Part shown: piece by piece, positions 1 through 64,000 of the stretch | Layout: every line of letters begins with the position of its first letter | How positions within the stretch are numbered: the stretch's first letter is position 1 | IMG/VR virus record: IMGVR_UViG_2657245648_000004 | Length of the DNA: 64,000 nt | Source: an uncultured virus (IMG/VR IMGVR_UViG_2657245648_000004) | Lineage: Duplodnaviria > Heunggongvirae > Uroviricota > Caudoviricetes | Strand: one strand, 5' to 3' | The notes under the pieces: model-generated | What the model saw: only the letters and a program-made list of their open reading frames with translations | What the model was told of the DNA's origin: nothing | Databases searched by the model: none | Translations under genes and position numbers: made by a program

Positions 1-3000
1 TTTTGAATCATTCTGAGTCTCAGTTTTGCTTGAGCCATCAGAGCTTACAGTGACATAAACAGTGATCGGGGTCTCGTTCGAATTGGATTGCTTTTGGTTC
101 GAATTAATCGCTTCAAATTGTCTAGACTCTCTTCTCGTTGCAATGGCATCAGATTGATTGTTTGATACATAGCCACCGTTAGCATAACCACTTGGTGAAC
201 TCGTCCGCATAGATTCGACAACACTTACCCCACCCCAGCGTTTAATATCTTCTTGCGACCAAACAACCTCACCTTTATGCACAATCCCTGCTGGAGTATG
301 TTTAAGCCCATTTCCTGTATAGCCGCCATCAGAGAAGCCGGCTATAGTTTGTCCAGCGATCAGACCAACATTCGCCATCCCCATCCCAAGCACAAGGTTG
401 GCTGCTGTTGATTTGCTAATTACATCCAAATACCACGGACTTGCTAGAATCTGGTTATACGCCTGTAACGCGCTAATTGTGGCTGAGCCAATTGCGAATG
501 CTTGCTGTGCTATATACATGCCCTTGTATATACCAGATTGCTCGCCCGCTGCATTTTTAACAATTCCAGTCATATTTGACCAGTAGCCACTAAGCTGACT
601 TGTTAAGCTACCAAGTTGCCCCAATTGGGTTTCAAAAAGTGAGCTATTCAGGTCCCGTTCATCTTGAGCATATTTTTCATCCAGTGCTTTTCTGGATTGT
701 AAATATTGCTCTCGCGCTGCCAATAATTGCGAGTTCCTCTGTTCCTCATCAGCAATTAGATTAATACCATTAATTTGGTCTATATATGTATTTAATAGCC
801 CTCCTGCATCAGTTGAATACCGATTTTGCAAATCCCATTGAGCATACTCTCGCGGGTCATTTTGTTGAAATACTTGTTGTGAAGCATTAAAACCGCTCTG
901 AAAAACCTTATCTGATGCGCTATCTAAAGTCTGAAATTGCCCCATATTATTAGCGCTAAGCAACCCAGCTTTTAGTTTGGCATCTCTAACTTTTTCAATC
1001 TCTTTTAACTCGGCTTGATACCGCCTTACTGCTAGCTCAGTCTCGCCCATGTATGAGCTTTTCGCCTCAAGTAACTGTTTTTCACGAGCCAACTCTATAA
1101 GCTCAAGTTCTTGCTGCTTTTGCAATTCCAGGCCATCTAAAGCAACCTTTCTTTGATCTTCAGAGAGTTTGCCTTCAGCAACTAATCGCAAAGAATTGGT
1201 TTTATATGTGTAATCAAGTTTTTGTTCTTCAGTCCACTTATAACCATTTACTTCAAAATCTTGCTGAAGTTTGGCGAGTTCATCTTGAGCTTTATATCGC
1301 TCTTTGATTTTAGGAATTAAGGCTGTTTGACCCGTTTGTTGCGCAAGGTTAATTTCTTCGTTACGAGCCTTGGTTCGCTTCGCTTGCTCCTCCTCATATT
1401 GCTCTTGAAGGTTTAGACCTTGCTTAACTAACTCTAAACGTGCCTTGATTTGCTCTCCATAGGCTCTATCGCTATCACCATCGGATAAACCGCCTTTGCC
1501 AACACCACCAGCAATGATATCGGAATACCTTGAAACCTTAGCTACATACTGCGAAACCTCCTTATTTCGCTCTGCACTGCCTTTAACCTTGCCAGTTTTA
1601 GTAAACTGTCTTGCTCCACCCTCACCTGCATTATGGGAAAGTATTGCCTGAGCCAAGTCACCTGTTTTTTCATAAACCTTGGCGATATTATCAATTACAA
1701 TTTTGCCCGACTTTTCCAAGTCATAACTATCAGCAACAGACATATTGTTCTGTTTACGATAACCACTGGTTGTTTGAAAATATCCTATTGCACCAGTATG
1801 ACTCTTAGCTTCTCGAATACCTTTAGATTCTTGAGCCAATAAGCCTGCAATTACACTTGATGGTATCCCTTTGCTTTCAGCATATTTACCTAAACCACTC
1901 GATTCAATTAAAGCAGCAGATCGCTTGGCTACTTCCAATTCAGCTTGTGTGATTTTAAGTTTTTTCTCACTTTCCTTGGTTTGCTTTCTTTTAGCTTCAG
2001 TTAATTTATCTTCTCGCTCCTGTTGTTCTTCGATGATCTTGAGATTTCTAAGTGCGCTATCAATTTCATCTTTAGACAAAATTGCACTCATTCCTTTTGC
2101 TTTTTGCAGTTCTAAAATGGCATTAGCTTGAGCAACAGTGTAACCTTTATCAAGCCAACCTGATTTATAGATTGAATCAATAACGCTATCTTTTTGCTTG
2201 GCTTGATAATCTTGCAAAGCCTTAGTTGCCTTTTCTGCTTCAGTAGCAGTATTTCCTAAAGCATCAGCATGCTTCTGTTGCTTAATTGCCGCATTTTGTG
2301 CTTCATTACCTCCAAGTTTCACTTCAACTCTTAATAATTTAAGTTTCTCAGCTGATAAACTTGCTTTAGATGCATTGTCATCATACTGCGCAGCCTGTTT
2401 TTTCAGATTTTCATATAGATCTGTAGGCAACTTAATTTTATTTAGACGTTCAATGGCTTCTGTATAGCTGATAGTTCCAGTTCTCGCTTCTTGGGAAATT
2501 TTTTCAACCTCCCTATTTCCTCGTGCATAGTTCTCGATATCAATTAATGCAGACCCTACAGCACGCGATGATTTCTCTAATGCTTTATTTTGTGCATTAA
2601 AAGCAGTAGTTAAATCATTAACTGCTTTAGCCTTATCATTGCCAGTTAATTTTTTTAACTCCTCATCAGCTTTCTCAGCAACTTTAGCTTGTTCAGCAAG
2701 CTTTTGCTTTGCCTCCTCTGCCTTATTATTAAAATAAGAATAGGCTGCCGCTAATCCCATTACTCCTAATGTTGCAACTCCAGCCCACCCACCAATTAAT
2801 CCAAACGCCCCTTTAGCTAGTCTCCCTGCAATTGAAGTTGCAGTATTTAGCTTAATTTGAGCTGCTGTTTGTGCATTTGTAGCAGCAGTTACTGCTGCCT
2901 GTGCTTGTGCGTATCGAGTTGCTGCCGCTGTTGCGCCAAATTTAGCTTGGGTTTCTGCATTTGTTGCTCGCACATTCGCGAGATGAGCTTTTGCTGCATT

Positions 3001-3981
3001 CAAAGCAGCGGTAGCTTCTGCATATTCTGCTTGAGCATTTAATACAGATGCTTGGCGGCTCGCTAAAGTTGAAGCCATTCCCTCTTTAATAGCAGCGCTC
3101 TTCATCAAAATTGCACGAGTGATATATCCAATACCAACTACTAAAGCCCCATCAGCAATTAAATCTAAATTACTTGCAAGAGTTTGAACTGATCCAGCTA
3201 ATACCTGTGCCGCACCACTTCCCTTACCTGCTTCGCCAACAAATTTTGTGATCTCGTTGTTTAGGAGTGTGAGAGACTGCCCGATTGTGATATCTGTTTT
3301 AGCAAAAAGAGCATCAACATCAGATTCTACATTTCTAAGCGCTTTTACAATTTCTTGTGAAGTAATTTTTCCTTCAGCTGCTACTGAACGTAATTCACCT
3401 ACAGTAATACCCATACCTTTAGCAATAGCCTTTGCTAGTGCTGGGGTTTGCTCCATTACAGAATTAAGTTCTTCTCCACGCAACGTTCCACTAGCCAAGG
3501 CCTGCCCGAACTGAACTAAAGCTGCATCAGCAGCTTCTGCGCTTGCACCACTAATTGCTACAGCTTTAGAAACTGTTTCAGTTAAGCGGGCCGTTTCGTC
3601 CATGTTTATGTTTAGTGTTTTCGCATTGTCACTAAAACGCTGGTAGACCTGCAAAACCGAATTCCATGTCGCATAAGTTTTTTGAGCAATTCTAAATGTA
3701 TCTTCAGTTGCTTTATTTAGCTCAACTTGATTCTTGGTTACTAACTTAAGTCTGTTCTGTAAGCCTGTATACTCATCCATTTTGGATATAGCCGCGCCAA
3801 CTGTAACAAGACCTGCCATGTGTCCAGCAAGTGCTCTTGTTGCTACAGACAAACTATCCATGGACTTTGATGCAAAGTCCCCTTTCTTTTCTATGCTGTC
3901 GAGTTCATTGCCTAGATTTCTTGCGTTTCGTTCCGCATTTTTCGAATCAATAGTAATGACTAGACGTGATTCTTGAGTCAT
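1..3981 (-). CDS. Tail tape measure protein, prophage 1 (runs off the window start), with internal lytic transglycosylase (SLT) domain
   Basis: Not in the ORF track because it is partial. ATG at 3981 (MTQESRLVITIDSKNAERNARNLG) matches the 49049-53017 TMP. 1-240 is near-identical to 49130-49370 and in the same frame. Manual translation of 1620-1920 gives QESKG..AIGYFQ..SHNAGEG. Confidence 0.9.
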   Translation of the reverse strand, partial: MTQESRLVITIDSKNAERNARNLGNELDSIEKKGDFASKSMDSLSVATRALAGHMAGLVTVGAAISKMDEYTGLQNRLKLVTKNQVELNKATEDTFRIAQKTYATWNSVLQVYQRFSDNAKTLNINMDETARLTETVSKAVAISGASAEAADAALVQFGQALASGTLRGEELNSVMEQTPALAKAIAKGMGITVGELRSVAAEGKITSQEIVKALRNVESDVDALFAKTDITIGQSLTLLNNEITKFVGEAGKGSGAAQVLAGSVQTLASNLDLIADGALVVGIGYITRAILMKSAAIKEGMASTLASRQASVLNAQAEYAEATAALNAAKAHLANVRATNAETQAKFGATAAATRYAQAQAAVTAATNAQTAAQIKLNTATSIAGRLAKGAFGLIGGWAGVATLGVMGLAAAYSYFNNKAEEAKQKLAEQAKVAEKADEELKKLTGNDKAKAVNDLTTAFNAQNKALEKSSRAVGSALIDIENYARGNREVEKISQEARTGTISYTEAIERLNKIKLPTDLYENLKKQAAQYDDNASKASLSAEKLKLLRVEVKLGGNEAQNAAIKQQKHADALGNTATEAEKATKALQDYQAKQKDSVIDSIYKSGWLDKGYTVAQANAILELQKAKGMSAILSKDEIDSALRNLKIIEEQQEREDKLTEAKRKQTKESEKKLKITQAELEVAKRSAALIESSGLGKYAESKGIPSSVIAGLLAQESKGIREAKSHTGAIGYFQTTSGYRKQNNMSVADSYDLEKSGKIVIDNIAKVYEKTGDLAQAILSHNAGEGGARQFTKTGKVKGSAERNKEVSQYVAKVSRYSDIIAGGVGKGGLSDGDSDRAYGEQIKARLELVKQGLNLQEQYEEEQAKRTKARNEEINLAQQTGQTALIPKIKERYKAQDELAKLQQDFEVNGYKWTEEQKLDYTYKTNSLRLVAEGKLSEDQRKVALDGLELQKQQELELIELAREKQLLEAKSSYMGETELAVRRYQAELKEIEKVRDAKLKAGLLSANNMGQFQTLDSASDKVFQSGFNASQQVFQQNDPREYAQWDLQNRYSTDAGGLLNTYIDQINGINLIADEEQRNSQLLAAREQYLQSRKALDEKYAQDERDLNSSLFETQLGQLGSLTSQLSGYWSNMTGIVKNAAGEQSGIYKGMYIAQQAFAIGSATISALQAYNQILASPWYLDVISKSTAANLVLGMGMANVGLIAGQTIAGFSDGGYTGNGLKHTPAGIVHKGEVVWSQEDIKRWGGVSVVESMRTSSPSGYANGGYVSNNQSDAIATRRESRQFEAINSNQKQSNSNETPITVYVTVSSDGSSKTETQNDSK

Positions 3982-3996
3982 CTTTAACTTTTCTCC

Positions 3997-4032
3997 AGGC
4001 AATAAAAAACCCACTCAGTGAGTGGGTTTTTT
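3997..4032. terminator. Bidirectional intrinsic terminator
   Basis: aaaaaacccactcagtgagtgggtttttt hairpin with A and T tails. Confidence 0.8.
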
Positions 4033-4077
4033 AATTAAGTAATACTTACGATGCGTTCAAATTTTGTTGACTATTGG

Positions 4078-4623
4078 CTACCAGTTTTCATTAGCCTTAG
4101 TCGATGTAATTGCTGACTTGTATTGGTCAATTACATTATTAAGTTTTACAGCAATTTTTTGTTGATGCTGCAGAATTGTGATAGGGACTTCTTTCCCTAG
4201 GTTGTTCACACCACCTTGAACATACGTCAGATTTGTTCTAGTTACATCATTAATCGTTACTCTTGCTTTACTATCTTTAGTATCAATTTTGATTGTAAAA
4301 TTAACTCTATCATTTCCAAAAGCACCACAATCTATAAATCCATCACAAGGGTACTGTATATTCCCTTTCCCAATAATAGAACCTGTGCTTTTGTCAGCAT
4401 ACTGAATGACATTATTTGCAGATTTGAATGATTGAGCGATCCATATCTTTGAATCTTCAAATATCTGATCTTTCGATTTATTTGGCACTTCTATTACTTG
4501 TGATATCTCTGGCATAGCCTGCTGTGTAGGAGTTATTGGTGTCATACACCCTGCTAATCCTAAACTAAATACCCCTACTGCTAAGAACTTCTGCATAATT
4601 TCACCGTTTCTTGTAAAGTCCAT
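4078..4623 (-). CDS. Lipoprotein (accessory, DUF4468-like); likely start 4596
   Basis: MQKFLAVGVFSLGLAGC lipobox; lies between terminators. Confidence 0.75.
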   Translation of the reverse strand: MDFTRNGEIMQKFLAVGVFSLGLAGCMTPITPTQQAMPEISQVIEVPNKSKDQIFEDSKIWIAQSFKSANNVIQYADKSTGSIIGKGNIQYPCDGFIDCGAFGNDRVNFTIKIDTKDSKARVTINDVTRTNLTYVQGGVNNLGKEVPITILQHQQKIAVKLNNVIDQYKSAITSTKANENW

Positions 4624-4691
4624 CGTTTTTAATAAGTTAAATTTAACAGGTGGGAAATAAAAAAGCCACTCGATTGAGTGGCCTCTCTATT

Positions 4692-5105
4692 TTAAGCATG
4701 TAGTAGCTTTTCAGCACCAGCGGCCAAAAAAGCAGAGCGAGTTTTAAATCTTTTATCTTTACCAACATTATCATCAATCTTCCGAATTAATCGGCTTGGT
4801 AAAGTAACATTGATTTTTTCTGGTTTACCTAAGTAACGGCTAACATCAACTTCAGTAACTGCCCAGATCATACCTCTATAATCTTCTTGGTCAATAAACT
4901 TACTGACATCAGATGCTAAAGGAATCTCCTCTCCATCTTCTGCTAGGATTTCCAAGTGGCCAGAAATAGCCTCTTTAACATTCTCGATAGCTTCATATAA
5001 TGTATCGCCTGCGCTGAAACACCCTGGAATATCTGGAACGGAGACACCAAAGGCTTCGGTGTCTGTACCTCTTTCAATAGCAATTGGATATAACATTGCA
5101 CTCAC
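4692..5105 (-). CDS. hicB: HicB antitoxin
   Basis: VPDIPGCFSAGDT..EAIENVKEAI N-domain; RHH-like KINVTLP..RSAFLA C-terminus; downstream of hicA. Confidence 0.93.
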   Translation of the reverse strand: MSAMLYPIAIERGTDTEAFGVSVPDIPGCFSAGDTLYEAIENVKEAISGHLEILAEDGEEIPLASDVSKFIDQEDYRGMIWAVTEVDVSRYLGKPEKINVTLPSRLIRKIDDNVGKDKRFKTRSAFLAAGAEKLLHA

Positions 5106-5160
5106 CTCATGTACAAAATCGTACTGTGAAATAGGACTATATGAGTCTGATTGAAGCGGG

Positions 5161-5343
5161 TCAATTTAGACCCGCTTGCTTCAAAATGCTTTTAACAGTT
5201 CCGTTTGGTAAATCCTTTTTAGGATGAGGGATTGTTACTAATCCCTTTTTGGTTGGGTGTTTGAAGTGATGATGACTTCCTGAAACCCTAACCTCATACC
5301 AACCGTCTGCTTCAATCATTTTGATTAAATCCAGACTTTTCAC
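5161..5343 (-). CDS. hicA: HicA mRNA interferase toxin
   Basis: 60 aa, GW..VR..GSHHHFKHP..VTIPHPKKDL..GT..SILKQAG. Confidence 0.93.
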   Translation of the reverse strand: MKSLDLIKMIEADGWYEVRVSGSHHHFKHPTKKGLVTIPHPKKDLPNGTVKSILKQAGLN

Positions 5344-5371
5344 ACCGTCCCCTTGTTAACTTGATGAGTCA

Positions 5372-5415
5372 ATTATAACCCTAGAGTTGTTTTTAGTAAA
5401 TACCTCTAGGGTTAT
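5372..5415 (-). promoter_or_regulatory. hicAB promoter with inverted-repeat operator
   Basis: Minus strand TTTACT-17bp-TATAAT, overlapped by perfect IR ataaccctagag (5375-5386) / ctctagggttat (5404-5415). Confidence 0.75.
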
Positions 5416-5771
5416 TTTTTTGTTGGACGCTTCATTTTTTTGTGAGAATCATCCAGAAAAATATTATCCATTGCAAAGATACAGTCGTTAAAAATATCTC
5501 TTTCGACTGGGATCTCATAATGATCACAATAGGCAGATATAGCTGCAATATCCAAAGCCAAGGGAATGCCTTGCTCATAACGCCTTGAACGGGAAATTAC
5601 GTTATATGCTGAAAGAATGGCATTGGCTGTAAATGAGTATTCAGGCTTTTGGATGGTTTCAGCTATTTTTAAATTTAAGGCTTTTGCAATTGCTGTTTGT
5701 TTCTTGTTGTAGTCGCTCGCTTCTTCTTCTGAGTTGAACTTGGTCCAGTTGTAGAGGTTAATGACTTTCCC
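5412..5771 (-). CDS. Tail assembly chaperone T segment, reached by -1 frameshift (lambda gpGT-like)
   Basis: G GGA AAG slippery heptamer at 5765-5771; the -1 frame is open to TAA at 5412 (VINLYNWTKF...KKMKRPTKK); conserved in prophage 2. Confidence 0.85.
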   Translation of the reverse strand, partial: GKVINLYNWTKFNSEEEASDYNKKQTAIAKALNLKIAETIQKPEYSFTANAILSAYNVISRSRRYEQGIPLALDIAAISAYCDHYEIPVERDIFNDCIFAMDNIFLDDSHKKMKRPTKK

Positions 5772-6208
5772 ACTACTTCATCCTTATATGCATCAGCTTC
5801 TTTTTGGATATTTTCCGCCTCTTGTCTCACAAACAACCAAATTGCCACACCAAGATCGCCTAGATTCAACAACTTAATTGCATTTTCCTGCGAATATTCT
5901 GGTTCAGACACAATCAGTTCTTGATTTTCGGTTACTTCTTCAAAAACTACGCCTTTCCAGTCCTCAATTAAATGGCAGGCCGCAGCTTCAAGAAGCAATT
6001 CATGATATAGCTTGTCGTCTTTACTAGCTTTAGTTACATCATAACCTTTTGATGCAATCTGATTATTTGCACGCTCAAGGGCCACTTGATATGGTTTATA
6101 TGAGATACCACGTACTTTAAATTCAGCTAATACATTCCCTTCACCATCAATATACTTACGCCATTTACTAACTGTTTTACTAGTCTGAATGCTTACTTTT
6201 AAAGCCAT
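5675..6208 (-). CDS. Tail assembly chaperone (gpG-like)
   Basis: Immediately downstream of the tail tube gene; carries the slippery site. Confidence 0.85.
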   Translation of the reverse strand: MALKVSIQTSKTVSKWRKYIDGEGNVLAEFKVRGISYKPYQVALERANNQIASKGYDVTKASKDDKLYHELLLEAAACHLIEDWKGVVFEEVTENQELIVSEPEYSQENAIKLLNLGDLGVAIWLFVRQEAENIQKEADAYKDEVVGKSLTSTTGPSSTQKKKRATTTRNKQQLQKP

Positions 6209-6252
6209 TTTAAACTCCAAAAAAAGCAGCCCTAAGGCTGCTATCAGATTGA

Positions 6253-7182
6253 TTAAGGCGCAGGAACTGCTGCTGGTGTACGAGTGATGGTTGGGGCTAC
6301 TTCAACGACTTTATATTCGAATGAAGCATTTAAAAGATCTGAATTACCACCACTAGGTAATGGGGCAGTAATTTCAGCTTTAGGAATAAAAATTTCATAT
6401 TTATTCCCATCTGTATCAGTGATTGGAACTTTTAATGAAATTGTTTTGTTAGTGAATTGCTTTTCATACATATCGGATGTATTTCGTGACCAAGCTGCGG
6501 TAAATGAACCTGTACCTGTTGCAAGCATTTCTAGGATTGCACGTGCATCAATACCACCACCTAAACAGCGTTGTAGCTGCATAGTGTTATCCCAATTAAA
6601 TGTAAAAGCGGTCAAGCATGAAATCCCAGCTTGAGAAACGCCGTCAATTAAAATGTCACCTACAGAGACATTCGACATTTTAGGATTGTTATCTGCCGCT
6701 GTAATTGTTCCAGCCGGTGCTGAAGAAAATTTTGTACGACCAAGAGCCATAAGGCCGAAAGTCATTGTAATTAAGCCAGCTTCAGGAATATCAATTCCAA
6801 AAGTGTTTACATGACATCCACGGAAAACATGGTAGTCATTAACATCTTCAAAGCCACGTAAAACAGAAAATGTTTGACGAAGTGTGCCACCAAAAGTTAA
6901 TACATTTGACGACCAGTTATTAAAAGCAGCTGCAGCCATTAAGTCTTGAACTAATGAACTGTACTTCGCTTCACATTTTAATTCACCGGCATACTCTGCA
7001 CCGGTAATCATTGATGAACGTGCAATACGGCCACTTGTGATTGAGTTAGAGTCTTCCTTTGTTACTGTCGCATCAAGGCCATTTTCAGTAAATTCAAAGG
7101 TCGTACGTGCGAAGGGTGAAGGTGTGGTACCAACAGTGGTTTCCTTCGCGATTTGTGTTATCTGACGTGCACCACTCGACAT
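6253..7182 (-). CDS. Major tail tube protein
   Basis: 309 aa; synteny; near-identical to 55122-56051. Confidence 0.88.
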   Translation of the reverse strand: MSSGARQITQIAKETTVGTTPSPFARTTFEFTENGLDATVTKEDSNSITSGRIARSSMITGAEYAGELKCEAKYSSLVQDLMAAAAFNNWSSNVLTFGGTLRQTFSVLRGFEDVNDYHVFRGCHVNTFGIDIPEAGLITMTFGLMALGRTKFSSAPAGTITAADNNPKMSNVSVGDILIDGVSQAGISCLTAFTFNWDNTMQLQRCLGGGIDARAILEMLATGTGSFTAAWSRNTSDMYEKQFTNKTISLKVPITDTDGNKYEIFIPKAEITAPLPSGGNSDLLNASFEYKVVEVAPTITRTPAAVPAP

Positions 7183-7204
7183 ATCTATATACTCCGACGT
7201 TAGG

Positions 7205-7270
7205 CATAAAAAAAGCCACCCGAAGGTGGCTATAAAATTAGGGACGTAAAAAAACCGCCCTCAGGCGGTA
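7205..7270 (-). terminator. Tandem intrinsic terminators
   Basis: gccacccgaaggtggc and accgccctcaggcggt hairpins with minus-strand T runs; repeated at 56075-56140. Confidence 0.75.
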
Positions 7271-7289
7271 ACTTCTTTAAAACTTAATA

Positions 7290-7502
7290 TCAATCATCCA
7301 AATCAACACTTACTCCAGTAACAATATTTAAATTTGGTCCATTTATGCTATTAACATTAGCGAGGCGAATTTTTACATCAGAAATACATAATTTATTAGA
7401 CAACTGCCATTTACTTAGCTCCTTAGCCATTACATCTGCCAAGTGTCGTTCAAGCTCTTGTTTTTTAATTTCAATTTCTTCTAGCGTCAGCATGTAAGAC
7501 AT
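7290..7502 (-). CDS. Hypothetical protein (variable slot)
   Basis: 70 aa ORF abutting the tail terminator gene. Confidence 0.65.
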   Translation of the reverse strand: MSYMLTLEEIEIKKQELERHLADVMAKELSKWQLSNKLCISDVKIRLANVNSINGPNLNIVTGVSVDLDD

Positions 7503-7503
7503 A

Positions 7504-7902
7504 TCAATTCACCGTAAATCCAATCGTCACATTGTACTGCAGAAAGTCAGCATCTTTACCCGCATCTATCGTTTGACCTTGAAAGCATTCTAAATGCCCA
7601 ATCCTGAAATATTCAAAATGTGAAAGTAATGCAACACTTAGAATGGTTATTGCCTGGTCTCCCGTGTCTGGTCTTGCAAAGCATTGAATCAAGATATTCC
7701 CAGTACGTCGAGTACAGGGTGTATCGGCTAACCCAGCAATGAAACTTGGACCCCATTTAATGGTTAAGCGGCACCATAAGCCCTTTGCTGGTGCTAAGAA
7801 GCCTGGTGCATTTGGATAATGGATTCTTTCTTGAGAAATTCCTGTAAAGGCCATCATACGGTCGACTATTGCTTGTCTAGCTTGCTCTAATGTCATTGGC
7901 AT
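7504..7902 (-). CDS. Tail terminator-like protein
   Basis: Synteny; homologue at 56556-56954; start moved to MPMTLEQ. Confidence 0.75.
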   Translation of the reverse strand: MPMTLEQARQAIVDRMMAFTGISQERIHYPNAPGFLAPAKGLWCRLTIKWGPSFIAGLADTPCTRRTGNILIQCFARPDTGDQAITILSVALLSHFEYFRIGHLECFQGQTIDAGKDADFLQYNVTIGFTVN

Positions 7903-7903
7903 C

Positions 7904-8272
7904 TTAGCCACCATATTTTTGAGTAATGTAAGTGAAAGTAGTGCTGTAAATACCAAGAGGTGCTTGATCAGACCAACCGTTTTCTAATCGCGGACCATAG
8001 GCTTTGTTGTTTTGAATAAAGATCAGATTTCCAAGCTTAAACTTGACTGCTTGAACTGCTGCATCTTGAACTGGATTAGTTGATGGTTCACGAACACCAT
8101 AATCAGCAGTTCCAATAGATACGATATGAGAAGCTCTGTAAGCACCTGTATCAACTGGACTCGAAACTACAAGTGATTGCACGGTATCCATCGTGATTTT
8201 CTTTACTTGTTCTTCAGCATTTTTCACCACATCAACACTAAAGCTAGTCGGCTTTTTCCCCTTCCATCCCAT
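7904..8272 (-). CDS. HK97 gp10-like neck/tail completion protein
   Basis: SPVDTGAYRAS and LENGWSDQAP motifs. Confidence 0.8.
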   Translation of the reverse strand: MGWKGKKPTSFSVDVVKNAEEQVKKITMDTVQSLVVSSPVDTGAYRASHIVSIGTADYGVREPSTNPVQDAAVQAVKFKLGNLIFIQNNKAYGPRLENGWSDQAPLGIYSTTFTYITQKYGG

Positions 8273-8654
8273 TGCTCACCTCGCTTGCTTCGTACATTTC
8301 AAATAGGTCTTGAGCGATCGCTTGAATTGAATATGCTTCAAACTCAACACTTGGTTCACTTTCACCCATTCGCTTCTTTACTATTTGCCAAACGTGAACC
8401 GCTTCATGTAAAAGCAATCCATATACTTGAATTTGATCTTTATCTGACGTCTCCCCGATCTGGACAATTGCATAAGCACCATTAGAAAAAGTGCTAACCT
8501 GGGCATCAGCTCCCATATCCAAAAATTGATCAGCTTCACCCATGTCCTCAAATAGTAGATCCATGTGCAACTGATTTCTTGCGAGTGTATATTTGACATG
8601 TTGAAATGGTGATATGTACCACTCAGGCACATAATCGTTATTAACCATGGCCAT
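8244..8654 (-). CDS. HExxH-containing hypothetical protein
   Basis: LLHEAVH..E.EAY motif; homologue at 57296-57706. Confidence 0.7.
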   Translation of the reverse strand: MAMVNNDYVPEWYISPFQHVKYTLARNQLHMDLLFEDMGEADQFLDMGADAQVSTFSNGAYAIVQIGETSDKDQIQVYGLLLHEAVHVWQIVKKRMGESEPSVEFEAYSIQAIAQDLFEMYEASEVSNGMEGEKAD

Positions 8655-8658
8655 CCTC

Positions 8659-8829
8659 TCAGCTTGGTAAGAGTGTTTCCGTAGCTTCTCTACCATCAAA
8701 TGAATTATGAATAAAAATGCCATCCACAATTTTGGGATGGCATTCACAATGAAAAAAAGTGTGTGGTCTTAAATCATCTGCAGGTACCACTTGAACACTT
8801 TCATGAAATTTATATACAACCCAAGACAT
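8659..8829 (-). CDS. Small His/Cys-rich protein
   Basis: DDLRPH..HCECHP..IHNSFDGRE; homologue at 57711-57881. Confidence 0.65.
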   Translation of the reverse strand: MSWVVYKFHESVQVVPADDLRPHTFFHCECHPKIVDGIFIHNSFDGREATETLLPS

Positions 8830-9197
8830 CACACTCTCCGTAACTGACACTTCCAAATGGTCGCGGCTGGATCTTGTTTAATATGTTTAACTCGAAATGT
8901 ACCCTGTTCAGTTACCCATTCATCTTCAAGTTTGGGAACCATTGAAACTTCATTCTGCAGCACAGTAGCTTTTTTATCTGTGGCCAGTACTCCAAGTGTT
9001 AAAACTTCATACTGACTGTACGAACCAAATAAGACGCCACGACCAGAATAATTTTCAACTACATTTTCAGAAGTGTTAGTTTTAGGATTCCAGCTTGTAC
9101 TGACTATCCTTTCACACGTAAAAGTATGAACGGCGTCAGCTAGATCCTCGTCAAATGCTTCAGCAATTTCTGCCTGAATTTCGTCACGTAGTCCCAT
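8829..9197 (-). CDS. Head closure / head-tail joining protein
   Basis: Synteny; QDPAATIWKCQLR C-terminus; homologue at 57881-58249. Confidence 0.7.
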   Translation of the reverse strand: MGLRDEIQAEIAEAFDEDLADAVHTFTCERIVSTSWNPKTNTSENVVENYSGRGVLFGSYSQYEVLTLGVLATDKKATVLQNEVSMVPKLEDEWVTEQGTFRVKHIKQDPAATIWKCQLRRV

Positions 9198-9200
9198 AAA

Positions 9201-9590
9201 TCATGCTCTATAAAGTGGAATTCCAAAGCCATTAAAACTAGCGTTAGGATCCTTCAGATCAAGGGAATCAATAAAATCAATTGCTATCTGCTCAAAGCTG
9301 GAAATTGCTTCAGATCCATCTTGATATTCCTTTTCAGACTCAACAGAATCGGCCTTTACTTTCTTACGCTTCAGCTGCTGTTCTTTACCGTTATAAATCA
9401 CCTTAGCCAAAATACCCTTGATGATTTCACAAGCAGCATCCTTAAGAAGCGGATCTATAGGATCCGGTACAAAACCAATCCGTTTTTTCATCCAGACATT
9501 TGCCAGTTGAACCAGACGAGCTTTATCACTATCCGGTGCAAAATCGCTGCCCAAAATTGAATTTGCGTCATCTACAGTAATAAAGCTCAT
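9201..9590 (-). CDS. Head-tail connector/adaptor
   Basis: MSFITV start; KKVKADSVESEKEY; synteny. Confidence 0.7.
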   Translation of the reverse strand: MSFITVDDANSILGSDFAPDSDKARLVQLANVWMKKRIGFVPDPIDPLLKDAACEIIKGILAKVIYNGKEQQLKRKKVKADSVESEKEYQDGSEAISSFEQIAIDFIDSLDLKDPNASFNGFGIPLYRA

Positions 9591-9594
9591 AGGA

Positions 9595-10260
9595 TTATTC
9601 CTTCGGAATTAATTTAAGAAGTTCGGCTTTAGTTGCTGATGGTTTATAACCAATGTCTTTACTTGCTAAGTACTCTTTTAATTGATCATTAGACCAATTT
9701 TCAAAATCATTAGCCGCCGTTTCTGTTGTCGGATTTTCTGTCGCTTTCCCTGCTTCCAATTCAGCAATACGCGCTTTCATGGCCGCAATATCATTTTTAA
9801 AAGCATCAAATTCTGCTTGGATACTTTCCACCTGTGCTTCAGCTGCTTTAGTAGCCTTATCTGCTAGGGTTACAGCATCTTTTAAACGTGAGTTTTCAGA
9901 AATCAACTCCGAACTATCACCACTGGCCTGTTCTAAGATTTGGATTTTTTGTTTAAGTTGCCCGTTTTCTTCAACGACTTTTTCACACTCGGCTTTCGCA
10001 TTATCGATAACCTCTTGCAGTTCAGGTGTAATTCCTACTTCAACATTTACTGTGGCCAAAGTGGTTTTTGCAGGTTCTTCCAATTTGCGAACTTCAACTG
10101 GAATGCCCAAATCTTCATAATCATTATGAATTTTCGGATAATCGCCGTAGATGATGACTTCTTCAGCACTACGATTTGGATATTCGTAGTAATCAGGGTT
10201 TGCAATTGTCCCTACTTCTAAAGCTGCAGCTGCCGCAATACGTGTATAGATTAATTTCAT
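9595..10260 (-). CDS. Coiled-coil protein with C-terminal HeH/LEM-like domain
   Basis: WSNDQLKEYLASKDIGYKPSATKAELLKLI; follows the capsid gene. Confidence 0.7.
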   Translation of the reverse strand: MKLIYTRIAAAAALEVGTIANPDYYEYPNRSAEEVIIYGDYPKIHNDYEDLGIPVEVRKLEEPAKTTLATVNVEVGITPELQEVIDNAKAECEKVVEENGQLKQKIQILEQASGDSSELISENSRLKDAVTLADKATKAAEAQVESIQAEFDAFKNDIAAMKARIAELEAGKATENPTTETAANDFENWSNDQLKEYLASKDIGYKPSATKAELLKLIPKE

Positions 10261-10326
10261 GATGCTTTTCTCTTATTAATAAAAAAGAGGGCTTAATAGC
10301 CCTCTGATAAATGAGATTTTTAAGAA

Positions 10327-11280
10327 TTAACCAGTAGTTGTACCTGACAAATCAAGCAATGTACCAGCCGTCATTTTGTTGCTTGTTGCATGCTTCAACC
10401 AGTTAGCACTTGAACCAAGTAATGTAAGATCAGGATTAATACCTTTGGTTGTATCCCAACTATAACCAAGAATATCTAGGTTAAATGTACCTTCAGCACG
10501 CATACCAATTCCTAAGTTTTCTTCATCATTGATGTCGTACGCTCGGAAGCCAGGTACTTGTGATTCAGTGACAGTAACTGCTCCCATTTGCAAACCAAAT
10601 GCATCATCGTCACCTACAGCATCAGTAACCAATACCGGCTTACCTAAAGTACCTGGCAAACCACCATAGATTACGATTTCCGATTCGCCGTAGATTTGTT
10701 TAGTGATCGCATCATCGACAATATCGAAGTACGTATCTGAGTTCATTACCCATAAACTAATACGGCCAAATTTGTCGCCAAACTTACGCATACCACGTGT
10801 TAATGCTTTACGGCCATCCACAGCGATACTACCTTTTGCAACCATATCAATATTGCTAGAAATAGCGGCTTTTAATGAAGCTAAGCTGTACTGTAAACGT
10901 CCTGCAACTAAAGCATCTGCCAAATCATAACCAAGAATCATTGCGAACTCTTCAGGTGTGCGAGCTCGGCGCTTAAATGCCTCTTCTGTAGAGGCATAAG
11001 GACCATATTTATATGGAACTTTCACACCTACAGATTCTCCAGAACCAATTTTCTCAGGAACCACTTTGGCCGTTGAATTCACATCACGATGTTTGATGCT
11101 ACCACCAACTTTATAGAAAGCTTCTTTATTGAAATCACCTTCAATAATTTCGTTACGGTAGATAATCGCGCCGTTTGAAGCTTGGTTAAAGACATTTAAA
11201 TTGTCTTGCAAACGCTCTAAATAAGCAGTTTGAGCCAATTGGTTGTAGATGATCATGTCTGAATTTACTGTTGTAGTCAT
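10327..11280 (-). CDS. Major capsid protein, prophage 1
   Basis: 317 aa; directly after the scaffold gene. Confidence 0.82.
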   Translation of the reverse strand: MTTTVNSDMIIYNQLAQTAYLERLQDNLNVFNQASNGAIIYRNEIIEGDFNKEAFYKVGGSIKHRDVNSTAKVVPEKIGSGESVGVKVPYKYGPYASTEEAFKRRARTPEEFAMILGYDLADALVAGRLQYSLASLKAAISSNIDMVAKGSIAVDGRKALTRGMRKFGDKFGRISLWVMNSDTYFDIVDDAITKQIYGESEIVIYGGLPGTLGKPVLVTDAVGDDDAFGLQMGAVTVTESQVPGFRAYDINDEENLGIGMRAEGTFNLDILGYSWDTTKGINPDLTLLGSSANWLKHATSNKMTAGTLLDLSGTTTG

Positions 11281-11307
11281 AACTACTTATCTCCAAATAT
11301 TTAATGA

Positions 11308-12075
11308 TTAGTTCGGTAGTTTTAGGAAAGATTCTTGGCCATGTTCTTTGATGTAATCGGCTCTTTGAGATACTGACATCTCGCTTCGCTTCATACCTGC
11401 TGGAGCTCCACCTTTGCCCCCACCTTGAAAACCGCCACCAGTTCCTTTACCACCTTTAAGAATTAAGTCTTTATGCTGGTATCCACCAACCAATGACTCT
11501 AAAGCTTCATCAACATTTGCAAGTTCACCCGGGCGGACACGTGAATAAATCTTTTCGCCGTTCGGATCATATGCAACCACCTTGCCTTCTTCGATTTTGA
11601 AGTGATGACCAAAGGTTGCCTGAACCATGTCCACAGGTACTGCAATGTTGTCTTGAATGTACTTAGAACGAGCAAAACCACCGCCGATAAGTTCTTTATG
11701 TAAAGAGGCTTCTAGAGCATCACGTTGCGCAACAATCGGGGCATATTTTTCCTCAACTGCTTTGATAGCTTCAGCTTTCACTTTCTCAACTTCGCCGGCA
11801 TCGACCAGCTTTTTATCGTCGAGATTTTGGATTGTTTGTAATGCCTTTTTAGCTGCCGCTGGGTCTTCGATTCCATCAAAAGCTTTTAATGCTTTTTCGG
11901 CTGCTTCTTTGGCTTCACGATGTGTTTTAGCTTCATTGTTTAAGCGTGCAATTGTTGCTACCGAGTGTGGTGCATCATGTGGCATTTCTTTGCCGTCATC
12001 ATGAATATAGATCGGCTTATCACCGTCTACTTCCGCATAAACTTTACCGTCGATTGTTACTGTTTTAAGTTTCAT
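11308..12075 (-). CDS. Capsid scaffolding protein
   Basis: Coiled coil, Gly-rich linker, short C-terminal helix; upstream of MCP. Confidence 0.78.
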   Translation of the reverse strand: MKLKTVTIDGKVYAEVDGDKPIYIHDDGKEMPHDAPHSVATIARLNNEAKTHREAKEAAEKALKAFDGIEDPAAAKKALQTIQNLDDKKLVDAGEVEKVKAEAIKAVEEKYAPIVAQRDALEASLHKELIGGGFARSKYIQDNIAVPVDMVQATFGHHFKIEEGKVVAYDPNGEKIYSRVRPGELANVDEALESLVGGYQHKDLILKGGKGTGGGFQGGGKGGAPAGMKRSEMSVSQRADYIKEHGQESFLKLPN

Positions 12076-12188
12076 TGGTCATCCAACCTATATATACAAA
12101 ATGGGCATCCGCCCGGATTCGCCGTTAGCATCCGCTTTCGGCAGGCAATAAAAAAGCGCCCTTTAGGACGCTTCATTTCTATAAATGA

Positions 12189-12380
12189 TTATTTACTTAA
12201 AGCTTGGCGTACAAATGCATCTTTTGCTTCAAGTAGCTTTCTTAATCCTGTGGATTTTTCAGGCCCGTCAGGAAGTTGCTCATCCATTTGCCGAGCTAAA
12301 TCACCAATTGGCTTACTAACTTGCTGCAAATGTTCAGGTAAATGTTCATATTGGAAATATTGGATAATAGGGCTTGGCAT
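12189..12380 (-). CDS. Small helical-hairpin protein, candidate anti-defence sponge
   Basis: YFQYEHLPEHLQ..LPDGPEKSTGLRKLLEAKDAFVR; bounded by terminators; syntenic with the Tad1-like gene of prophage 2. Confidence 0.6.
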   Translation of the reverse strand: MPSPIIQYFQYEHLPEHLQQVSKPIGDLARQMDEQLPDGPEKSTGLRKLLEAKDAFVRQALSK

Positions 12381-12603
12381 TTTCTTCTCGCAAAAAAAGC
12401 ACCCGAAGGTGCTATGGTTAAAAATTAAGTTCTATTTGATGAGTGCAATTGCTTTTAATCTTTCAAAAGTAAAACCATAAATTGCCATGGCTTGAAACCT
12501 TAATTTGAAGAAATGGCACCAGAATTCATTTTGTGCTCAGAATATATTGAGCATCTGACATATTGATTTGCTTTTCAGGCATTTGTAGTACCTTTAGCTA
12601 CGT

Positions 12604-12840
12604 TTACTTTTTATTCCAAACCTCTGATCTAGGTTCATCACCAACTAAGCGGATGCCTTGAGGACCACCTACATCAAATGTTGCCGTGATAGTCGCTGGA
12701 CCCTCAAAAACACTACAATTCATTTTTACAGCGGTTAATCCAGCTAATGGAATACCTGTTTCCTCGTCACAAAGAGCAAGATGAGAAGATTTATCTGAAA
12801 CTCTTTTAAGTACCAAATGTCTAACTTTTGATTCACTCAT
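12604..12840 (-). CDS. Conserved hypothetical protein
   Basis: Homologous to 62273-62503 (RHLVLKR..CDEETG.PLAG..GPATIT). Confidence 0.75.
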   Translation of the reverse strand: MSESKVRHLVLKRVSDKSSHLALCDEETGIPLAGLTAVKMNCSVFEGPATITATFDVGGPQGIRLVGDEPRSEVWNKK

Positions 12841-12938
12841 AAGCCAAACTCCATAAATGACAAAAGCGCTGTTTGGGCGCTTTTATAGGTGAAAATTGTG
12901 TCTAAAGTGAATTTAGGATTGCCTGTCATCGGCGATAA

Positions 12939-13331
12939 TTACTCACAGTTAAATCCAGTTCCAACAAGGTCTTTTTTCAAATTTGAAACGAGATTTTGTT
13001 GTTCCTGCTGTTGTCCACTAAGATAATTTTTATCTAGAGTCTCTGCACCATCAATAGATTTATAAAGCTCTTTAGATTCCTCTAAATTGTCTTTTAAAAA
13101 CGTGGTGAGGTTTAGTTTCGCCTGGGCAGCTCTACATAAATTATTTTTAGCTTCTAAATCTTGAGTAGCCTGTTTTACTTGACCAGTTGTAGGATCAAAA
13201 GAATATGCATTTGCCATTGCTGACTCCAAAGCTTCAGACAATCGATCATATTCTTTAAGATATTTTTGACTTGGTTCAGCTAAACAAGTGATGGAAATTA
13301 GGGTTAGACATACAAAAGCTATTGTTTTCAT
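12939..13331 (-). CDS. Secreted/periplasmic helical protein (accessory)
   Basis: Signal peptide MKTIAFVCLTLISITCLA; absent from the equivalent position in prophage 2. Confidence 0.65.
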   Translation of the reverse strand: MKTIAFVCLTLISITCLAEPSQKYLKEYDRLSEALESAMANAYSFDPTTGQVKQATQDLEAKNNLCRAAQAKLNLTTFLKDNLEESKELYKSIDGAETLDKNYLSGQQQEQQNLVSNLKKDLVGTGFNCE

Positions 13332-13375
13332 ATTGTATAAATTCTGATGTTTTAAAAAAAATAACATAAGAAAAA

Positions 13376-14479
13376 TTACAGACCCAACTTTTTAAAAGCT
13401 TTTTCATCCAACTTTCTCAAATCATCTAAGCTATAGAAACGGCCTTCAGGATCAAAGAACTTTTCAAAATCAAATTTTCCTTCCTTATAGAGCTTGTAAC
13501 GCTTCGGCCCTAGCCACTCTTTTTGAAAGAAATCATCTGTCTTTTTAAAGAATTCTTTAAAAGTGGTATTGGCATCTAACTGTCCTATTAACTGGCTTCG
13601 CTCTTCTTTGGGGATGTCTTTAACTCTACGTTCGTCCATTACAAATGGCCGTTCGCCAACAAGTTGACCGTCCTTCTCGACCGGAACCAAGATACTGCGA
13701 CAGTTAGGATGTAACGGCGGCACTCGCTTTGCCGGATCATTTATTTCCCACACTGAACCATCTAATGAAGCGCAAAGCTTAGAAGTTCGTCCATCTAAAA
13801 CGCTAACAAATCTGACATATTCAAAGCCAATTTGGTTGAAGCTATTTAGATAGGCTTGATTAGCTACATGACTTCGCACAGTTCTTACCGTTCGCTCAAT
13901 ATCAGTTTTGGTACCATTTAAGATCCCATCTTCATAGTTAAGCCGTTTGGTACCACGAATACGCTGAACAATTTCTTGGTTAGTTTTGCCTGAATTAATA
14001 CCATCTCGAATTGCATACTCAACCTTTTGACGGGCACTTTCAGCAATTCTTGAAAGCAGATCATCGACAAGAGCGCCACCTGCCAACGGAACTTTTTTAG
14101 CGGATAAGAATAGTTTTTCCCCATCAGGCTTATTAATTTTTGCTCCATAGAGCTTAGCTACGTAATTGGCCTCATAAACAGCCAGCGCCGTAGCAGAAAC
14201 GGCAAAAGCTTCAGGTAATGCTAAATTAACACTGGCAAACCATTGGGCAATCAAATCCCTAATTTCCCTTAAATTTGAAGTTGTATATTTACCACCAGCT
14301 AAAGCAACTTTCTCCGACTCATTAAGCTCATCCAATAAATCCCGAAGCTTAGATAGCATCTTGCTCGTATCATCATTGAATAAAGCCAATAACTCATTTA
14401 CCGTTTTTGATGAAGCACGATAAAGATAGGCCTGGTGCTGAGTGAGTGCTTCAAATAGTTTTTTGATATCTGTTGCCAT
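13376..14479 (-). CDS. Head morphogenesis protein (SPP1 gp7/Mu gpF family)
   Basis: LDGRTS..C..LDG and PPLHPNCRS motifs. Confidence 0.9.
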   Translation of the reverse strand: MATDIKKLFEALTQHQAYLYRASSKTVNELLALFNDDTSKMLSKLRDLLDELNESEKVALAGGKYTTSNLREIRDLIAQWFASVNLALPEAFAVSATALAVYEANYVAKLYGAKINKPDGEKLFLSAKKVPLAGGALVDDLLSRIAESARQKVEYAIRDGINSGKTNQEIVQRIRGTKRLNYEDGILNGTKTDIERTVRTVRSHVANQAYLNSFNQIGFEYVRFVSVLDGRTSKLCASLDGSVWEINDPAKRVPPLHPNCRSILVPVEKDGQLVGERPFVMDERRVKDIPKEERSQLIGQLDANTTFKEFFKKTDDFFQKEWLGPKRYKLYKEGKFDFEKFFDPEGRFYSLDDLRKLDEKAFKKLGL

Positions 14480-14480
14480 C

Positions 14481-15932
14481 TCACTCTACCTTTTGATTTA
14501 AAGTCCCATCTTGCTCTGCTTCAACATTCTGAAGCTCTTCTTCATATTTTTGTTTAGGGAACATACCTGTTTGGTTGTATTCCCACCATGATTTAAATGA
14601 AGATCGGCCTTGTAGAGCTGCTTCAAATAACTGTCGAGCTAACTCAGCTAAATAACCCTGTTTGTTAAATTCTTGACTGATTTCGAACATCAAATCATCT
14701 TTAGTTAGAACATCCACATTAGGCGTTACAAACTTTGCTGCCCATCGTAATGCTGCTGACAAGGCTTCATTCATATTAACGACACAGAGCGAAAGAACTG
14801 AATGCTGAACGGCGTCATCACTATTTGCCTCTGTAGCAGTCTTTTTGCTTCCAGAACCCTTCTCAATTAAACGCGCCCCCATCTCCTTCATTTTTTCCCA
14901 CTTATCTTTCATCGCTTCCCGGGCAAGAGTATTAGGGTCGGCTTGAACAATTCCTAATTCACCATTTTCAGGTAAAGGCAAAAGTACTTTCGCACCAATG
15001 TATATGCCACGTTTTTTGGCTTGGTCGTACCATTCCCATGTAACACCCTTCGCAAAGTATTGAGGTTGCCCCATATAAAAAACGGACTCTTGAAAGTCCG
15101 CACTGTCACGATAATGGGCTAAATTGAGATTGGCCAAAGGAAGTAATGGCGGCTTCTTAATCTCTTCTGAATTATCAATTGCACCTACAAATGTAAAAGG
15201 TATATAGGTCCAGAAATTCCCATTGTAATCTGTTGGAAACTTCTTATCTCCGCCAACCCAGTTACCCTTTTCACCCTTTGTGTACACCTGAACGGAATAA
15301 ATATATTCCCCATTACCCTCTTGCTCTAAACGAAGTACACGATATTGCTCTTGTTCGGTTTTACTAAATCCATCAGCACCGCGCTCAGACCTAAATTCAC
15401 GGATAACCACTAAGCAAAGCTTTTTCTGGTTATCGATCATTACTGAATCCCAATTCACTACATCAAGGGCATTTAGTAAATGAATCATCGGATAGGCTTT
15501 TTGTGCTTTAAATTCCGCTAGATTACGAGCTGGCGGCACATCAGGATAATCTACATATAAAGCACAACGATAATGCTTCAATAAATGGCGAATTCCATTT
15601 TGAGCCAATTGATAAGTACTTAAACCAGCACCATTTGCATTACGTTCTAAATGAGCAAGTTCCGGAGGAAATTTAAAACTTGGATCTGTTGCAAAAGCTG
15701 CTCCAACTAAACTATTTGATGTAGTCCCTGTTACTTCATAAAAGACTGCACGGGTAAGATAAGCCTCATAAGCGCTTTTATTTGCAGGTGACTTATCATG
15801 TGCATTTGGCATCGGCAAATATTTTTCACCTTTAGCCTTAACTGCATCCTCACCTTCACAAACATCATCAAGTTTTTGCCAGTATGGCAAGTTCTTAACA
15901 TATTCAGCATGTTGAAAAGTTACATCACTCAT
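14481..15932 (-). CDS. Portal protein (DUF4055 type)
   Basis: 483 aa after TerL; PPLL.LA.LNLAHYR.SAD motif. Confidence 0.85.
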   Translation of the reverse strand: MSDVTFQHAEYVKNLPYWQKLDDVCEGEDAVKAKGEKYLPMPNAHDKSPANKSAYEAYLTRAVFYEVTGTTSNSLVGAAFATDPSFKFPPELAHLERNANGAGLSTYQLAQNGIRHLLKHYRCALYVDYPDVPPARNLAEFKAQKAYPMIHLLNALDVVNWDSVMIDNQKKLCLVVIREFRSERGADGFSKTEQEQYRVLRLEQEGNGEYIYSVQVYTKGEKGNWVGGDKKFPTDYNGNFWTYIPFTFVGAIDNSEEIKKPPLLPLANLNLAHYRDSADFQESVFYMGQPQYFAKGVTWEWYDQAKKRGIYIGAKVLLPLPENGELGIVQADPNTLAREAMKDKWEKMKEMGARLIEKGSGSKKTATEANSDDAVQHSVLSLCVVNMNEALSAALRWAAKFVTPNVDVLTKDDLMFEISQEFNKQGYLAELARQLFEAALQGRSSFKSWWEYNQTGMFPKQKYEEELQNVEAEQDGTLNQKVE

Positions 15933-17356
15933 CGTGCAAATCCCATATCAGCAAAGAAGGCTTCAAAACCTTCATGTAATTCATTAAACGCATCTGAGGC
16001 TGCATCCACTTGGTCATCATGTGTACCGTTAGGAAAATGACGAAGCTCATCAATAAAGTCCTTATTCCATTCACCTTTGAGCATACGTACATTTCCTACG
16101 TTTACTTGAGCGGCAAAAGGCTGTGCCCGAGTGATCTTGTCACCCGATACTGGTTTTGCAACCACATGATAGCCACTGAGAAGTTTTGTAAATGCCAGAG
16201 CTTGAGATTTCCCTGCTTGACCAGGATCCTGAGGAATTCGAACAGTTACGTTTTTTCCATCAAGCTCAGTGGTTTGCTTTAAGCGTTTATTTACATTGTC
16301 TGGACCAAGCTGTCCTCTAGTTACATCGACAATGTAAGTAAAACCATCTGCGCCTAGAGCTTCTCTTACACCTACAGTAAAGTCGCCTTCGTTTTCGGTT
16401 GCTCCAAAGTCCCAAGCCCTTACTTGTTTCAAGACATCCGCAGGCAAAGCATCAACAATTTGAATATTGTCAGGCTTAAAAAAACCGCCTGCTGGCGGTG
16501 ATGGCATTTGTCGGTACTGCCCCGCAAAAACATACGGCGCAGCTTGCTCCATTTGCCTTAACTTTTGGATATTGTGTTTTGCTGGCCATAGTGCGGATCC
16601 GTCTTCCTGAATAGCAGAAAGACAAAGATGTTCCCATACCTCACCGTTACCACCAGCTACAGGAACGCCATCTTTTCTATCGCCTAACAACCAACCAGCC
16701 AAATCATCTTCATGAAGTCGCTGCATAATCACAATAATCGGCGTATCTGGTGAGTTAGTACGCGACTCAAGGGTGTTTTGGAACCAATCAATTACCCCTT
16801 CTCGAATTGTTTTAGAAGAAGCTTCATGCGCTTTGTGTGGGTCATCGATAATGATGCATCCACCAAACCCATCACGAAGTTTACCTGCGCCAAAACCAGT
16901 AATCGTACCGCCTGTACCAGTCGCATAGCAGACACCGCCTTGAGAAGTTCTCCAGAAGTCTTTAGCCTTACTATCATCACGCAATGTAAGATCAGGAAAG
17001 ACCTTTTTATACGCCTCCTCTTGTACGAGTGTTCGAATCTGGAAGGCGTTATTTGCGGCAAGCATTGCCGAGTAACTGATATGAATAAACTCACAGTCAG
17101 GCTTCTTTCCAAAACACCAAGCCATAAAATTAATTACAGCAATTTCAGTTTTAGAATATCGTGGTGGAACGTTAATAATTAACCGCTTTATCTCTCCGCG
17201 ATAAACTTTCATCAAAGCTTCACAGATTTCTAAGTGGTGCCAGTTCTGCATCCATTTATAACCACGGCGCTCCTTAAACATGTACCTTGTGAAGAAATAT
17301 AAATCTTCTTGCGCCTCGATCTGGATGGCTTTATCCCGAGCCGCATCAGTACTCAT
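15929..17356 (-). CDS. terL: Terminase large subunit
   Basis: PPRYSKT Walker A, IIIDDPHK Walker B, MQRLH, HDDQVDA nuclease motif. Confidence 0.93.
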   Translation of the reverse strand: MSTDAARDKAIQIEAQEDLYFFTRYMFKERRGYKWMQNWHHLEICEALMKVYRGEIKRLIINVPPRYSKTEIAVINFMAWCFGKKPDCEFIHISYSAMLAANNAFQIRTLVQEEAYKKVFPDLTLRDDSKAKDFWRTSQGGVCYATGTGGTITGFGAGKLRDGFGGCIIIDDPHKAHEASSKTIREGVIDWFQNTLESRTNSPDTPIIVIMQRLHEDDLAGWLLGDRKDGVPVAGGNGEVWEHLCLSAIQEDGSALWPAKHNIQKLRQMEQAAPYVFAGQYRQMPSPPAGGFFKPDNIQIVDALPADVLKQVRAWDFGATENEGDFTVGVREALGADGFTYIVDVTRGQLGPDNVNKRLKQTTELDGKNVTVRIPQDPGQAGKSQALAFTKLLSGYHVVAKPVSGDKITRAQPFAAQVNVGNVRMLKGEWNKDFIDELRHFPNGTHDDQVDAASDAFNELHEGFEAFFADMGFAR

Positions 17357-17816
17357 CTAAGACTTCCCTCCGCGCTTTTAAGTAATCTTCCATTGGAACT
17401 GGAATTTCAGAATTAACTGTTTGGACTGGTCCGCCGTCTTTGCCTGTAATTTCTTGACGATTAGTAAATTGACCACCAATGTCTTTAGCGGCTTGCTCAA
17501 GAATTTTTAAGGCTGTTTTGACGTTTCTAGTCTTCTCAAGCTGTCTTTGGTATTGCTTCAGTCGGTAGTACTTATTAGCAATAGGAATATCAATTAAGCC
17601 TTTATCAAACTTCTCTCTGGTTAATTCAAAAAGCTCAACAAACTTCTTGCTTAAGTTTCTGCCCGAATATTTTGTTGGGTCATAGCATTCGCATTGGCTA
17701 CGACTAATATCAACTCCAAACTCTTGCTTGACCTGTTCAACCACTTCTTGAGGGGTATCACGGCATGCAAGAGCTTGAACAATAAATATTTTCACAGGCT
17801 CTTTTAGTGCTGCCAT
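17346..17816 (-). CDS. terS: Terminase small subunit (DUF2280 type)
   Basis: Upstream of terL; EITGKDGGPV C-terminal motif. Confidence 0.8.
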   Translation of the reverse strand: MAALKEPVKIFIVQALACRDTPQEVVEQVKQEFGVDISRSQCECYDPTKYSGRNLSKKFVELFELTREKFDKGLIDIPIANKYYRLKQYQRQLEKTRNVKTALKILEQAAKDIGGQFTNRQEITGKDGGPVQTVNSEIPVPMEDYLKARREVLDEY

Positions 17817-17874
17817 AAATTCCCCTTCGTACAGCTACGTACAGCAAACAGGACAAAAAAAAGAGCCATAAGGC

Positions 17875-18516
17875 TCAATTGATTACACAGTTCCCGCAGC
17901 ATCTCGCAATATCTAAATCAGAAACAAACGGCGGATTTTTTGCGACCTCAATAAGTCGCTTAACATTCTTACTTGGTCCCCACCGTTTAACTACGCCAAT
18001 AAACTCTTCAACGTCATGACCAGCAAGATAGTGCTTAGGCAGACCAGAACTATCGCTATAAACAATTTCTCCGTCCTCGTCTCTCATCACTCCAATGTGG
18101 TAAAGCTCATGTTCAAGCAAATAACAGAACTCTGTATCGTTTGCACGCTCACAGAAAGAAGCGTCGACAGTTATTAAGTATGTTGGCACAAAACCGAACC
18201 AGTCACGCATCTGTTGCTCTTGTCTAGCTTTACGCCAGCCACCGACGTTAAACATTACTTTTTCACACTGCCCCAGCACCATCGCCTGCTTGCTTTTATA
18301 TGCAGAAGAGGCCCAAGCAAATGCCAAGAACTCTTCATTATCATGAAGTAACTCAGCAATATGATCATGATCTGGATTATAAAGAGGCCCACCAATCGTT
18401 AAGTAATTAGCCACAACCCATTTTTTTAGGTCTGGAGCCGGTATTAAACGAATTGCTTCCTCTTCTTCAGCTTGATCAATAAAATCAGTTGGTGGAAACG
18501 GTCTGATCTGATCCAT
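17875..18516 (-). CDS. Putative phage metallopeptidase
   Basis: EHELYH and HDVEEF motifs. Confidence 0.75.
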   Translation of the reverse strand: MDQIRPFPPTDFIDQAEEEEAIRLIPAPDLKKWVVANYLTIGGPLYNPDHDHIAELLHDNEEFLAFAWASSAYKSKQAMVLGQCEKVMFNVGGWRKARQEQQMRDWFGFVPTYLITVDASFCERANDTEFCYLLEHELYHIGVMRDEDGEIVYSDSSGLPKHYLAGHDVEEFIGVVKRWGPSKNVKRLIEVAKNPPFVSDLDIARCCGNCVIN

Positions 18517-18951
18517 TAAATATTTGCCTCTTTAAGTTTTTAAGCCACTGACTAGCAAAATGAGCTTGTATCTGTAACGGGCCAGATTCATTAATTTTAA
18601 AACTTGGTGCTGCCTCTAACCGAACAACCGTATATCCCATTGCTTCAGCATCATCGTATCGATCCATACTCCAAGCTTTATCTTTGAGCTTACCTTTTCG
18701 ACCACCTGACCATGGACCACCCGCAATTTCGACCAGAATACGATGTTCAATTAAATGAAAATCAAATCGCCAATGTTTTGTAGATTTAAACTTAAATTTC
18801 TTTTCATATTTGATTTCAAGCACATCTAATGCATGAGTAAATTCTTCTTCAGCTTCTAGGTATTTTTGAGTTGCTTTGGGTAATGGGCGGCTTTTTGGTT
18901 TTGTTCTTGGTTCTTTTTTCTTGTAAGCCAAAAATAATCGTTACTGTCCAT
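18485..18951 (-). CDS. PD-(D/E)xK endonuclease (DUF559-like), frameshifted near its 5' end
   Basis: WRFDF..ILVEIAGG motif. ATG at 18951 (MDSNDYFWLTRK) joins the main frame only through a -1 shift at A AAA AAG (18913-18919). Confidence 0.65.
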
Positions 18952-19114
18952 ATAAGGCCGTCCGTAAATTATTAACTTGCTTTTTTAATCTAAGAATTAT
19001 TCTATCGATAACTAACATTTCATCACGGCTAAGACCCGATCTGGAGAGATTTTGATAACGCTCAAGTTCCTGTGAATATTTATCCAGATTTTTTTTAGCT
19101 TCGTTTTTGTCCAT
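18941..19114 (-). CDS. Small hypothetical protein (57 aa)
   Basis: Manual translation MDKNEAKKNLDKYSQEL...; similar to 22774-22977. Confidence 0.65.
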   Translation of the reverse strand: MDKNEAKKNLDKYSQELERYQNLSRSGLSRDEMLVIDRIILRLKKQVNNLRTALYGQ

Positions 19115-19123
19115 TTATCCAGC

Positions 19124-19360
19124 TCACTTATGTTTATTAAGACGACGAGCAATAAGGCGTTTTTTCTTTTGACTTAGTTTGTTAGGTTTACTCTTTACTG
19201 TATTTGCCTTACAGCTCAAAGGTGATGCGTGTCCACATGATGCAACCAAGGCGCTTAAAACACTTAGTTTTGTATTTAAGGCCATTAATCCAGCAGTTGT
19301 GGCTAGTAATAATCGGCTCATACGCACTTTTATTTCTCCAAAAAGAAAAAGCCCCTCCAA
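19124..19360 (-). CDS. Small basic hypothetical protein (start probably at MSRLLL)
   Basis: ORF downstream of the terminator at ~19345-19381. Confidence 0.5.
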   Translation of the reverse strand: MEGLFLFGEIKVRMSRLLLATTAGLMALNTKLSVLSALVASCGHASPLSCKANTVKSKPNKLSQKKKRLIARRLNKHK

Positions 19361-19428
19361 TAACCATTTTTTAGAGGGGCCGTTTGCGCCGCAATTATTA
19401 CGGCAAACTTTTAAACCAAATTATGAGA

Positions 19429-20199
19429 TCAATAATTCATAATTATCAGTTCATTACTTTTCTTACTCTTAGCAGCCAAATCACGACCAACAGAATAATT
19501 AATTGAAGTACATGCAAAATTAAAACCTTTAAAGATTTCACGAATCTTTTCATGATCATTAATTGATAGCATTACCTTCCCTTTGCAAGTCTTCATCTTT
19601 TCAGAAAGAAGTTCATACTGATCTAATGGAAAATCTACTCCATAACCTGCTGTATCTAGATACGGCGGATCAGCATAAAAAAATGTATGTTCCCGGTCAT
19701 ACTTATCAAAGCAAATATCCCAGGACAGGTTTTCAATATAGACTCCATTCAAACGCAAATGTGCTGCACTTAAACTTTCCTCTATCCGCAAGAGATTTAA
19801 AGAGCGGCCTGTTGTTGCATATCCAAATGTCTGCCCAGAAACCTTACCACCAAACGCATGTTGCTGAAGGTAATAAAATCTTGCAGCTCGCTGAATATCC
19901 GTTAGTGTGTCTGGTACTTTTAGTTTTTCCCATTCAAAAATCTGGCGACTTGAAATGCACCATTTGAATTGACGCACAAATTCTTCTAAATGGTTCTGCA
20001 CTACCCGGTACAGATTTACCAACTCGCCATTCAGATCATTTATTACTTCAGTTCTTGCTGGTCCTTCTCTTAAGAAGAATAATGCTGCTCCACCACAAAA
20101 TAATTCCACATAACATGAATGTTCTGGGAACTTACACAACAAATCCTTAGCCAAACGGGTTTTACCACCTTGCCATGGAATTATTGGTTTTGATTTCAT
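19429..20199 (-). CDS. DNA adenine methyltransferase (Dam/D12 class), orphan
   Basis: PWQGGK, YVELFCGGAA, INDLN, YADPPY motifs; start at MKSKPII. Confidence 0.92.
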   Translation of the reverse strand: MKSKPIIPWQGGKTRLAKDLLCKFPEHSCYVELFCGGAALFFLREGPARTEVINDLNGELVNLYRVVQNHLEEFVRQFKWCISSRQIFEWEKLKVPDTLTDIQRAARFYYLQQHAFGGKVSGQTFGYATTGRSLNLLRIEESLSAAHLRLNGVYIENLSWDICFDKYDREHTFFYADPPYLDTAGYGVDFPLDQYELLSEKMKTCKGKVMLSINDHEKIREIFKGFNFACTSINYSVGRDLAAKSKKSNELIIMNY

Positions 20200-20240
20200 A
20201 AAAATTTTCCTGTGCAAAAGCTTATATTTTTGATAGCCTT

Positions 20241-20338
20241 CGCAAATCGTGTGCACGATAGCTGGGCTTGGCTTTTGGCAGGCTACATCTGTCAGGAGGT
20301 CGAAGTGCTGTTACCGCAGTACTTCGTCCCCAGTTTTA
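20241..20338 (+). ncRNA. Candidate structured small RNA divergent from the methyltransferase
   Basis: Four helices visible by eye, an extended -10 TGaTAGCCT upstream and a T tail. Confidence 0.55.
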
Positions 20339-20391
20339 CTCGATATAAAAAAACTCGGTCTCCTTAAGGACCCGAGCTTTTAATGAGGCCA

Positions 20392-20494
20392 TAAAAAAGC
20401 CCACCTGTTTAGATGAGCTTTTAAATGCAATTTGGTCTAATTTATACTTCGACCAATTTAATAAAACTATACCTCAAATAGCACAAAAGTGGAA
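20392..20494 (-). promoter_or_regulatory. pR'-like late promoter plus terminator (module 1)
   Basis: TTCCAC-17-TATAGT immediately after the Q-like gene, then the hairpin aaagctcatctaaacaggtgggcttttt. Confidence 0.65.
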
Positions 20495-20495
20495 A

Positions 20496-21059
20496 CTAAT
20501 TTCTTGCTTCATTTAAGGTTTCTTTCTTATAGCGTTCAGCGATTACAGTAGCTTTTAAAATTTCTTCATTAAGCGCGGCAATCATCATATCTTCGTATCG
20601 TTTCCATGTTTTGCGGTATACCTCCGGATCCATTTGGAAACTTCTAATGCCGGCATAAACAAGTCGACCAGGATCCTTATGTGCGTTTTCTAATTCGGGA
20701 TCTAAAGCAAAATCAATAACAATACGAGCAATTAACCAAGCTAAGTGGTAAATAGCTATCCCCTTAGGCTCTCTTCTTTTATCTTTCTCTGCTCCATCAA
20801 TCATTATTTTAGCTAAATGATTGCGAACATATTCATAATCCCGTTGGGACTTTCCTTCGGTCATAATGACCATTGCAACTGATTTTGTTAGTTGATCACC
20901 CATTGCAGCTACCACCCCTAATTTGTCATGAAAGTCTATTGACCTCCCATCAGTACATCTAACGTTCGCAGCACCAAATGAAGGTGATTTCGGGTTTAAG
21001 CCACAAACGAACCATTCAAAAATAGAAAATCTTGACCAATCCATTACAACTGTAGTCAT
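20496..21059 (-). CDS. Putative Q-like antiterminator (copy 1)
   Basis: Position upstream of late genes and of a promoter-terminator pair; paralogue of 23488-24042. Confidence 0.6.
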   Translation of the reverse strand: MTTVVMDWSRFSIFEWFVCGLNPKSPSFGAANVRCTDGRSIDFHDKLGVVAAMGDQLTKSVAMVIMTEGKSQRDYEYVRNHLAKIMIDGAEKDKRREPKGIAIYHLAWLIARIVIDFALDPELENAHKDPGRLVYAGIRSFQMDPEVYRKTWKRYEDMMIAALNEEILKATVIAERYKKETLNEARN

Positions 21060-21080
21060 AAGATAAGCACCCCCTATACC

Positions 21081-21365
21081 TTAATTATTCAATAACGTTT
21101 GGAACTCACTAAATGACAGTTCCTCAACTGGTTCATCTACACTTGCTTCTTGATCAAGCGCCCAAGGATTCACGTAAACTTTATCTCCACATATCACTGC
21201 GAGCTTTCCATGAAACTGGCAGCCTGAAAATTCCAGACTATATTTTTCAACAAACAATCCTGCTAAAACCTCACAATCATCTGTAGTCAAACTCGTTTCC
21301 ATATTAATTTTTAATATGAAAAACCGCTTATCTGCCGTCCAGCCTACCGTTTCAATGTCGCTCAT
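21081..21365 (-). CDS. Hypothetical protein
   Basis: 94 aa ORF in operon. Confidence 0.6.
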   Translation of the reverse strand: MSDIETVGWTADKRFFILKINMETSLTTDDCEVLAGLFVEKYSLEFSGCQFHGKLAVICGDKVYVNPWALDQEASVDEPVEELSFSEFQTLLNN

Positions 21366-21374
21366 AAACTTTTC

Positions 21375-21782
21375 TCAAACCTCTCTAATATCAATACCGT
21401 GTACAGTTTTCATTAAATGTTTCTTATTGCGATAACTAGGTAATTTCCTAGTAGCAATAGACTTAACGTCCTCAACGATGTACTCGCCATTGATGAGGTA
21501 GTAAGTAAAATCAGCAAAATATCTAAGTGCCGGCTTTGTTCTCTTTTCCCCCTCTATCTTAGTTTTAGGAGCCAATTCAAATTTTGCATGGTGCTCTAAT
21601 CCAAAGATTTCACCGCGTTGCTGCATGGCTTTAAGTTCGATATATCGCTTGAGTTCTTTTTTGCTGTCGAAAGTCATCCCATCTAATGTGACTTTTGAAG
21701 CATTAAATTTATTACGGCCCTTTTTAGCTTTATGGCCGTTTGGAAATTTAGAGTGATAATCCGCTAAACTCATCGATGTCAT
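21375..21782 (-). CDS. DUF1064 family PD-(D/E)xK nuclease
   Basis: NKF.A.K...DG..FDSKKE..RY, Y.ADF.Y, VEDVK motifs. Confidence 0.85.
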   Translation of the reverse strand: MTSMSLADYHSKFPNGHKAKKGRNKFNASKVTLDGMTFDSKKELKRYIELKAMQQRGEIFGLEHHAKFELAPKTKIEGEKRTKPALRYFADFTYYLINGEYIVEDVKSIATRKLPSYRNKKHLMKTVHGIDIREV

Positions 21783-22156
21783 TTAGGCTCACCACCATTG
21801 AGCACTTTCTCTAATTCTTTAAATGCTCGAATCATAGCCATTTGCAGAAATTCAAAGTTTTCTCTCTTATCCTGCTCAACATATTGCAAATTGCCTTGTA
21901 TTTGTTGCAGGGCAAGATTTATCCGTTCTTGTAATTCCTTGAACTTCTGTTGATCTAAATTCGCCATACTGTTAGCAAATTTTATTACTGTATCCTTTTG
22001 TTTTATTAGCTCTTGCTGGTGTAGGCTTTCTTGCTTACAAGTAATAGTAACAACCAAGGGCTTCCCTTCGTTCGCTGCCTTTGCATGATTAGTATTGAGA
22101 TATCCAATTACATAGTTGATGTCAGAATGGTTTTTGATGACGAATCGTGGTTCCAT
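21779..22156 (-). CDS. Chimeric ORF: NinB-like N-terminus fused to a coiled coil
   Basis: GKPLVVTITCKQE typical of NinB start, but the following RS..QN motif is missing. Confidence 0.5.
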   Translation of the reverse strand: MEPRFVIKNHSDINYVIGYLNTNHAKAANEGKPLVVTITCKQESLHQQELIKQKDTVIKFANSMANLDQQKFKELQERINLALQQIQGNLQYVEQDKRENFEFLQMAMIRAFKELEKVLNGGEPK

Positions 22157-22166
22157 TTTGACCTCA

Positions 22167-22250
22167 CTAACTGCCGTACACCTTTATTACAGCCATACAA
22201 ATAAGGAAGGCCACCATGACAATAACGTTTGCAATATCACTACTTTTCAT
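22167..22250 (-). CDS. 27-aa hydrophobic micropeptide
   Basis: MKSSDIANVIVMVAFLICMAVIKVYGS with GAGG RBS. Confidence 0.5.
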   Translation of the reverse strand: MKSSDIANVIVMVAFLICMAVIKVYGS

Positions 22251-22285
22251 TTTGACCTCGCAATAAAAAACCACCCGAGGGTGGC

Positions 22286-22504
22286 TTAATTCTTTCTAGT
22301 AAATTGGTTTACCATTTTCTCTATTAATTCTTGTGTGAGATTTTCAGGGTACGAAATCCTAACCTCATATCCAACAATAGTTATGATGCCATAAGTCCCA
22401 TTTGTTCCAGCTATTGGGTCATATGAACCATCATCCATTAATACTTTGATGAAAGAAAAATTCTCACCGTCATATACAGCCTCATAATCAACATGCTTAA
22501 CCAT
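22286..22504 (-). CDS. Hypothetical protein (accessory)
   Basis: 72 aa, followed by a terminator at ~22262-22286. Confidence 0.6.
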   Translation of the reverse strand: MVKHVDYEAVYDGENFSFIKVLMDDGSYDPIAGTNGTYGIITIVGYEVRISYPENLTQELIEKMVNQFTRKN

Positions 22505-22541
22505 TGTAAATCCTTACACCAATTACGTTGGTTAAATCATA

Positions 22542-22823
22542 TCAAAATAAATCTTGTGATTTTCCATCAATATTCAACATCCTTTCCGTCTTTTCCAACC
22601 ACCGCTCAAACATGGCTTCCGATTCTTGTCTTGTGCCAAATTGATACGTATCGAATAGGAAATGACACTTATGGCATAGAGGCACTGTAAACGCATCTGA
22701 GGCTTTTATCCCTTTCCCCTTGCCATGCTTACCAGAATTAGAATGAGCCGCTTGTGAGTGAGGATAGCCACATCTAACGCAGGGTAGTGCTCTTATCTCG
22801 TTTAGCCTCTTTTTCGAACGCAT
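22542..22823 (-). CDS. Zn-binding HNH-like protein (DUF968/DUF1364-like)
   Basis: PCVRCG..AAH..G.GIKASD..PLCHKCH. Confidence 0.78.
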   Translation of the reverse strand: MRSKKRLNEIRALPCVRCGYPHSQAAHSNSGKHGKGKGIKASDAFTVPLCHKCHFLFDTYQFGTRQESEAMFERWLEKTERMLNIDGKSQDLF

Positions 22824-22977
22824 TTTCTAACACCTCAATACGCTCTTTTAATAATCTTTCTTCTCGCTCACAGTCAGCACGGAATGAATAGCTACTAAAT
22901 AAATGATTGTAAGATTGCAGTTTGCTTAAATTGGCTTTGTATATTGCTAGATTCTTCTTTGCTTCGATCATATCCAT
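22774..22977 (-). CDS. Small hypothetical protein
   Basis: MDMIEAKKNL..; similar to 18941-19114. Confidence 0.6.
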   Translation of the reverse strand: MDMIEAKKNLAIYKANLSKLQSYNHLFSSYSFRADCEREERLLKERIEVLENAFEKEAKRDKSTTLR

Positions 22978-22981
22978 ACAA

Positions 22982-23104
22982 TCACCAATTACACCAAACC
23001 AAATAAGCTGCAAATAACATCACAGCCAAATAAAACACCGTTTTGATTACGTTCTTAAACTGCTGACAATCTTCTTCAATTTGTTTCAGTTCTTCTTCGT
23101 CCAT
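22982..23104 (-). CDS. 40-aa protein with C-terminal TM helix
   Basis: MDEEELKQIEEDCQQFKNVIKTVFYLAVMLFAAYLVWCNW. Confidence 0.55.
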   Translation of the reverse strand: MDEEELKQIEEDCQQFKNVIKTVFYLAVMLFAAYLVWCNW

Positions 23105-23140
23105 AACGGCACCATTTAGCTACATTTACTTTGCTAAAAA

Positions 23141-23380
23141 TTAAAAAGGGAGTGGCAAACTGCCACACCCTTGCCTTAGATTACGATATCGATCAGCTCG
23201 GCAACTGATCTACCGCTACTCACAATCACACATACCTAACATGCACGGTCTGTTTTACTTGCTTTCAATGCTCTTTAAGTCGGGACGCCACTCCCTAGTC
23301 TAGTCTGCATAAAGCAGGTTTACACGAAGGCATGTTCCACTGGTCGGCACTCCAGTAGGATAGATTGTCTTTTTACGGAC
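23141..23380 (-). ncRNA. Candidate ~240-nt structured RNA/attenuator
   Basis: Interval with no ORF in the track, several hairpins, and a terminator with an alternative pairing partner. Confidence 0.45.
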
Positions 23381-23382
23381 AA

Positions 23383-23484
23383 CAAAAAAGCCCACGATTA
23401 AGTGAGCTTTGATGTGTTGGTCTTCGGAAATCCGTAATACGACCAGTATATAAAAACTATACTCTTGTTTCCGCAATAATGGAA
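23383..23484 (-). promoter_or_regulatory. pR'-like late promoter plus terminator (module 2)
   Basis: TTCCAT-17-TATAGT after Q-like copy 2; hairpin aaagctcacttaatcgtgggctttttt. Confidence 0.65.
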
Positions 23485-23487
23485 TAC

Positions 23488-24042
23488 CTACGCTTTCATA
23501 TCTTTGTAAGTATTTCTTTTGTAGGCTTCAACTGCTTTGCCAGCTTCGTCAATTGCCGACTCAATTGCCATAGTCATTAGGTTTTCGTACGGCTTCCATG
23601 TCTTGCGGTAGCATTCTACATTCATCTGATGACTCTTAAGCCCTGCATATGCTAAACGGCCTTTAGCTGTGTAATGTTCTTCTAACTCTGGATTTAATGC
23701 GAAGTCCAATACCATGCGAGCAATCAACCATGCCAAGTGATATATAGCGACATGCTCAGGCTCTCTTTTCTTGTCGACTGCGGCATTTTGAATCATGATC
23801 TTAGCTAGGTGATTACGAACATATTCATAATCACTTTCTGACCTACCTTCGAAAATAATCAGTGCGGTGACTGACTTTGCTAACTGGGTATCCATTGAAG
23901 CAATAGCACCCAAGCGGTCTTGATAGTTCAATGGTTTCTCTCCTGTTCCGCGCACCACTGGCTCAATACTTGGTGAACTCGCAGTTAAACCATGAGTCAA
24001 CCATTCAAAACGTTCAAACTTCTCAACTGCTACTGCATTCAT
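23488..24042 (-). CDS. Putative Q-like antiterminator (copy 2)
   Basis: Shares DYEYVRNHLAKIMI, AIYHLAWLIAR, YRKTWK with 20496-21059. Confidence 0.6.
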   Translation of the reverse strand: MNAVAVEKFERFEWLTHGLTASSPSIEPVVRGTGEKPLNYQDRLGAIASMDTQLAKSVTALIIFEGRSESDYEYVRNHLAKIMIQNAAVDKKREPEHVAIYHLAWLIARMVLDFALNPELEEHYTAKGRLAYAGLKSHQMNVECYRKTWKPYENLMTMAIESAIDEAGKAVEAYKRNTYKDMKA

Positions 24043-24051
24043 ACCGTCACC

Positions 24052-24477
24052 CTAAATCATTAAGTACTTTTTAATTTCATCTATGGCTTCATCTGCACCG
24101 AAGCAGACTTTGCACATGTAACCTTGTTCTTCTAAGCGTTGAATCATGAGCCTTTGACTTGGTTGTAACTTCCCTTTCTTTGACTTCAACTCAATCCAAA
24201 GCCCGTGTATCTCACCATTTGGAACAATTAGCTGAAGGTCTGGAACACCAGCCTTCACGCCCAACTTCTTAAACTTTGCAGCTTCAAGGATGTTTCTTGA
24301 GCCACCATTAGGAATATGAAACAGGTAATCACTCAAACGACCTGAACCATACTTCACTCGATGCGCCCAACTCATGAGCGTCATCTGTTCTTGATCTTCT
24401 GTAGGCACTCGATTAAATCGCTTTGAACGAGCTGCCTTCTGTGACTGGACCCTTTGAGCCTCTTTGAATGTGGTCAT
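24052..24477 (-). CDS. VRR-NUC domain nuclease
   Basis: HIPNGG.R, GVKAGVPDL, WIELK motifs. Confidence 0.88.
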   Translation of the reverse strand: MTTFKEAQRVQSQKAARSKRFNRVPTEDQEQMTLMSWAHRVKYGSGRLSDYLFHIPNGGSRNILEAAKFKKLGVKAGVPDLQLIVPNGEIHGLWIELKSKKGKLQPSQRLMIQRLEEQGYMCKVCFGADEAIDEIKKYLMI

Positions 24478-24480
24478 TGG

Positions 24481-25592
24481 TCACCCCATCGCTTTCTTGA
24501 TTTCATGGATACAGAACTTCAAAGCAAATACTCTCTGATCATTACCGTTCTTTAGGTTCTGCTCTTTCGCCAATTCAAGTTGATTAACAAGCTGACTAGC
24601 TGCATTTCTTAACTTGTCGTTTTCAATCTTTGAGTTATGTAATTCTTGAGCTAGGCGATCTACTTCTAAGATTGCTTGCTCTCTTGTTAGTTCTTGGTCC
24701 GCAAAGCAGGTGCCGCCTGCATGACAATAACCGTCTGCTCCACAGTAAGGGCTTCCACCCTTACAGCGCATCACAGCATTAGCCCATGTGTCGTCGTTCT
24801 TACTTAGCAAGTCATGCTCACATGGGATCTTGGTTGCTTTCATCCTTCCCCCTTGAGCGCTTGCTCTCCTATCCATTCGTATTTGTTTGCACCACAACCA
24901 AAGCAATGTAGTAGCGCATAATCTTCTTTATCTGAGCCAATTCCTTGCAACGGCTCTTTACCGCAACGACCACACATACCATTTAGCATTGCAGGCATTG
25001 ATTTTTGCTTCCAATCTTTAAGTTGAAACTCAAGTTCATCCACCCTCTTTTGCAGCTCGTCACCATAGTTACGTGAACTAGTAAGCTCTTCTTCAAAAGC
25101 CTTTACTCTTTGACGTTGTAGCGATAATTGGGTTTGCAGCTCCTCCACTTTCGCTTGCTGGTGCTGCCATGCTTCCTGCCAAATTGCCCATTTCTCGTTA
25201 AATGAATCGAGGTGAAATGCGTAAAGCTTTCTTTGACCGTTTAAAACATATCGACCAAGCTCCTCATCAAAATCAACCGCGTCTCTAAATAGCCCAATCC
25301 AGTACTTTTGCTTCTCAAACTCTTCTCTACACTTATCCATTCTTCACCCCAATCGATTAAGCTTGTAAGCTTCGTTAATGTGAACTTCAGTTACTTTGCA
25401 ATTCGGCGAAATGTGGTTTTCTATGGGGAAGTCGTCGCCTAATGTGTCCGAATCCACAAAAGAACCCCCAACCCGCGCAAAACCAATCATTGCCGCATAG
25501 CAATCAACACACATTCTTGGCTGTCTTATTTCGCTATTTGAATAAAGCTCTGGAGAGCCACAATCGATGCAAACACCTTTAAACTCACTCAT
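24481..25592 (-). CDS. Three small nin-region hypothetical proteins (24481-24843, 24840-25340, 25344-25592), Cys-rich
   Basis: Coupled ORFs with CxxC motifs. Confidence 0.6.
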
Positions 25593-25863
25593 GGCTGGCT
25601 CCTTTAATCCCTAAAATTACCCATCCTTCTTGCAGCCCATACCCGCTTAAGACATAAGAGATGGTTTTACGAAGTTCATTGCCTGAATATAGAAGCGGCA
25701 TGCCTTGCTTCATTTGCTCGCCTGAATGTATCGTCTCAAGCAAAATCAGCTCATCGCCAACTTTGAAATCTCGATCATTGAAACGAATCTCAAATGTTTT
25801 ACGACCATCAACAACAGCTTGAAAAACTTCTGGATCAGTTTTTAAATTGTGAACTTTACTCAT
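25585..25863 (-). CDS. DUF3850 / ASCH-like protein
   Basis: HNLK..PE.F.AV..GRKTFEIRFNDRDFKVGD.LIL.E. Confidence 0.85.
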   Translation of the reverse strand: MSKVHNLKTDPEVFQAVVDGRKTFEIRFNDRDFKVGDELILLETIHSGEQMKQGMPLLYSGNELRKTISYVLSGYGLQEGWVILGIKGASHE

Positions 25864-26627
25864 CCCCGCCTCCATATATTGATTCGTGGTCTTTGATTGC
25901 CTGCTCCAATTCATCCCAGCCGCTTACATTTGGATGCTTTGCTTTATTCCGCGCTAGGTAGTCTTTGGCAAACTTAGTGCCACCATGCCACTTGATCAGA
26001 TCAATCGACTCCACCAAGCGTTTGAGATCCGCCATGTTCACAAGTTCAATTCTTGGATTAAAACGATCTGAATACTTTTTTGCTTTGGTGCAGTAGCATA
26101 ATGTTGAGTAGTAACACTCCATATATTTGCTTGGGATGCCTTCAACAACCTCTCGCGCCTTATCCAATCCTTGCTCACGAATAAAATGTTCTGGTTTCAT
26201 ACCGCCTCCTTGTAACGTCTAGTCATGGCTTCCTGCTTGAGCTGGTCTAGCATTTTCAGCTTTCTTAATTTCTCGTAGAGGTTCGCTGCTGCTCTTGTTT
26301 CTTCATTACGAGTACCGAGGTTGTACGCTCTACGCAGCTTCATCATTGCGTTGTAATCTACAAATTCGATCATGCTTTCAGCTCCCCTTTAACATTCAGG
26401 ATGTCTTTTGCGTATTGAGTTGCCTTGTAATGATTTTTCCCAACACGTTCGAAATATTTCCATTCAACAAATTTTTGAAGATTGCTGTAGATGGTTCCTC
26501 GATTGAAATCAAACACTGATTCCTTCACGTCTTTGACACTGAAAGGCGCTGATGCATGACAGCCAAACACGAGTAAGCTAAGCTGGTCATCAAAGTTCAA
26601 TTTCTTTGTTCTATTTAAAGTTTTCAT
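25856..26627 (-). CDS. Three small hypothetical proteins (25856-26200, 26197-26373, 26370-26627; the last is wHTH-like)
   Basis: ATGA-coupled ORFs after the helicase; the middle 58-aa ORF was read manually. Confidence 0.6.
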
Positions 26628-27946
26628 GCAGCCATTCCTTCTTCTCGAATAGTCACAAAACGGCAGATATCTAAGCGGTCCATAACGCGAACTACGCCTT
26701 TCTTGCCATGACGATTTTTAGCAACGATTAATTCGGTGACACCTGACGGTAGGTCGTCTTCACCAATGATTGGATTCGCCAGGATGATTTGATCTGCGTC
26801 TTGTTCAATCTGACCTGATTCTTTTAGATCTGATGCTTTAGGTCGCTTGCCTTTCTCAGACTCACGGTTAAGCTGAGCTAATGCGATAACTGGGCAATCA
26901 AACTCTTTAGCAAGTGCTTTTAAATCACGGCTAATTGAACTTACTTCCTGGTAACGGTCTTTCTTACTTGGGTCACGAACCAATTGAAGGTAATCAATAA
27001 CGATGCATCCTAGTCTTTTGTATTTGCGCTTAGCTTTACGAGCCCAAGAATGTATTTCTGCAATTGTCGGCTTTTGCTTATCTTCGATATGGATTGGCAA
27101 AGAACTGAATCGTCTTTGAGCATCTGCAAATTGAGCCAACATCCCATCAAATAATTCAGCGTTATGAATGTTGTCATAAGGGATTTGAGTTAAAGCTGAG
27201 ATACAGCGGTTTGTGAATGTCTCTACATCCATTTCGGCAGATACAACCAATACAGGCTCGTTGTATCGCACTGCTGTCTGAATAACTAACATTTGAGCTA
27301 GAGTTGATTTACCTGAACCAGGACGACCACCCACGATGCAGAAGTGTCCTTTTTGAATTAATCCAACAAGGTTATCCAGGTGAGTTAAGTTAAACTTTAC
27401 GCCTGTGTACTGCTTGTTAGCTTTAGCCTCAGCCTTTTGGATTAAACGATCTATAGCACGATTCAAAGCCTCTTCAAATGTGAAGCTAGTCTTCTCAACA
27501 TCGTTTGACGTTTTCTTCCCATCCAGGATGCTTTCTGCTGCAATGTGAACATCAGGGATTGTTAAGTCTTTAGCAATCTCTGCAATGCTTTGCCCGATAT
27601 GCTCAACTTCACGGTGTGCCTTGAACTTGTTTAGTTCTGCAACATAAGACTCCAGGTTGTAAAAGCTTGAAGGCGCTTCGCTGCTCATTTGAAGCAGGTA
27701 TTCAGATCCACCCATCAAATGAATTACGTTTTTTTGTTTAAGCTGCTGCTCAACCATAACGAAGTCATACGGTTTGTTTTCATTCGCAAGGTCTGCAATT
27801 GCCTGAAAGATTTGCTTATGGCGTTCTGGAAAGAAACACTCAACATCAAGATCATTGCTTACAACGTCAAACGAGTTGTCCACAGTCATCAAAGCTGTAA
27901 GAACCGCTTGTTCCATTGGAATGTTATGAATATGCGACATTACCAA
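26624..27946 (-). CDS. dnaB: Replicative DnaB-like helicase
   Basis: GGRPGSGKS, SAEM, IVIDYLQL, LAQLNR, DLKESGQIEQDAD, KNRHG. Confidence 0.95.
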   Translation of the reverse strand: MVMSHIHNIPMEQAVLTALMTVDNSFDVVSNDLDVECFFPERHKQIFQAIADLANENKPYDFVMVEQQLKQKNVIHLMGGSEYLLQMSSEAPSSFYNLESYVAELNKFKAHREVEHIGQSIAEIAKDLTIPDVHIAAESILDGKKTSNDVEKTSFTFEEALNRAIDRLIQKAEAKANKQYTGVKFNLTHLDNLVGLIQKGHFCIVGGRPGSGKSTLAQMLVIQTAVRYNEPVLVVSAEMDVETFTNRCISALTQIPYDNIHNAELFDGMLAQFADAQRRFSSLPIHIEDKQKPTIAEIHSWARKAKRKYKRLGCIVIDYLQLVRDPSKKDRYQEVSSISRDLKALAKEFDCPVIALAQLNRESEKGKRPKASDLKESGQIEQDADQIILANPIIGEDDLPSGVTELIVAKNRHGKKGVVRVMDRLDICRFVTIREEGMAA

Positions 27947-28767
27947 TCCCCCATATCTACTTTGAGTTCAGAAGGATTGATGTTTTGTGCAATACCACTT
28001 GCTTGTTGGAATAAACGCTCTACGAGCTTGTAGTCACGCTTAACCCACCTCACGAAATTTGAATACATCTGAGTGCTTGTTACTGCACCAGTGATGATTT
28101 TGTTTTCGTAGTGTGGGTTGATTTCAAGAAGGAGTTGGTCAACCTGATCTTGAGATACTTTTGGTAATCCAGATCTTTGCATCCAAGAATTCAGAGAATG
28201 TAAATCTGGTGTCCAGAGATTCAGAATTTCATCAACTGGATTTTCTTGTGTGCTCTCCTCTCTATAAATATTTTTATATAATTCTATTGTGTCTTTAGTT
28301 TCTAAAGTGCTGGCGCTTTCGTTAGTAAAGTGCTCGCGCTTTACTTTCTGTAGTGCTTTACTTTCTAAAGTGGTATTGCAGTTTTTAAAGTGCTCGACTA
28401 ATGACACCTCATTAATTCTGTATTCATTACCCTTTCTTGAATCAGAACTAACAACAGTTACAACGCCTAAATCGGTTAATTCTTTTAGGCCTTTACGAAC
28501 TGTAGTAGTGCTTAGTTTTTTAGAACCTTCAAGCTTGCCGCCCTGCAATTGAGAGTAACTTACAAAATCAGTAGTTTTGTCTTTAAAACCATTGATGCGG
28601 TCTTCCAGTTCAGCATACACATTACGTGCTGCATCACTAAGAAATGGACGCACATCACTACGATAAAGACGACTAGACATCACATAGCCCTTTTCGAACT
28701 TGTCTGTCATCTTGTCCCTACCTTTTGAAATTGGAATAATTTCAGCCTGCGTCAATGCACCCATCAA
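27940..28767 (-). CDS. Replication initiator (lambda O-like, wHTH)
   Basis: Upstream of the helicase; wHTH N-terminus; internal iterons. Confidence 0.8.
   Translation of the reverse strand: MMGALTQAEIIPISKGRDKMTDKFEKGYVMSSRLYRSDVRPFLSDAARNVYAELEDRINGFKDKTTDFVSYSQLQGGKLEGSKKLSTTTVRKGLKELTDLGVVTVVSSDSRKGNEYRINEVSLVEHFKNCNTTLESKALQKVKREHFTNESASTLETKDTIELYKNIYREESTQENPVDEILNLWTPDLHSLNSWMQRSGLPKVSQDQVDQLLLEINPHYENKIITGAVTSTQMYSNFVRWVKRDYKLVERLFQQASGIAQNINPSELKVDMGDW
28258..28400. repeat. Putative replication origin: iterons plus AT-rich tract inside the initiator gene
   Basis: Repeated (tttc)taaagtg(ctcg) and gctttactttct units at 28290-28400, next to an AT-rich run at 28261-28288. Confidence 0.65.
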
Positions 28768-28922
28768 ACACCTCTCAATACAAATGCAGCTAAATCAGCT
28801 TTCGCTTTAGCCAATGCCATAGAGTTTTCGAGAGTTCGATTAAGCACATAAGCCTCAACCGCTTTTTGAAACAAACTAATCTTCCGATTTAGTTCAATGT
28901 CTGCTAATATTGAATGGTTCAT
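28764..28922 (-). CDS. 52-aa hypothetical protein
   Basis: MNHSILADIELNRKISLFQKAVE..., read manually. Confidence 0.6.
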   Translation of the reverse strand: MNHSILADIELNRKISLFQKAVEAYVLNRTLENSMALAKAKADLAAFVLRGV

Positions 28923-28962
28923 TTAATCCACCTTGTTTGAACACTAAGCCTGATTTACGAGA

Positions 28963-29463
28963 TCAGGCTTTTTCTTTCTTTACCTTAGAAATATAAGTTG
29001 CAGCTTCCGACTTAAGCGCCTCTCGAAGTTGGCGAATGTGGTTTTCCATTTCTTCTAAGATTTCTTCTGTATCTGCTAATTCCGCAGGCGTAACAACTCC
29101 ATCCTCTAAAACTTTGTGGACCTGTTGATTGGTTTGGCCATTGTTAATATTTATATGTAGCAAGGTTTCAACAATGCTGACTTCATGGCCTTTCTCATCC
29201 ACTTGATTAGCTGGCACTAGAACATAACCAAGCATGTGTGCCCATGCCTTAACTAAAGCTGGGTTGCGTGTAAACTGAATCATTGCCTCAAGCTTCTTAA
29301 TACTTGGTAAATGGCTTTCCATATTTGGGTTTGCGTAATTAAGTACGCTCTTGTAAGAGTCACCAAGTACGTTTGCAATTTCTTGCGGTGAAATTCCTTG
29401 CGATTGGTGAACAATTTTGTAAATTGCCGTTTTAGCCTCTGGGCTTAAGTGAATTTCACTCAT
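28963..29463 (-). CDS. CII-like phage regulatory protein
   Basis: HTH N-terminus; LEDGVVTPAEL; follows cro. Confidence 0.75.
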   Translation of the reverse strand: MSEIHLSPEAKTAIYKIVHQSQGISPQEIANVLGDSYKSVLNYANPNMESHLPSIKKLEAMIQFTRNPALVKAWAHMLGYVLVPANQVDEKGHEVSIVETLLHININNGQTNQQVHKVLEDGVVTPAELADTEEILEEMENHIRQLREALKSEAATYISKVKKEKA

Positions 29464-29523
29464 ATGTGAATACCTCTTTAAATTTCACGTATACGCACAT
29501 AAGGCGTAAGTGAATAATGGTTC

Positions 29524-29787
29524 CTATGCGGTACGCTTGGGTTTTGTGCTACGTCTTACATAGTCAAAGTCAGCATTTGGGCATAATTCATCGCAACTAA
29601 CTTTTCCGTGGCTTTCTCGGTCTAAGGCAATTGCCAAAGTTGCGCTACAAAAACGAAATTTGTTTACGACTAAACGTAAATAACCAAGAGTTGATCCGCA
29701 TTTTTTTGCAAACTTCTCTTTAGCTTCTTTGTTAGGCAAAGAATTAAGGTAATCAGCAAGTGATTTGGTTGATACTTCCACTTCCAT
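29524..29787 (-). CDS. cro: Cro-like HTH repressor
   Basis: Divergent from cI; LAIALDRES.GKVS..ELCP motif. Confidence 0.82.
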   Translation of the reverse strand: MEVEVSTKSLADYLNSLPNKEAKEKFAKKCGSTLGYLRLVVNKFRFCSATLAIALDRESHGKVSCDELCPNADFDYVRRSTKPKRTA

Positions 29788-29795
29788 TGATAAAC

Positions 29796-29900
29796 CCATT
29801 GATAATTAATTTATCACATGAGTTTATCTTTTGATAATTTTAATTGCAATAGGATAATTAGCAAAATTTATCCCTTATTGTTATCATTTGATAATTAGTT
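29796..29900. promoter_or_regulatory. OR-like operator region
   Basis: Several TTATC/GATAA inverted half-sites between cro and cI; the same motif recurs at 30738-30810. Confidence 0.65.
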
Positions 29901-29920
29901 GGCTTATGAATGTTGTGTCC

Positions 29921-30670
29921 ATGAATCTTAAAGAAATACGTCGTAAGAACTTGCGTAAGCTAATTGACCAGTTACTTTCTGACAAAATTTACGAGCGTCA
30001 AGAAGACTTTGCAGTTGCTGTAGGCATCGACAAAACCTATCTCTCTCAAATGCTTATGGAGCCTGATCAAAAAGGTTCACGAGGTGTTAGCGAGGCGAAA
30101 GCGCGGCAGATTGAAAAAGAGTTAAATTTAGAGGCAAATTTTCTGGACCTACTTGATGAATCAAGTCCGTTTGGTAAAAGTAAAATTGAGAATGGTGTTA
30201 TTCGTCCTGCTTCAAACCTTGATGATTCAGGTGACTATGTAATTATTCCGATGTATGACATTAAAGCTGCATGTGGTAATGGTTATACAAATGAAGATGA
30301 ATTGATTAAAGGCGGGCTGGTTTTTAAAGAAAGTTTTATCCGTAAATGTGGGCTTTCGTTAAGCCATGAAGATACCGGTATTATTACTGGTGATGGTAGA
30401 AGCATGGAGCCAACAATCAATCATACGGATGCTATTCTTACAGACCTACGAGTAAAAACGATTGATCAAGTCATTAGTGATAAAGTTTACGCTTTTGTTG
30501 CAAATAAAGAGTTAAGAATAAAAAGACTTTTTAGAAAAACCAACGGCGGCTTAAGAATTGTTAGTGATAATCCCGACAAAGAAACCTTTCCAGATGAGCA
30601 CATTGAAAAGGAAGATTTAGATGCCATTCAAATTAAAGGTTTAGTACGCTGGAGATGCGGAGAAGTATAA
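29921..30670 (+). CDS. cI: CI-like repressor (HTH plus S24 peptidase)
   Basis: HTH; AACGNG cleavage region; GRSMEPTI serine; IKRL lysine. Confidence 0.92.
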   Translation: MNLKEIRRKNLRKLIDQLLSDKIYERQEDFAVAVGIDKTYLSQMLMEPDQKGSRGVSEAKARQIEKELNLEANFLDLLDESSPFGKSKIENGVIRPASNLDDSGDYVIIPMYDIKAACGNGYTNEDELIKGGLVFKESFIRKCGLSLSHEDTGIITGDGRSMEPTINHTDAILTDLRVKTIDQVISDKVYAFVANKELRIKRLFRKTNGGLRIVSDNPDKETFPDEHIEKEDLDAIQIKGLVRWRCGEV

Positions 30671-30737
30671 AAATATAAAAAATTACATTATCAGCCTGAT
30701 AAATAATCAGGCTTTTTTATTGCCTTAATAATCATAC

Positions 30738-30810
30738 AATTATCAAAAATGATAAATTTATTTATCATTTGCTATTGCTAACTAAATTATCTTTTGATAA
30801 TTTTATCTCG
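30738..30810. promoter_or_regulatory. OL/pL-like operator region
   Basis: ttatcaaaaatgataa and ttatcttttgataa palindromes. Confidence 0.6.
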
Positions 30811-30873
30811 TAGACAACAAAAAAGCACACCGACCGCTAAATCTGATGTGCTTTGCAAACTGCGAGATCAATT

Positions 30874-31314
30874 ATGAACGTAAAAACCTTTTCAAACAAG
30901 CATAAGGTAACTGGAGTTACAGCAATTGCTGTACTTGTAGCCTTGAGTTCTTGTGAATATCGAACTGCTAATTCTAGCGTCCCTTCTAATTACTCATATG
31001 AAAGCGAGCAAGTCGTTGCTTCTGAATATGAACTTCTGGCTGTTAAGAAAACTGGAGAAAAATCTGGTGAAGCAGTTATCCGCATTGACGGCTTCAAATT
31101 AAACGTAAGCTTCGATTTTGACGGCGTAGCTGATAGCTATGGTGTAGCTGGATCTGATTTTACAGCAGCTGAAATTACTAACCTTGCTATTGAGTCAGTA
31201 ACTGACTTAAGCGGCAAACCTTGGAATGATTTCACCAATCATGACGACCATAAAAACATAAATATTTTATTAGCGGGCTATATCGACCGTAATAAATGGT
31301 TGGAGGCAGCCTAA
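30874..31314 (+). CDS. Putative lipoprotein, first early-left gene
   Basis: Hydrophobic stretch ending LSSC. Confidence 0.55.
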   Translation: MNVKTFSNKHKVTGVTAIAVLVALSSCEYRTANSSVPSNYSYESEQVVASEYELLAVKKTGEKSGEAVIRIDGFKLNVSFDFDGVADSYGVAGSDFTAAEITNLAIESVTDLSGKPWNDFTNHDDHKNINILLAGYIDRNKWLEAA

Positions 31315-31920
31315 TGAAAGATTATAACTACCCTATTTGCAAGAAGATGATTCCTGTTGACCGTTCAAAAATCAAAGCTGGTGATAAGGTTTCATTTTGC
31401 AGAGTAACCCAATCTTCTAAATCTGCACGTTTTTCTTCAAGAGAAGGAATTGTCAATTGCCTTGAAGGTGATCTGGTTTTAGTTAAATATCGCAAAGAAA
31501 TTATTCCTTTAAATATTAAGGACGTCTCACCTGTTGATGCTCCTAGCCCGCTTACGTATGCCTTTGTTGGTACATGCGAATGTAAGGAGGCTGAACATGT
31601 CTAATTTCAAAAAACATCCTGACGGCTACAAGTCTTATTTGGGCCGTGATGATAAAGGTCTTTATTCCGTACGTATTAAGTGGGCTATCTATGCTGCAAA
31701 CGCTAACGGCTCAGTACTTTACGAAATTAAAGATGGCGTTAAAAAGCCACTTAATGTTGAGCAATTTAAAGCTAAGGAACCAAAGATTTTCGCTTCTCTT
31801 ATGCAAGTAATCGACTTCCAACGCAGAAAGCAGCTCGCTATAAAACTGCGTGAAACAAACATTCCTACTTATGACCGCAAAGCTTATAAAACTAAGCGCG
31901 GCTTCACTGGCTCAAGATAA
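31314..31920 (+). CDS. Two hypothetical proteins (31314-31604, 31597-31920)
   Basis: Coupled ORFs. Confidence 0.6.
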
Positions 31921-31930
31921 GGATAATAAA

Positions 31931-33052
31931 ATGGCTCTACCGATTATTACTGCTGACCAAACTTTATTGGTTCAAGCAATTATTGTGTACCTATACGCTG
32001 ATCCGGGTTTAGGTAAATCATCGATGGGCTTTACTGCGGAAAAAGCAATTTCTTTTGACTTTGACCGTGGTGCTCACCGTACTGGTGAATTACGTCGTGG
32101 TGCGGTTGTACAGGTTCAACAATGGAGTGATGTTGCAAACCTTACTCCGCAGGACTTAGCACCATATAAAACCGTAGTCATTGATACCGTGGGTGCAATG
32201 CTTGAATGCATTAAAACCCATCTATTGCTAACTGCTAATAACCGTCAAAAAGATGGCTCTTTAAAGTTAAAGGCTCAAGGTTTAGCGAACCAAACATTCA
32301 AGCAATACATCAATACTTTGATCAGTTTAGGTAAAGATGTTGTTTTCATTGCACACGCATCAGAAGATCAAAATGGTGATCAAATTATTTACCGACCAGA
32401 TTTAGGTGGTAAAAACCGTAACGAGCTTTACCGTATCGCAGATGTCATGGGTTATCTAACAACTGTTACTACAGGTGAAGGTAAAAATGCCCGCGTTATT
32501 AATTTTAAACCCTCGCCTACACATCATGCGAAAAACTCAGGTGCTTTAGGCGGTGAAACCGGTGAAGTATGGGTACCTGATCTTAAAGCACACCCTACTT
32601 TCTTGGCTGACCTGATTACTCAAGCTAAAGATCACATTAACACCTTAACGCCTGCACAACTTGCAGCAGCTAAAGCCCAAGAAGAGCTAGAAAACTGGAA
32701 ACAAAGCTGTGAGGAAGCAGAGCATGCAGGTGACCTTAATCAATTAACTGAGTCGCTTGATAAAGAACATATGTATTACCAGAACATGCGCCAAGCAATG
32801 TTAATGAGGGCTAAAGCATTGAATTGCACGTTTGATAAGCAACGTGGCACTTGGATTAGTCCACCTGAATTTAACGGTATCTCAGATCAACAAAGAGATG
32901 AACTTCAAAACTTTATTGCTGAACGGGGCCTCGATGTAAAAACAGTTTGTGAGCACTTCGGCATAGATGCCCTTATTCAAATTGAAGCGGCAAAGCTAAC
33001 AGCAGTTAAACAAGACATTGAAACTTTGGCGAAAACGGGGATGACAGCATGA
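31931..33052 (+). CDS. AAA_24/Sak4-like P-loop recombination ATPase
   Basis: YADPGLGKS Walker A, VVIDT Walker B, VFIAH. Confidence 0.8.
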   Translation: MALPIITADQTLLVQAIIVYLYADPGLGKSSMGFTAEKAISFDFDRGAHRTGELRRGAVVQVQQWSDVANLTPQDLAPYKTVVIDTVGAMLECIKTHLLLTANNRQKDGSLKLKAQGLANQTFKQYINTLISLGKDVVFIAHASEDQNGDQIIYRPDLGGKNRNELYRIADVMGYLTTVTTGEGKNARVINFKPSPTHHAKNSGALGGETGEVWVPDLKAHPTFLADLITQAKDHINTLTPAQLAAAKAQEELENWKQSCEEAEHAGDLNQLTESLDKEHMYYQNMRQAMLMRAKALNCTFDKQRGTWISPPEFNGISDQQRDELQNFIAERGLDVKTVCEHFGIDALIQIEAAKLTAVKQDIETLAKTGMTA

Positions 33053-34125
33053 AAAATATTTTAACTGCTCAAGAAGCATTTGCAGCACTTCAAAAAGGTA
33101 AAACTGTTCTATGTCGTCCTATTGGAGACATGTTGGACTTTTCTGACTTAGATCAATTCCCCGCTTCTGTTTTTGGTAAACCGGGTTTTGAATTCTGCAT
33201 CAAAATCGAAACTATTGAGCTGGCTGGCATTACATTCACAAAGCCATTAACTATTGATGAATATGAGGAAGGACAGGATGTTTTTGTAATTACTACATAT
33301 TCGCCTTCTATTTACGTCGTGAATTTTAGAACCACCGCATTAATTGAATCTATTAATAGCGGCTTTGTTCAACGTGATGCAGAAAACGCCAAGCTTCAAT
33401 TAAAAGCACTATCTAAAGCGTTAGGTTTTGAAGTTAGTGACGATTTTAGTGTTATTCGCCTAGGTGACGAACCAAAGAAACAGCGTGCTAAGAAATCAAA
33501 AGGTGCACAGACAGTAGTTGTAGAAAAGACTTCTGAAATTGTTGATGAAGTTAAACAACCTACAATTGTTATTACTGAGCAAACAAATGTAACTACTTCT
33601 GAAGACTCATTGGTGCAATCCGAAGATATTTCAGAAAATATAGGATCAGCTTTAGATAGTGCGATTGTTATTACAGAACAACCTTATGTGTCTTCACCTG
33701 AAGATTTTTTAACTCAGCCTACACCTGAGCAAGAAAAAAACAATGAGTATCAGCAAACCCTAGATACTCTTCTACAGCGTGTAAAAGAGTCAAAAACACC
33801 TGCAGAAGTAAATGCGGTTTATCGTTATACCCGCACATGGGATGACGAACAAATGAAGCCTATCCTTCTCGCCACTCACAAACGTCTTGAAGAGCTAGAA
33901 AAAGAAAAGGCATCTGCGAATGAGCCACCCTCTTTAATGGTTCAAATCCAAACTGCACCAGACCTTACAACGCTAGATGCTTTGGAAATAGACGTGGCTG
34001 CACGAGATCCGCAGATTCAACCGAAGCTAATGGGGTATGTGAGAAAACGCCGCTATGAATTAGAAAATCCAGCAGTTTCTCAACCAGAAGCAGAGCCTGA
34101 TTATCTATTAGTGGATGGCTTCTAA
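33049..34125 (+). CDS. Hypothetical protein with acidic linker
   Basis: 358 aa ORF coupled to the ATPase. Confidence 0.7.
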   Translation: MKNILTAQEAFAALQKGKTVLCRPIGDMLDFSDLDQFPASVFGKPGFEFCIKIETIELAGITFTKPLTIDEYEEGQDVFVITTYSPSIYVVNFRTTALIESINSGFVQRDAENAKLQLKALSKALGFEVSDDFSVIRLGDEPKKQRAKKSKGAQTVVVEKTSEIVDEVKQPTIVITEQTNVTTSEDSLVQSEDISENIGSALDSAIVITEQPYVSSPEDFLTQPTPEQEKNNEYQQTLDTLLQRVKESKTPAEVNAVYRYTRTWDDEQMKPILLATHKRLEELEKEKASANEPPSLMVQIQTAPDLTTLDALEIDVAARDPQIQPKLMGYVRKRRYELENPAVSQPEAEPDYLLVDGF

Positions 34126-34126
34126 T

Positions 34127-35507
34127 ATGAAAGATCAGTACAAGAAAGTAAGCCAAAAACACATGCTTGGTTTTATGTACTACTTGCAATTGCTGGGCTA
34201 TGTAATAGTCCGGCAAGGCATGGATCAAGCAATGTTTCTAACCAAACATTATGCGGTACCAGTCGCTTGGCGCCGCATAACGATCGACTATCACAACCGA
34301 TTAAACAAACCCGCTCAACAACTTTATAAAGAGTTTGTTGAGTGGACTAAAGAAGAATATTTGAGGGCTTAGGTAATGATTGATCTAAATAAAAAAAGAG
34401 AAGCTTTTGAAAGATTTCATGCCAAAAAATGTAATTGCAGTTATGAAAGTTTAAAACGTCAACTAGATAGACAAGAGGCACTAACAGGACACAGATATTT
34501 ACCAACTAGTCCTCGTCATGAAGCTTGGTTGATTTGGGATGCCGCATGGAATGACGCCAGTGCTCAGGTGTTGCCGACTTGGATCAGCGTGGATGATGAA
34601 TGGCCGCCAACTGACATAATGGTACTTATTTGTTGGGCTGATGCACCTGATGTTACCCCCGAACAAGACTATATGACTATTGATGAAGATTTAAATAGTG
34701 TATGGGCAAATTATCATAATGATGCGCCTTCACACTGGATGCATTTTCATAGTGTGCCAAACGTATCGGGAGCTGAAGGATGAGTGAATCAACTTTATGG
34801 GCAGTTGCAATGCGACCTGAAGGCGATAGCCCTTTTAAACAAACCCCAGCAGCCTCAAAAGAGATAGCGGAGCGAGCTGTTGATCGTTATAGAAAAATGC
34901 ATGAAAAGGAAGGCAACAACTTTTTCTTAGAAATTTTCGATGATGTTATCAAAGTCCAGAAATGGCACGGCACCCGTAAGGATCATATTAAAAAACTATT
35001 TTATGTAGAAAGCTGGTTCAACCAAGCAATGTATCAATGCTTTGATTTGAAGACTGCTGAACGTGTTTTTAAATTTGATGAAATTGTAATTTGCTACAAG
35101 AAAGGTTCTGCTCCCCTTGTAACCAAAAGCTTTGATGAGGCAAAACAATTTTACGGATATGGAGCTGAGGAATGAAATATCAAATACAACCAACACAAGT
35201 ACCGGATGATTTAAATAGCTGCTGGTTCCATCCTGATATAGAGCTACATGACACAATTGGAGAGCATGCTGAGTTTTATACAAAAGAACAATGGGCACAA
35301 CTGCAAAAGAACCTTGGTGTTTCTATAAAAATCGAAAACCTTGACTATTGGGATATTGAAGAGATTCCAGAAGATAATCTTAGTGATTGGTCCAACTGGA
35401 AGCCGCAGCCACCACAAGAAGGCTTATTTCTAATAGCAGCATTTGATTCAGAAAATGGCCCTGTTCTTTGGTGGGCAAACCCTAAAGCGGAAAGTAAGGA
35501 GGAGTAA
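34127..35507 (+). CDS. Four early hypothetical proteins (34127-34372; 34376-34783 DUF551-like; 34780-35175; 35172-35507)
   Basis: Coupled ORFs; WISVDDEWP..SHWM motif in the second. Confidence 0.65.
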
Positions 35508-35708
35508 ATGGAGATTGATCGTCGTGTACGTGCTAAAGAATTTATGATGCTAATGTCTATTGGCCGGACTAAATTCTATCGCATGATCAAGAATGGTGAA
35601 ATTCCACAACCAATTAAGGTTAGTGAGAAAGAAGTGTTTTGGCACGAATCTAGTGTTAAGAAAGTTGTCGAAAAACACAAAGATAATTCTGATATGATAG
35701 CCTGCTAA
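35508..35708 (+). CDS. alpA: AlpA-family excisionase/RDF
   Basis: IGRTKFYRMIKNGEIPQPIK..W; adjacent to att. Confidence 0.85.
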   Translation: MEIDRRVRAKEFMMLMSIGRTKFYRMIKNGEIPQPIKVSEKEVFWHESSVKKVVEKHKDNSDMIAC

Positions 35709-35739
35709 TTGCAGGCTTTCTTTTAAGTCGAGTGTGTTT

Positions 35740-35990
35740 AAAAACGGGTAATTAAACGGGTAACACTCTAGCCATTTAGAATTTAATTGATCATTTTCAA
35801 AAGGTTAAGATGAACAAGATAGTTGTAAAGAATAATAAGTGTCGATGTTTATTTTAATTCTCTATAGTTCCTTTTTTAAAGCTAAGTTATTGAATTATAA
35901 AAGTTGCTGTTCTTATTAGTTCCTTATAGTTTGTTTACATCCTCCAAAAAAACGGGTAATAATGCGGGTAACAAACTACTTACCCTTACC
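35740..35990. mobile_element. attP-like junction between tandem prophages
   Basis: Arm-type direct repeats AAACGGGTAA at 35742, 35754 and 35950, ATGCGGGTAA at 35962, inverted TTACCC at 35980; IHF-like site at 35883-35895. Confidence 0.75.
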
Positions 35991-35992
35991 TC

Positions 35993-37207
35993 ATGGCCTC
36001 TGCAAAACTTTCTGATCTTAAAATTAAAGCACTGAAACCTAAAGAAAAAGTCTACAGAATATTAGATGCAGATAGACTTTACATAGAAGTCCGACCTTCA
36101 GGTGCTAAAGTTTGGCGGTTTAAGTTTGTTTTTAATGGTAAAGAATCTTCTATGAGTCTTGGCGAATACCCAGCTATTACTTTGGCAGACGCTAGAATCT
36201 TAAAGGATGAAATGCGAGCAAAATTAGCCAAAGGCATACACCCAGTAGAAGATAGACAAAATAATAAGGCCAAGGCATTAGAAGAAGGAAAAAATACATT
36301 CAACGCTATTGCAGCCGAATTTAAAGAAAAACGTATGACGTTGAAGTCTGAAATTTATCAAGAGAAGTTCGATACTGCTTTAGAAAAAGATATATGCCCA
36401 GTTATTGGCAAAAAAAATATTAAAGATGTGACTGCGGCTGACGTATTGAAGATTTTAAATAATACGATTAATCGTGTTACTAAAGAAACCAATGGAAAAA
36501 TGACAGGTGAATCTGCCGCTTTACAAAATCGAAGATTCATTGGTGCTGTAACCCGTTATGCAATTGCCACATTGCGACTAGAGAATGACCCGACTTATGC
36601 TGTACGCGATGTTATCAAGCGCCCTCGTGTAAAACATGCAAGAGCCTTAACCAAAGAAGAAAGAAAAAAAGCAAGAACTCAATTGCCTAAATACAATGGA
36701 ACAGAAACGGTCAAAAATGCTGGCTTCATTCTCTTATATACAATGCTTCGGGCAATTGAAATTAGAAAAATGCAATGGAAATGGGTCGAGTTTGATACAA
36801 GACTTATTAGATTTCCAGAAGAGGCAATGAAAAAATCCAGAATCCATATTCTCCCTATATCTGACCAAGTTTATGAAGTTCTTAAACGCCAATATACTAT
36901 TTCTGGTGATAGCGAATTAGTTTTCCCTGCTATTTTCAGTAAGAAAAATGATGGCATGTTAGCTAAAGAAACGCTTAACAGTATGCTTGAATATATTGGC
37001 TTAAAAGGCGTTACCACTCATGATTTTAGAGCTACAGCTTCTACCCTACTATATGAAAAGGGCTATGAGGAAGCTTGGGTAGAAAAACAGCTTGCTCATG
37101 CTGAATCTAACAAGACAAAAGCATCGTACGACCATTCGCAGCACTTAGAGGCTAGACGGAAAATGATGCAAGACTGGGCTGATATTGTAGATAGTTGGAA
37201 AGACTAA
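35993..37207 (+). CDS. int: Tyrosine integrase (P4-like, with arm-binding domain), probably belonging to prophage 2
   Basis: SLGEYPAITLADAR; catalytic R (MLRAIE), HDFR, LAH, Y. Confidence 0.95.
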   Translation: MASAKLSDLKIKALKPKEKVYRILDADRLYIEVRPSGAKVWRFKFVFNGKESSMSLGEYPAITLADARILKDEMRAKLAKGIHPVEDRQNNKAKALEEGKNTFNAIAAEFKEKRMTLKSEIYQEKFDTALEKDICPVIGKKNIKDVTAADVLKILNNTINRVTKETNGKMTGESAALQNRRFIGAVTRYAIATLRLENDPTYAVRDVIKRPRVKHARALTKEERKKARTQLPKYNGTETVKNAGFILLYTMLRAIEIRKMQWKWVEFDTRLIRFPEEAMKKSRIHILPISDQVYEVLKRQYTISGDSELVFPAIFSKKNDGMLAKETLNSMLEYIGLKGVTTHDFRATASTLLYEKGYEEAWVEKQLAHAESNKTKASYDHSQHLEARRKMMQDWADIVDSWKD

Positions 37208-37398
37208 AAACTTTGCTTCTTATCAAAGGTCCATCTTTTGCCATTGTAAGACACAGTTCCATCCAAATTAATAGGCAACTCTTTTAATGAATAGTCATAG
37301 ATTTTAAGAACATTCCCGTTCTTATCTAAATCAGCGGGTAGATTGCAAGTATTCTCCATTCTGCCCACTTCCGAAACCATGATCATGACTTGCGACAT
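37204..37398 (-). CDS. Small hypothetical protein at the end of the late operon
   Basis: MSQVMIMVSE..; stop overlaps the int stop. Confidence 0.6.
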   Translation of the reverse strand: MSQVMIMVSEVGRMENTCNLPADLDKNGNVLKIYDYSLKELPINLDGTVSYNGKRWTFDKKQSF

Positions 37399-37517
37399 CA
37401 CAAAGCCCTTACACAAATCGAGACATTCACATTACTATTAATAGTGTGAGCTGTGCAACCTGAGAATAGGAGGCACAGCAATGTGATGATCGATGCAACT
37501 TTGGTACGTTTACACAT
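37398..37517 (-). CDS. 39-aa lipopeptide after the endolysin
   Basis: MCKRTKVASIITLLCLLFSGC lipobox, then TAHTINSNVNVSICVRAL. Confidence 0.6.
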   Translation of the reverse strand: MCKRTKVASIITLLCLLFSGCTAHTINSNVNVSICVRAL

Positions 37518-37522
37518 ATAAG

Positions 37523-38077
37523 TTACTTCTTTAAAAAGAGTGCTCGTTCTGCTTCTCGGCGACGAACTAGGCCCTTCATAACCTTGCCACCTGCTTTGTT
37601 CCAAACTAGGAATTGATCAGCAGCACCTTGATAGTCACGTTTATTGAGTTTCTTTAATAAGGTTGAATTATTAAAAGCACCAGAGCCAATGTTGTAAGTC
37701 AGCGATACTAATGCATCAAACTGATTTTGAGTTAAAGGTACAGTTACCGATTCATTTACAGTCTTTTCAAATTTGGCTAAGTCATGCTTAAAGTAAGTCT
37801 TAGCTTGCTCAGGTGTGCAAGTATCACCTTGCTTAACCTTCACGCCATTTGGATAAACTGTTGTGCCAGTGCCAATAGTCCAGACTCCTACACCATCGTC
37901 ATAAGCTTTGAATCGTGTGTCTTCAAATCCTGAAATTAGATTTACACCAACATCACTTGTAGTCATGCCAGAAGGCGCAAGTTTATCGACCACCTTATTT
38001 AGATCATCTACTTGTGCTTGTGTAAGCTTGCCACCTGCAATCACACGAGCAGCATCAAAGAATGGTTTAGTTGTCAT
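37523..38077 (-). CDS. Endolysin, GH24 lysozyme
   Basis: FE..AYDDGVGVWTIGTG catalytic triad; QNQFDALVS..YNIG; GLVRRREAE. Confidence 0.93.
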   Translation of the reverse strand: MTTKPFFDAARVIAGGKLTQAQVDDLNKVVDKLAPSGMTTSDVGVNLISGFEDTRFKAYDDGVGVWTIGTGTTVYPNGVKVKQGDTCTPEQAKTYFKHDLAKFEKTVNESVTVPLTQNQFDALVSLTYNIGSGAFNNSTLLKKLNKRDYQGAADQFLVWNKAGGKVMKGLVRRREAERALFLKK

Positions 38078-38285
38078 TGGATTCACCTTTCTTTTTCTCT
38101 AACTCAGAGCTACCAAAATAAAAGCCACATGCAGTTGTCATAGCCCCAGCAATAAAACCCAATGCCGTATTAATCAGATTGCTGTTTTCTCGCGGCATAT
38201 CCACAAAAAATAAAGCAATCACTAAAACAAACATCAGTCCCACTAATGCGAAAGCTAGATAAGCTCTTGTGTTTTCACTATTCAT
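38067..38285 (-). CDS. Holin-like protein (2 TM)
   Basis: Two TM helices, FYFGSS motif, upstream of the endolysin. Confidence 0.75.
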   Translation of the reverse strand: MNSENTRAYLAFALVGLMFVLVIALFFVDMPRENSNLINTALGFIAGAMTTACGFYFGSSELEKKKGESNDN

Positions 38286-38638
38286 CGTCCTGCTTCCTCT
38301 AACCGTGAAACCTTCTCTTTAATTAAAGATTGATCTTGGCTTAATTGAATAATTGAAGATCCAACCCAAGCGCACAGCGAAAATACGATTCCTGCAAAGA
38401 TGCCAAGCAGTACACGCAATACAGAAATTCCACCATCTTGCGCTGCTGTGCGGTTTTCTAAATTGGCGACTTTGATATCCAATGTATCGATATCCTTTTT
38501 GTTCTGTTCGCTAGTCTCTTTGTGTGCTTCATTAATAAAAGTCAGTCGAGTAACATGATCTGACAACATGCGAATATCACTCTGAATTGAGTCAATTTTC
38601 TTTTCAAATCTCAACCCGTATGATTCATTTTCAGTCAT
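38282..38638 (-). CDS. Coiled-coil plus TM lysis-cassette protein
   Basis: Coiled coil followed by a hydrophobic helix. Confidence 0.65.
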   Translation of the reverse strand: MTENESYGLRFEKKIDSIQSDIRMLSDHVTRLTFINEAHKETSEQNKKDIDTLDIKVANLENRTAAQDGGISVLRVLLGIFAGIVFSLCAWVGSSIIQLSQDQSLIKEKVSRLEEAGR

Positions 38639-38687
38639 GCCTTCCCCCTTTCGTTTAGGCAATAAAAAAGCACCCGGTTGGGTGCTG

Positions 38688-41600
38688 TTACTTTTTCATT
38701 TCAATAACACTTAACGTTCTCGAAGTAATCATAAAGTTGCTTCTTGATTCCACATTTAATGGAATATTAACGCCCTCCTGTCGAGCAAATCCTGCTTTAA
38801 GTGTGTAGGTAACATTGCCAATAGTACTGTTATCATCAATAGCTGAAACGATAACCGCAGTCCCGTTGAAATTGACATTAATAGTACCAGTTTCAAGATT
38901 TGCACCTAATGAACCCCGTCCAATTAAATTTCCATTCCGATATATAGAAATATAAAAAGAAGCCATGGCCCTGTCATTTGCTGCAATTGGATTACCTCGT
39001 CCGTCACTTACACTAAAAGCGCCAAAAGTAGGTGTGCAAATATTTACTGAAGCATCAATTCTAACTTTTCCACCACTTCTATTTAACGTTACTTGTAAAA
39101 GTGTACCTATATGATTTTCCCACGCTGATAGGTGGTTGTTAAAATCATTATTAGGCTGTCCACTTGTAACTCCACCTGCAAAAGTAGTGATAGTCTTTAC
39201 ATCAATTGCTTTTACACCTATTGGAACAGTTACTGCTTCATCCTGGATTTTAAGGGTGCTAATTGCACCATCATCAATATTTGCATTTTTAACTTTAATT
39301 GAACCTAGATCAGCGCTAATAACACTTAAGTTTTCTGCCCAGATCCTATTCGCATTGATATATCCAAAACTACCATTGTCGACATACAATCCACGCGGAA
39401 TAACAGTACCGTTTGGCAAAGTAACTGGAGTATTTTGCAGTGTCATTAATGGTTTAGGTTCTACACCATCAACACCGACAGGCGTACCAAACTGAATTGC
39501 ATCATAGTTAAAGATGAATGTTGATGTTGTACCATCGTTCATTGAACCATGTCCTGAGACATGGCCATTCACATCAAACTTCATGAATTGCTCTGCATAG
39601 ACACCATCTACACTTTTTGACACTTCCTGAATCGATGCTGTATGTCCGTCAACAGTTGTTTGAATAGTATCAACTTTCTCTGCTGTCGCATTCTGAGCAT
39701 CAGCCACAGCATTCACTTTTTGTTGAACTGTTGCCAAATTGGTGTTTGCTGTGTTTGCTTTATCTAGGGCATCGTTTGCAGTTTTTTGAGCTGCATTAGC
39801 TGCCGCTGCCGCATCCGTTGCTGCCTTATCAGTTACTGTTACCCACGCTGAACCATTCCAACGCTTAGGTGTATTCGCGCCACCTGTTGTATCAATCCAG
39901 AGATTTTGTGCAAGGCGTTTATCGGCTGCGGGTACTGTTGATCCAAAAATTACCTCCCCTTTATTACCCGCTGCCGTCGCGGCTGCTTGTGCAGCCTGTT
40001 GTGCACTGTTGGCTGTAGCTTGTGCATTACCCGCTGCTGCATTTGCAGATGAAGCAGAAGCTTGAACAATATCAATTTGACTTGCTTGCGAAGACTGACT
40101 ATCTGTAAGCGTTTTGATCTGGCTCTGAACTGTTGCTTTGTTACTTTCAAACTGAGTTTGAACAGTATCAATACGTTGCCCAAGTGCGCTATCAGCATTT
40201 ACACGCGCAGTAGATTCAGAGGCAATAGTTGCCTTATTTTCATCTATCTGAGCCTGAGTAATATCAATCCGCTTACTTAAAACCAAGTCACCTTCAGCTG
40301 CTGCTGACTGTAATGACCATGATCCAGCCTCTGTTGATGAGCTGTCAGCAGTTAGTGAAGTACTATCTGCGGTTAGTGGGGTAACTTTTGCATAGACTCC
40401 GCTTAATCGCTCAGTATTTGCATTGATCAAATCACCCTGCTCATCAACGGTAGCTTTCACACTATCCACATAACCTGTTGAGGCCTTGTCACTAAGCTCA
40501 GCCTCTACAGACTCAACACGCTCAATTGCAGCACTAGATGCATCTGCTGCTGCATTGGCTTGTGATAGTGCTGTGGCTGCATTTGCCTTAGCTGTTGCAG
40601 CATCACTACTTGCAGTGCCAGCTGTTGCTTTTGCCTGATTTGCTACAGTAACAGCAGACCCAGCTTCCGAAACTGCTGCTTCAGATTTAGTTACAGCAGT
40701 AGCACTATTTTCAAGTGCCTGACCTGCTTGATCAGTTGCAGTATTGACTTTGACATCAATTGCATCAACTTTTAAAGCGGTTGCTTCATTGTCTGCAGTA
40801 TTAATATCAACTCGTTGACTCACTGCTGCTAAAGCTGCATCGTTACTCGCTTTATAAACATTTAAAGCTTGGACTGTAGCAGCATCACCACTCGCTCTTG
40901 CTGTAGCTTCCTGTTGAATTAATGCAGTGTTTTCACCAACTGAAGCTGAAACGGTATCGATGCGCTTACTTAAAGCTAAATCGCCATCAGCATAAGCAGA
41001 CTGAATTGTCCACGCCCCTGCTTGGTTGCTACCACTATCAGCTGTCCAGTTGTTTTGGTCAGCAGTTAATGGAGTAACTTTTGCATAAACACCATCAAGC
41101 TTCTGCGTTTGAGCTTTAACAACGCCATCAATATCCTCTACATCCGCTTTGACTTCTTCAAGCGCACCAGTTGAAGCCTTGTCCTCTAAAGCAGCATTGA
41201 TTTCATTAATAGATAATGCATTAGCACTAGAAGCATCAGCAGCAGCTTGCGCTTTACTGATAGCAGTTGCAGCATTGGTTTTTGCAGTTGCAGCATCACT
41301 ACTAGCGGTATTGGCTGTATTAATAGCACCATCTGCTTTTGAACTTGCCGATTGTGCTGTTGCTGTTGCTTCCCGTGCCATTGATGAAGCTGAACCTGCT
41401 TGAGACACCGCTGTATCAGCCTTGCTTATGGCAGTAGCACTATTTTCAAGTGCTTTGCCAGCATCATCCGTGGCAACCTTTACACTGGCTCTTAAACCAT
41501 CAATTGCCTGTGTATTTGCACTAGTGTCATCAACAACTGCTGTTACATCGTCTATAACCGAAGCCAGAGCCAAGTCATTGGAAGCAATGTAATTATTCAG

Positions 41601-44600
41601 TGCCTGAACCTGTGCTCCATCGGCATCAGCCAAAGCAATAAGTTTTTGCTGAACAGAAGCATTGTTATTGCCAAAATCTGAACTCAACGTATCAATTCTT
41701 TGGCTTAGTGCGCTGTCACCATTGACTCTTGCTAAGGCTTCTTGCTGAATAGCAGCTTGGTTATTTCCCACCTGAGCATTAACAACATCGATACGTTTAC
41801 TTAGGGCTAAATCACCTTCAGCAAATGCTGACTGAATTGTCCAAGCAGCAGCTTGGTTACTTCCATTATCTGCGGTCCAGTTGTTCTGATCAGCCGTTAA
41901 AGGTGTTACCTGTGCGTAAACACCGTCCAGTTTTGTTGCTGTAGCATGTAAGTCATCTGCAACAATATCAACCGATTCTTGAACAGCTGCAATTGATGTG
42001 TCGGTGCTTTCTTTATAGGTAGTGACAGCATTAAGAATCTGCTGGTCACCATCAGTTCTAGCCTGAATCTCTTGAGTTAAACCATCACTGACACCTTTAA
42101 CTGCAGCAATGCGGTCATTGGTTTCTTTCGCAACGGCATCAGAAACTTGCTTAACTTCACCCTGCCGTACCAAAGATTCTTGTGCAATTGCATCTGCACG
42201 GGCTTGTGCTTCAGCTGCATCTGCTGCAATTCGATCACTAATTTCTTGTGTAAGGCTATCGTTTAATCCAGAAACATCACTTACTCTTTGCTGGGTTTCA
42301 GCATCGATTGCTGCATTCGCAGAATCAATTTCACCCTCAAGAGCAGTAACTTTGTCAATTAAATTTCCGATATCTCCATCAAGACCTTCAATCGTATCAA
42401 TCTTATTGATCGTATCTCTTAAGTCCTGATCTAACTGCGTTGCAGAAATTAAGCCATCAAGCGCATCAAGAATATCATTCGCCTGTGCAGTTGAAGTGCC
42501 ACTAACCCAACTAGACCAATCCCCTTTATTACCGATCCGGTCAACCAACCGCCCCCGATACCAGAGTGTCACATTAGCAGCCAAACCCTGCTGCTGTAGT
42601 GAAGTCGTTGGATAAGCATAAGAACCCAGAGGCTGAATATTGGCACCATTGGAAGTCGTAGAATATTCAATTTCCGTATATGCAGTATCTAATGCGCCAG
42701 TTGCAGGAAATTCCCATTCCACTTTCATTCCGAACATTGTGCCAATCGCTCGGATAAAAGCTAATTTTGGTGGTAACCCCTGCTTACCAGTCAATGCAGT
42801 CAAAACTGAGTATGCCGGTAAAGAAGAAATTTCAAATGCTGAAATTGCTGTTACACGCGCCTGATATTGACCCGCATAAATACCTGGTACCTCTACCGAG
42901 TTATTGCCTGTCAGTGGTAATTTAATCCAGCTCCCGTCATCTTTACGCCACTCAACCAGATACTTAACTGCTCCACGGGCTTGTGCCCATGACACAATCA
43001 TTGTGGCAACATTAATACCTTGATCTACTCGGCTTTCACTTGTAATGGTGACGTTTGTAACCGCATCCTGAACAGTAGGATTAACAATTGAAATAGGTGC
43101 TTCTTCAAAATGTGCTCCAGTGTCGATTGCATCAAACTTTGAAGGATTGTATTGAAGAGCAGTAATGTTAAATTGATGTTTATCATCTTGAGTAATAGAG
43201 ATGACCCGAAACTTCATTGTTGCCAAGTCTTGAGCATCTAAAACCCAAATGTTTTGCACAGCAATCGAATTCATATCAAAAGCCGTGGTTACTGTAATAA
43301 CTCTACCTGCTATTGACTGAACAATACGTGTTTGGGCTTTGCCATTTTCACCATTAATTACGAGTCGGTCGCCAGCTTTTGCAACCACATTATCTCGGTC
43401 CAAAGTAATACTTTTACGATCTGCCGAAATAGCAGATACACGACCACCATTTGCACGACCTGCAAATAGAGGATCAGCAACTTCAATTACTTTCCCCGGC
43501 AAAGGAATGTGTCCATCTAGACCAACTTTGAAAGACACTGTGCGTGTTTCAAGTTGCTCTGACTTTAAAGCCCAGTGACCTGCTCTCTGCGCTTGTCCGC
43601 GCGAAGTGCATCCCCAAGCATCAATTTCCAAAATACGAACTTGGCCCGCTTCAGCAATTGCTTTCTCATCACGAACAAACTCATATTCGGTTTTGTAGTG
43701 ATTAGCTGGGTTATCCCACGCAATTTTTACAACATTATGGCGATCACGCGCACGGGTTCCTGAGTATTCAAAATTGCCATCAATGACATTGGCACGCGTA
43801 TAAGTGAAATACGTATCTTGGGGAATATCCGCATCACAAATAATGCTATTACCATCCCAAAATGTGATAGCACGGAATACACCAACTAATTTCGTTAAAA
43901 TTTCAAAGGCACCTTCGGCACTCTGAAGATAAACATTACAAGTAAAGCGTGGTTCTTGGCCGCCTAGACCGTCTGGTACCATTTCGTCACAGTATTGTGC
44001 TAAACGATATAAGGACCACTTATCAACCATTAGCGGGGTTAATCGGTCACCCAAAGCATAACGGTCTACGGTGCATATATCGTAATAGATCCATGCCGGG
44101 TTATTGGAATAAGCCTCTTTGAAAGTGCCGTCCCACATTCCAACATATTGCCGTGTTGCTGGATTGTAATTAGTAGGAACTTTTAGGAGCCTACCCTTTG
44201 TATCCATAGCAACTTTTGCTACGTTTCCAAAAGTCTCGGCATCATATTGAAGACCAAGTAAAGCAGTATTTGGATAACGTAATTTTGCATCAATTACCTC
44301 TGTTACCGCAGATACATACATCTTGTCGCTGATATATTCAGAAGATGAGTTAGGGGTAATACGTCGAACTCGCAATAACCAGCCACTATCAGCCTTTGGC
44401 AGGTCAATACGGTGAGCACGCTCATAATTTGCCGAAGTCTTATCTGAAATTTTAGCTCTTAATACTTCACTCCAACTATTGCCATCAGTCTGCAAATCAA
44501 TCGCATACTCAATTGTTAATCCGCTCACATCCCCATTTGTTGCGTCTTGAGTACGCAAAGGACCCCATTTGAAACGTACACGGACGGCATCCAGATCTAG

Positions 44601-44936
44601 ATTATTAAATGCTTTTACCCAAGGCGTGCCTGATTTCAACTCAACATCTATTGCTGTCTCATTTTCAACAGCAGGAAAACCCTCAATGTATTCCTGATCA
44701 TTAGTACCATTTCTAAAATCAACTTTTACATTTTCAAAGTTAAGGCTTCCATCTGCATTCTGAAGTGGAGTTTCTTCTAAATAAATTGACTGAAGCCCAT
44801 TAGCTAAACCTTCAATCTCGCCTTCAGCTAAACCATATAGAACCTTGATAAAGGTTTTCGATTGAGCAGAATCTGGTGAAATGACAGGTTGCCGTTGTTT
44901 TTTACTGCCTTTTTTTGCGCCTACTACTGCATTCAT
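38688..44936 (-). CDS. Central tail tip / host specificity protein (lambda J-like)
   Basis: YSNNPAW, EPRFTCN, GCTSRGQAQR, FnIII-like region, long coiled coil with repeats, distinct C-terminal domain. Confidence 0.92.
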   Translation of the reverse strand: MNAVVGAKKGSKKQRQPVISPDSAQSKTFIKVLYGLAEGEIEGLANGLQSIYLEETPLQNADGSLNFENVKVDFRNGTNDQEYIEGFPAVENETAIDVELKSGTPWVKAFNNLDLDAVRVRFKWGPLRTQDATNGDVSGLTIEYAIDLQTDGNSWSEVLRAKISDKTSANYERAHRIDLPKADSGWLLRVRRITPNSSSEYISDKMYVSAVTEVIDAKLRYPNTALLGLQYDAETFGNVAKVAMDTKGRLLKVPTNYNPATRQYVGMWDGTFKEAYSNNPAWIYYDICTVDRYALGDRLTPLMVDKWSLYRLAQYCDEMVPDGLGGQEPRFTCNVYLQSAEGAFEILTKLVGVFRAITFWDGNSIICDADIPQDTYFTYTRANVIDGNFEYSGTRARDRHNVVKIAWDNPANHYKTEYEFVRDEKAIAEAGQVRILEIDAWGCTSRGQAQRAGHWALKSEQLETRTVSFKVGLDGHIPLPGKVIEVADPLFAGRANGGRVSAISADRKSITLDRDNVVAKAGDRLVINGENGKAQTRIVQSIAGRVITVTTAFDMNSIAVQNIWVLDAQDLATMKFRVISITQDDKHQFNITALQYNPSKFDAIDTGAHFEEAPISIVNPTVQDAVTNVTITSESRVDQGINVATMIVSWAQARGAVKYLVEWRKDDGSWIKLPLTGNNSVEVPGIYAGQYQARVTAISAFEISSLPAYSVLTALTGKQGLPPKLAFIRAIGTMFGMKVEWEFPATGALDTAYTEIEYSTTSNGANIQPLGSYAYPTTSLQQQGLAANVTLWYRGRLVDRIGNKGDWSSWVSGTSTAQANDILDALDGLISATQLDQDLRDTINKIDTIEGLDGDIGNLIDKVTALEGEIDSANAAIDAETQQRVSDVSGLNDSLTQEISDRIAADAAEAQARADAIAQESLVRQGEVKQVSDAVAKETNDRIAAVKGVSDGLTQEIQARTDGDQQILNAVTTYKESTDTSIAAVQESVDIVADDLHATATKLDGVYAQVTPLTADQNNWTADNGSNQAAAWTIQSAFAEGDLALSKRIDVVNAQVGNNQAAIQQEALARVNGDSALSQRIDTLSSDFGNNNASVQQKLIALADADGAQVQALNNYIASNDLALASVIDDVTAVVDDTSANTQAIDGLRASVKVATDDAGKALENSATAISKADTAVSQAGSASSMAREATATAQSASSKADGAINTANTASSDAATAKTNAATAISKAQAAADASSANALSINEINAALEDKASTGALEEVKADVEDIDGVVKAQTQKLDGVYAKVTPLTADQNNWTADSGSNQAGAWTIQSAYADGDLALSKRIDTVSASVGENTALIQQEATARASGDAATVQALNVYKASNDAALAAVSQRVDINTADNEATALKVDAIDVKVNTATDQAGQALENSATAVTKSEAAVSEAGSAVTVANQAKATAGTASSDAATAKANAATALSQANAAADASSAAIERVESVEAELSDKASTGYVDSVKATVDEQGDLINANTERLSGVYAKVTPLTADSTSLTADSSSTEAGSWSLQSAAAEGDLVLSKRIDITQAQIDENKATIASESTARVNADSALGQRIDTVQTQFESNKATVQSQIKTLTDSQSSQASQIDIVQASASSANAAAGNAQATANSAQQAAQAAATAAGNKGEVIFGSTVPAADKRLAQNLWIDTTGGANTPKRWNGSAWVTVTDKAATDAAAAANAAQKTANDALDKANTANTNLATVQQKVNAVADAQNATAEKVDTIQTTVDGHTASIQEVSKSVDGVYAEQFMKFDVNGHVSGHGSMNDGTTSTFIFNYDAIQFGTPVGVDGVEPKPLMTLQNTPVTLPNGTVIPRGLYVDNGSFGYINANRIWAENLSVISADLGSIKVKNANIDDGAISTLKIQDEAVTVPIGVKAIDVKTITTFAGGVTSGQPNNDFNNHLSAWENHIGTLLQVTLNRSGGKVRIDASVNICTPTFGAFSVSDGRGNPIAANDRAMASFYISIYRNGNLIGRGSLGANLETGTINVNFNGTAVIVSAIDDNSTIGNVTYTLKAGFARQEGVNIPLNVESRSNFMITSRTLSVIEMKK

Positions 44937-44992
44937 AAGAAATCTCACGCAATAAAAAAGGCGCTAGAAAGCGCCTGTTAAATAATTAAAAA

Positions 44993-45658
44993 TTACATCT
45001 GATCTTCAGGATATTGACCTGCGCTCACAATGAAGCCGCCGATTTCCCGTTGACCATAAAGAATTGGAACAGGATTACCTTGTGCAACTGTGGTAACTGC
45101 ACCGCCAAAGCCTTTATTCGCTCTGTTTCCATCTTGGTTTTGGTCTTGAGTAGTATCAACCTTCGGCATAAGCATCATAGCCACACCACCAAGCATCATT
45201 CCAATACCTGAACCAATCAATGCAGCACCGAGTGGTGCTCCACCGCCTAATGTGCCTACCGTCATCAAAACGCCTACGACGACCATAACAGCACCCAATA
45301 CAGTCTGTAATATTCCATTACCGCCTGCACCAACTACACGTGGAACAATATGAATAACCTCAGCTTCAGTATTCATATCAAGCTGTTCTTCACCGATATT
45401 GTCACCAGTGATTAGGCGCTTAGTTTCATGATCGTAAATTGCTGGGCGTTTCTTGCCTCGCTTATTACTTGAGTTCTTACTTTTTAAAAATACGGCAAAG
45501 CGTAGGCCCTGCTCATGTGCATGCAACATAAAATGCTCAAAGCCAGCGATTTGAACTGATAAAGCACGCATGGCTTCACGCGTATTTGCGACATCGAGCT
45601 TAAATTCACGACCGAACTTTTGCCCCAAGATGCCGTACAGCTTAATTGTTTTTAACAT
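44993..45658 (-). CDS. Tail assembly protein I
   Basis: IHIVPRVVGAG; QGNPVPILYG. Confidence 0.9.
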   Translation of the reverse strand: MLKTIKLYGILGQKFGREFKLDVANTREAMRALSVQIAGFEHFMLHAHEQGLRFAVFLKSKNSSNKRGKKRPAIYDHETKRLITGDNIGEEQLDMNTEAEVIHIVPRVVGAGGNGILQTVLGAVMVVVGVLMTVGTLGGGAPLGAALIGSGIGMMLGGVAMMLMPKVDTTQDQNQDGNRANKGFGGAVTTVAQGNPVPILYGQREIGGFIVSAGQYPEDQM

Positions 45659-46397
45659 CTCTATGCCTCAAGATTTTTACCGTTCGATCTTTCCACTGTT
45701 GGCCATAAATTTCACGTACTGACTTTCGGTTATATGGATGATGTAAAATTAGAGTAGATCCGATACAAGTTTCAGTTTGTTCAGATTTTAAAACTCCATT
45801 ATCTCCTAGCCAGACTACCGCATGATTAGGATGCTCGGTACGTCCAACCCGACAAACCAACATATCGCCATACTGCGGTGTATCAACTTCATAGAAGCCC
45901 GCTTTTTCATAATTTTCAAGGTAAAGAGAAGGATGATCTTTGTCCTCCCACCAGCCATCTTTTCTTTCAAAGTCTGGCAACTTAATACCTAGCTCACGAT
46001 CATAAAAGTCACGGACTAGTGCATAACAGTCCTGATAATGATGAATATAATTACGCCCCACTAAGGGGGCGCGATAACCACAAGGTTCATAAACTTGAAA
46101 ATCCAGATCTGGATAGGAGCAAATGACCCACGGCTTTTGATGTAACTCAATTTGAATTAAGTCTAGTTCTGAGGCTCGTGTAGTACCATCTGGATGGGAA
46201 TGTACATAAGCTAATATCTCGCCCTGGTCTTCTGCTATAGCTAAATCTTCTGGATGGATTTCGAATTGATCAGAGTTTTTAGAAATATTGCGACAATGAA
46301 TATATTCTTTACCAACTATCACACCGCAGCACTCGTGTGGATAGCATTCATCCGCATGGGCCATGATTGCTTTTTTAAGTTTTGCTGTAAGCTTCAT
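45642..46397 (-). CDS. Tail assembly protein K (JAB plus NlpC/P60)
   Basis: YPHECCG, VHSHPD, DCY, NHA, LHH motifs. Confidence 0.9.
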   Translation of the reverse strand: MKLTAKLKKAIMAHADECYPHECCGVIVGKEYIHCRNISKNSDQFEIHPEDLAIAEDQGEILAYVHSHPDGTTRASELDLIQIELHQKPWVICSYPDLDFQVYEPCGYRAPLVGRNYIHHYQDCYALVRDFYDRELGIKLPDFERKDGWWEDKDHPSLYLENYEKAGFYEVDTPQYGDMLVCRVGRTEHPNHAVVWLGDNGVLKSEQTETCIGSTLILHHPYNRKSVREIYGQQWKDRTVKILRHRDVKNN

Positions 46398-46640
46398 TTA
46401 GAAAAACCCCTTGCAGTTTCCACATTTTGTACACTTCCGCTGCTTTTGAGTTGGATAAGTAAGATATACTTGACCTGTTGGTTCAAAAAGCCCACCACAA
46501 GGGCAGCTAAATTTAATTAAATGAGCTTTTTTCTCTTTAATCTTTCTTAATCTTAGAATGACAAAGTGAACCGCATAGCTTAAAAAATGAATGATTAGCG
46601 CCCCCACCATCCCATAAAATATTCCTGAAAAAATATTCAT
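46398..46640 (-). CDS. Small TM plus Zn-ribbon protein inserted between L and K
   Basis: N-terminal TM; CPCGG..KCTKCG. Confidence 0.6.
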   Translation of the reverse strand: MNIFSGIFYGMVGALIIHFLSYAVHFVILRLRKIKEKKAHLIKFSCPCGGLFEPTGQVYLTYPTQKQRKCTKCGNCKGFF

Positions 46641-46646
46641 AAGACC

Positions 46647-47456
46647 TCACAATAAACTTGAAGCTGGAAAACCGCCGAACGGCAATGGCTTATTTTCACC
46701 ATGGTGTAAACGACAATCTCTTAACCTTCCCCCACATTTGTCCTGAGATGGATCATCTGTTGGCTCACCTTTATCAGTGAACATTGCTACACCTGTGTAA
46801 CCACATTCCTCGCCCCGGTACTTCCCGACCATGCACCAATGACAAAGTGAAGTTATTTGGCGAACTGGGATTTTCAAACCCTCAAAATCGATTGGATTGG
46901 ACAGCTCGAAAGTCACTTGTTGTGCATTTTCAGATGTCTTTTGCTCGATATACCAGATTTGCTCTTTTGATTCATTCGATGCAGTTGGGTTACCTGAAGT
47001 GAAATTTTCAGCATCAATGTATTTAGCAAGTGTGGTAATGACTTTAAGTTTTGCGCCAGCAAAGTCTTTAAACTGCAAACAGTAAGCAGACACAGCATTT
47101 TGAATGCCGTTGATATTGTTGGCCATGCTTAAAGTTGGTGCTGAAGCTTTACCATCTGAACGCATTTCAAGCCCAGATACTTCCAAAGCCATTGGCTCAA
47201 AAACTTGACCTTGCCAGATAATATTTCGCATCCATACTTTCTGATCGCCGATATTAAAAACTTTATCAGCCTTGATTGTTGCTGTATCAGCCTTCCAACT
47301 TGTTAAGTCAGCTGAGACATAAATCTTTTCCCAATCTTCATAAGAAATATGCCCATGGAAACGCAAAATGCCAGCTCCTAAAGCGCTGGCATCTAATTCA
47401 TATAGGGTGATTAACCCATCTACATAAAGTTTCTGGAAATCACTATTCAGTGTCAT
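46647..47456 (-). CDS. Minor tail protein L
   Basis: C.W..YRGEECGY..DKCGG..DC Fe-S cysteines; FGGFP. Confidence 0.9.
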   Translation of the reverse strand: MTLNSDFQKLYVDGLITLYELDASALGAGILRFHGHISYEDWEKIYVSADLTSWKADTATIKADKVFNIGDQKVWMRNIIWQGQVFEPMALEVSGLEMRSDGKASAPTLSMANNINGIQNAVSAYCLQFKDFAGAKLKVITTLAKYIDAENFTSGNPTASNESKEQIWYIEQKTSENAQQVTFELSNPIDFEGLKIPVRQITSLCHWCMVGKYRGEECGYTGVAMFTDKGEPTDDPSQDKCGGRLRDCRLHHGENKPLPFGGFPASSLL

Positions 47457-48534
47457 CTGGTAGTGTCTCCTCTACAACAAGCTCTTCATGCAGACGAATA
47501 TCAATCCAGCGGCCTTCTGGAATGTCCATTGGGTTCTCGTGATCTGCCACAACAGCAGCAAGTTCAAAATCAAACTTACGCTTGTAAGTTTTAATTGAGA
47601 TGTCACCATTTTCTAGGGTGTCATACACTACTGCGACGATTGTGTTGCCGTTGGCATCTTTAGGGACTTCGATATACCAACCTTCCTGAGCAAAACCTAA
47701 TGAGCCTTTCACTAAGTAATCACCAGTACCCAACTTATCGAAAGTGATTGGTTGCCTTTCAGCTTCGTCATTGAGTTCAATATGATCATTAAACAACTTG
47801 ACAATAGGTGATGCTGCTTTAATAAAACCATTTCCATCAGTTGTAGTATTTTGTGCAGTTAATAAATTAAACCAATTAGACCAAGTACCACTATTATTAA
47901 ATCGATATTTCAGTACAGAATATGACGCTGCTTTCCCAAGCTGAAATGAATGGCTTCCATCTGTATATACACCCATTGAGCGTCGGGTACAGTGTAAAAA
48001 GAAACCATAAGGACCAATACTATTACCAGTATCATTTGTTAAAGTGTCATCTGTTCGAAAAAAACCATTATTAAGAGGAGCAACCATATCAGATACACGA
48101 GAACCTTCAGCCCCCATCCCCCAATCACCGACTCTTAGTGCTCGTCCCGGCGTAGGATCATATTGACTTGTTGTTGATGTGAGTATGGCAGCAGTTCCTA
48201 ATCCCAAATTCATTCTAGCTGTCTGTGCATTATTAGCTCCTAATCCTCCCTGAGAAATTGATAAAGGGGTTGTGAGTCCCTTAAGCTCACTAATATCACT
48301 ATTTACACCACTTGCCGCTGCACCTAGGTTAGCTCGTGCACCCGCTGCCGTAGTTGCGCCTGTACCACCCTTTGCAATTGGTAGAGCTGCGGGGAGTGTA
48401 GTTGCATTAGTGGTTCCAGTTAGGAAGTCATAAACTTCAGTAAAGTTTGCGTTTATATACTGAAAGGCTGTCCGGGCTGGTGTTCCTGATCCGTCATTTG
48501 CAGCTGAACCAACATTAATAACTTGCTTAGTCAT
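47443..48534 (-). CDS. Side tail fibre
   Basis: N-terminal INVG..NDGSG..R.AF..IN.NF.E.Y motif; GGTGATTAAGARANLG repeats; GFIKAASP C-domain. Confidence 0.8.
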   Translation of the reverse strand: MTKQVINVGSAANDGSGTPARTAFQYINANFTEVYDFLTGTTNATTLPAALPIAKGGTGATTAAGARANLGAAASGVNSDISELKGLTTPLSISQGGLGANNAQTARMNLGLGTAAILTSTTSQYDPTPGRALRVGDWGMGAEGSRVSDMVAPLNNGFFRTDDTLTNDTGNSIGPYGFFLHCTRRSMGVYTDGSHSFQLGKAASYSVLKYRFNNSGTWSNWFNLLTAQNTTTDGNGFIKAASPIVKLFNDHIELNDEAERQPITFDKLGTGDYLVKGSLGFAQEGWYIEVPKDANGNTIVAVVYDTLENGDISIKTYKRKFDFELAAVVADHENPMDIPEGRWIDIRLHEELVVEETLPDDTE

Positions 48535-48588
48535 TTTCTTACTCGCATAAAAAAAAGCCCCTAAAAAGGGGCTTTAAAGAGGTTTAAA

Positions 48589-48930
48589 TTAAGGGTAAAA
48601 GACTTGGGTGAAAGTCGTTGAGATTTGCCAAACATCACCGCCTAAACAACGGGGTTGATATTCACCTGTTTTTACTCGGACCTCACCGTCTAAAGGTGAA
48701 TCCCAAAGAAACGAGTCAGCTCCTTTATGGTCATCAAAGAATGCTTTGATTTGCATAATTTCGGCTTTATACGCTGTCCGCTGGTAAGTCCATTCACCAG
48801 ATTTATTGTTAATACCAACGGATGTTGTTTGCTCATAACCGTCACCAAATTTAGTTGATAGCGTATTAAAGCGTTGAGTCTGATTATTACTTTCCAGGTC
48901 ACATTCAAAAGTAAATTTAAGATCACTCAT
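48589..48930 (-). CDS. Minor tail protein M
   Basis: FGDGYEQ..GIN; FFDDHKG..F.W; F.QV. Confidence 0.88.
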   Translation of the reverse strand: MSDLKFTFECDLESNNQTQRFNTLSTKFGDGYEQTTSVGINNKSGEWTYQRTAYKAEIMQIKAFFDDHKGADSFLWDSPLDGEVRVKTGEYQPRCLGGDVWQISTTFTQVFYP

Positions 48931-48939
48931 AAATTTTTC

Positions 48940-49035
48940 TCACAAAAAAAGCCCGCATGAAGCGAGCTTTTAATAGCCATATCTAAAGTATGACCAGATT
49001 AATAAAACTATACCGTAAATAACACAAAAGTGGAA
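48940..49035 (-). promoter_or_regulatory. Internal pR'-like promoter plus terminator between TMP and M
   Basis: TTCCAC-17-TATAGT nearly identical to 20466-20494; hairpin gctcgcttcatgcgggc followed by T7. Confidence 0.65.
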
Positions 49036-49048
49036 ACTAGATCGAGCA

Positions 49049-52000
49049 CTACTTTGATAACAAACCACCCTGTCTTTGCTCTTGCCGAATAATGGTTCTT
49101 ACAGCATTACCAATCAACTGGCCTAGCTGTTTTGAATCATTCTGAGTCTCAGTTTTGCTTGAGCCATCAGAGCTTACAGTGACATAAACAGTGATCGGGG
49201 TCTCGTTCGAATTGGATTGCTTTTGGTTCGAATTAATCGCTTCAAATTGTCTAGACTCTCTTCTCGTTGCAATGGCATCAGATTGATTGTTTGATACATA
49301 GCCACCGTTAGCATAACCACTTGGTGAACTCGTCCGCATAGATTCGACAACACTTACCCCACCCCAACGTTTAATATCATCCTGTGACCATACAACTTCG
49401 CCCTTATGCACTACTCCAGCTGGAGTATGTTTAAGCCCATTTCCTGTATAGCCACCATCAGAGAAACCTGCGATTGTTTGTGCTGCAATCAGGCCTACAG
49501 ATGCATAGCCCAAACCACGTACGACGGCGGCAGCTGGAATACCTAAAATTGGGCCGAGCTCTAAAGCTTTGGCTGCTGCAAGCTCTGTACTAATAATACC
49601 TTGTGCAATTGCAATACCTTGTTGAACTAAAAACATTGCTTTATAAGCGCTACTTTGCTCTCCAGCAGACTCCCTAACCATTGCAGTCATATTTCCCCAA
49701 ACCGTTGAAGCTTGAGACATCAACTGCCCATACCCTTCCATTTCTCGCTCTCTAGCAGATTTCTGTAAGTCTTGCTCAAGAAGCGTATATTTTTCATTAA
49801 TTGCATATTTTTGCTGACGAAATATTTCTTCAGCATCTAACAAAGCTTGAAAACGCTTTTCTTCATCAACAATAGTTTTATCTTCAGAGATTGATTTTGC
49901 AGTAGAAGAATAAGATTCATTAGCCTTCTGCATATCATCACTATATTGATTCTGTAGGTTCCATGCATCGAGTTGGTCGGGGGTGAGGTTCTTCTTAGCT
50001 TTTAAGTTTAAAGCTTCGGCTTGAGCAATAGATGCTTGCTCATATATTGCTTTTTGATATTCTTCGAGCTTTTGCTTTTGAAGTTTGCGATATTCCGCAA
50101 TTTCATAATCAAACATGGCTGTTACAGCCTTGCTACGAATCTCTTTTTCAGTATCAGAATATTCTTTTGATGCCTTAATTTGCAGCAATTTAGTTTGCTT
50201 TTGCATCTCAAGTTTTTGAACTTCATTCAAGTGATATTCATTAAGTTCATATTCTAATTGCTGAGCATTGAGTTGCTTTTGTGCATTAAACCGCCCAACT
50301 TCTTTTTCAGTTAAACGTTTTAATTCTTCACCTTTAAAATGCAGCTTTAGGTCACTTATTGTTTTTTGATGCTCTTTTTCTGCGAGAGTATCTTTATCAA
50401 GATATTGGTCTCGTAGTTTTTCTGCCTCTTCTTGAGTCTTTAGAAATTGATTGAGATATGAGTCAAAATCTTTTTCTGACACTCCAGACATATCAAAACC
50501 ATTATTTCCAGCCACATAACCTTTGACGTTTTTGACGTACTGGCGATTAACAGGTCCAATGTTTGTTCCTTTTTCAACATTCCCTTCGCCTGCATGATAA
50601 GCAGAAATAGCTTTATCCCAATTGCCAAACTTTTTAAAGAGGAAGTTTAAATATTTGGCAGCTGCTTCAGCTGCTTTGCCAGTATCAAAAACCTCTTTGC
50701 CGACTAGACCCCAGCGCTTAGCTGTATCGTCCAGCATTTGAAACCCGCCCTTAGCTGTTCCATATTTAGTTTGTGGGCCAATTGCACTTGCTTTCCCTTT
50801 ACTTTCTTGCATATTAATCGCAGAAAGTAGACCTGGTAAAAGTTCATATTTGGACTCAAGGTTTGAAAAATTATATTTAGAAGCATTGGCTTTTACCTGA
50901 GCGTTCACAGCCATAACTTTTTGCTGTTTTTTTAATTCTTTATTTTGTTCACGAATAGACTCTGTTCTTGCATCCGTTTGTGCTTTGATCGATTCTTCGG
51001 ATTTCCAAATCGCTTTTTGAAGATTAATAGTCTCTAGGTCAGCCGCTTTCAAACCCTTAGCAATTGAATCTTTATAGATTTTTAAAAGATCATTTGCTTG
51101 AGCTTCAGTAAATCCTCGCTGCATAACCTTTTCAACAAATTTTGTATCGAACAATTTGTCTTCATACATTTTTCTTAGTGACTTCTGAGCTTCATCAGCT
51201 GCCTCTTTAGTATTTCTGATAGCATCAGCATGTTTTTGTTGTTCGATAGCGGCGTTTTGAGCCTTGTTGCCCGTCAATTCAACTTCTTTACCGAAAAGCT
51301 TAATGGCCGTTTTTGTTTTATCGGCTTTATCATATGCTTCCTTGTATTTCTCAATTTGCTCCTCGAGCGCCTTTCTAAGTGTCGGAGGTAACTTTTCTTT
51401 CGCCAGTTGTTGCAAGGCCTCCTTATAGCTAATGGTTCCTAAACGAGCCTCATTTGAAATGCGTGTAACTTCGACATTGCCCTGTGCATAGTTTTGGATA
51501 TCAATTAGGGCTGAGCCTACACCATATTCCATTTTTTTAAGCTCATCATTCTGAGCTTTAAATGCTGTAGTTAAATCATCAATCGCTTTCGTTCTGGCTT
51601 GACCCTGTAAATTTTTTAATTCTGTCGCGGATCTATTGGCAACGTCCGCTTGCTCCTCGAGCTTCTTATTAGCCTCTTCTGCTTTGTCCTTAAAATAAAC
51701 ATAGGTAGCTGATAATGCTGTTACTCCCAATGCAAGTGCACCTATTGGTCCACCAACTAACCCTAATGCTCCTGAACCCAATTTTCCTAAAGTTGATAAT
51801 GCTGTAACCTTTGTGGCATTGGCTTTTGTTTGTGCCGCTGCAAGCGCCGTCTCAGCTGCAGCTAATTCACGTGTAACTTGGGCTTCAACTTTCTTCAATT
51901 CAGCCATTCGTGTAATAGATTGAGTACGACCAACGGCGTTCATTTGCGCTTTCAATCTTTCAACTTCCAAGGCTTTTTCAGCAGCTAATACTTGTAATGT

Positions 52001-53017
52001 AGCTTGAGAGCTTACAACCTGAGCCTGAGCTGTTTTAACGGCCGCTGACGCCTCTAAGGCATCAGCTATAGCTTTATCCCTACTAGCTTTAACATTCGCT
52101 GTTGTGGCAGCTACATCAGCGTATACAGCAACACTTTTCGCAGCAATTGCTTTAGTTAAATATCCGATTCCTAAAACCATTGCCCCATTTGAAATTAACT
52201 CTAAATTAGACGCTAGCAGTTGAACTGAATCAGCTAAAACCTGAGCTGCTCCACTTCCTTTACCAGCCTCGCCTACAAATTTTGTAATTTCATTGTTTAA
52301 GAGAGTCAAAGACTGACCAATAGTAATATCCGTTTTTGCAAATAGAGCATCAACATCATCTTGAACATTTTTAAGGGCTTTAACGATTTCCTTGGATGTG
52401 ATTTTTCCTTCAGCTGCCACTGATCTTAATTGACCGACGGTAATACCCATGCCTTGAGCGATTGCTTTAGCTAATGCTGGGGTTTGTTCCATTACTGAAT
52501 TAAGCTCTTCCCCTCTTAGCGTTCCGCTTGCCAATGCTTGACCAAACTGTACTAAAGCAGCATCAGCAGCAGCAGCACTTGCACCACTAATTGCTACGGC
52601 TTTCGACACAGTCTCTGTTAAACGAGCTGTATCATCCATCGTCAAGTTAAGTGTTTTCGCATTATCACTAAAACGTTGGTACACCTGAAGAACAGAATCC
52701 CAAGCTGAATATGTTTTTTGTGCAATTCTGAAAGTATCTTCAGTTGCTTTATTAAGCTCAATTTGATTGTTAGTTACTAATTTAAGTCGGTTTTGTAATC
52801 CCGTATAAGTATCCATTTTTGAGACAGCAGCACCAATTGTTACTAGTCCTGCCATATGTCCAGCTAAAGCTCGAGTAGCCACTGAAACACTATCCATAGA
52901 CTTTGAGGCGAAATCACCTTTCTTTTCTATGTTGTCGAGTTCATTGCCTAGATTTCTAGCGTTTCGTTCCGCATTTTTCGAATCAATAGTAATGACCAAA
53001 CGTGATTCTTGAGTCAT
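49049..53017 (-). CDS. Tail tape measure protein, prophage 2, with SLT domain
   Basis: LRGEELNSVMEQ tape-measure domain; QESKG..AKGGFQ..AYHAGEGNV. Confidence 0.92.
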   Translation of the reverse strand: MTQESRLVITIDSKNAERNARNLGNELDNIEKKGDFASKSMDSVSVATRALAGHMAGLVTIGAAVSKMDTYTGLQNRLKLVTNNQIELNKATEDTFRIAQKTYSAWDSVLQVYQRFSDNAKTLNLTMDDTARLTETVSKAVAISGASAAAADAALVQFGQALASGTLRGEELNSVMEQTPALAKAIAQGMGITVGQLRSVAAEGKITSKEIVKALKNVQDDVDALFAKTDITIGQSLTLLNNEITKFVGEAGKGSGAAQVLADSVQLLASNLELISNGAMVLGIGYLTKAIAAKSVAVYADVAATTANVKASRDKAIADALEASAAVKTAQAQVVSSQATLQVLAAEKALEVERLKAQMNAVGRTQSITRMAELKKVEAQVTRELAAAETALAAAQTKANATKVTALSTLGKLGSGALGLVGGPIGALALGVTALSATYVYFKDKAEEANKKLEEQADVANRSATELKNLQGQARTKAIDDLTTAFKAQNDELKKMEYGVGSALIDIQNYAQGNVEVTRISNEARLGTISYKEALQQLAKEKLPPTLRKALEEQIEKYKEAYDKADKTKTAIKLFGKEVELTGNKAQNAAIEQQKHADAIRNTKEAADEAQKSLRKMYEDKLFDTKFVEKVMQRGFTEAQANDLLKIYKDSIAKGLKAADLETINLQKAIWKSEESIKAQTDARTESIREQNKELKKQQKVMAVNAQVKANASKYNFSNLESKYELLPGLLSAINMQESKGKASAIGPQTKYGTAKGGFQMLDDTAKRWGLVGKEVFDTGKAAEAAAKYLNFLFKKFGNWDKAISAYHAGEGNVEKGTNIGPVNRQYVKNVKGYVAGNNGFDMSGVSEKDFDSYLNQFLKTQEEAEKLRDQYLDKDTLAEKEHQKTISDLKLHFKGEELKRLTEKEVGRFNAQKQLNAQQLEYELNEYHLNEVQKLEMQKQTKLLQIKASKEYSDTEKEIRSKAVTAMFDYEIAEYRKLQKQKLEEYQKAIYEQASIAQAEALNLKAKKNLTPDQLDAWNLQNQYSDDMQKANESYSSTAKSISEDKTIVDEEKRFQALLDAEEIFRQQKYAINEKYTLLEQDLQKSAREREMEGYGQLMSQASTVWGNMTAMVRESAGEQSSAYKAMFLVQQGIAIAQGIISTELAAAKALELGPILGIPAAAVVRGLGYASVGLIAAQTIAGFSDGGYTGNGLKHTPAGVVHKGEVVWSQDDIKRWGGVSVVESMRTSSPSGYANGGYVSNNQSDAIATRRESRQFEAINSNQKQSNSNETPITVYVTVSSDGSSKTETQNDSKQLGQLIGNAVRTIIRQEQRQGGLLSK

Positions 53018-53077
53018 CTTTAACTTTCCTCTAGGCAATAAAAAACCCGCTTTCGCGGGTTAATTGTTTAATTTGAA

Positions 53078-53479
53078 TTAATTTCTCAGTGCTTTCTCAC
53101 AATATGGCGATGCATTTTGTAAGTTTGGATCTGGGCTGTACTGGTAACTACCTCCACCATAGTAGTTAGCTTTTAACTCAAGTTTAGAGTCTGTTTTACT
53201 TTTGATAGTTTGCTTCAAACCTGATTGAACGATGACTTCATTTCCACTTACTTTTAATTTTTCGACAGAATCTTTACCGTTCCAACTAGAACACATAAGC
53301 CCTGTACCGTCTTTTTTGAAGGAATAAGTCACAGCATATGGACCATTGTTGCCCGACCAGTATCCGTTTAGATCTGTTGCAGTCGGAATAACAGACATGT
53401 ATTGATTGTTCATCATATCAGTTGTAGCTGCACAACCACCAAGACCAAAAACTAAGCCCAATAAAATAATCTTTTTCAT
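53078..53479 (-). CDS. Lipoprotein (accessory; no visible similarity to 4078-4623)
   Basis: MKKIILLGLVFGLGGC lipobox. Confidence 0.75.
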   Translation of the reverse strand: MKKIILLGLVFGLGGCAATTDMMNNQYMSVIPTATDLNGYWSGNNGPYAVTYSFKKDGTGLMCSSWNGKDSVEKLKVSGNEVIVQSGLKQTIKSKTDSKLELKANYYGGGSYQYSPDPNLQNASPYCEKALRN

Positions 53480-53559
53480 GAAATTACCCATCATTTTTAA
53501 TGGATAAAATTTAACAGGTGGGAAATAAAAAAGCCACTCGGTTGAGTGGCTTCTCTATT

Positions 53560-53973
53560 TTAAGCATGTAGTAGCTTTTCAGCACCAGCGGCCAAAAATG
53601 CTGATCGGGTTTTAAATCTTTTCCCTTTACCTACATTTTCATCAATTATATGGATTAATCGACTTGGTAAAGTTACGTTAATTTTTTCAGGCTTACCTAA
53701 GTAGCGACTAACATCAACCTCAGTTACCGCCCAGATCATACCTAAATAATCAGCTAGATCTACAAACTTACTTACATCCGATGCTAATGGAATTTCTTCA
53801 CCATCTTCAGCCAAGATTTCTAAGTGTCCAGAAATAGCCTCTTTAACATTCTCGATAGCTTCCTCCAATGTATCGCCTGCGCTGAAACATCCTGGAATAT
53901 CTGGAACGATGACACCATAGGCTTCGGTGTCTGTACCTCTTTCGATAGCAATTGGATACAACATTGCACTCAC
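53560..53973 (-). CDS. hicB: HicB antitoxin (copy 2)
   Basis: Close homologue of 4692-5105. Confidence 0.93.
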   Translation of the reverse strand: MSAMLYPIAIERGTDTEAYGVIVPDIPGCFSAGDTLEEAIENVKEAISGHLEILAEDGEEIPLASDVSKFVDLADYLGMIWAVTEVDVSRYLGKPEKINVTLPSRLIHIIDENVGKGKRFKTRSAFLAAGAEKLLHA

Positions 53974-54028
53974 CTCTTGTACAAAATCGTACTGTGAAAT
54001 AGGACTATATGAGTCTGATTGAAGCGGG

Positions 54029-54211
54029 TCAATTTAGACCCGCTTGCTTCAAAATGCTTTTAACAGTTCCGCTTGGTAATTCCTTTTTGGGATGAGGGAT
54101 AGTAACTAAACCCCCTTTAGTTGGATGTTTGAAGTGATGATGACTTCCTTTAACCCTAACTAAGTACCAACCGTCTGCTTCAATCATTTTGACTAAATCC
54201 AGACTTTTCAC
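54029..54211 (-). CDS. hicA: HicA toxin (copy 2)
   Basis: Close homologue of 5161-5343. Confidence 0.93.
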   Translation of the reverse strand: MKSLDLVKMIEADGWYLVRVKGSHHHFKHPTKGGLVTIPHPKKELPSGTVKSILKQAGLN

Positions 54212-54279
54212 ACCGTCCCCTTATTAACTTGATGAGACAATTATAACCCTAGAGTTATTTTAAGTAAATACCTCTAGAG

Positions 54280-55076
54280 TTATTTTTTAATGGGTTTCTT
54301 CATTTTTTTATGCGAATCATCAAGAAAAATATTATCCATCGCAAAAATACAGTCATTAAAGATATCTCTTTCAACTGGCAATTCGTAATGTTCACAGTAC
54401 GCAGATATTGATGAGATATCCAAAGCTAAAGGAATTCCCTGCTCATAGCGTCTTGAACGTGAAATCACGTTGTACGCAGATAGTATTGCATGAGAGGTAA
54501 ACGAATACTCAGGCTTCTCAAACTCTTGAGGCTTTTTTAGATTTAAGGCTTTGGCGATTGCGGCTTGCTTCTGGTTGTAGTCGCTCGCTTCTTCTTCTGA
54601 GTTGAACTTGGACCAGTTGTAGAGCTTGAGGACTTTCCCACCACTTCTTCCTTATATGAATCCGCCTCCTTTTGGATAGTTTCTGCTTCTTGTCTTATAT
54701 AAAGCCAGATTGCTACGCCAATATCACCCATATTTAAAAGCTTTGTCGCATTTTCAGGTGAATATTCTGGCTCCGTTACTACGGTTTCTTTTTCAGCATT
54801 CTCTTCTTCAAAAACGACGCCTTTCCAGTCCTCAATTAAATGGCATGCAGCCGCTTCTAAAAGAAGCTCATGATAGAGTTTATCCTCTATAGTGGCCTTG
54901 CTAACATCATAACCCTTAGAGGTGATTTGATTGTTTGCTCGCTCAAGGGCAACTTGATAAGGCTTATATGCGATACCTCGAATTTTAAATTCAGCTAATA
55001 CACTGCCCTCCCCGTCAACATATTTGCGCCATTTACTAACTGTTTTACTAGTCTGAATGCTTACTTTTAAAGCCAT
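54280..55076 (-). CDS. Tail assembly chaperone G (54543-55076) and frameshifted GT (to 54280)
   Basis: GGGAAAG at 54633-54639; the -1 frame ends in the 54280-54468 ORF. Confidence 0.85.
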
Positions 55077-55121
55077 ATTCAACTCCAAAAAAAGCAGCCA
55101 TAAAGGCTGCTATCAGATTAA

Positions 55122-56051
55122 TTAAGGCGCAGGTACTGCGGCAGGTGTGCGTGTAATAGTTGGGGCTACTTCCACAACCTTATATTCGAATGAAGCATTC
55201 AAAAGGTCAGTAGTGCCACCACTTGGTAACGGTGCTGTGATTTCAGCTTTAGGGATAAAGATTTCATATTTATTCCCATCAGTGTCAGTGATTGGAACTT
55301 TTAAAGAAATCGTTTTATTAGTGAATTGCTTTTCATACATATCAGATGTATTTCGAGACCAAGCTGCTGTAAATGAACCAGTACCAGCAGCAAGCATCTC
55401 TAATATTGCACGTGCATCAATCCCCCCACCTAAACAGCGTTGCAGCTGCATCGTATTATCCCAATTAAAAGTAAAGGCGGTCAGACATGAAATTCCTGCT
55501 TGAGAAACGCCGTCAATCAAAATATCGCCTACGGATACATTCGATAATTTGGGGCTATTATCTGCGGCCGTAATTGTTCCAGCTGGAGCCGTAGAAAAGT
55601 TCGTGCGACCGAGGGCCATTAGGCCGAAGGTCATTGTGATTAATCCCGCCTCAGGAATATCAATTCCAAATGTATTTACATGGCACCCACGGAAAACATG
55701 GTAGTCGTTAACATCTTCGAAACCACGTAAGACAGAAAAGGTTTGTCGAAGAGTTCCGCCAAAAGTTAAAACATTTGATGACCAGCTATTAAAAGCTGCT
55801 GCGGCCATCAGGTCTTGCACTAAAGGACTATACTTAGCTTCACATTTTAATTCACCGGCATACTCTGCACCGGTGATCATTGACGCACGTGCAATACGTC
55901 CGCTAGTAATTGAATTTGAATCTTCCTTCGTTACTGTTGCATCTAAACCATTTTCAGTAAATTCAAAGGTAGTACGTACAAAAGGTGAAGGCGTTGTGCC
56001 AACCGTTGTTTCTTTTGCAATTTGTGTTATCTGACGTGCACCACTCGACAT
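55122..56051 (-). CDS. Major tail tube protein, prophage 2
   Basis: Near-identical to 6253-7182. Confidence 0.88.
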   Translation of the reverse strand: MSSGARQITQIAKETTVGTTPSPFVRTTFEFTENGLDATVTKEDSNSITSGRIARASMITGAEYAGELKCEAKYSPLVQDLMAAAAFNSWSSNVLTFGGTLRQTFSVLRGFEDVNDYHVFRGCHVNTFGIDIPEAGLITMTFGLMALGRTNFSTAPAGTITAADNSPKLSNVSVGDILIDGVSQAGISCLTAFTFNWDNTMQLQRCLGGGIDARAILEMLAAGTGSFTAAWSRNTSDMYEKQFTNKTISLKVPITDTDGNKYEIFIPKAEITAPLPSGGTTDLLNASFEYKVVEVAPTITRTPAAVPAP

Positions 56052-56159
56052 GTCTTATTACTCCAAACGTTAGGCATAAAAAAAGCCACCCGAAGGTGGC
56101 CACTAAATTTCTGGCGAAAAAAAACCGCCCTAAGGCGGTGTGAATTAGCTATTTAATAA

Positions 56160-56554
56160 TTACTGATTCTTTCTGTGTTTTTCTTTGAGCGCTTCTATTT
56201 CTTCGTTACGGAATTTCTTCCCGCAATTAGAGCACTTCCATAAATGATTGCCGTCAAAACTATGACATGCTGTTTCAACTTGGTTGTGGCGGCAATTCAC
56301 ATCCTCTTGTTCGTCATACAATTTGAATGGATTGTAAATTGATATATCTGGTTTACTTTCAATCATGTTTTCACCACAGCTTTTAATTGGCTTTCGTTGA
56401 ATTTATGCCCACATTTGCTACACATCCAAATAGATGAATGACCTAGACTGTCTATTCTCAAATATTCAACAGTTTTATGACTGCAAGGGCTTTCATGTGA
56501 AACTTCAACGGATAGAACCTCACCAGTTAATGTTTCAAAGTATCTTTTTGTCAA
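56160..56554 (-). CDS. Two small Zn-ribbon proteins (56160-56366, 56363-56554)
   Basis: C.H...W.CS.CG.KF motif in both. Confidence 0.6.
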
Positions 56555-56555
56555 A

Positions 56556-58986
56556 TCAATTCACCGTAAAAGCAACTGTCACATTGTGTTGTATAAAATC
56601 AGCATCTTTACCCGCATCAATTGCTTGTCCTTGCCAGAATTTCAAATGGTCGATACTGAAACATTCAAAATGAGCAAGCAAAGCATCACTAAGTTTCGTT
56701 ATGTCCATGTCACCAGTATTAAGTCTTGCGAAACATTGAATTAAAATATTCCCAGTACGGCGTATAGTTGGATCATCAGCAAGTCCAGCAATAAAACTAG
56801 ATCCACCTTTAATGGTTAATCGGCACCACAAGCCTTTTGTTGGCACCGAAAAGCCTGGAGTATTAGGGTATTGAATTCTTTCCTGAGCAATACCTTCAAA
56901 ACTCATCATACGGTCTACAATTGCTTGTCTAGCTTGCTCTAAAGTCATTGCCATCTTAACCACCATACTTTTGAGAAATATAAGTAAACGTAGTGCTGTA
57001 GATACCCTGTGGTGCTTGATCAGACCAACCATTTTCCAATCGTTCCGCATAAGGCTTATTGTTTTGTATGTAAACTAAATTACCCAGCTTAAACTTAACA
57101 GCTTGAATCGCTGCATCTTGAACGGCGTTTGTTTCAGGTCCACGAGAGCTATAATCACCAGATCCAATCGAAACTATATGTGATGCTCTATAAGCTCCAG
57201 TATCAACTGGACTAGTAACAACAAGTGATTGCACGGTATCCATTACAATTTTCTTAACCTGGTCTTCAGCATTTTTTACAACATCGAAGCTAAAGTTAGT
57301 CGGCTTTTTCCCCGTCCACCCCATTGCTCACCTCGCTTGCTTCGTACATTTCAAATAAGTCTTGAGCGATCGCTTGAATTGAATATGCTTCAAACTCAAC
57401 ACTAGGTTCACTCTCACCCATTCGCCGCTTTACTATTTGCCAGACATGAACAGCTTCATGTAAAAGCAATCCATAAACTTGAATTTGATCTTTATCTGAC
57501 GTATCCCCGATCTGGACAATTGCATAAGCACCATCAGAAAAAGTGCTAACCTGTGCATCCGCTCCCATATCCAAAAATTGATCGGCTTTATCCATATCTT
57601 CAAATAACAAATCCATGTGAAGCTGATTTCTAGCAAGCGTGTACTGCACATGTTGGAAAGGTGTGATGTACCACTCAGGCACATAATCGTTATTAACCAT
57701 GGCCATCTTCTCAGCTTGGTAAGAGTGTTTCCGTAGCCTCTCTACCATCAAATGAATTATGAATAAAAATGCCATCCACAATTTTGGGATGGCATTCACA
57801 ATGAAAAAAAGTGTGTGGTCTTAAATCATCTTCAGGTACCACTTGAACACTTTCATGAAATTTATATACAACCCAAGACATCACACTCTCCGTAACTGAC
57901 ACTTCCAAATGGTCGCGGCTGGATCTTGTTGGATATGTATTACACGGAATGTTCCTAACCCAGTAATCCACTCATCATCAATTTTCGGTACCATAGTCAC
58001 TTCATTTTGAAGAATGACAGCTTTGTTATCAGTCGCGAGTACACCTAGCGTCTGGATCTCATACTGATTGTACGAGCCAAACAAAACACCACGACCAGAA
58101 TAATTTTGAACTACATTTTCAGAAGTGTTAGTTTTAGGATTCCAGTTTGTACTGACTATCCTTTCACACGTAAAAGTATGAACGGCGTCGGCTAGATCCT
58201 CGTCAAATGCTTCAGCAATTTCTGCCTGAAGTTCTTCTCTCAAGCCCATCATATTTTCCTGATATAGATGACTGATCGCCGTTTGCAATATGGTTTGATC
58301 AAATCAAGAATGTATTGCTCAGTTGCATTAAGCTTTACAGAACCGTCTTGATACTCCTTTTCAGACTCAACCTCAGCTTTCACTCTTTTGCGCTTTAAAG
58401 CTGGTTCTTGGCCTTGATACAGGTCGCCCTTCATGATGCCTTTTATGACTTCAAATGATGCCGTTTTCAGGGCTTTAGGAACTGTGGTTATATCTTCATA
58501 AGGTTTAACATTACGAGCCAATAAGTAAGCTTCTGACTTTTCAAGAAAGTCTGCTTTATCACCGTCAGATAAAGCATTAAAGCCTGCTACACGTTCAATT
58601 GCTTCTTGTTCAGTGATAAAGCTCATAGATTATTCCTTGGGTATTAATGCTAAAAGTTCGTCTTTTTTAGCACCTGATTCAAATGCAATACCCTTTTCAG
58701 TTAACACAGCTTTTAACTCGTCAACTTTAAGTCCTGCATAGTTAATTGGTTGCACCTGGTCATCACCAGCGTTTTGGTTGTCTTGAGTTTGCTTGTTGTC
58801 ACCTTCAGGGTTTTGTTTACCTGCTCCCAATTCAAGCTCGGCAATTCGTACTTTCATTGCTTCAGGATCATTCTGGAAAGCAATAAACTCACCTTTTAAA
58901 GTTGCCAGCTGCTCTTCAAGCTCATTAATTTTTGCTTCTGTCATTTGTTGTCTTTCCCGTGCACGGTTAAATGATGAAAGGCCCAT
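56556..58986 (-). CDS. Neck module of prophage 2: terminator 56556-56954, gp10-like 56956-57324, HExxH 57296-57706, His/Cys-rich 57711-57881, head closure 57881-58249, connector 58249-58626, HeH/LEM 58630-58986
   Basis: Gene-for-gene homology with 7504-10260. Confidence 0.8.
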
Positions 58987-59029
58987 CTGAGGATCTCCAA
59001 AAAAATAGGCGGTGTTACCCGCCTTTTAG

Positions 59030-59980
59030 TTATTTGATCTTGTGCTTGAATGCCACAATACGGATTTGTTTTGGATCGTAAACTCGTTCCCAGTTGGTGC
59101 CTGTTGCAAGACCAGAGTTCTTCGGTGCAATTCCAGTCGTCCCTGCCCATTTAATGCCACGAGGATGCAATACAAAGTGACGACGGTTAATTAGAATGTC
59201 TACACCAGCAAGACTATCTCGGTCTGTTTCTACTCCATTTGGTGCGCCAATATCCTGGAAACCAATCGCGCCCTGGCCAAACAGGAATGAGGTGAATACA
59301 TCACCTTCAACTGGCATACCGTCATCAACAATCACACGGCGATCCATGAAGGTTTTATAGAGCAAAACACCATCAGCATCACGTACAGTTTCAATCAAGC
59401 CTTGCTTAGATAAGGCAGCCATAGTGAACGAATGCATTGAAATCGCCGTCAATTTATCAACCGCATCACCAAGTTTGTAAGATGCATCCACAAATGAATG
59501 CCCATCAATGACTGCAGCTGCGCCAGTTCCTGCTGAAATATCGTGAACATTGCTAGCCATATTTGCAGCACTGAATACGCCTTTTAACGTGTTTACAGTA
59601 AAGCCTTGAAATTCACGTGACCAGTAATCTGCTACAAGATCACCAACTGCACCTAAAGGATCATCACCAGATAATGCCTTTGCTAAATCATTAGCACCCC
59701 ATGCTTTACCACGAGCATGAAGAATTGCTAAATCCTGACCCGATGTGATGTTATTTACAGTTAAAGGATTTTGATCAGAGAGAACCTCCGACTCACCACT
59801 TAAGTCATCCCAGAAAGGAATATTTACAGTGGTACCGCCTTTTGTTCCAAATGCCACATCTACATCCAGATCCCCAACAATACCGGATTGCCATAAAGCA
59901 GACTTTTCGGCAGTTTTGTTTAATACATACGGAGTGAATAACTCAGGTACGATTACATCAGCAATTTTTGTCTCAGCCAT
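59030..59980 (-). CDS. Major capsid protein, prophage 2 (different lineage from 10327-11280)
   Basis: T.IADVIVPELF..Y, GG..VNIPFW.DL.G, VE.DRD, LHPRG.KW. Confidence 0.88.
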   Translation of the reverse strand: MAETKIADVIVPELFTPYVLNKTAEKSALWQSGIVGDLDVDVAFGTKGGTTVNIPFWDDLSGESEVLSDQNPLTVNNITSGQDLAILHARGKAWGANDLAKALSGDDPLGAVGDLVADYWSREFQGFTVNTLKGVFSAANMASNVHDISAGTGAAAVIDGHSFVDASYKLGDAVDKLTAISMHSFTMAALSKQGLIETVRDADGVLLYKTFMDRRVIVDDGMPVEGDVFTSFLFGQGAIGFQDIGAPNGVETDRDSLAGVDILINRRHFVLHPRGIKWAGTTGIAPKNSGLATGTNWERVYDPKQIRIVAFKHKIK

Positions 59981-59993
59981 TAGGCTTTACTCC

Positions 59994-60791
59994 TTAAAGT
60001 TTAATACCATGTTTTGCCGCTAGCTCTTTAGCTAGTTGCGGGTTTTCATTTCGTAATTGCGCCAATTTGGTCATGTTTACCGTGCCATCTGCTTTTAAGA
60101 TGTCAGGCTGACCTTTTGAGTTGTTGCTACCTGGTGCACCCATACCATTTGGTTTTGGCCAGTAATACGGCTTCTGCTCACGTAGAGACTCAACCCACTC
60201 TTTTGGCGATAATGCTGTCTGGCCATCTTTGCCAATAATCACTTCGCCGTTTTCATCAACAGCAACCGCTTTGCCGTTTTCATCTAATGCAAACTTTGAT
60301 TTAGCTAAAAACGCAATGTCACCTGTTGCTTCAGGTAATGCTTCAAGCTCTACAGCTGCTTGAACGATTTGTCCCTGAATTACTGATTCCTTAAACTTAT
60401 TTGCATAAGCTTCTGCTTTGTCAGCTCGGTCTTTTTCGACTTTAAGTACCCGTTCATGTTCTTCACGCATCTTCTCGGTACGTTTCTGAATCACTTCGGT
60501 AATCTTGCCTTCAGCGATTAATTTGGCTTCTTCATCCTGATCAATCTGAGAGAAGACCTTTTTAACAATTTCAGGATCAATACCTTCAAATTGTTTTTGA
60601 AGTTCCTGAAGTTGGCGATTTGCAGTTCTTGCGGCCTCTCGCTCGCTTTGAAGTGCAGATTTCAAACCTTTTGGATCTTCGTAACCTTCTAGGTCAAGGC
60701 GAAACTTCCCGTTTTCCTCGACATATAAAGCGCGGTGCTCTTCTTTGATGGCATCAAGTGAATCAACAATAAATGGCAATGACATGTTCAA
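59994..60791 (-). CDS. Capsid scaffolding protein, prophage 2
   Basis: GLKSALQSER coiled coil; upstream of MCP. Confidence 0.78.
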   Translation of the reverse strand: MNMSLPFIVDSLDAIKEEHRALYVEENGKFRLDLEGYEDPKGLKSALQSEREAARTANRQLQELQKQFEGIDPEIVKKVFSQIDQDEEAKLIAEGKITEVIQKRTEKMREEHERVLKVEKDRADKAEAYANKFKESVIQGQIVQAAVELEALPEATGDIAFLAKSKFALDENGKAVAVDENGEVIIGKDGQTALSPKEWVESLREQKPYYWPKPNGMGAPGSNNSKGQPDILKADGTVNMTKLAQLRNENPQLAKELAAKHGIKL

Positions 60792-60874
60792 ACCTCTCGT
60801 TTGATTTGGGATAAAGCCTTATCTCAAGGCATTAAAAAAGCGCCCCTTAGGACGCTGTATTTCGATTAATAAAG

Positions 60875-61495
60875 TTATGCGATGTTAAAACCTTCAACAC
60901 CACGCTTCTGACGATTTCGGGTACGTTGCTCTAGCCACATTTGGCCTTGCTCAATATTAGTAATAGCAAGTGAATTTTCACGGCAAGGAAACTTTTCATT
61001 AAGAACACGTAATCGATGTAAAACAATCGCAATTAAAGCTTCATTCGTGATGCCATTAACTCCAACTTCCTTAACTGGACCAAGTTGGAATTGAATTGGA
61101 GTAAGTGAGTCTCCAGCTACGACATCATAGAAATGACCTGGTTCAAGAGACTGCTCATCGTCTCGGGTTTTAACGGTTTCGTTATGGAAAACCGTTACTT
61201 CGTTATCATCTTTATGGATTTCACGGCCCATTACACAATTTTGAAAACCATCTGGTTGATATGAATGTTCAAAAACATCCTTTGGTGACCAAGAAATATA
61301 ACCTTCATGATCAGGATGATTAGCTTTGCCGCCATCTTTATATTCGATTAAATAACCAGGATCACTTGGGTCTTCATTTTCAGGGATTTGCCACCCTTGG
61401 TATTCATTGTATTCACCACGCGTCATGGGCGTTGCTAAAACTGACTTAGTACCAATGTATGCAACCATTGATAATGCTAATAACTTCTTAGACAT
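60875..61495 (-). CDS. Two-domain protein: YIGTK/SWSPK domain fused to a Tad1-like nucleotide-signal sponge
   Basis: C-half IQFQ.GP....GVNG...LIAIV.HRL....FPCRENSLAIT.IE...MWL..RT..R..RGVEG matches the recalled Tad1 pattern. Confidence 0.75.
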   Translation of the reverse strand: MSKKLLALSMVAYIGTKSVLATPMTRGEYNEYQGWQIPENEDPSDPGYLIEYKDGGKANHPDHEGYISWSPKDVFEHSYQPDGFQNCVMGREIHKDDNEVTVFHNETVKTRDDEQSLEPGHFYDVVAGDSLTPIQFQLGPVKEVGVNGITNEALIAIVLHRLRVLNEKFPCRENSLAITNIEQGQMWLEQRTRNRQKRGVEGFNIA

Positions 61496-61567
61496 TTTTT
61501 ATACTCACAAAAAAAGCACCTCTAGGCGCTAGTTAAATTTATTTAAAGCTCAAAACATCAAAGAAAA

Positions 61568-62080
61568 TTAAAGGTTTTCAATCAGTTCAATAAGCTTATT
61601 ATTTACTGAATCTTGTACTTTATTGTTTAAACGAGGAGCTTTCAAAAGTGAGGTCAATACTTCAATAGAATGAAGATTTGCATTATGAGCATCATAAGTG
61701 TTAACACCTGCACCTGTGACAGTTATATGGGATCCCAAGCTTTCAATTTTTGGTGATTCAACTGCTTTAAGTGATGGCTCATCTAAATTCTGGCCAACCT
61801 CAACCGCTTCACCTTCGATTACTTGTGGCTCTGAAGGTGGTTCAATAATTTCAAATCCGAGCTGTTTTAAGTTTTCAATGGCAGCTGTAAGTGCAAATGG
61901 ATTGTAATCACCAACTGGTGAGTCTTCAGGAATCAAATACTCGCCGTTTACTTGCACTCCAGAGTGAAGTTTTAAGATGCATATAATGCGTTTAGGTAAT
62001 GCATCTGGTGATGGCTGGTCCACATTGAAATATTCAACATTTTGCACTAACTCTTGAAGGGTTTGCGGTTGCTTTGTCAT
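61568..62080 (-). CDS. Protein with divergent Gp49/Acb4-like N-terminal domain
   Basis: V.NVEY..IICILKLHSGVQVNGE..A...AIENL..L.F. Confidence 0.5.
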   Translation of the reverse strand: MTKQPQTLQELVQNVEYFNVDQPSPDALPKRIICILKLHSGVQVNGEYLIPEDSPVGDYNPFALTAAIENLKQLGFEIIEPPSEPQVIEGEAVEVGQNLDEPSLKAVESPKIESLGSHITVTGAGVNTYDAHNANLHSIEVLTSLLKAPRLNNKVQDSVNNKLIELIENL

Positions 62081-62272
62081 GATGACCTCACATAAAAAAA
62101 GCACCCGAAGGTGCTATGGTTGAAGTTTTTTAGCGTTTCCGCTTTAAGTAATCTTTAAAATGTTTTTTTCTTTGCCAGTAGATAAGCCCACTGACAATTA
62201 AAATTGATACAAAGATAAATTCTGGACTAATACTCATAATCCTTACCTATTAAAAATCTACATAAACTTTCG

Positions 62273-62503
62273 CTACGTTTCCTTTACTTGAGTTGGTCTT
62301 GGCTCATCGCTTACCAAGCGAATACCATTAACACCATAAGCTTCGAAAGTTACTGTTATTGTGGCTGGTCCATCACTAGCATTACTGTTCATCTGTACTG
62401 CTCTTTGACCAGCTAATGGCAAACCAGTTTCTTCATCACAAATAACTAAGTAACCTTTTAAGGTTGGGTGACGCTTAAGCACTAAATGTCTTGATTCACT
62501 CAT
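62273..62503 (-). CDS. Conserved hypothetical protein
   Basis: Homologue of 12604-12840. Confidence 0.75.
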   Translation of the reverse strand: MSESRHLVLKRHPTLKGYLVICDEETGLPLAGQRAVQMNSNASDGPATITVTFEAYGVNGIRLVSDEPRPTQVKET

Positions 62504-63606
62504 AAGCCCAAATCCTTAAATATTTGTTCATCTAACATTCGAAGTTGGTCCAGTGTATAAAGTCTCCCATCTGGATCGAAGAACTTATCAAATTCAAATT
62601 TCCCTTCTTTAAAGAGCTTGAAACGCTTAGGCCCTAACCATTCTTTCTGAAAGAAGTCATCTGTCTTCTTAAAGAACTCTTTAAATGTTGTATTTGCATC
62701 CAGTTGGCCGATAAGTTGGCTTCTCTCGTCCTTAGGGATGTCTTTAACTCTTCGCTCATCCATCACAAATGGGCGCTCTCCCACTAATCGCCCATCTTTC
62801 TCAACTGGTACTAAGATGCTGCGACAATTAGGATGTAACGGCGGTATCCGTTTTGCTGGGTCGTTTATTTCCCAAACGGTACCATCCAGTGAGGCGCAAA
62901 GTTTTGATGTTCTACCATCCAACGTTGCAACCAATCGAACATATTCAAAGCCTATCTGGTTGAAGCTATTTAGATATGCTTGATTGGCTACATGACTTCT
63001 AACCGTTCTTACCGTCCGATCGATATCAGACTTACTGCTGGTTAAGATGCCATCTTCATAATTGAGGCGCTTAGTCCCACCAATGCGCTGAACAATTTCT
63101 TGATTCGTTTTACCTGAGCTAATCCCATCTCGAATAGCATATTCAACCTTTTGACGGGCGCTTTCAGCCAACTTAGTTAAAAGGTCATCGACCAAGGCTC
63201 CGCCAACTAAAGGAACCTTTTTAGCCGCCTTATAAAGCTTGTCACCATTAGGCTGTTTAATCTTTCCGCCGTACAACTTCGCTGTGTAATTAGCCTCATA
63301 TACCGCTAATGCTGTAGCTGAAACAGCAAATGCTTCAGGTAATGAAGTATTTATTACCGTAAACCACTGAGAGATTAGGTCCCGAATCTCTTTGAGGTTT
63401 GTAGTTGTATATTGACCACTAGCAAGTGCTGCTTTTTCAGAATCACTCAACTCATCTAACAAATCTCTAAGTTTTGCCAGCATTACAGCCGATTCATCAT
63501 GAAAAATCTTTAGTAAATCATTCACTGACTGAGAAGAAACCCGGTATAAATAAGCCTGGTGTTGTGTAAGCACTTCAATCAATGATTTTTCGATATTTGA
63601 AGCCAT
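62500..63606 (-). CDS. Head morphogenesis protein, prophage 2
   Basis: PPLHPNCRS; homologue of 13376-14479. Confidence 0.9.
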   Translation of the reverse strand: MASNIEKSLIEVLTQHQAYLYRVSSQSVNDLLKIFHDESAVMLAKLRDLLDELSDSEKAALASGQYTTTNLKEIRDLISQWFTVINTSLPEAFAVSATALAVYEANYTAKLYGGKIKQPNGDKLYKAAKKVPLVGGALVDDLLTKLAESARQKVEYAIRDGISSGKTNQEIVQRIGGTKRLNYEDGILTSSKSDIDRTVRTVRSHVANQAYLNSFNQIGFEYVRLVATLDGRTSKLCASLDGTVWEINDPAKRIPPLHPNCRSILVPVEKDGRLVGERPFVMDERRVKDIPKDERSQLIGQLDANTTFKEFFKKTDDFFQKEWLGPKRFKLFKEGKFEFDKFFDPDGRLYTLDQLRMLDEQIFKDLGL

Positions 63607-63614
63607 TTAACACC

Positions 63615-64000
63615 TCATAGTGGACCGCTATCCTTCTCACTTTCTATCCGCTTTAACTCTTCCTGATAATCATGACCAGGTAATTTTCCTGTAGCGATAT
63701 ACTCCCAATATGTTTGGAATGAATTTTTTCCAGAAATAGCACCCTCATAAAGTTGCTTGGCCAAATTAATGTCATATTTCTGAACAATAAATTCAGGCTC
63801 TACAGTAAAGGTGTATTTTGAAGGATCTAGCTTTAGCCACTGTGCAGCATATTTAATAGCTTGCTCAATTGCTTCAGCTGCACACATTACAATGCTGTGC
63901 AAACTCGCATGCTGGTCATCCTGACGTGCACGGCGAGCTTCACCTGATTCTTGAGTATTGGTATCGATAACTTTTGCACCTGCTTCAAGTGCTGCGTTCT
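63615..64000 (-). CDS. Portal protein C-terminus, prophage 2 (partial)
   Basis: Synteny; LAKQLYEGAISGKNSF resembles LARQLFEAALQGRSSF of portal 1. Confidence 0.75.
   Translation of the reverse strand, partial: NAALEAGAKVIDTNTQESGEARRARQDDQHASLHSIVMCAAEAIEQAIKYAAQWLKLDPSKYTFTVEPEFIVQKYDINLAKQLYEGAISGKNSFQTYWEYIATGKLPGHDYQEELKRIESEKDSGPL

Follow-up and report, generated by a model that had tools for sequence, protein, structure and literature searches.

A putative two-gene anti-signalling cassette with a fused Tad1 domain in a variable head-module slot of an Acinetobacter-type temperate phage

Within the head module of an Acinetobacter-type temperate phage, a variable slot carries two adjoining genes, named gene 1 and gene 2 here, that probably form an anti-signalling cassette. 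They lie in a stretch of 64,000 nucleotides from an uncultured Caudoviricetes virus (IMG/VR IMGVR_UViG_2657245648_000004), the whole of which is referred to as the window. Their products most likely act as sponges for the signals by which bacterial immunity raises the alarm. What was observed comprises the identities of the domains, the conservation of contact residues, the similarity of folds, the fusion census and the variability of the slot; from these we infer ligand binding, oligomeric states, timing and the role of the N-terminal domain (NTD) of gene 1.

Immune-signal sponges decide the growth of phages, therapeutic ones included, on bacteria armed with CBASS or Thoeris. The locus presents Tad1 in a new fused form and a second hotspot, this one in the head module, open to mining in Acinetobacter prophages; its cargo is by turns Acb4, NTD-Tad1 or a 63-aa protein of unknown function (p63) that is very widespread. 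Moreover, in phages of Proteobacteria, Firmicutes and Bacteroidetes, five different types of sponge are accompanied by one unannotated domain, the NTD. The features of the locus are as follows.

12076..13375, minus strand: the same slot in the window's sister prophage, with other cargo (142-aa, 78-aa and 63-aa genes)
59994..60791, minus strand: head scaffolding gene, flank (phrog_206, E 1.4e-74)
60839..60856, minus strand: terminator-like hairpin that follows gene 1 (7 pairs, five being GC, then TTTTTAAT)
60875..61495, minus strand: gene 1, 206 aa, NTD fused to a complete Tad1 domain as read from the ORF and its translation
60878..61246, minus strand: Tad1 domain of gene 1, residues 84-206, matching CmTad1 and CbTad1
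61250..61495, minus strand: NTD of gene 1, residues 1-82, a conserved alpha/beta domain
61515..61530, minus strand: terminator-like hairpin that follows gene 2, a little upstream of the gene 1 start (6 pairs, then TTTTTTGT)
61568..62080, minus strand: gene 2, 170 aa from ATG, with a predicted Acb4-like N-domain, a disordered linker and a C-terminal helical hairpin
61571..61699, minus strand: C-terminal helical hairpin (tail) of gene 2, residues 128-170, with helices 131-146 and 153-169 in the AF2 model
61841..62080, minus strand: N-domain of gene 2, about residues 1-80, whose modelled fold, (alpha)-beta-beta-beta-alpha, is nearest to SPO1 Acb4
62100..62115, minus strand: terminator-like hairpin that follows the 35-aa ORF, a little upstream of the gene 2 ribosome-binding site (6 pairs, then TTTTTTAT)
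62130..62237, minus strand: 35-aa hydrophobic ORF, read from the sequence with a clean translation
62273..62503, minus strand: 76-aa conserved gene opening the slot (phrog_1046), present in most related slots
62500..63606, minus strand: MuF-type head-morphogenesis gene, flank (PF04233, Phage_Mu_F, E 1.1e-13; phrog_241, E 6.5e-164)

The original prediction had placed two terminator-bounded genes between the head-morphogenesis and scaffold genes, and this arrangement was recovered as two co-oriented minus-strand ORFs, each followed by a hairpin and a T-run. For gene 2, the ORF listing reaches a GTG at 62104, yet 11 of the 16 aligned family members begin with MTKQ. The 35-aa ORF gave no match in Pfam and PHROG searches and recurs in 5 of 85 related slots.

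The two domains of gene 1

Gene 1 had been recognised from a motif in its C-terminal half. All letters of that motif are present in order at residues 136-202, and its spacing is literal from REN on; the first half had been compressed, as FQLG and GV are separated by five residues and not by the quoted two. In phmmer searches of PDB sequences, the Tad1 half matched CmTad1 (8kbb, deposited as apo-CmTad1) over residues 132-203 with an E of 7.5e-17 and four CbTad1 sequences over residues 131-204 with E values of 2.6e-7 to 3.4e-7. Since these matches were significant, the likeness to Tad1 is not due to chance. The PHROG matches were phrog_872 at residues 4-82 and phrog_2428 at residues 98-204. The Acb2/Tad1 hairpin family PF24729 scored 25.5 bits on gene 1, under its cut-off of 27 (E 1.6e-5), and PF24729.3 is assigned in a precomputed column to gene 1 homologues at 58-97% identity, e.g. 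P0005. Full-length homologues comprised 204-211 aa at 58-97% identity, and the Tad1 domain also has a stand-alone 130-aa homologue, P0023, that is 71% identical.

According to the published structural descriptions, R90 and T97 of CbTad1 contact cyclic trinucleotides, and F82, N92, R109 and R113 contact gcADPR and cyclic dinucleotides. When mapped through alignments to CbTad1, five of these six residues were kept in gene 1. Both trinucleotide contacts are identical (R172 and T179), as are three of the four gcADPR/cyclic-dinucleotide contacts (N174, R191 and R195), with F82 replaced by L165. At the hexamer interface, the CmTad1 pair M102/W103 is kept as M186/W187, and K96, Q98, E99 and K106 are changed to N, E, Q and Q. 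The strong match to solved Tad1 structures, together with the retained trinucleotide contacts and most gcADPR/dinucleotide contacts, upholds the predicted Tad1-like fusion, and the sequence supports gene 1 as a complete Tad1 domain fused behind the 82-residue NTD. By homology, the Tad1 domain should form a trimer of dimers. Its dimer pockets should capture the gcADPR of Thoeris and the cyclic dinucleotides of CBASS, and its trimer pockets should capture cyclic trinucleotides.

The NTD has no Pfam family. Its best Foldseek match had an E of 1.5, a value that does not prove the fold new, and hhalign gave a probability of <1% against each of the Tad1, Tad2, Acb4 and Sequestin alignments. Scores in the ESM Atlas were 0.75-0.76 and uninformative. 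A distant relationship to Tad2 was considered and dropped, with apo-SPO1 Tad2 only at rank 16 in Foldseek (E 3.9) and the hhalign probability as given above. The NTD profile matched the N-domain of RyR Tad gp68 at 28 bits, and the NTD was also found in gp49 of phage N4, where it is joined to Tad2.

A census of fusions was drawn from 1646 cluster representatives carrying the NTD. Among the best 150, the Pfam partners were Tad2 in 42, Sequestin (PF21825) in 42, Acb4 in 10 and the Acb2/Tad1 hairpin in 5. In this sample, Tad2 and Sequestin had the NTD as their most frequent fusion partner. It stood alone in 12 representatives by our own labelling and was joined to unrecognised segments in roughly 34.

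Gene 2 and the variable contents of the slot

Gene 2 was identified as Acb4-like at the level of the fold. In two independent PDB fold searches, SPO1 Acb4 (9E4W) was the top match of the modelled N-domain, with 18-21% identity and an rmsd of 1.8-2.7 over 65-68 residues, and the low-rmsd BFVD matches include a protein named for PF13876, the family described as Acb4 (PF21825 being that of Sequestin). The N-domain model has the Acb4 core of three antiparallel strands and flanking helices and can be superposed on 9E4W. These values are to be read with the mean pLDDT of 59 of the AF2 model and with Foldseek against the PDB, in which no match reached E<=0.001. Sequence searches were negative. Gene 2 gave no Pfam family at E<=1, and an 86%-identical homologue gave none at E<=10; PDB sequences yielded no hits with either the single sequence or a profile. 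With hhalign against Acb4-containing alignments, the family reached probabilities of 9.5%, on a stretch upstream that is spurious, and of 6.2%, across 38 columns, neither of which is usable. Thus, the predicted Acb4-like neighbour holds as a supported fold resemblance of the model, and the link to PF13876 was found neither by Pfam nor by hhalign.

The family is narrow. The only PHROG match was phrog_31105, and homologues fall into only 15 clusters, all at least 75% identical, with every source-named one from Acinetobacter. A tail like that of gene 2 also ends the NTD-Sequestin protein P0056, the NTD-Tad2 proteins P0057 and P0153, the NTD-only protein P0033 and P0238. Gene 2 is probably a divergent Acb4-fold protein, most likely an oligomeric binder of cyclic dinucleotides, and the helical hairpin on its flexible linker probably serves assembly or targeting.

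The original prediction had proposed that the slot is an anti-defence hotspot and should be catalogued across Acinetobacter prophages. The interval between the MuF and scaffold genes was catalogued in 85 related loci. It ranged from about 400 to 4300 bp and held an Acb4-family gene in 49 loci, NTD-Tad1 in 11, p63 in 8 and other or no cargo in 17; an Acb4 or NTD-Tad1 gene thus occupied 60 of the 85 slots. Gene 2 was kept in all eight matching Acinetobacter phage records at about 86% nucleotide identity, and in two annotated relatives among them the place of gene 1 was taken by a gene of 315 nt (104 aa); the one in phi1_092021 is a PF13876 Acb4 (E 7.1e-16). Retention of gene 2 with exchange of its neighbouring cargo, and the 60 sponge-bearing slots, support the hotspot proposal. 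The slot is also a general accessory-gene site that carries non-sponge cargo, including SieB, antirepressors and lipoproteins in some relatives.

PADLOC, applied to 15 other slot proteins, returned one match (L006, to the candidate family PDC-S05). For p63, Pfam gave nothing beyond Occludin_ELL at E 0.11, and neither the single sequence nor a 30-sequence profile matched an Acb2 or Tad1 chain in the PDB. An Atlas feature search alone points from p63 to Acb2_Tad1_hairpin clusters, which is a lead and not a result. In the genus of the nearest genome, SMODS cyclase matches were found in 25 of 121 genomes.

Roles and timing weighed against alternatives

The NTD, as the domain that forms a strand-swapped dimer in RyR Tad, is proposed to hold protomer pairs together, in a manner fitting the Tad1 dimer units. 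Because it is also found by itself and joined to four further kinds of sponge, namely Tad2, Acb4, Sequestin and RyR Tad, we consider that it probably has an as yet undiscovered anti-defence activity of its own. That this 70-80-residue module is itself an uncharacterised signal-binding, sponge-type domain is somewhat unlikely. If it were, it would target an immune signal outside the coverage of its partners, and the roughly 34 architectures with unrecognised segments would flag further unknown anti-defence domains. A purely structural role is possible and is held tentatively; here, the NTD would be a dimerising handle that strand-swaps two protomers and raises the stability or avidity of the fused sponge while binding nothing. 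A preprint describes the RyR Tad N-domain as a strand-swapped dimer in its crystal structure, calls its function unknown, notes that an ORF of its own often encodes it, and reports, in the only experiment on the domain that was found, that the isolated domain has no anti-Thoeris I activity (bioRxiv 10.64898/2026.06.04.730250). Furthermore, the fused sponges all have dimer-containing assemblies in the published accounts (a trimer of dimers for Tad1, tetramers for Tad2 and Acb4 and a dimer for Sequestin). However, a bare handle needs no gene of its own, and therefore the 12 stand-alone NTDs, the single ORFs of the preprint and P0033, which consists only of an NTD and a helical tail, count against it. 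Conservation also exceeds the usual need of a dimer interface, with 27 positions, including seven aromatic residues, K17 and R33, at least 90% conserved in the top 150, a sample biased toward query-like sequences. The inactivity reported in the preprint concerns Thoeris I, the only defence tested there. For gene 2, it is rather unlikely that the protein is no sponge and instead an RNA-binding or head-assembly accessory protein of dsRBD-like type that shares a common topology with Acb4. The alpha-beta-beta-beta-alpha fold is common and is called dsRBD-like in the Acb4 paper, dsRBD domains appear lower in the Foldseek list, the profile link to PF13876 is missing, and gene 2 stays beside the head genes in eight Acinetobacter phage records while the adjoining cargo varies. 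Against this stand the first rank of Acb4 in both PDB searches, a terminator of its own, a position among sponge genes and a tail that recurs only on sponge-domain proteins. Moreover, gene 2 was present in just 2 of the 85 slots, and it is thus not a core assembly gene.

Concerning timing, genes 1 and 2 are co-oriented with the capsid genes and are presumably transcribed together with them by read-through of the terminators; the sponges would therefore be timed to the build-up of structural proteins. They would arrive as these proteins, known triggers of signalling defences, accumulate; a capsid vertex protein is described as triggering type IV Thoeris and a tail fibre as triggering type II Thoeris. 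Such late expression would need read-through of three terminators. Terminator-like sites numbered 7 in the region vs 2.2 +/- 1.5 in shuffles. Sigma-70-like sites numbered 3 vs 7.0 +/- 2.6, and the consensus scan placed none before the start codon of gene 1 or gene 2. In RNA libraries (four runs of one study), contigs from one relative at 85-99% likeness span the scaffold gene, gene 1, gene 2 and parts of the MuF and head-tail genes, and such contigs cannot reveal transcription, strand or timing. It is very improbable that the two genes are instead morons expressed in the resting prophage, possibly from unrecognised promoters, which preload the lysogen so that host CBASS or Thoeris cannot abort induction. 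Each gene has its own terminator, as a moron would, and the SieB, lipoprotein and antirepressor genes in the slots of relatives are typical lysogen-expressed cargo; the consensus scan, however, found no promoter of their own, and sigma-70-like sites are fewer than in the shuffles. Constitutive sponges would also leave the host defenceless against other phages, and they could set off guards that sense sponges, for example the published Panoptes. Little more probable is that both products are packed in the capsid and enter the cell together with the DNA, which would provide sponges from the first minute, with the head-module position reflecting this and the tail or the NTD acting as the capsid-targeting part. 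The precedent is PhiKZ gp184, which matches the Tad1 half of gene 1 (phmmer, E 3.8e-6), is described as a minor capsid protein of the inner surface that the head protease cuts, and is named a Tad1 with an injected, freed C-terminus in a 2025 preprint. The location between MuF and scaffold genes and the modelled layout of gene 2, with a domain, a floppy linker and short C-terminal helices, would suit packaging. However, the NTD showed no similarity to the N-terminal part of gp184, for which a single matched stretch was reported, and the tail profile detected gene 2 only among all window ORFs, with no likeness to the scaffold C-terminus. In addition, the NTD genes of N4-like phages are described as lying among replication genes.

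Comparison with known systems

Along the entire length of Tad1 (CbTad1 7UAV, CmTad1 8KBB), residues 84-206 of gene 1 are homologous; the 82-residue extra domain in front is among the differences. The head-associated PhiKZ gp184/Tad1 has the Tad1-like C-terminal region in common with gene 1, whereas its capsid-wedging N-terminal part has no detected likeness to the NTD. As for Acb4 (SPO1, 9E4W, PF13876), the strand-strand-strand-helix core is common to the gene 2 N-domain model, and a true PF13876 gene adjoins the gene 2 counterpart in phi1_092021. Unlike Acb4, gene 2 lacks a PF13876 HMM match (about 20% identity), its sheet is followed by one long helix and not two, and it adds a disordered linker of about 50 residues and the helical hairpin. 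SPO1 Acb4 is a tetramer with pockets lined by K36, F48, E49, Y57, N63, T70 and K81.

A similar architecture is found in RyR Tad, which is gp68 of Pectobacterium phage vB_PatP_CB1 (bioRxiv 10.64898/2026.06.04.730250) and in which the same N-domain stands ahead of a nucleotide sponge domain. Its partner is described as a ryanodine-receptor-like helical domain, in contrast to Tad1 in gene 1, and its N-domain is shorter, divergent and without the RGW..P.NE stretch. Two anti-signalling modules on one polypeptide are also found in published two-domain fusions, namely Tad2-Acb4 of Pasteurella phage Pm86 and Acb4-Sequestin of Pseudomonas phages YH6 and Ab09. The reasoning published with them, that fusion to known sponges makes a domain a sponge candidate in its own right, applies directly to the NTD. 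The published passages searched mention neither the NTD-Tad1 pairing nor the NTD; because the NTD has no Pfam model, the Pfam-based fusion screen could not see it.

The hotspot of N4-like phages, described as lying between the primase and the virion RNA polymerase, is likewise variable and is filled with Acb4, Tad2 and Sequestin genes. The slot studied differs in its place in the head module, from MuF to scaffold, of a temperate, integrase-bearing prophage, and in cargo genes with terminators of their own. In phage N4, gp48 (PF13876, E 8.8e-35) is directly followed by the NTD-Tad2 protein gp49, which is the order of gene 2 and then gene 1, and the NTD can be tested directly in this E. coli phage through gp49.

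Gene content of the slot between the head genes

The interval between the MuF-type head-morphogenesis gene and the scaffold gene contained four small ORFs, all on the minus strand, including gene 1 and gene 2. The original prediction of a terminator-bounded pair between head-morphogenesis and scaffold genes was borne out by the MuF and phrog_206 flanks and by the hairpins after gene 2 and gene 1.

Features of the slot and of the two prophages in the window
62500-63606, minus strand, MuF-type head-morphogenesis gene (PF04233, E 1.1e-13; phrog_241)
62273-62503, minus strand, 76-aa gene (phrog_1046)
62130-62237, minus strand, ORF for a 35-aa hydrophobic product, co-oriented with the slot genes
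62115-62100, minus strand, hairpin and T-run after the 35-aa ORF (terminator scan)
61568-62080, minus strand, gene 2 (ORF, 170 aa)
61530-61515, minus strand, hairpin and T-run after gene 2 (terminator scan)
60875-61495, minus strand, gene 1 (ORF, 206 aa)
60856-60839, minus strand, hairpin and T-run after gene 1 (terminator scan)
59994-60791, minus strand, scaffold gene (phrog_206)
59030-59980, major capsid gene, next after the scaffold gene
37523-38086, endolysin, start of the second prophage, which contains gene 1 and gene 2
35993-37207, integrase, end of the first (sister) prophage
12939-13367, minus strand, 142-aa protein immediately following MuF of the sister prophage (phrog_2564, signal-peptide-like start)
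12189-12380, minus strand, 63-aa protein, slot cargo in the sister prophage

Terminator-like sites in the region numbered seven, compared with 2.2 ± 1.5 in shuffles. Promoter-like sites showed no excess (three, against 7.0 ± 2.6 in shuffles), and none lay before a start codon. The 35-aa ORF, whose product has a single hydrophobic stretch as well as a basic tail and which has its own terminator, was found in 5 of 85 slots, its place being filled by a 49-50-aa ORF in most others. A T-run followed by TGTGAG recurred between terminator and start codon before gene 2 (62080) and gene 1 (61495), and the same junction, read as the peptide LFLCE, precedes an NTD-Acb4 gene elsewhere (P0064), NTD being the N-terminal domain of gene 1 (residues 1-82). 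Nucleotide similarity to sister phages ended exactly at the terminators (61483-62124). These junctions may be joints for cassette swapping.

Two related prophages lay end to end in the window (1-37207 and 37523-64000), with homologous head modules and differing slot cargo. When 60792-62499 was compared with phage records by megablast, eight Acinetobacter phages shared only 61483-62124 (approximately 86% identity), namely gene 2 and the terminators on both sides. In phi1_092021 and AM106, a 315-nt (104-aa) gene occupied the place of gene 1, and the phi1_092021 product matched PF13876 (Acb4) above the cut-off (E 7.1e-16). For a wider census, 101 loci around MuF relatives were fetched (21 from species-representative genomes, 19 of them with Acinetobacter in the title, plus the 80 best among 500 IMG/VR matches), and both window slots were added. 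MuF and scaffold stood in order in 85 loci, the other 18 being cut by contig ends or without a scaffold match. In these 85 loci, which are closely related (MuF identity 66-100%) and non-independent, the slot measured approximately 400 to 4300 bp and carried Acb4 in 49, NTD-Tad1 in 11 (including the window and the 100%-identical locus L025), the 63-aa protein in 8 (including the sister prophage) and none of these in 17; gene 2 occurred in only two. Further cargo in relatives comprised a SieB-family superinfection-exclusion gene, AntA/ORF6N antirepressors and a DUF6615 gene (L015, 5644-6264; L006, 5793-9522; L093, 6514-7365), as well as predicted lipoproteins. One of the antirepressors gave weak PADLOC PDC-S05 matches. 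The 142-aa protein, without a Pfam or PADLOC match, stood directly after MuF in 16 of the 85 slots. With 60 slots holding Acb4 or NTD-Tad1, the predicted anti-defence hotspot was supported, although the slot is also a general accessory-gene site, stocked mostly with sponges, i.e., phage proteins sequestering immune signals.

Domains of gene 1 and their relatives

The proposed Tad1-like fusion was recovered by phmmer searches of PDB sequences. Behind the NTD, residues 132-203 matched CmTad1 (8kbb, named apo-CmTad1 in a data-availability passage) at E 7.5e-17; four CbTad1 sequences were matched at E 2.6e-7 to 3.4e-7, and PhiKZ gp184 (8y6v chain I) at E 3.8e-6. The Pfam hairpin model PF24729 scored 25.5 bits on gene 1, slightly below its cut-off of 27. 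Since the alignment of P0023, a stand-alone 130-aa homologue with 71% identity, begins at residue 84, the Tad1 domain is complete. Judged by sequence, the C-terminal part of gene 1 is Tad1. Contact residues, with roles as given in the Tad1/Tad2 preprint, were transferred through the PDB-hit alignments. R172 and T179 correspond to the CbTad1 cyclic-trinucleotide contacts R90 and T97, and N174, R191 and R195 to the gcADPR/cyclic-dinucleotide contacts N92, R109 and R113, whereas F82 is replaced by L165. Compared with CmTad1, the interface pair M102/W103 is kept as M186/W187, while K96, Q98, E99 and K106 are changed.

The NTD matched phrog_872; in Pfam it had no match up to E 10. When residues 1-97 were used as a phmmer query on 1.84 billion cluster representatives, 1646 homologues were obtained at E ≤ 1e-3, of which 943 reached E ≤ 1e-10. 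Among the best 150 of the 1646, Pfam identified Tad2-like domains in 42, Sequestin (PF21825) in 42, Acb4 (PF13876) in 10, the Acb2/Tad1 hairpin in 5 and WDGH in 1. Labelling of the same 150 with jackhmmer gave NTD-Tad2 (34), NTD-Sequestin (30), NTD with an unrecognised segment (34), NTD alone (12) and NTD-Tad1 (4); in less common orders, the NTD was internal or C-terminal. Unrecognised segments of at least 45 aa (representatives P0142-P0283) numbered 58, in 55 groups, and a few resemble degraded Tad2; such segments are leads to further anti-defence domains. One NTD-fused segment is a WDGH domain (PF25311). In these best 150, a sample biased to the query, 27 NTD positions were at least 90% conserved, including seven aromatics, K17 and R33. 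By tblastn, the NTD occurred in 136 of 50,697 phage records, one of them phage N4, with hosts including Escherichia, Vibrio, Klebsiella, Pseudomonas, Clostridium and Bacteroides.

A June 2026 preprint (bioRxiv 10.64898/2026.06.04.730250) reports that N4-like phages have an anti-signalling hotspot and introduces a sponge, RyR Tad, which is gp68 of Pectobacterium phage CB1. Its N-domain (1-86) is reported there as an "unknown function" fold, frequently a single ORF, which formed a strand-swapped dimer in the crystal and in isolation had no anti-Thoeris I activity. Since the NTD profile matched gp68 residues 4-64 (28.1 bits; E 1.9e-5, scaled to a nominal database of one million sequences), the two are the same domain. 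The NTD and the NTD-Tad1 fusion are not mentioned in the searched passages of the Acb4, Sequestin/Lockin, sponge-diversity and Tad2 preprints, whose supplements may list such fusions, or of a November 2026 editorial. An October 2026 review lists seven sponge families without the NTD and uses no fusion terms.

The 63-aa protein of the sister prophage is another sponge candidate. Its more than 3369 homologue clusters include homologues in Vibrio, Mycobacterium, Erwinia, Gordonia and Brevibacterium phages (42-79% identical, most listed rows 55-79%). It matches no Pfam family, and in P0232 it follows the NTD as a fusion. In an Atlas feature search, 22 of its 30 nearest clusters fell in sets with PF24729 (Acb2_Tad1_hairpin), a link unconfirmed by HMM searches of Pfam and PDB.

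Fold and tail of gene 2

Gene 2 belongs to a narrow family (15 clusters with identities of 75% or more; those with a source name are all from Acinetobacter) and had no match in Pfam or PDB sequences. In an AF2 model from 16 sequences (mean pLDDT 59), the N-domain (approximately residues 6-78, pLDDT approximately 75) formed three strands plus one long helix, and a disordered stretch (residues 81-130) separated it from a helical hairpin (residues 131-169). The neighbour had been predicted to be Acb4-like, which held for the fold and not for the profile. In Foldseek against PDB, the top ten ranks all went to SPO1 Acb4 (9e4w; prob 1.00, E 3.8e-3 to 2.5e-2, 66-68 columns, 18-21% identity), with no match at E ≤ 0.001, and comparisons of the gene 2 profile with Acb4-containing alignments were negative. 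In BFVD, the low-rmsd matches with prob 1.00 were small phage proteins, among them one named for the N4 Gp49/Sf6 gene 66 family and one of 270 aa whose name refers to a Tad2-like domain. From its model, gene 2 is thus predicted to work, or at least fold, like Acb4, and is not classed as a PF13876 member.

After the floppy linker, a tail of approximately 40 residues (61571-61699, minus strand) was also found at the extreme C-terminus of five other proteins: NTD-Sequestin P0056, NTD-Tad2 P0057 and P0153, NTD-only P0033, and P0238. Gene 2 shares this tail with sponge proteins built on four other architectures. The search with the tail profile, which found nothing but gene 2 in the window, gives no independent support, because all five had served as its seeds; their pre-seed scores against a gene 2-only tail profile were weak (E 4.7e-4 to 2.7). 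Oligomerisation or targeting are guesses at its role.

Proposed working and comparison with known systems

According to the literature, Tad1 is a trimer of dimers, binding gcADPR or cyclic dinucleotides in dimer pockets and cyclic trinucleotides in trimer pockets. By homology, the Tad1 domain of gene 1 would assemble and bind these ligands likewise, and the strand-swapped NTD dimer would fit onto these dimers. For gene 2, an oligomer that binds cyclic dinucleotides is probable. Selective pressure exists, since 25 of 121 genomes in the genus of the nearest genome contain CD-NTase-type cyclases (SMODS). The co-orientation with the head genes and the lack of promoters suggest read-through expression of both genes with the head genes. 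Such co-timing would make sense because structural proteins are reported triggers, namely a capsid vertex protein for type IV Thoeris and a tail fibre for type II Thoeris. PhiKZ gp184 is described as an inner-capsid protein cleaved by the head protease, and a 2025 preprint identifies it as a Tad1 injected after this cleavage. A bolder and less likely reading, for which the gene position and the layout of gene 2 speak, is that the head-module sponges here might be packed and injected in the same way.

The observation and main reading of the original prediction stand. In phage N4, gp49 is an NTD-Tad2 fusion and gp48, directly before it, matches PF13876 (E 8.8e-35), so that Acb4 is followed by an NTD fusion, as gene 2 is by gene 1 here. 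Tad1, an Acb4-like fold, sponge fusions and an anti-defence hotspot are all known kinds, of which the locus is a variant.

Follow-up and report, generated by a model that had tools for sequence, protein, structure and literature searches.

Sponges are a main phage route against CBASS, Thoeris and Pycsar. An October 2026 review lists seven characterised sponge families, to which a preprint has added RyR Tad. According to reviews, TadIV-1 is T4 Vs.3, and the known assemblies (hexamers for Tad1, tetramers for Tad2 or Acb4, dimers for Sequestin or RyR) are all two-fold symmetric. Acb5 has been reported mostly from phages of Actinobacteria. The Tad1 proteins that have been solved and tested (CbTad1, 7UAV/7UAW; CmTad1, 8KBB) are single-domain proteins of 123–138 aa, and the gcADPR/CDN pocket of CbTad1 is formed by F82, N92, R109 and R113. 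The other protein of direct relevance is the 'RyR Tad' of Pectobacterium phage vB_PatP_CB1 (CB1), gp68. In the preprint (10.64898/2026.06.04.730250), its N-terminal domain was crystallised as a β1-strand-swapped dimer in which β1 inserts into the other protomer, and the visible role of the domain is dimerisation. Crystal and SEC-MALS data indicate that both domains of gp68 contribute to the dimer. Residues 1–86 alone had 'no apparent activity' against type I Thoeris, whereas inhibition and ligand binding were seen with the C-terminal domain by itself.

The protein described here carries a Tad1 domain and a relative of the gp68 N-terminal domain in a single chain. It is encoded in an IMG/VR virus record (IMGVR_UViG_2657245648_000004), a stretch of 64,000 nt (hereafter, the window). 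An earlier sequence-only reading had drawn attention to nt 61250–61470. The only long ORF across this interval (ORF list and translation) is 60875..61495 on the minus strand, which specifies 206 aa; the interval corresponds to residues about 9–82, and residues 13–76 of the translation match the letters quoted in that reading (YIGTKSVLATPMTRGEY..GW..EDPSDPGYLIEYKDGGKANHPDHEGYISWSPKDVFE). The features of the region are as follows.

60875..61495, minus strand: whole gene for the 206-aa N-domain + Tad1 protein, stop codon included (ORF list and translation)
61469..61495, minus strand: leader of nine residues, MSKKLLALS (alignments and model)
61241..61468, minus strand: core of the N-domain, residues 10–85 (phmmer, model and alignment A2)
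60878..61240, minus strand: Tad1 sponge domain, residues 86–206 (PDB sequence search and Foldseek)
61515..61530, minus strand: terminator-like hairpin and T-run between the upstream ORF (61568–62104) and the gene (pattern match only)
60839..60856, minus strand: terminator-like hairpin and T-run just past the stop codon, ahead of the scaffold gene (pattern match only)

Terminator-like sites were found five times in a consensus scan, compared with 1.4 ± 1.2 in shuffled sequences, and no sigma-70-like promoter was seen directly upstream of the gene. The leader is restricted to Acinetobacter forms, among which the alignments show it to be retained across different partners; in the full-length AlphaFold2 model it appears as a short helix (H3–9) of low confidence (block pLDDT 67). 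Full-length relatives share 58–97% identity with the protein and are all about 204–211 aa. The N-domain + Tad1 architecture is present in 12 distinct IMG/VR ORFs, while none of 245 INPHARED records covers at least 80% of the 206-aa query and none joins both halves. The gene lies between a MuF-like head gene and the scaffold and capsid genes, and an N-domain gene of Clostridium phage vB_CpeS-1181 is placed likewise among head genes. A related Acinetobacter phage has an Acb4 gene without N-domain in this slot of the head module. The gene specifies a counter-defence protein of an Acinetobacter prophage, and the window reveals that the head-gene module of Acinetobacter prophages contains a variable slot for anti-defence cargo.

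Residues 86–206 are, by sequence and by modelled fold, a true Tad1 sponge, as the sequence-only reading had proposed for the C-terminal half. A sequence search against the PDB returned CmTad1 (8kbb, E 7.5e-17) and CbTad1 (7uav/8kbh, E 2.7e-7). Foldseek gave 16 matches to the full-length model at E ≤ 0.001; all 15 matches listed, up to E 1.7e-3, are Tad1, including 8kbb (E 1.1e-7) and 7uaw (target-normalised TM 0.77, rmsd 2.5 Å). Identity to the Tad1 of SBSphiJ7 is 54.8% over residues 131–202, and the Pfam hairpin PF24729 scores 25.5 bits, just below its cut-off of 27. In the HMMER alignment, three of the four pocket residues are identical (N174, R191 and R195 correspond to CbTad1 N92, R109 and R113), and L165 occupies the position of F82. 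Compared with the solved Tad1 proteins, the protein here therefore has Leu in place of F82 and an additional N-terminal module of 85 residues.

That this module, at residues about 10–80, is a domain separate from the Tad1 half was also part of the sequence-only reading, and is borne out. PHROG families divide the protein at about residue 85–98 (phrog_872 covers residues 4–82, phrog_2428 residues 98–204). Free-standing proteins respect the same boundary, with N-domain proteins finishing at about residue 82 and Tad1 relatives beginning at about residue 86. The full-length AlphaFold2 model (pLDDT 90.5, pTM 0.57) has two confident domains whose mutual position is uncertain, and pLDDT falls to 73 at residues 81–90. 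Modelled alone, the N-domain reaches a pLDDT of 94.2 and a pTM of 0.81. The elements of the domain are, in order, β1 (YIGTK), β, α, β, β, α. Foldseek matched it to no solved fold among PDB entries to April 2026, a set without the gp68 structure. Its best structural alignments are to chromodomain, chromo-shadow and Tudor-like small beta folds and to DUF1653 (3be3), with which it shares a sheet of three strands that packs against a helix at the C-terminus. In BFVD, it matched an RyR-domain protein of Yersinia phage TG1 (E 1.7e-3).

The N-half has no counterpart in Pfam (E ≤ 1), NCBIfam or PADLOC, and its PHROG matches are to families of unknown function only. The description of it as uncharacterised stands. 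The description as new is correct only in part, as its fold is already mentioned in the gp68 preprint (10.64898/2026.06.04.730250). Full-text searches of the literature found no description of N-domain fusions, the sole mention of the domain being the N-terminal domain of gp68. Profile-profile comparison led us to reject a relationship of the N-half to Tad2, Sequestin, Acb4 or Tad1, as each gave a probability below 1% (hhalign: Tad2 0.3%, Sequestin 0.3%, Acb4 0.1%). The nearest clusters in the ESM Atlas are unnamed viral proteins of 67–93 aa (scores 0.85–0.87), which we regard as leads only.

A phmmer search with residues 10–85 against 1.84 billion representatives gave 1631 matches at E ≤ 0.001, 939 of them at E ≤ 1e-10, far more than chance would produce. 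The domain occurs in 136 INPHARED records, and its hosts include Proteobacteria, Firmicutes and Bacteroidota. The Acinetobacter copy retains 55–57% identity to the N-domains of Clostridium perfringens phages. In alignment A2, conservation reaches 90% or more at 26 of 76 positions. Polar and aromatic residues are frequent among these, including K17, R26, Y29, W35, E41, E51, D54, N59, S68 and W69 (window numbering). As aligned, the N-domain is more conserved than the sponges that accompany it: N-domains have a median pairwise identity of 52–58%, and the sponges fused to them in these same chains one of 17–36%, a comparison biased upward as the set was chosen for N-domains resembling the query. 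The conserved Arg at domain position 24 (93%) is Gln here (Q33), a residue found in eight of 148 aligned sequences, and if this Arg is functional the N-domain studied here may be impaired. Two coupled variants of a loop, N-H-P-x-H and N-D-x-R-H, look more like a structural charge swap than a ligand site. In overall charge, N-domains (median net charge -3) resemble their sponge partners (-1.5 to -4.5). Large proteins with the domain are rare (only six longer than 361 aa were found, all with Tad2) and gave no sign of use as a host sensor.

In sequence, the N-half is homologous to the N-terminal domain of gp68 (gp68_N), a divergent member of the family. BLASTP aligns the two across 64 residues at 38% identity (E 2e-7), and gp68_N matches positions 2–73 of 77 in the HMM of the N-domain family (E 1.7e-10). 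The two share the core motifs K-x-x-x-A-x-PMT-x-GE-aromatic, GYLV-x-Y and Y-x-SWSP-x-x-VF, and both precede a sponge domain, which in gp68 is an RyR-repeat sponge and not Tad1. However, gp68_N is without the R26, R33-G-W35, E51 and GGK-x-N-H-P-x-H loop of the main family (window numbering).

The N-domain is found with a wide range of partners. A Pfam partner is present in 92 of the best 150 of the 1631 phmmer representatives, and in 91 of these 92 it is a sponge family. The sequence-only reading had named a lack of enrichment for anti-defence partners as the first half of the outcome that would speak against its proposal, and the result is clearly the opposite. The partners are Tad2 (42), Sequestin (PF21825; 41), Acb4 (PF13876; 10), the Acb2/Tad1 hairpin (5) and WDGH (1), two partners being present in seven of the 92 proteins. 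Local HMMs detected at least one sponge family in 103 of 147 proteins (the best 150 with three longer than 350 aa left out). In IMG/VR, 95 of 102 distinct N-domain ORFs have a fused sponge domain; these ORFs come from two scans that found at least 571 and at least 530 loci, and from each of which the 80 best were taken, giving 159 loci examined. Adjacent sponge genes are present at 22 of the 95 fused loci. RyR Tad, Lockin and Acb2 are further fusion partners. Chains with several sponges occur (for example N-Sequestin-Acb4 and N-Tad2-Sequestin), and the domain may be N-terminal, C-terminal or in the middle of the protein. The statement in the earlier reading that it precedes DUF2829/Tad2 is correct, as N4 gp49 and Vibrio phage 36E38.1 exemplify, and the range of partners is wider than was stated there. 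Overall, the N-domain is fused to seven of the eight sponge families (the seven reviewed plus RyR Tad) and also stands alone.

Judged from the alignments, the domain is without partner-specific adaptation. Identity between N-domains is 56.0% within a partner class and 55.5% between classes, and Acinetobacter N-domains with 71–80% identity to the present one are joined to Tad2, Sequestin or Acb4. Partner switches on the N-domain tree number 38, compared with 44–47 in the five, out of 200 label shuffles, for which values were listed. Some traces of the domain can be seen among published sponges. The Tad2 'known homolog' of E. coli AIEC_UM149 bears it; Yirmiya et al. give four Tad2 homologues as active and one as inactive. 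It is absent from the tested Sequestins A–F, while a string match found the SWSP motif in 291 rows of the Sequestin supplement of Tal et al. (all sheets pooled). The string 'WSP' does not occur in the supplement table of tested homologues of Hadary et al., a file that may not hold sequences. Two rows of the Lockin table have, by eye, a stretch resembling the N-domain in front of the Lockin sequence; Lockin has been reported as absent from INPHARED.

Free-standing forms of 69–84 aa also occur. Among 73 short matches, 42 are 68–90 aa, some of them on contigs of 27–75 kb, but free-standing forms are a minority of the top IMG/VR matches, at three of 102 ORFs (77–100 aa). These forms retain all of the polar invariants. 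In Erwinia phage phiEaP8, the gene for gp22 (78 aa) has the virion RNA polymerase as a neighbour, and none of the four genes within 2.5 kb is annotated as a sponge; HMM searches found no sponge gene within 3–4 kb at three IMG/VR loci (L032, L112 and L161). The existence of such genes favours an autonomous function, since a mere prop would serve no purpose without the partner it supports. Like phage signal sponges in general, the N-half is short (about 75 aa) and occurs in anti-defence loci. One of these is the hot spot of N4-like phages, in which gp48 is Acb4 and gp49 is the N-domain joined to Tad2.

The explanation we prefer, though tentatively, is that the N-domain is an autonomous dimeric binding module that provides a second specificity. 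The Tad1 module (residues 86–206) would sequester signals made by TIR or cGAS enzymes, as the solved Tad1 proteins do. The N-module (residues 10–85), a member of a phage domain family of about 75 residues, would pair as a β1-strand-swapped dimer by homology to gp68_N, and the dimer would bind a target of its own, the likeliest being a small immune signal distinct from 1''-3' gcADPR. This second specificity would be added to that of whichever sponge is attached, like the beads in Acb4-Tad2 and Acb4-Sequestin. The range of partners, the free-standing genes, the conserved polar and aromatic residues, the absence of adaptation to partners, the freedom of position within the chain and the sponge-like net charge speak for this explanation, as does the precedent of Sequestin; the inactivity of gp68 residues 1–86 against type I Thoeris, the small share of free-standing forms in IMG/VR and the coupled loop variants speak against it. 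The domain limits, the Tad1 identity of the C-half, the family size, the range of partners, the free-standing forms and the homology to gp68_N are shown, and for the present protein we infer dimerisation, functional autonomy and what the N-module targets.

The leading alternative makes the N-domain a passive clamp for dimerisation, in which the strand swap stabilises or cross-links the attached sponge oligomer, without a target of its own, and the sponge gains in avidity, solubility or local concentration. This is possible, if somewhat unlikely. The dimer of gp68 formed by both domains, the inserted β1 and the inactivity of gp68_N alone against type I Thoeris (10.64898/2026.06.04.730250) speak for it, and of the two roles put forward in the sequence-only reading, binding of another immune signal or scaffolding of the sponge oligomer, the gp68 data favour scaffolding for the gp68 member. 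However, gp68_N is without most of the polar invariants of the main family. Domain residues 1–9 (YIGTK) receive no strand assignment in the monomer model, as would be expected if β1 needs a partner chain; a dimeric unit would suit the published two-fold symmetry of the partners; and the N-domain gave no sign of a nucleotide-binding fold. On the other hand, a clamp does not readily account for fully conserved genes that stand free of any annotated or HMM-detected sponge, the partner families all oligomerise and work without the N-domain, and partner-specific adaptation is absent. The invariant polar and aromatic residues of surface type also far exceed the needs of a strand swap.

A protein-directed inhibitor, binding a host sensor or effector (as Tad3–Tad8 bind ThsB or ThsA) or a guard of the Panoptes type, is distinctly unlikely. 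Such a protein would travel with sponges since both act on signalling immunity. For an accessory protein of phages, the domain is unusually well conserved, as the identity between the Acinetobacter copy and those of Clostridium perfringens phages shows, and conservation so evenly spread would suit the surface of a conserved protein more than it would a small pocket. The N4-like anti-signalling hot spot also holds inhibitors that are not sponges, and guards against sponges (Panoptes and Panoptoo) are known. With hosts in three phyla, however, such a target would need to be conserved very broadly.

A tag that packages the sponge in the capsid, so that it is delivered along with the DNA, is very unlikely. 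It would agree with the placement among head genes in the window and in vB_CpeS-1181, and with the 'structural protein' annotation of some Tad1 relatives. The idea was set aside, as the N-domain lies amid early or replication genes in N4-like, Vibrio and Pectobacterium phages, gp68 is absent from the list of MS-confirmed structural proteins of CB1, and the Acb4 gene without N-domain in the same slot means that the position is explained by the slot and not by the domain. Scarcely credible is a very divergent form of a known sponge fold (Tad2/DUF2829 or other), which would make proteins such as N4 gp49 tandem sponges of one family and to which a loose likeness of motif (by eye, aromatic-x-x-W-x-P followed by an acidic helix in both) and SPO1 Tad2 (8wje) at Foldseek rank 9 for the N-domain might point, given that PF11195 is unmatched at E ≤ 1 and the hhalign probability for Tad2 is that reported above.

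The autonomous binding module remains our preferred explanation. More broadly, there is an appreciable chance, though short of an even one, that the domain of about 75 residues is a further counter-defence family, whose strand-swapped dimer captures an immune signal or neutralises a guard that senses sponges. If so, phages attach it to almost every sponge family, widening or protecting their signal-sequestering arsenal, and 31 unclassified partner regions would form a ready list of further candidate sponge domains. With a target of its own, the N-domain would mark a missing branch of counter-defence and serve as a simple marker for new sponge domains; as a clamp only, it would represent a general way for phages to tune sponge assembly.

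Parallels among known systems include the fusions Acb4-Tad2 (Pasteurella phage Pm86) and Acb4-Sequestin (Pseudomonas phage Ab09 gp59), which are likewise built of independent, oligomerising beads in anti-defence hot spots. Every bead of these fusions has a demonstrated ligand, which sets them apart from the N-domain. According to Tal et al. (10.1101/2025.07.12.664507), Sequestin was reached by the logic of fusion to Tad2 and Acb4 and then validated, and matches with domains outside the region of homology were dropped from the search for structural homologues. A fusion survey based on Pfam is blind to the N-domain because it has no Pfam entry, and systematic surveys have missed the domain because they were Pfam-based and, in the structural search of Tal et al., because matches with extra domains were dropped. 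Sequestin is an all-helical hairpin dimer with demonstrated binding of 3'cADPR, while the N-domain is an alpha/beta domain unrelated to it by profile. Nevertheless, Sequestin (PF21825) and the N-domain resemble each other in being recognised by guilt of fusion, in their similar size and in occurring both fused and free-standing.

The region 61250-61470 falls within a single long ORF specifying a 206 aa protein, and residues 13-76 of that protein are exactly the stretch quoted in the sequence-only reading. Features of the gene:

60875..61495, minus strand: two-domain gene, the sole long ORF containing 61250-61470 (206 aa)
61469-61495, minus strand: Acinetobacter-only leader MSKKLLALS (residues 1-9), preceding the N-domain (residues 10-85)
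61310-61324, minus strand: A-N-H-P-D (residues 58-62), a variable loop of the N-domain

An aromatic-rich domain separate from a Tad1-like half had been proposed, and several results confirm it, placing the border near residue 85. The PHROG matches divide at this point (phrog_872, residues 4-82; phrog_2428, residues 98-204), single-domain Tad1 relatives start at the position of residue ~86, and single-domain N-domain relatives end at that of residue ~82. In the full-length AlphaFold2 model (pLDDT 90.5, pTM 0.57) both halves are confident but their relative placement is uncertain. Modelled alone from a 148-row alignment, the N-domain (pLDDT 94.2, pTM 0.81) consists, numbered within the domain, of a strand (10-14), a helix (17-24), two strands (38-43 and 58-62) and a helix (63-69). 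The leader and the residues following it resemble a secretion signal, being basic at first, then hydrophobic, then V-L-A, and the leader region is a low-confidence helix in the model; a signal peptide would be odd on a cytoplasmic sponge.

The C-terminal half (residues 86-206) is Tad1, as first read, by both PDB sequence search and Foldseek. The former returned CmTad1 (8kbb, E 7.5e-17) and chains of CbTad1 (E 2.7e-7); the latter, run with the full-length model, gave 16 matches at E<=0.001, and all 15 matches listed (to E 1.7e-3) are Tad1 entries, with a TM-score of 0.77 (normalised to target) and rmsd of 2.5 Å against 7uaw. According to the preprint of Li et al. (10.1101/2023.11.15.567273), the CbTad1 pocket includes F82, N92, R109 and R113. 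In the HMMER alignment the last three correspond to N174, R191 and R195, whereas F82 is replaced by L165. The Pfam Acb2/Tad1 hairpin scored 25.5 bits, just below its cut-off of 27. Tad1-like proteins longer than usual exist: chain I of the multi-chain entry 8y6v ('gp184', 230 aa) matches residues 126-202 (E 3.8e-6), as do PHROGs 22140 and 23843 (200-230-aa profiles).

The N-domain matched nothing in Pfam (E<=1), NCBIfam or PADLOC, and nothing in the PDB by Foldseek at E<=0.001. Profile-profile comparison with alignments of the Tad2, Sequestin, Acb4 and Tad1 segments of these same proteins gave probabilities of 0.1-0.3%, and a hidden Tad2-like repeat is thus rejected at the reach of these tools. 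A phmmer search with residues 10-85 against 1.84 billion cluster representatives returned 1631 matches at E<=0.001 (939 at E<=1e-10). The domain occurs at 571 or more IMG/VR loci and in 136 of 50,697 phage genome records (E<=0.001), mostly of N4-like and other phages of Escherichia, Vibrio, Klebsiella, Pseudomonas, Acinetobacter and Erwinia; it is also found in phages of Clostridium perfringens (55-57% identity) and of Bacteroides and Parabacteroides (35-38%). Its length is nearly constant (~77 residues), and 26 of its 76 positions reach 90% conservation or more, including (window numbering) K17, A21, M24, Y29, G34, W35, P38, E41, G47, L49, E51, Y52, D54, G56, N59, G65, Y66, S68, W69, S70, P71, F75 and Y79. 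Q33 of the window copy occupies the position of a 93%-conserved Arg, with Gln likewise in 8 of 148 aligned sequences. The loop takes two coupled forms across the family, N-H-P-x-H/F and N-D-x-R-H, each with every partner type, and is missing entirely in some members (the Clostridium copy, short N-domain + Tad1 forms, and gp68 of Pectobacterium phage vB_PatP_CB1).

Repeated fusion to different sponges, claimed in the sequence-only reading, was borne out when partners were tabulated. Among the 150 best of the 1631 representatives, tallied by hand, 92 carry a Pfam partner family and 58 none, two families being present in 7 proteins: PF11195 (Tad2-like) in 42, PF21825 in 41, PF13876 in 10, PF24729 (Acb2/Tad1 hairpin) in 5 and PF25311 (WDGH) in 1. 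PF21825 is Sequestin, a 3'cADPR sponge, and PF13876 is Acb4 (Tal et al., 10.1101/2025.07.12.664507). Local HMMs built from the labelled partners and applied to 147 of these proteins (all except three longer than 350 aa) found at least one sponge family in 103; 13 proteins are nearly free-standing, and 31 have a further stretch, 40 aa or longer, matching none of Tad1, Tad2, Sequestin and Acb4. These 31 regions (40-134 aa, singletons by BLAST) may include sponge or anti-defence domains that are new. An IMG/VR sample, drawn from the best 80 loci of each of two scans, comprised 102 distinct N-domain ORFs at 159 loci; in 95 the N-domain is joined to a sponge (Tad2 56, Sequestin 19, Tad1 12, Acb4 4, multi-sponge chains 4) and 7 are without a recognised partner, with an additional sponge gene near 22 of the 95. 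The N-domain proteins longer than 361 aa number only 6, all with Tad2. The single non-sponge Pfam partner among the 150 is WDGH (E 1.9e-43, in a 181 aa protein, P0127); two stretches of it, YHTF and DGHT, look by eye like His-x-Thr motifs and call to mind 2H phosphoesterases, Acb1 for example.

The domain had also been said to precede Tad2/DUF2829, as it does in phage N4:

L002:1124-1977, plus strand: phage N4 gp48, an Acb4 (local HMM E 1.4e-26), and gp49, N-domain + Tad2

The pair lies next to the virion RNA polymerase. The Pfam name of PF13876, 'N4 Gp49', is unsuited to gp49 of record EF056009. In the Sequestin supplement of Tal et al., SWSP occurs in 291 rows and GYLVEY in 175 (all sheets together); their Lockin table has a divergent N-domain-like stretch at the start of two rows, and the Acb2 homologue table of Hadary et al. 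an N-domain-like start in one row (both by eye). A review (PMC13712596) lists seven sponge families; with RyR Tad counted, the N-domain lies beside seven of the eight named in print, the Lockin and Acb2 cases by eye, TadIV-1 being the exception. What is secure is the description: attached to this Tad1 sponge is a domain that recurs in association with sponges and has no name.

The description of the domain as new stands with regard to Pfam, NCBIfam and PADLOC, but its existence was partly anticipated in print by gp68. No description of the fusion spectrum was found in the texts reached by full-text literature searches, and systematic surveys would have missed the domain. As described by Tal et al. 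(10.1101/2025.07.12.664507), the queries were Pfam families only, and structural homologues that had further domains beyond the region of homology were handled separately. In the homologue lists of Hadary et al. (9,142 + 2,954 + 7,493 rows) 'SWSP' appears six times, two of them N-domains by eye (a Tad2 'known homolog' and the Acb2-table row).

The gp68 protein ('RyR Tad') is described by Fedorova et al. (bioRxiv 10.64898/2026.06.04.730250) as sponging gcADPR through its C-terminal RyR-repeat domain; residues 65-183 were enough to counter type I Thoeris, and residues 1-86 showed no apparent effect on it. Its N-terminal domain crystallised as a domain-swapped dimer, in which beta1 enters the other protomer and completes a five-stranded sheet. 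The first 69 residues are homologous to the window N-domain (BLASTP, 38% identity over 64 residues, E 2e-7; family HMM, E 1.7e-10) and retain the hydrophobic and structural core of the main family, but lack its Arg26, Arg33-Gly-Trp35, Glu51 and GGK-x-N-H-P-x-H loop. The only experimental data thus concern an atypical member, with one defence system reported.

Tentatively, the N-domain may act autonomously as a dimer that binds its own target, most probably a small signal yet to be tried. A passive dimerising clamp, which the gp68 crystal shows directly, is a somewhat less likely role, since every partner family is self-sufficient, many invariant residues are polar or aromatic, fully conserved free-standing genes exist and partner-specific adaptation is absent. 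On free-standing forms, a search among proteins of 41-133 aa gave 73 matches, of which 42 are 68-90 aa, several on 27-75 kb contigs; an alignment of 35 such proteins shows the invariants of the fused forms. Erwinia phage phiEaP8 gp22 (78 aa) adjoins the virion RNA polymerase and has no sponge gene by annotation among four genes within 2.5 kb; three IMG/VR loci (L032, L112, L161) encoding 77-100-aa N-domain proteins have none within 3-4 kb. As to adaptation, median pairwise identity within the same proteins is 52-58% for the N-domain vs 17-36% for the fused sponge, the former being more conserved in 97-100% of pairs, although its identity is inflated because the proteins were selected for the resemblance of their N-domains to the query. 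N-domain identity is 56.0% within and 55.5% between partner classes (a difference reached in 11 of 500 shuffles), and nearest neighbours share a partner in 61 of 97 cases vs 36 expected, which indicates descent but no partner-specific sequence type. A FastTree reconstruction, weakly resolved with only 77 columns, requires at least 38 partner-type changes over 104 labelled leaves (44-47 in the five listed of 200 label shuffles). Acinetobacter N-domains 71-80% identical to the window copy have Tad2, Sequestin, Acb4 or Sequestin + Acb4 as partners. The N-domain has a median net charge of -3, similar to its sponge partners. An inhibitor directed at a protein, possibly a sponge-sensing guard, is improbable and ranks below both the clamp and the favoured autonomous module. 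The interpretation offered in the sequence-only reading is thus supported in part. The function of the domain is directly testable by experiment.

The window is an Acinetobacter prophage, its flanks matching A. baumannii phages at 79-86% nucleotide identity. The gene order (minus strand) is portal fragment, MuF-like head morphogenesis gene (phrog_241), ORF76, ORF178, the two-domain gene, scaffold (phrog_206) and major head protein (phrog_247). Across deposited phage genomes, none of 245 records covers 80% or more of the N-domain + Tad1 query as a single unit; the architecture is common in Acinetobacter prophage contigs. Neighbours of the two-domain gene, and genes at the corresponding position in other phages:

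62273-62503, minus strand: ORF76 (phrog_1046, function unknown), without Pfam match, between the MuF-like gene and ORF178
61568-62104, minus strand: ORF178 (phrog_31105, function unknown), without Pfam match
L087:2200-2514, minus strand: Acb4-type gene of Acinetobacter phage phi1_092021, annotated 'anti-CRISPR protein' in the record
L006:2501-3339, plus strand: N-domain + Acb4 (154 aa), then a separate Tad1 relative (123 aa), of Clostridium phage vB_CpeS-1181

ORF76 is also present in phi1_092021, and several A. baumannii phages have ORF178 at ~86% nucleotide identity. Terminator-like hairpins (pattern matches only) lie before ORF178, between it and the Tad1-fusion gene, and just past the latter (5 sites vs 1.4 +/- 1.2 in shuffles). 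Being directly upstream of a variable sponge slot, ORF178 is a candidate further anti-defence gene. In phi1_092021 the slot between the ORF178-like and scaffold genes holds the Acb4-type gene (104 aa; local Acb4 model E 8e-20). As one slot carries N-domain + Tad1 in the window and Acb4 in phi1_092021, its sponge cargo is interchangeable, and this head-module position is one where sponge genes are swapped. In the C. perfringens phage vB_CpeS-1181, the N-domain + Acb4 fusion (PF13876, E 1.3e-26) is preceded by portal, head protein and three small ORFs and directly followed by the Tad1 relative (annotated 'ABC transporter ATPase'), beyond which lie scaffold (DUF4355), one more ORF and capsid. Although the hosts are distant, the cargo has the same location as in the Acinetobacter prophage, with head genes on one side and scaffold on the other.
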